DNA of 10,123 nt from an uncultured archaeon (GTDB taxonomy: Archaea > Asgardarchaeota > Heimdallarchaeia > Heimdallarchaeales > Kariarchaeaceae). The DNA is taken from NCBI GenBank assembly GCA_964645535.1, contig CAZYCQ010000085.1, forward strand, positions 1 to 10,123, given 5' to 3'. Of the stretch, positions 1 through 10,123 are shown piece by piece. The notes under the pieces are model-generated. The model ran no database searches and was not told the DNA's origin. It saw only the letters and a program-made list of their open reading frames with translations. Made by a program: the position numbers and the translations under genes. Position 1 is the stretch's first letter. Each line of letters begins with the position of its first letter.

Positions 1-170
1 TTAACATAGAGGATAAACTATCAATTGATCTAGAACTCGACAGGTTCAGCAAAATGATCAATCTTGAGAGGATTGTGGATCCTGTGGAATTTGCGAATAA
101 GTTTTCAATCGATAAAAAGGATGCCAGATTTTTTCAAATTGTTCAACAGGCAATAATGAAAATTCATTGA
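1..170 (+). CDS. Partial CDS (3' end), hypothetical protein
   Basis: Frame starting at base 3 is open from the window edge to TGA at 168-170: NIEDKLSIDLELDRFSKMINLERIVDPVEFANKFSIDKKDARFFQIVQQAIMKIH*. Protein-like composition, same strand as SRP54; no family recognised. Confidence 0.7.
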   Translation, partial: NIEDKLSIDLELDRFSKMINLERIVDPVEFANKFSIDKKDARFFQIVQQAIMKIH

Positions 171-229
171 AAATGTTCGATAAATGATACAACCTTTTTC
201 CTTAAATATTCTGAAATCAAAATCAATTT

Positions 230-1579
230 GTGGTATTGCGTTCCTTAGGAAAATCCCTCCATGGTGCAATAAGCAAAGTATTGAGACGCGGTCCAATTGA
301 TGCAGAGCTTATTCGTGAACTAAAAAATGAGATATTTAAAGCACTCTTGGAAGCAGACGTAGAAATAACAATTGCAAGTGAAGTTGTCAATAAAGTTGAA
401 CAACGTTCTTTAACTGAAAAACTTCCGCCTGGCTTAGAAAGGAACAAGGCTGTCATCAACATTGTTTATGAAGAATTGACAAAAATAATGGGTGACCAAG
501 CCTACCCATTGAATCTTTCAAAAGATAGAACAAACATTTTGATGGTTGTAGGAATACAGGGTTCTGGGAAAACAACCACAATAGGAAAGCTTGCCAATTA
601 CTTGAAAAAGCAAAAATGGAACGTTGGACTTGTTTGCACTGACACTTGGAGGCCTGGAGCCTATGAGCAACTTTTGCAGTTAGGGGAACGTGCAGGAGTG
701 GACGTTTTTGGTGATCCAAAACAGAAAAATGCAATTAAATTAGCAACTCAGGGTGTAAAAGAATTCCGAAAACAGGGGAAAAACGTAATTATCATAGATA
801 CAGCTGGTCGCCATAAAGAGGAAGCAGATCTCATTAAAGAAATGAAAAAGCTTGACAAGAAACTTAAACCTGATGAAATTATTTTGGTGATTGATGGAAC
901 TTTAGGTCAAAAAGCTAAATCTCAAGCCATAGCATTCAAAGAAGCCACTCCAATAGGTAGTATAATTGTAACCAAACTTGACGGGACTGCAAAAGGTGGT
1001 GGTGCAATTTCTGCATCTGCTAGTACAGGTGCCCCTATCAAGTTTATTGGTGTGGGCGAAAATATTGATGATTTCGAACCATTTGACCCGAAAAAATTTG
1101 TTGGAAGGATTTTGGGATTAGGTGATTTAGAAACCTTATTGGAAGAAGTTAAAAGAGCAGAACTTCAACTTGATGAGGATCGAACCAAAGAAATCATGAA
1201 AGGCCATCTTACTTACCGCGATATTATCACAATGTTTGAATCCATGAATAAGATGGGTGGGTTCAAAAAGATATTGGATCTTCTTCCGGGTGGAATGGGT
1301 CATCAATTGGACGACAATATGTTGAACATGAGTAAAGAATCAATGAAAAAATACAAGACCATCATCTCTTCAATGACGGACAAAGAAAAAGATGCCAAGG
1401 TAAAACTTAATCGTTCAAGGGTTGAACGCATTGCTCGTGGAAGTGGAACCTCTATCGAAGACGTCAAAGAATTAATCAACCAAAAGAAAAATGCAGAGAA
1501 AATGGTTAAGCAGATGACAAAACCGCGTAGAGGGAAAAAAGGTATGGCTGGACTCCCATTTAATTTTCCCTTTCCATAA
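230..1579 (+). CDS. srp54: Signal recognition particle 54 kDa protein (SRP54/Ffh)
   Basis: N domain ALLEADV; GTPase motifs GIQGSGKTTT, DTWRPGA, DTAGR, TKLDGTAKGGG; Met-rich M domain with IISSMT and RVERIARGSGT. GTG start gives an archaeal-type MVLRSLG N-terminus. Confidence 0.98.
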   Translation: MVLRSLGKSLHGAISKVLRRGPIDAELIRELKNEIFKALLEADVEITIASEVVNKVEQRSLTEKLPPGLERNKAVINIVYEELTKIMGDQAYPLNLSKDRTNILMVVGIQGSGKTTTIGKLANYLKKQKWNVGLVCTDTWRPGAYEQLLQLGERAGVDVFGDPKQKNAIKLATQGVKEFRKQGKNVIIIDTAGRHKEEADLIKEMKKLDKKLKPDEIILVIDGTLGQKAKSQAIAFKEATPIGSIIVTKLDGTAKGGGAISASASTGAPIKFIGVGENIDDFEPFDPKKFVGRILGLGDLETLLEEVKRAELQLDEDRTKEIMKGHLTYRDIITMFESMNKMGGFKKILDLLPGGMGHQLDDNMLNMSKESMKKYKTIISSMTDKEKDAKVKLNRSRVERIARGSGTSIEDVKELINQKKNAEKMVKQMTKPRRGKKGMAGLPFNFPFP

Positions 1580-1626
1580 CATTTGATACTTAAATAATAA
1601 ATAGATTAAACAATAGGTTATTTTCA

Positions 1627-2151
1627 ATGGACTATACTTCTTTTATGATTTTACTTCTTCCCATGCCTCCTCCCAAAAAACGGGATTTGTCATTTCCAGA
1701 TCCAAAATCGCGTTATCCTTGGAATAAGGCGTTCGAACTTATTGGAAATTTCTTTTGTTTGAGCAATAGCTTTAACTATAGCCATTCTTCCCTAGTTGTA
1801 TATCCTTTTGAAGACCAAACTTCGCTCATTCTTTTTGTTGGGGAAAAGCTAAGATATCTTTCTCCTTCCATTCGATCAGTGGGGTCTCTCTTCGCAAAAG
1901 CACACCTAAAATTAGCAAATTCTTCTCTACATGAATGGTCGTTGTCTACTCCCGGAATATTTTACTCTAAACATCACCATACAGAGCTACCATTGAATTT
2001 TATTTTCCATTTTGATCAGTTTTTATTGGAAAGAAGGCTTTCTTTTCCTTCCGAATTGAACAACATCCCCCAAAATGTAATTCTCTTTGATCTAACCCAA
2101 CAAAACATACTCTCTCCATATTTTGAACTTCTCAAACGAATTTATGTATAA
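1627..2151 (+). CDS. Divergent, C-terminally shortened TrmY-like protein (tRNA pseudouridine54 N1-methyltransferase, SPOUT/COG1901 family); possibly inactive or decaying
   Basis: Three ordered blocks match TrmY as recalled: FFCLSN (aa 42-47, cf. FFLSH), ILFVGEKLRYLSPSIRS (aa 68-84, cf. IKFVGSELKKVSPDERN), WSLSTPGIF (aa 104-112, cf. WNQSTPGIY). The GRLD and GDHxG motifs and the final knot/helix segment are not recognisable. Proximity to srp54 and pus10 fits. Confidence 0.7.
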   Translation: MDYTSFMILLLPMPPPKKRDLSFPDPKSRYPWNKAFELIGNFFCLSNSFNYSHSSLVVYPFEDQTSLILFVGEKLRYLSPSIRSVGSLFAKAHLKLANSSLHEWSLSTPGIFYSKHHHTELPLNFIFHFDQFLLERRLSFPSELNNIPQNVILFDLTQQNILSPYFELLKRIYV

Positions 2152-2155
2152 TCTA

Positions 2156-4252
2156 CTAAAAACCTTGATACCTACTCAAAATTTCATCCGTTTTTTTGTG
2201 AGGATCCAGCCAACCGAATGAATTCACCTGAATTACAATTTCATCATTATCCTCTACTGATTTTCCTTTTACCCAAAGAGGTTTCAACAAAATTTTTTCT
2301 TTTATTTGCTCAACAACAGCTTCATCTTCTCCAACTCTTTCATTGATATCAAAGGCTTCCTGTGCTGAAAGACCAAAAAGCTTTTCTGCTTGATCAGAAA
2401 AGAATTTTGCCTTCATTGTCAGCGTACTGGCATCATCAAGGGTAACAGTAACAATCATTCTCTTTACCGAATTTTCAACAACTCCATGTTCTTTGCATAC
2501 AAGGTCTCCTGTATCATTTTGTGTGACTTTTCTTGGACAAAAGGGACATGAATCATAAAAACCGATTTTTGGGAATATCTTTACTATTTTTGCTTCTACA
2601 TAGACATTCATGCCTGCTTGAATTTTATCTAACTCTAAAGTTTCATAGATATTTTGCTTCAATTTATCTGCAGTTTGAAGAAGGGTATTTGTATCATCGA
2701 AATCGTCAATTTTTCGTATTTTTGAATTTCTTCCCAAGGTGATTGAAACTCCATAATCGTCTCTTCTCCCTCTTCCTAATTGTACTTCAATTGTATCTTC
2801 TGCCTTAAGATTCTTGATGAGTTCTCTATCATCATCCCATGCCGCAAGGCGTCCTGTTTCTCCATTTTCATCAATAACCTCTACATTGATGACATGGGCT
2901 TCAGTATTATCCACTTTCCTGATTGTTGTTCGTTCAACTGGATCTGAAATTAGCTTTAGTCGAATAAAAATCCCTGTCATTCTGTCCTGTATATCTTCAA
3001 AAGTGATATGGGGTATAGATATTTCTTTCTCATCTATATCTGGAGGATTCTTTATTAGTTCACTATATTTCCCAAAGTTCAATTCCACTCTTTGAGAATA
3101 ATCACTGTAACGGGTATATGCGTTATTGATTTTAATTACATCATCAACCTGTAAACCTTCTAATTTTTCAATGTCATCATTCCAGAAATTAATGTTGATT
3201 ATTCCCGTTGCATCACCCAATGTAATGGATCTAAGCTTCCCTTCACCCTTTTCAGACATAAATTTGACTTCATTGTTGATAGAAACTATTTTTCCAAGAA
3301 CCGAGACATTTTTGGTTTCTTCTGTTATTTCCCCAATGCTTAAAAGTGGAACTTCAAATGACCCTTTTTCATACTTGAGATTTTCTAGTTCCTCAGAAAC
3401 GAAAGGAGTTATGGATGAATATGATCGAAAAGTAAGTTCTGGGTATCCATTATTATTGATGAATGCCTTTAACCCTGTCAATTTGACTGTTTGTCCTTCG
3501 TCAAATGCTAATGCCCTGCTAGTATCGTCATCCCAAAAGGTAACACGTATCTTTCCACTGGTATCCATTATAGTTAAACTTGTTACCTTTCCAATTGTTC
3601 CATCATTTCTTTCAAATTCAGTTACCCCCCTTCGTTCAACAATCTTTCCAACAATTATAACGTTTTCCATTTCTTGGTTTATGTCTCTGATAGGTATTAA
3701 TTTTCCTTCATCAACTTGAGGGAAGTCTTTGTCATTTACACCTATAATATTAACATCTATTGTTGCACGAGAACCAATATTTAACTCAATATTCCCATTA
3801 AGACCCATTCTTGGCTCTGCATTGGCTATTCTGATGATGCGTCCTGGGTGGAGATCCAAATCGTCAACCAACTTTGTTTTTTCATTCCACAATGTTGCAT
3901 AAATCGACCCAGAATCATCAATGAGTTCTAATCTTCGCAATTGCCCCGGTGTGTTGTCCTTTCGCATGAAATGCTTTGTATTGTAGACCTTGCTTATTCT
4001 TGCGTAAAGAGAAATGGGTCCCATGCCTTCAATAATGTCACTTATCTTTACCATGCTGCTTGATTTAACTGAATTATCTGTTAATGGGACATCTAGGTTA
4101 TTTGCAAGTAAATAGGCTGCTCCTTGTTCATTAACAAAATTATTTAGGCTTTCTCTTGTTTTAGCCACCATATCCTTTACTTCTTCATAGGACTTCCCTG
4201 TATGTTCCATTATCCGCTTAATTACTTCTTCTGCGCTTAATTGTTTACTCAT
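2156..4252 (-). CDS. rpa1: Replication protein A large subunit (Rpa1/RPA70-like): N-terminal helical domain, 5 OB folds, zinc finger
   Basis: Repeated OB signature (LIDDSGSIYATLWNE, IMDTSGKIRVTFWDD, LGDATGIININFWND, VIDENGETGRLAAWDD, VTLDDAS). CPFC-x13-CKEH lies within the last OB. N-terminal GAAYLLANNLDV helical domain. ATG at 4252 is preferred over TTG at 4288 because a TATA-like box at 4304-4311 would put the transcription start downstream of 4288. Confidence 0.93.
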   Translation of the reverse strand: MSKQLSAEEVIKRIMEHTGKSYEEVKDMVAKTRESLNNFVNEQGAAYLLANNLDVPLTDNSVKSSSMVKISDIIEGMGPISLYARISKVYNTKHFMRKDNTPGQLRRLELIDDSGSIYATLWNEKTKLVDDLDLHPGRIIRIANAEPRMGLNGNIELNIGSRATIDVNIIGVNDKDFPQVDEGKLIPIRDINQEMENVIIVGKIVERRGVTEFERNDGTIGKVTSLTIMDTSGKIRVTFWDDDTSRALAFDEGQTVKLTGLKAFINNNGYPELTFRSYSSITPFVSEELENLKYEKGSFEVPLLSIGEITEETKNVSVLGKIVSINNEVKFMSEKGEGKLRSITLGDATGIININFWNDDIEKLEGLQVDDVIKINNAYTRYSDYSQRVELNFGKYSELIKNPPDIDEKEISIPHITFEDIQDRMTGIFIRLKLISDPVERTTIRKVDNTEAHVINVEVIDENGETGRLAAWDDDRELIKNLKAEDTIEVQLGRGRRDDYGVSITLGRNSKIRKIDDFDDTNTLLQTADKLKQNIYETLELDKIQAGMNVYVEAKIVKIFPKIGFYDSCPFCPRKVTQNDTGDLVCKEHGVVENSVKRMIVTVTLDDASTLTMKAKFFSDQAEKLFGLSAQEAFDINERVGEDEAVVEQIKEKILLKPLWVKGKSVEDNDEIVIQVNSFGWLDPHKKTDEILSRYQGF

Positions 4253-4303
4253 TCTTTTCACTGCCTCGGAAAAGTTTCCGGTATTCAAATCTTGCTATTA
4301 TGT

Positions 4304-4320
4304 TACTTAAACTTTCTTTG
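4304..4320 (-). promoter_or_regulatory. Putative BRE/TATA promoter of rpa1
   Basis: Minus strand reads CAAAGAAAG-TTTAAGTA: purine-rich BRE followed by an archaeal TATA-like box, about 50 nt upstream of the ATG at 4252. Confidence 0.6.
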
Positions 4321-4344
4321 GAGGGTAAATTAAAAGTAAATTCT

Positions 4345-6042
4345 TTATTCTCCTTCTACTAGTTTTTTCCGTAGAATTTTTCCAATCATTGATTTTGGTA
4401 ATTCATCACGGAATGTCACTTTCTTTGGAACTTTGTAGGGTGCCAAATTCTCTTTACAATATGCGATTACCTCTTCTTCAGTCATGACTTCTCCTTCTTT
4501 GAGAACCACCCATGCTGCAACAATTTCTCCTTTAACAGGGTCGTTTATTCCAGCAACAGCTGCCTCCAAAATTTTAGGATGTTCATAAAGAACTTCTTCT
4601 ACCTCTCTAGGAATAACATTATATCCTGAGACAATAATGAGGTCTTTTTTCCTATCTACAATGTATGCATATCCTTCTTCATCCATTTTTGCAATATCCC
4701 CTGTATGTAACCACCCATCAATGAGGGTCTTTTTGGTTTCTTCAGGTTTGTTCCAATATTCTTTCATCACTTGTGGTCCTTTAATACACAATTCGCCAAT
4801 TTCTCCAATTTCAACAATTGTTTTACCATCCTCAGAATCTACTATTTTAACATCCGTATCAGGCACAGGTAATCCGATTGAACCAACCTTAGGTTTGATC
4901 TTTGTGCTTCCAACAGGATTTGCATGGGTGACTGGACTGGCCTCAGAAAGACCATATCCTTCAACTAAATCCCCTCCTGTAACTTCTTTGAATTCCTTGG
5001 CGACCTTAAGTGGTAAGGGTGCTCCTCCAGAGATTACTGCAATCAATGATGACATGTCCGTTGTTTCTGCTTTGGGATGATTTAATATTGCAACAATCAT
5101 TGTTGGAACCGCAGGGAAAAATGTAATTCGATGTTTTTCAATTAGGCTCAAAACCTCTCCTGCATTAAACCTCGCGACTAACACCATTGGTACTCCTAAT
5201 TGCAGGGAAAGCCCTAATCCTACTGTAAAACCGAAGCTATGAAAGAGCGGTAATGCAACCAAAATACTTCCTCGTTTTTCTGGAACTGTGTTGATGACTT
5301 CTCTTGTTTGTTGGGCATTATAACTAATATTTCGATGGGTAAGGGCAGCCCCTTTGGAAAGTCCTGTGGTTCCTCCTGTGTATTGAAGCACTGCTATGTC
5401 ATCTAGATCCACTTCTTCCTCGATAAATCCTTCTGGATTCAACTGCATGACTTCCTTAAAAGAATAATTATTTGGGATGGGCTTTAATTTTGGATCATCG
5501 AGCTTCTTGAGAAGTTTTCCTAAAAATGCAGTTAACGGTTTCAGAAAATCTGAAATATTTCCACAAATTATTATTTCAAGGTCGGTTTCTTTTGCAACTT
5601 CATTTACTTTATCTTGAAACAGAGTAATGGTAATAATTGCTTTTGCTCCCGAATCTTTCATTTGATGTTTTAATTCTCGGTGGGTATAGAGAGGATTGGT
5701 CTGCACAACAATTCCTCCCAATGATGCAACGGCAAAATGGGCAATAATATAATGTGGTGTATTTGGAAGCATAAGAGCGACTCTGTCCCCTTTTTTGATC
5801 CCTAATTTTCTTAATCCTCCTTGAAACTGTCTCACTGCATTCAAAATTTCACTGTATGTCAACGTTTTTCCCTTTGGAAAAATCACCATTGGGTCATTTG
5901 GTTCATTTGTTGCCCTATGTTCCAAAAACTTGAATGGAATGAGTTCCTTGTACTCTAGGCTGGTCTTTCTAACTCCTTCCAATGTTTTTAACCATGGTTT
6001 TGGTATTTCCTCACTTGTCATTCTAACATTTATTATCCTCAT
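4345..6042 (-). CDS. fadD: Long-chain fatty acid--CoA ligase (FadD/LcfA-like ANL adenylate-forming enzyme)
   Basis: AMP-binding motif YTGGTTGLSKG, LPLFHSFG, EGYGLSE, GWLHTGD, DRKKDLIIVSGYNV, and PKSMIGKILRK with the catalytic Lys. Start may be the second ATG at 6021 (MTSEE). Confidence 0.93.
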   Translation of the reverse strand: MRIINVRMTSEEIPKPWLKTLEGVRKTSLEYKELIPFKFLEHRATNEPNDPMVIFPKGKTLTYSEILNAVRQFQGGLRKLGIKKGDRVALMLPNTPHYIIAHFAVASLGGIVVQTNPLYTHRELKHQMKDSGAKAIITITLFQDKVNEVAKETDLEIIICGNISDFLKPLTAFLGKLLKKLDDPKLKPIPNNYSFKEVMQLNPEGFIEEEVDLDDIAVLQYTGGTTGLSKGAALTHRNISYNAQQTREVINTVPEKRGSILVALPLFHSFGFTVGLGLSLQLGVPMVLVARFNAGEVLSLIEKHRITFFPAVPTMIVAILNHPKAETTDMSSLIAVISGGAPLPLKVAKEFKEVTGGDLVEGYGLSEASPVTHANPVGSTKIKPKVGSIGLPVPDTDVKIVDSEDGKTIVEIGEIGELCIKGPQVMKEYWNKPEETKKTLIDGWLHTGDIAKMDEEGYAYIVDRKKDLIIVSGYNVIPREVEEVLYEHPKILEAAVAGINDPVKGEIVAAWVVLKEGEVMTEEEVIAYCKENLAPYKVPKKVTFRDELPKSMIGKILRKKLVEGE

Positions 6043-6193
6043 AATTTTTAATTTCTTGTGTGAAAAATAATTTTAATTTTCAACAAAACCCACAAAACTA
6101 TATCCTATTACTTGGAAATATAACATCTGTCATTAACTTTTCTTTTCTTGATGAAATCATGCATACTGTTTTCTAGTTGAAAAATAAGTTTAA

Positions 6194-7423
6194 TTGGTGA
6201 AACAAAGAGAAGTTGATATTTCTAAGTTAGAAGAAATTTCTCAATCTATCTATATATGTCCACGATGTATTGGCAGAACTTTAGGGCGTTTTAAATCAGA
6301 TTTGCCAAACATAACTTTACATCAATTTGAAACTCTTCCAGATTCAATAAAGCAGATGACCGTAGACAAAGACCAATGTGATTTATGCCACGGAATTGTC
6401 GATAAGGTCTTACGGGGCGTTCGTTCAATTATTGATGATATTCAGTCCATTGAATTTAATTCATTCCTTGTTGGTACCAGCTTCAAAACAGACCTCTTTA
6501 CCAATGCAGATAAATTGCTTTCAAAATATGGTTTTTCTCCTTTAACCTTGAAGCATGAAATTAATCGCGAAGTGGGATTGATGATTTCTCAGCTAACAAA
6601 CAAAGATGTAGACTTTAATTCTCCAGACCTGAATATCATTATTGAAATTAAGGGACTTGAGAAAATACGATTCAGAACAAAACCTAAATCTTTGTACTTT
6701 TATGGGAGATATAAAAAGCTTATTCGTGGCATTCCACAAACAAAATGGCCTTGCTCAATTTGTAAAGGAAGAAAATGCGAAAAATGTGAATACACAGGTT
6801 TTCAATACAGGACAAGTGTTGAACAAATAATTGCCGCTCCTTTCCAAAAATCTTTTGTGGCTAAATCAAGTAGCTTTCATGGTGCAGGAAGGGAAGATAT
6901 TGATGCACTTATGCTTGGGACTGGTAGACCTTTTATTTTAGAATTGAAAGAACCAATGAGACGGACTGCTAATCTTTCTGAAATCATTGAAAAAATCAAT
7001 TCCTCCAAAACAGTCGAAGTTTTTGATCTTAGAGAATCAAGCAAAGCTGAAATCAAGGAAATAAAAAGCAAATCTGAATTCACAAAGAAAAAATATAGGG
7101 CATTAGTCGAATTTGAAGGAACCCTGCCAAAAAATCTTATTTCTCTTTTTCCGAATTTCCCAATAATAATTAATCAACGAACTCCCAACCGGGTTTCACA
7201 TCGAAGAGCAGACCTCATTCGTAAAAAGAAAATTTACAATGTTGAAATTTTTCCACTAACCAATGATCATTTTGAAGTCTTTATTGAAGCTCAAGGTGGT
7301 GCTTACATAAAAGAATTTATTTCTGGAGATGATGGTAGGACACAACCTAATATCTCCTCAATTCTAGGGATTAAAGCAAAATGCAAAGAACTTGATGTTC
7401 TTTCTGTGGGTGAAAAAGAATAA
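6194..7423 (+). CDS. pus10: tRNA pseudouridine(54/55) synthase Pus10
   Basis: N-terminal CPRC...CDLC, THUMP-like region, GRYKKLIRGIPQTKW, catalytic GAGREDIDALMLG, QRTPNRVSHRR, GGAYIKEFISGDDGRT. TTG (6194) or GTG (6197) start. Confidence 0.97.
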   Translation: MVKQREVDISKLEEISQSIYICPRCIGRTLGRFKSDLPNITLHQFETLPDSIKQMTVDKDQCDLCHGIVDKVLRGVRSIIDDIQSIEFNSFLVGTSFKTDLFTNADKLLSKYGFSPLTLKHEINREVGLMISQLTNKDVDFNSPDLNIIIEIKGLEKIRFRTKPKSLYFYGRYKKLIRGIPQTKWPCSICKGRKCEKCEYTGFQYRTSVEQIIAAPFQKSFVAKSSSFHGAGREDIDALMLGTGRPFILELKEPMRRTANLSEIIEKINSSKTVEVFDLRESSKAEIKEIKSKSEFTKKKYRALVEFEGTLPKNLISLFPNFPIIINQRTPNRVSHRRADLIRKKKIYNVEIFPLTNDHFEVFIEAQGGAYIKEFISGDDGRTQPNISSILGIKAKCKELDVLSVGEKE

Positions 7424-7527
7424 TTGCAGATGCTACAGTTCAAAACTTATCTTATACTAGGTTTTTGAAACTGTTGACCCAATAACCAAAAGAAATTAAA
7501 GGGTCACTAGGGCAGACATATAAGTAA

Positions 7528-9162
7528 ATGACGAAAAACTCGTTGAAAGCCTCAATAAAGATTTTACTCCATGCTGGTTTCACAGTACATCCGAGCTTGC
7601 TGAGATATCTTAAAAAACACCCCCATCCCGAGCATTTAATACAACAGTTTCTTAAGTCTACTCATCTAACTCCCTCTACTCATCCAATTTTAACTGATCA
7701 GGATCTCATAAATCAAATGGCAAATACTTCTAATTCGGACACCAAACCCCAAAAAATGCCTTTGATTCCATCTGAAAGCAAAAAACCTTCCTCCCCCTCA
7801 CAACAATCCTCATCTTCAAGAAAATCATTTAGATCCATTGCTTCCTCATCTTTTCGTGTTTCAACTCAATCTGTACTTACAACTCTCGATTCAGATCTTG
7901 AAGGGCTTAGTAATTTTGAACCAATCTTGGAAGTGACATGGCAACCTAGTTTCAGTACAAATCATTTGGGAACGATAGAAGATTTTGTTCAATATTTCAA
8001 CAGTAGATATCAAAAATTGAAAAGAATCTTTAGCAACCGTACTGATCTTGGGAATCTTCTTCCAATCAAACAATTAGAGCATATTACTTCTGGAACCGTT
8101 TCTATAATTGGGATGGTTTCTTCAAAACAGTTTTCATCCAATGGCGGAGGAATCATGATATTGGAAGATCCCTCCATGGAAAATCCAGTGTCATGCATTC
8201 TCCCAAAATCACGACCTGAACTTGTTGAACAGGCACTACGGATTATGGATGATTCAGTAATCTGTGTAAAAGGATTTCTACTTGATACTCTCAAAATTTC
8301 TGTCGATGAAATCATTCTACCAGAAATACCTCGCATTAGGAAACTAAATCGGGCTGAAGTTCCTGTTCATGCGGCTTTCTTGTCGGACATTCATGTCGGA
8401 TCAAAAGGTTTCATAAAGAAAGCTTTTGACAATTTTATTAAATTTCTGAACGGTGAATTCGGGAATTCAAAGATGAGAAAAATCGGTTTACAAACAAAAT
8501 TTGTATTATTTGCTGGAGATGTCGTTGATGGTGTTGGAGTTTACCCAAATCACGAAAATGAACTTTCCATTGATGACATCAGAGAGCAATATAATGAATT
8601 CGCAAGATTTCTTGAACGTATTCCTGAAGATGTTCAGATCGTTGTGATTCCTGGCAATCATGATCAGGTTCGCCCAGCAGAACCCCAACCCATTATTTCC
8701 CCTTCTTACGCTCCTGAACTCCATGGAATGAAAAACGTAACAATGCTCCCCAATCCTTCACAGGTGAAAATTGCAGGTATTGAAACTCTACTTTATCATT
8801 GCACCAGTCTTCCTGACATACTAAACCATATTCCTGGTCTAAAAATCGAAAAGCCTGTTGAAGTAATGAAAAAAATGCTTCAGGCTCGTCATCTTGCCCC
8901 TGTCTGGGATTCTCGAACACCAATTGCTCCAGAACCCGAAGATTCACTTGTTATTGAGAAGGTTCCTGATCTTTTCCATGGTGGGCATGTCCATATAAAT
9001 GATCTTGGATCCTACAATGGAGTGACAATTCTAAACAGCGGAACCATGCAATCGCAAACAAGCTACCAAAAAGCTTTGAACATTCAACCTACTCCCGGTG
9101 AAGTAATTGTGATTAATCTAAAAACCTTCCAACCTAACTTGATCCGCCTGCTTTCAGATTAA
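7528..9162 (+). CDS. polB: DNA polymerase D small subunit DP1 (3'-5' proofreading exonuclease, calcineurin-like phosphoesterase)
   Basis: YFNSRYQKLKRI, OB region IIGMV...LEDP, phosphoesterase motifs SDIHVGS, GDVVDGVGVYP, PGNHD, YH, GHVH, then NSGTMQSQT and PTPG. N-terminal helical domain followed by a low-complexity linker. Confidence 0.97.
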   Translation: MTKNSLKASIKILLHAGFTVHPSLLRYLKKHPHPEHLIQQFLKSTHLTPSTHPILTDQDLINQMANTSNSDTKPQKMPLIPSESKKPSSPSQQSSSSRKSFRSIASSSFRVSTQSVLTTLDSDLEGLSNFEPILEVTWQPSFSTNHLGTIEDFVQYFNSRYQKLKRIFSNRTDLGNLLPIKQLEHITSGTVSIIGMVSSKQFSSNGGGIMILEDPSMENPVSCILPKSRPELVEQALRIMDDSVICVKGFLLDTLKISVDEIILPEIPRIRKLNRAEVPVHAAFLSDIHVGSKGFIKKAFDNFIKFLNGEFGNSKMRKIGLQTKFVLFAGDVVDGVGVYPNHENELSIDDIREQYNEFARFLERIPEDVQIVVIPGNHDQVRPAEPQPIISPSYAPELHGMKNVTMLPNPSQVKIAGIETLLYHCTSLPDILNHIPGLKIEKPVEVMKKMLQARHLAPVWDSRTPIAPEPEDSLVIEKVPDLFHGGHVHINDLGSYNGVTILNSGTMQSQTSYQKALNIQPTPGEVIVINLKTFQPNLIRLLSD

Positions 9163-9881
9163 ATTTTAATGTTTTCTCCACTCCAAATCAATCTTCCTGC
9201 CTTATCTGTTTGTATTAATCCTAATTCTCTCAATTCTGCGACAAATTTCTTTACTTGCATGATTGAAGAACCCAATGTAAATGCAAGCTGAATCTCTGTT
9301 AACCCTCCGTGTTTTTTTAGTGTTCCTATTATTTTATATCGAGGGTCTGTCAATGCAAGTTTTTCTAATAAATCAAGTTGTGATTTCCATGAATCAATAA
9401 TTCCATTAAGTTGTTCAATTTTTGTTATGAGCTGTAATTTCTCATTTTGGAGCATTTCCATTTTTTCATTGAGTGCCGCAATCTCGCGGTCTTTTTCCAA
9501 AACTTCTTCCTTCTTTGTTTTCAATAGCTCAGAAAGGACTTGGACTTCATCATCTAAATCTTTTCCTCGTTTTCTCTTTTTGCTTTTAAGAGGGATATCC
9601 TTGCTTGTTTCTTGAGACAAAGTATTTTGACTAAATGAGCTTAGTTGGCTTTTCATTTCTAAAAGTAGGCTTGTCAAGTTTTCTACCTTGCGATCCAAAG
9701 AATGTACACTTACTGCTTCATTTGAAAGCCTTTCAACTTCTTGCAACAAACGTTCTCTTTCCGCCGATTGTTTTTCCAGCAATCTTTTGTAATCTGAGAG
9801 TATCTGATAAACTCGATCAATTTCAGATTGTGGGGTGGCTCCATATTTCTTATCCCAAGATATGTCTTCTTGTTGATCCAA
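9159..9881 (-). CDS. Hypothetical protein: two coiled-coil segments, central basic patch, C-terminal winged helix-turn-helix
   Basis: 240-aa ORF with TTG start preceded by AAGGGGT. Heptad-rich E/K/L segments, KSKKRKRGK, and a C-terminal DPRYKIIGTLKKHGGLTEIQLAFTLGSSIMQVKKFVAELRELGLIQ fitting a wHTH pattern. Confidence 0.85.
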   Translation of the reverse strand: MDQQEDISWDKKYGATPQSEIDRVYQILSDYKRLLEKQSAERERLLQEVERLSNEAVSVHSLDRKVENLTSLLLEMKSQLSSFSQNTLSQETSKDIPLKSKKRKRGKDLDDEVQVLSELLKTKKEEVLEKDREIAALNEKMEMLQNEKLQLITKIEQLNGIIDSWKSQLDLLEKLALTDPRYKIIGTLKKHGGLTEIQLAFTLGSSIMQVKKFVAELRELGLIQTDKAGRLIWSGENIKI

Positions 9882-9918
9882 TACTATACCCCTTTCTATG
9901 AAGAATCATTTGTCTCCC

Positions 9919-9935
9919 TTTATATATAGATTTTG
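9919..9935 (-). promoter_or_regulatory. Putative BRE/TATA promoter of the coiled-coil/wHTH gene
   Basis: Minus strand reads CAAAATC-TATATATAAA, ending about 38 nt upstream of the TTG, leaving a short leader that contains the SD-like AAGGGGT. Confidence 0.55.
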
Positions 9936-10123
9936 GAATTGATTTTCATTTCCACATTGTTTTTTGGGTGATTTCATGGTTGATGAGGACTCTTTTTTGA
10001 TGTAGTAGTGAGAATGGCATTGATTTACCCATAAATAACATGTAATTAAAAAAATTAAATCATTTTTTATCACTTTGAATAAATTTAATTGATCTTGTGT
10101 GATATTTTTGCAACATTTATGGA

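Follow-up and report, generated by a model that had tools for sequence, protein, structure and literature searches.

Background

SPOUT methyltransferases are obligate homodimers with a deep trefoil knot. TrmY is the member of this superfamily that acts as a homodimeric tRNA (pseudouridine54-N1)-methyltransferase, and its substrate psi54 is made by Pus10. We take TrmY to correspond to COG1901, DUF358, PF04013 and NF002560, with Mj1640 (PDB 3AI9/3AIA), AF_1056 (2QMM) and HVO_1989 as representatives. SPOUT enzymes, TrmY included, are dimers in which both subunits contribute to the pocket and to the RNA surface (PMC5372735, PMC9508554, PMC1829167, PMC2241868). This also applies to Nep1/Emg1 (COG1756), a SPOUT N1-pseudouridine methyltransferase of 18S/16S rRNA that works as a dimer with the RNA bound across the interface. 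SAM is held in Emg1/Nep1 by backbone atoms of conserved Gly-containing loops, and residue R88 of yeast Emg1, the GRPD equivalent, adjoins the SAM site and is required for RNA binding (PMC2241868). Yeast Emg1 furthermore has a methylation-independent role.

An inactive SPOUT subunit was stated as not reported by Tkaczuk et al. in 2007, who only speculated on Ymr310c (PMC1829167), and heterodimers are not mentioned in a SPOUT review from 2022 (PMC9508554). The literature that we searched contained neither an example of a SPOUT enzyme accompanied by an inactive paralog nor a paper dealing with TrmY together with Asgard archaea.

The gene considered here, P0001, is located in an archaeal DNA stretch of 10,123 nucleotides, referred to as the window. 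Judged by the relatives of the SRP54 encoded there, this DNA belongs to a Heimdallarchaeota (Asgard) MAG. In an earlier note on this DNA it was described as a hidden TrmY homolog without the SAM-binding SPOUT knot. TrmY-model scans of related genomes detected two genes per genome, which we designate A and B. P0001 was compared with both types and with canonical TrmY proteins.

Results

The following features were located in the window:

230..1579, plus strand: srp54, found upstream of B-type genes as a conserved neighbour throughout Asgard archaea
1580..1626, plus strand: AT-rich spacer of 47 bp between srp54 and B; a TATA-like run, ttaaataataaata, precedes the start codon of B by about 25-35 nt and makes this a possible promoter of B
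1627..2151, plus strand: P0001, SPOUT-derived B-type TrmY paralog of 174 aa plus stop; predicted to be non-catalytic
2156..4288, minus strand: RPA, convergent with B and part of a genus-specific block (2156..6042)
4345..6042, minus strand: acyl-CoA ligase (fadD), part of the same genus-specific block, which parts B from pus10
6194..7423, plus strand: pus10 (TIGR01213, 419 bits, cutoff 200), the ancestral downstream neighbour of B, whose product makes psi54/55
9159..9881, minus strand: protein of 240 aa without family assignment; it combines a long coiled-coil with a winged-helix at the C-terminus and has weak matches to MarR, HTH_24 and HVO_A0114
further neighbour in the window: PolD small subunit

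Judging from the spacer at 1580-1626, B may be transcribed from a promoter of its own, with little or no leader. At the other end, the stop codons of B (2149-2151) and RPA (2156-2158) are only 4 nt apart and leave no room for separate terminators.

The frame of P0001 is open throughout its 174 amino acids with zero internal stops. Curated family models hardly capture the protein. A Pfam scan returned zero matches, with none to PF04013 at E<=1, and the NCBIfam TrmY model NF002560 matched residues 55-120 only (E 1.6e-5, 24.5 bits, cutoff 183), which leaves P0001 below both curated TrmY thresholds (the NF002560 equivalog and PF04013). Since PF04013 fails to detect it, the term hidden is fair. An exhaustive search with P0001 yielded 38 relatives at the 50%-cluster level, the nearest of them only about 40% identical, and 15 out of 36 relatives reached PF04013. 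The profile built from these relatives matched Mj1640 (3AIA) with an E value of 3.1e-19, covering only chain residues 37-163 and ending just before the knot.

Structure prediction led to the same family. Two AlphaFold2 models of P0001, derived from alignments of 38 and 53 sequences, had a mean pLDDT of 81.6 and 85.8, with about 94 for residues 1-120. The top five Foldseek matches were all DUF358/TrmY proteins with a probability of 1.00, including 3AI9, 3AIA, 2QMM and 2QWV. VIA-align comparisons of the models to TrmY crystal structures gave Z scores of 13.7, 13.3, 13.0 and 12.6, followed by about 6 for Nep1; 151 residues were aligned at Z 13.7 and up to 154 overall, with an rmsd of about 3.1. 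We regard it as practically certain that P0001 is a TrmY homolog, as had been proposed. It shares with TrmY the blocks FFLSH, G..L...PDERS and STPGI, the N-terminal and central fold and the linkage of its gene to pus10, whose product makes the TrmY substrate. Nep1/Emg1 is the next-best structural relative, but belongs to another family and has Nep1-specific insertions.

The conserved and lost parts of the protein are distributed as follows (all on the plus strand):

1627..1986: residues 1-120, the N-terminal and central portion, confidently predicted (pLDDT about 94) as TrmY-like, with all conserved columns
1711..1725: RYPWN, residues 29-33, at the position of canonical GRxD (Nep1 GRPD); Arg replaced by P31, Asp by N33
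1750..1767: FFCLSN block, residues 42-47, canonical FFLSH; kept by B-type, gone from A-type proteins
1834..1875: FVGEKLRYLSPSIR block, residues 70-83, canonical G..L....PDER; PDER replaced by PSIR (80-83)
1936..1962: WSLSTPGIF block, residues 104-112, canonical W.QSTPGIYV; kept by B-type, gone from A-type proteins
1987..2148: residues 121-174, what is left of the knot region, namely only a helix (123-135), a strand (150-155) and a helix (163-173); pLDDT 60-86, without SAM-loop motifs

The three ordered blocks reported earlier for the stop-free frame were thus found again. They sit on invariant or near-invariant columns (F43, S46, G72, R76, Y77, L78, P80, S84, P109 and G110), and F43, S46, G72, R76, P80, S84 and G110 are invariant throughout the order to which the window belongs. 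A C-terminal tail of the form Y[FY].LL[KR][RE]IY is common to P0001 and its congeners.

The L-INS-i alignment of 77 TrmY family members placed canonical GRLD opposite Y30-P31-W32-N33 of P0001 and PDER opposite PSIR, in agreement with the replacements noted before. The strict GR.D pattern was present in most A-type proteins, all single-copy proteins and the euryarchaeal TrmYs, and in 0 out of 39 B-type proteins. GRxD of A-type and canonical TrmY proteins corresponds in alignment to the GRPD motif of Methanocaldococcus jannaschii Nep1; residues equivalent to RPD are missing from P0001. A regular-expression motif table over the same 77 sequences revealed that the GDHxG and SLGP..L.[SA]H loops, which form the SAM-binding part of canonical TrmY, are both absent from P0001. 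After the STPGI strand canonical TrmY continues as helix-strand-strand-helix-strand-helix, whereas both P0001 models contain only helix-strand-helix after residue 120, with a pLDDT of 60-69 over most of this region. P0001 is about 30 residues shorter than TrmY in this part. Of roughly six canonical secondary-structure elements that follow the STPGI strand, two have been deleted in the window's order and more in its family, and the C-terminal half contains neither a conserved glycine nor any invariant column. These losses bear out the claim that the SPOUT knot motifs for SAM binding have disappeared.

Erosion of the knot region can be followed through the B clade. The layout is kept and the SAM loops are replaced in other Asgard classes, the helix between the two knot strands is deleted in the window's order, and the region is further shortened in the window's family (f1), which has the most reduced version of B seen. 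Because knot-region elements are missing from P0001, we infer from the models that its trefoil knot is lost. With GRxD, the SAM loops and the knot helix all missing, P0001 would, judging from its sequence, be unable to bind SAM or to catalyse methylation by itself, and it is likely to be non-catalytic.

The motif split across the 77 sequences was clean. B-type proteins are without GRxD and SAM loops and keep FFLSH, P..RS and STPGI, whereas A-type proteins show the reverse, keeping GRxD and the knot and lacking the blocks kept by B. All motifs were found together only in the single-copy proteins of families f5 and f6 and in euryarchaeal TrmYs. With eight TrmYs from Methanoperedens/Methanosarcinales as outgroup, the tree gave SH-aLRT values of 98 for the Asgard clade, 96 for the A side, 99 for the B clade and 95 for the B clade of the order. 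P0001 falls in the B clade, keeps FFLSH, P..RS and STPGI and is linked to srp54 and pus10. It is thus very probably a member of an ancient conserved clade, separate from TrmY proper and co-existing with a knot-bearing paralog across Asgard archaea. The view of P0001 as a lineage-specific oddity did not hold, as it is one member of an ancient Asgard-wide paralog family beside SRP54 and Pus10. Entries of this type are labelled 'hypothetical protein' in NCBI, e.g. in Ca. Jordarchaeales.

A single TrmY with all motifs in an srp54-pus10 neighbourhood was observed in families f5 (L054, L055, L056 and L064) and f6 (L057); in f5 it sits directly between the two genes. These single copies fall on the A side in the free tree, but a placement with B is not rejected by an AU test (p 0.44). 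They may be un-degenerated B orthologs, as their gene neighbourhood suggests, or else relatives of A, as the free tree has them.

The window's genome was found to encode, on another contig, an A-type paralog of 176 aa at G000:C25:1422-1952(-) (locus L053:1422-1952). Scans of this genome with the NF002560 and PF04013 models for a second trmY found none. The negative outcome was false, as the gene came up (E 6.8e-15) in a protein search in which the A protein of a congener served as the query. The search for a second trmY that had been suggested earlier was therefore positive, and it is a knot-bearing gene with the motifs GHKRID, FLGAKLD and SLG..LLASQ that accompanies P0001 and pus10. A specific profile also found A in the congener G002 and in 3 out of 3 genomes of family f4. 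The A gene of the window's genome shares 11 nt with the end of the ORF upstream of it, which codes for a wHTH-like protein of 234 aa (L053:1942-2646, minus strand) and is itself preceded by a wHTH ORF of 99 aa.

A proteins of the relatives match the TrmY model over its full length and pass the Pfam cutoff, whereas B proteins match only from about model position 30. Alignment of the A profile covered the entire chain, knot included, of both AF_1056 (E 6e-27) and Mj1640. A comparison of the B profile with the A profile by hhalign gave no match (probability 0.13%), which we read as complementary divergence and not as an argument against homology, because both profiles match TrmY structures. Catalytic activity of the A-type proteins is an assumption, as their SAM loop is itself altered in the window's order, reading LGAQ.D or LGAK.D and not GDH.G. 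In family f7 a third, more canonical TrmY (129-137 bits) was observed besides A and B in L058 (G074:C37) and L063 (G068:C90), and it may have been acquired horizontally.

Of the 41 genomes in the order, 36 contain both A and B, and the completeness of the other five is 63-85%. Among 52 other Asgard genomes, about 40 had two TrmY-like genes, 10 had none and 2 had one. Four genomes from families f10, f13 and f15, which are 93-100% complete, contained neither A nor B when searched with sensitive profiles. Because these genomes keep Pus10 (374-505 bits), the distribution of B follows that of A and not that of Pus10. Family f19 has A and B as convergent neighbours. B without a detectable A was found in G111 (91% complete) and in G096. 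No fused A-B protein was found, which is weak evidence. P0001 is a paralog without cofactor-binding and catalytic residues that co-occurs with a catalytic-type paralog, as in a pseudoenzyme pair.

The B-type gene adjoins srp54 in all 18 of the 18 sampled Asgard loci and in 13 of those also pus10, and full-length TrmY genes sit away from srp54. In the window srp54 lies immediately upstream and pus10 4 kb downstream, beyond the genus-specific insertion. A shortening of B by the RPA/fadD insertion was considered and rejected, because B proteins of family f1 relatives with an uninterrupted srp54-B-pus10 order are equally short, the family ranging from 165 to 173 aa. The neighbourhood is under rearrangement within the genus. 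In the closest public relative (L040, WAKA01000192.1; SRP54 88% identical), srp54 is followed by an ORF at 7461-7715, a homolog of the wHTH/coiled-coil gene at 9159-9881 in the window, and there is no B before the contig end.

Open frames of B orthologs were present in 38 out of 41 genomes of the order and also in other Asgard classes. Since the relatives of P0001 are only about 40% identical and synonymous sites are saturated at this distance, dN/dS was determined for close pairs drawn from elsewhere in the B clade. Six such pairs had omega values of 0.09-0.18, in line with the continued selection that had been suspected. By region, omega was 0.06-0.17 in the N-terminal 60%; the C-terminal 40% had values of 0.20-0.29, a relaxed yet still clear constraint. 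In the window's genus (g1, G000-G003) the evolution of A and B alike is unusually rapid: between species B is 31-42% and A 35-41% identical, compared to 72-88% for SRP54 and 61-65% for RPA.

Discussion

The best explanation for these data would start with an early duplication of TrmY in Asgard archaea, from which the B branch arose while staying in the srp54-X-pus10 cluster. B would have kept the central TrmY blocks (FFLSH-like, LRYL.P..RS and STPGI) and lost GRxD, which adjoins the active site, together with the Gly-containing SAM loops. The helix between the two knot strands would then have been deleted in the order, and the same region shortened again in the window's family. Unable to bind SAM or to methylate by itself, B would pair with the A paralog, whose gene lies at another place in that genome. 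A would provide the SAM knot and GRxD, and B would provide the RNA-contacting blocks that A has lost; by analogy to Nep1, the blocks retained by B likely have RNA-facing roles. The A/B heterodimer would possess one complete active site for N1-methylation of Pus10-made psi54, and an enzyme of two identical subunits would have become a pair of worker and helper.

The homology, the motif losses, the clade, the synteny, the co-occurrence and the purifying selection on which this explanation builds are shown by the data above. Physical pairing of A and B and their division of labour are hypothesised, because the motifs are complementary, the two genes occur both or neither, the single-copy proteins are complete and the genes are adjacent in f19. 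Judging from sequence and distribution, we consider the chances to be about even that B is the non-catalytic subunit of an A/B heterodimeric m1-psi54 methyltransferase. More tentative, and somewhat short of even, is the extended proposal that homodimeric TrmY was replaced in Asgard archaea by an obligate heterodimer, in which two half-degenerate paralogs complement each other and which would be the first SPOUT enzyme with a pseudoenzyme subunit, and that the dead subunit in this Heimdall family then deleted its knot-forming elements, passing from a knotted to an unknotted fold while still functional.

B might instead act without A, because G111 and G096 show only B. It would then be a stand-alone non-catalytic RNA-binding protein, for instance a homodimer with a binding or chaperone function for the tRNA T-arm or psi54/55, or else an accessory of the Pus10 step. 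The tight srp54-B-pus10 linkage across the phylum and the retention of the blocks likely facing RNA are consistent with such a role, and a SAM-binding mutant of yeast Emg1 that still supports growth indicates that non-catalytic roles of SPOUT proteins are possible (PMC2241868). However, B tracks A and not Pus10, as the four nearly complete or complete genomes with Pus10 and neither paralog demonstrate. Two independent proteins would hardly account for the loss from A of exactly the blocks kept by B, and where there is a single copy, all motifs are held in one protein. We therefore consider a stand-alone function rather unlikely. Far less probable is that P0001 is still an active methyltransferase binding SAM through a remodelled pocket, although the overall TrmY fold is kept (Z 13.7), the ORF is intact in a family under selection, and motifs are imperfect predictors in SPOUT proteins, which bind SAM mostly via backbone atoms (PMC2241868). 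Such a pocket would have to be built from a C-terminal half without a conserved glycine or an invariant column, from which two of roughly six elements have been deleted in the order and more in the family. Moreover, the Arg and Asp of GRxD are replaced, the alignment of the B profile to Mj1640 does not extend into the knot, and pLDDT is 60-69 over most of the region.

The earlier note had left the choice between a decaying gene and a non-catalytic protein. The second part stands, as P0001 is likely non-catalytic and under selection. The first, a decaying trmY in a lineage losing m1-psi54, is, like a chance ORF, already largely refuted and in our view hardly credible. Such a reading would fit the very weak curated match (24.5 bits against a cutoff of 183) without any Pfam match, the very fast divergence within the genus and the shortened C-terminus of P0001. 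On the other hand, 38 of the order's 41 genomes have stop-free orthologs, as do other Asgard classes, the invariant columns are kept, and omega is 0.09-0.18 in all six close pairs. The short length (165-173 aa) is uniform across the family and the C-terminal tail is common to congeners. Finally, the A paralog and Pus10 (419 bits) are intact in the same genome.

What the P0001 locus newly contributes is the most reduced form of B and the proof of an A partner that standard models miss. Both A and B of this genome escape curated TrmY models, and surveys would therefore wrongly score the lineage as being without the m1-psi54 pathway. As these archaea are close relatives of eukaryotes, such mis-scoring bears on the history of tRNA position-54 modification toward eukaryotes. 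In addition, the B lineage, which lost its knot elements step by step, provides a rare natural series on the unknotting of a knotted protein.

Comparison with known methyltransferase pairs

To our knowledge, the design of an enzyme plus a dead paralog has so far been found only in Rossmann-fold methyltransferases, e.g. Trm6/Trm61 and METTL3/METTL14. In Trm61/Trm6, METTL3/METTL14, DNMT3A/DNMT3L and the TbPRMT1 enzyme/prozyme, a duplicate of the catalytic subunit has become a cofactor-blind partner that aids substrate binding or activity, which is the same logic as proposed here for A and B (PMC10908127, PMC5007650, bioRxiv 10.1101/776112). These pairs differ from ours in that all have the Rossmann fold, whereas the A/B pairing of SPOUT proteins is a proposal. 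If it is true, the cofactor-blind partner adds the design to the SPOUT superfamily and shows how it can originate by complementary degeneration.
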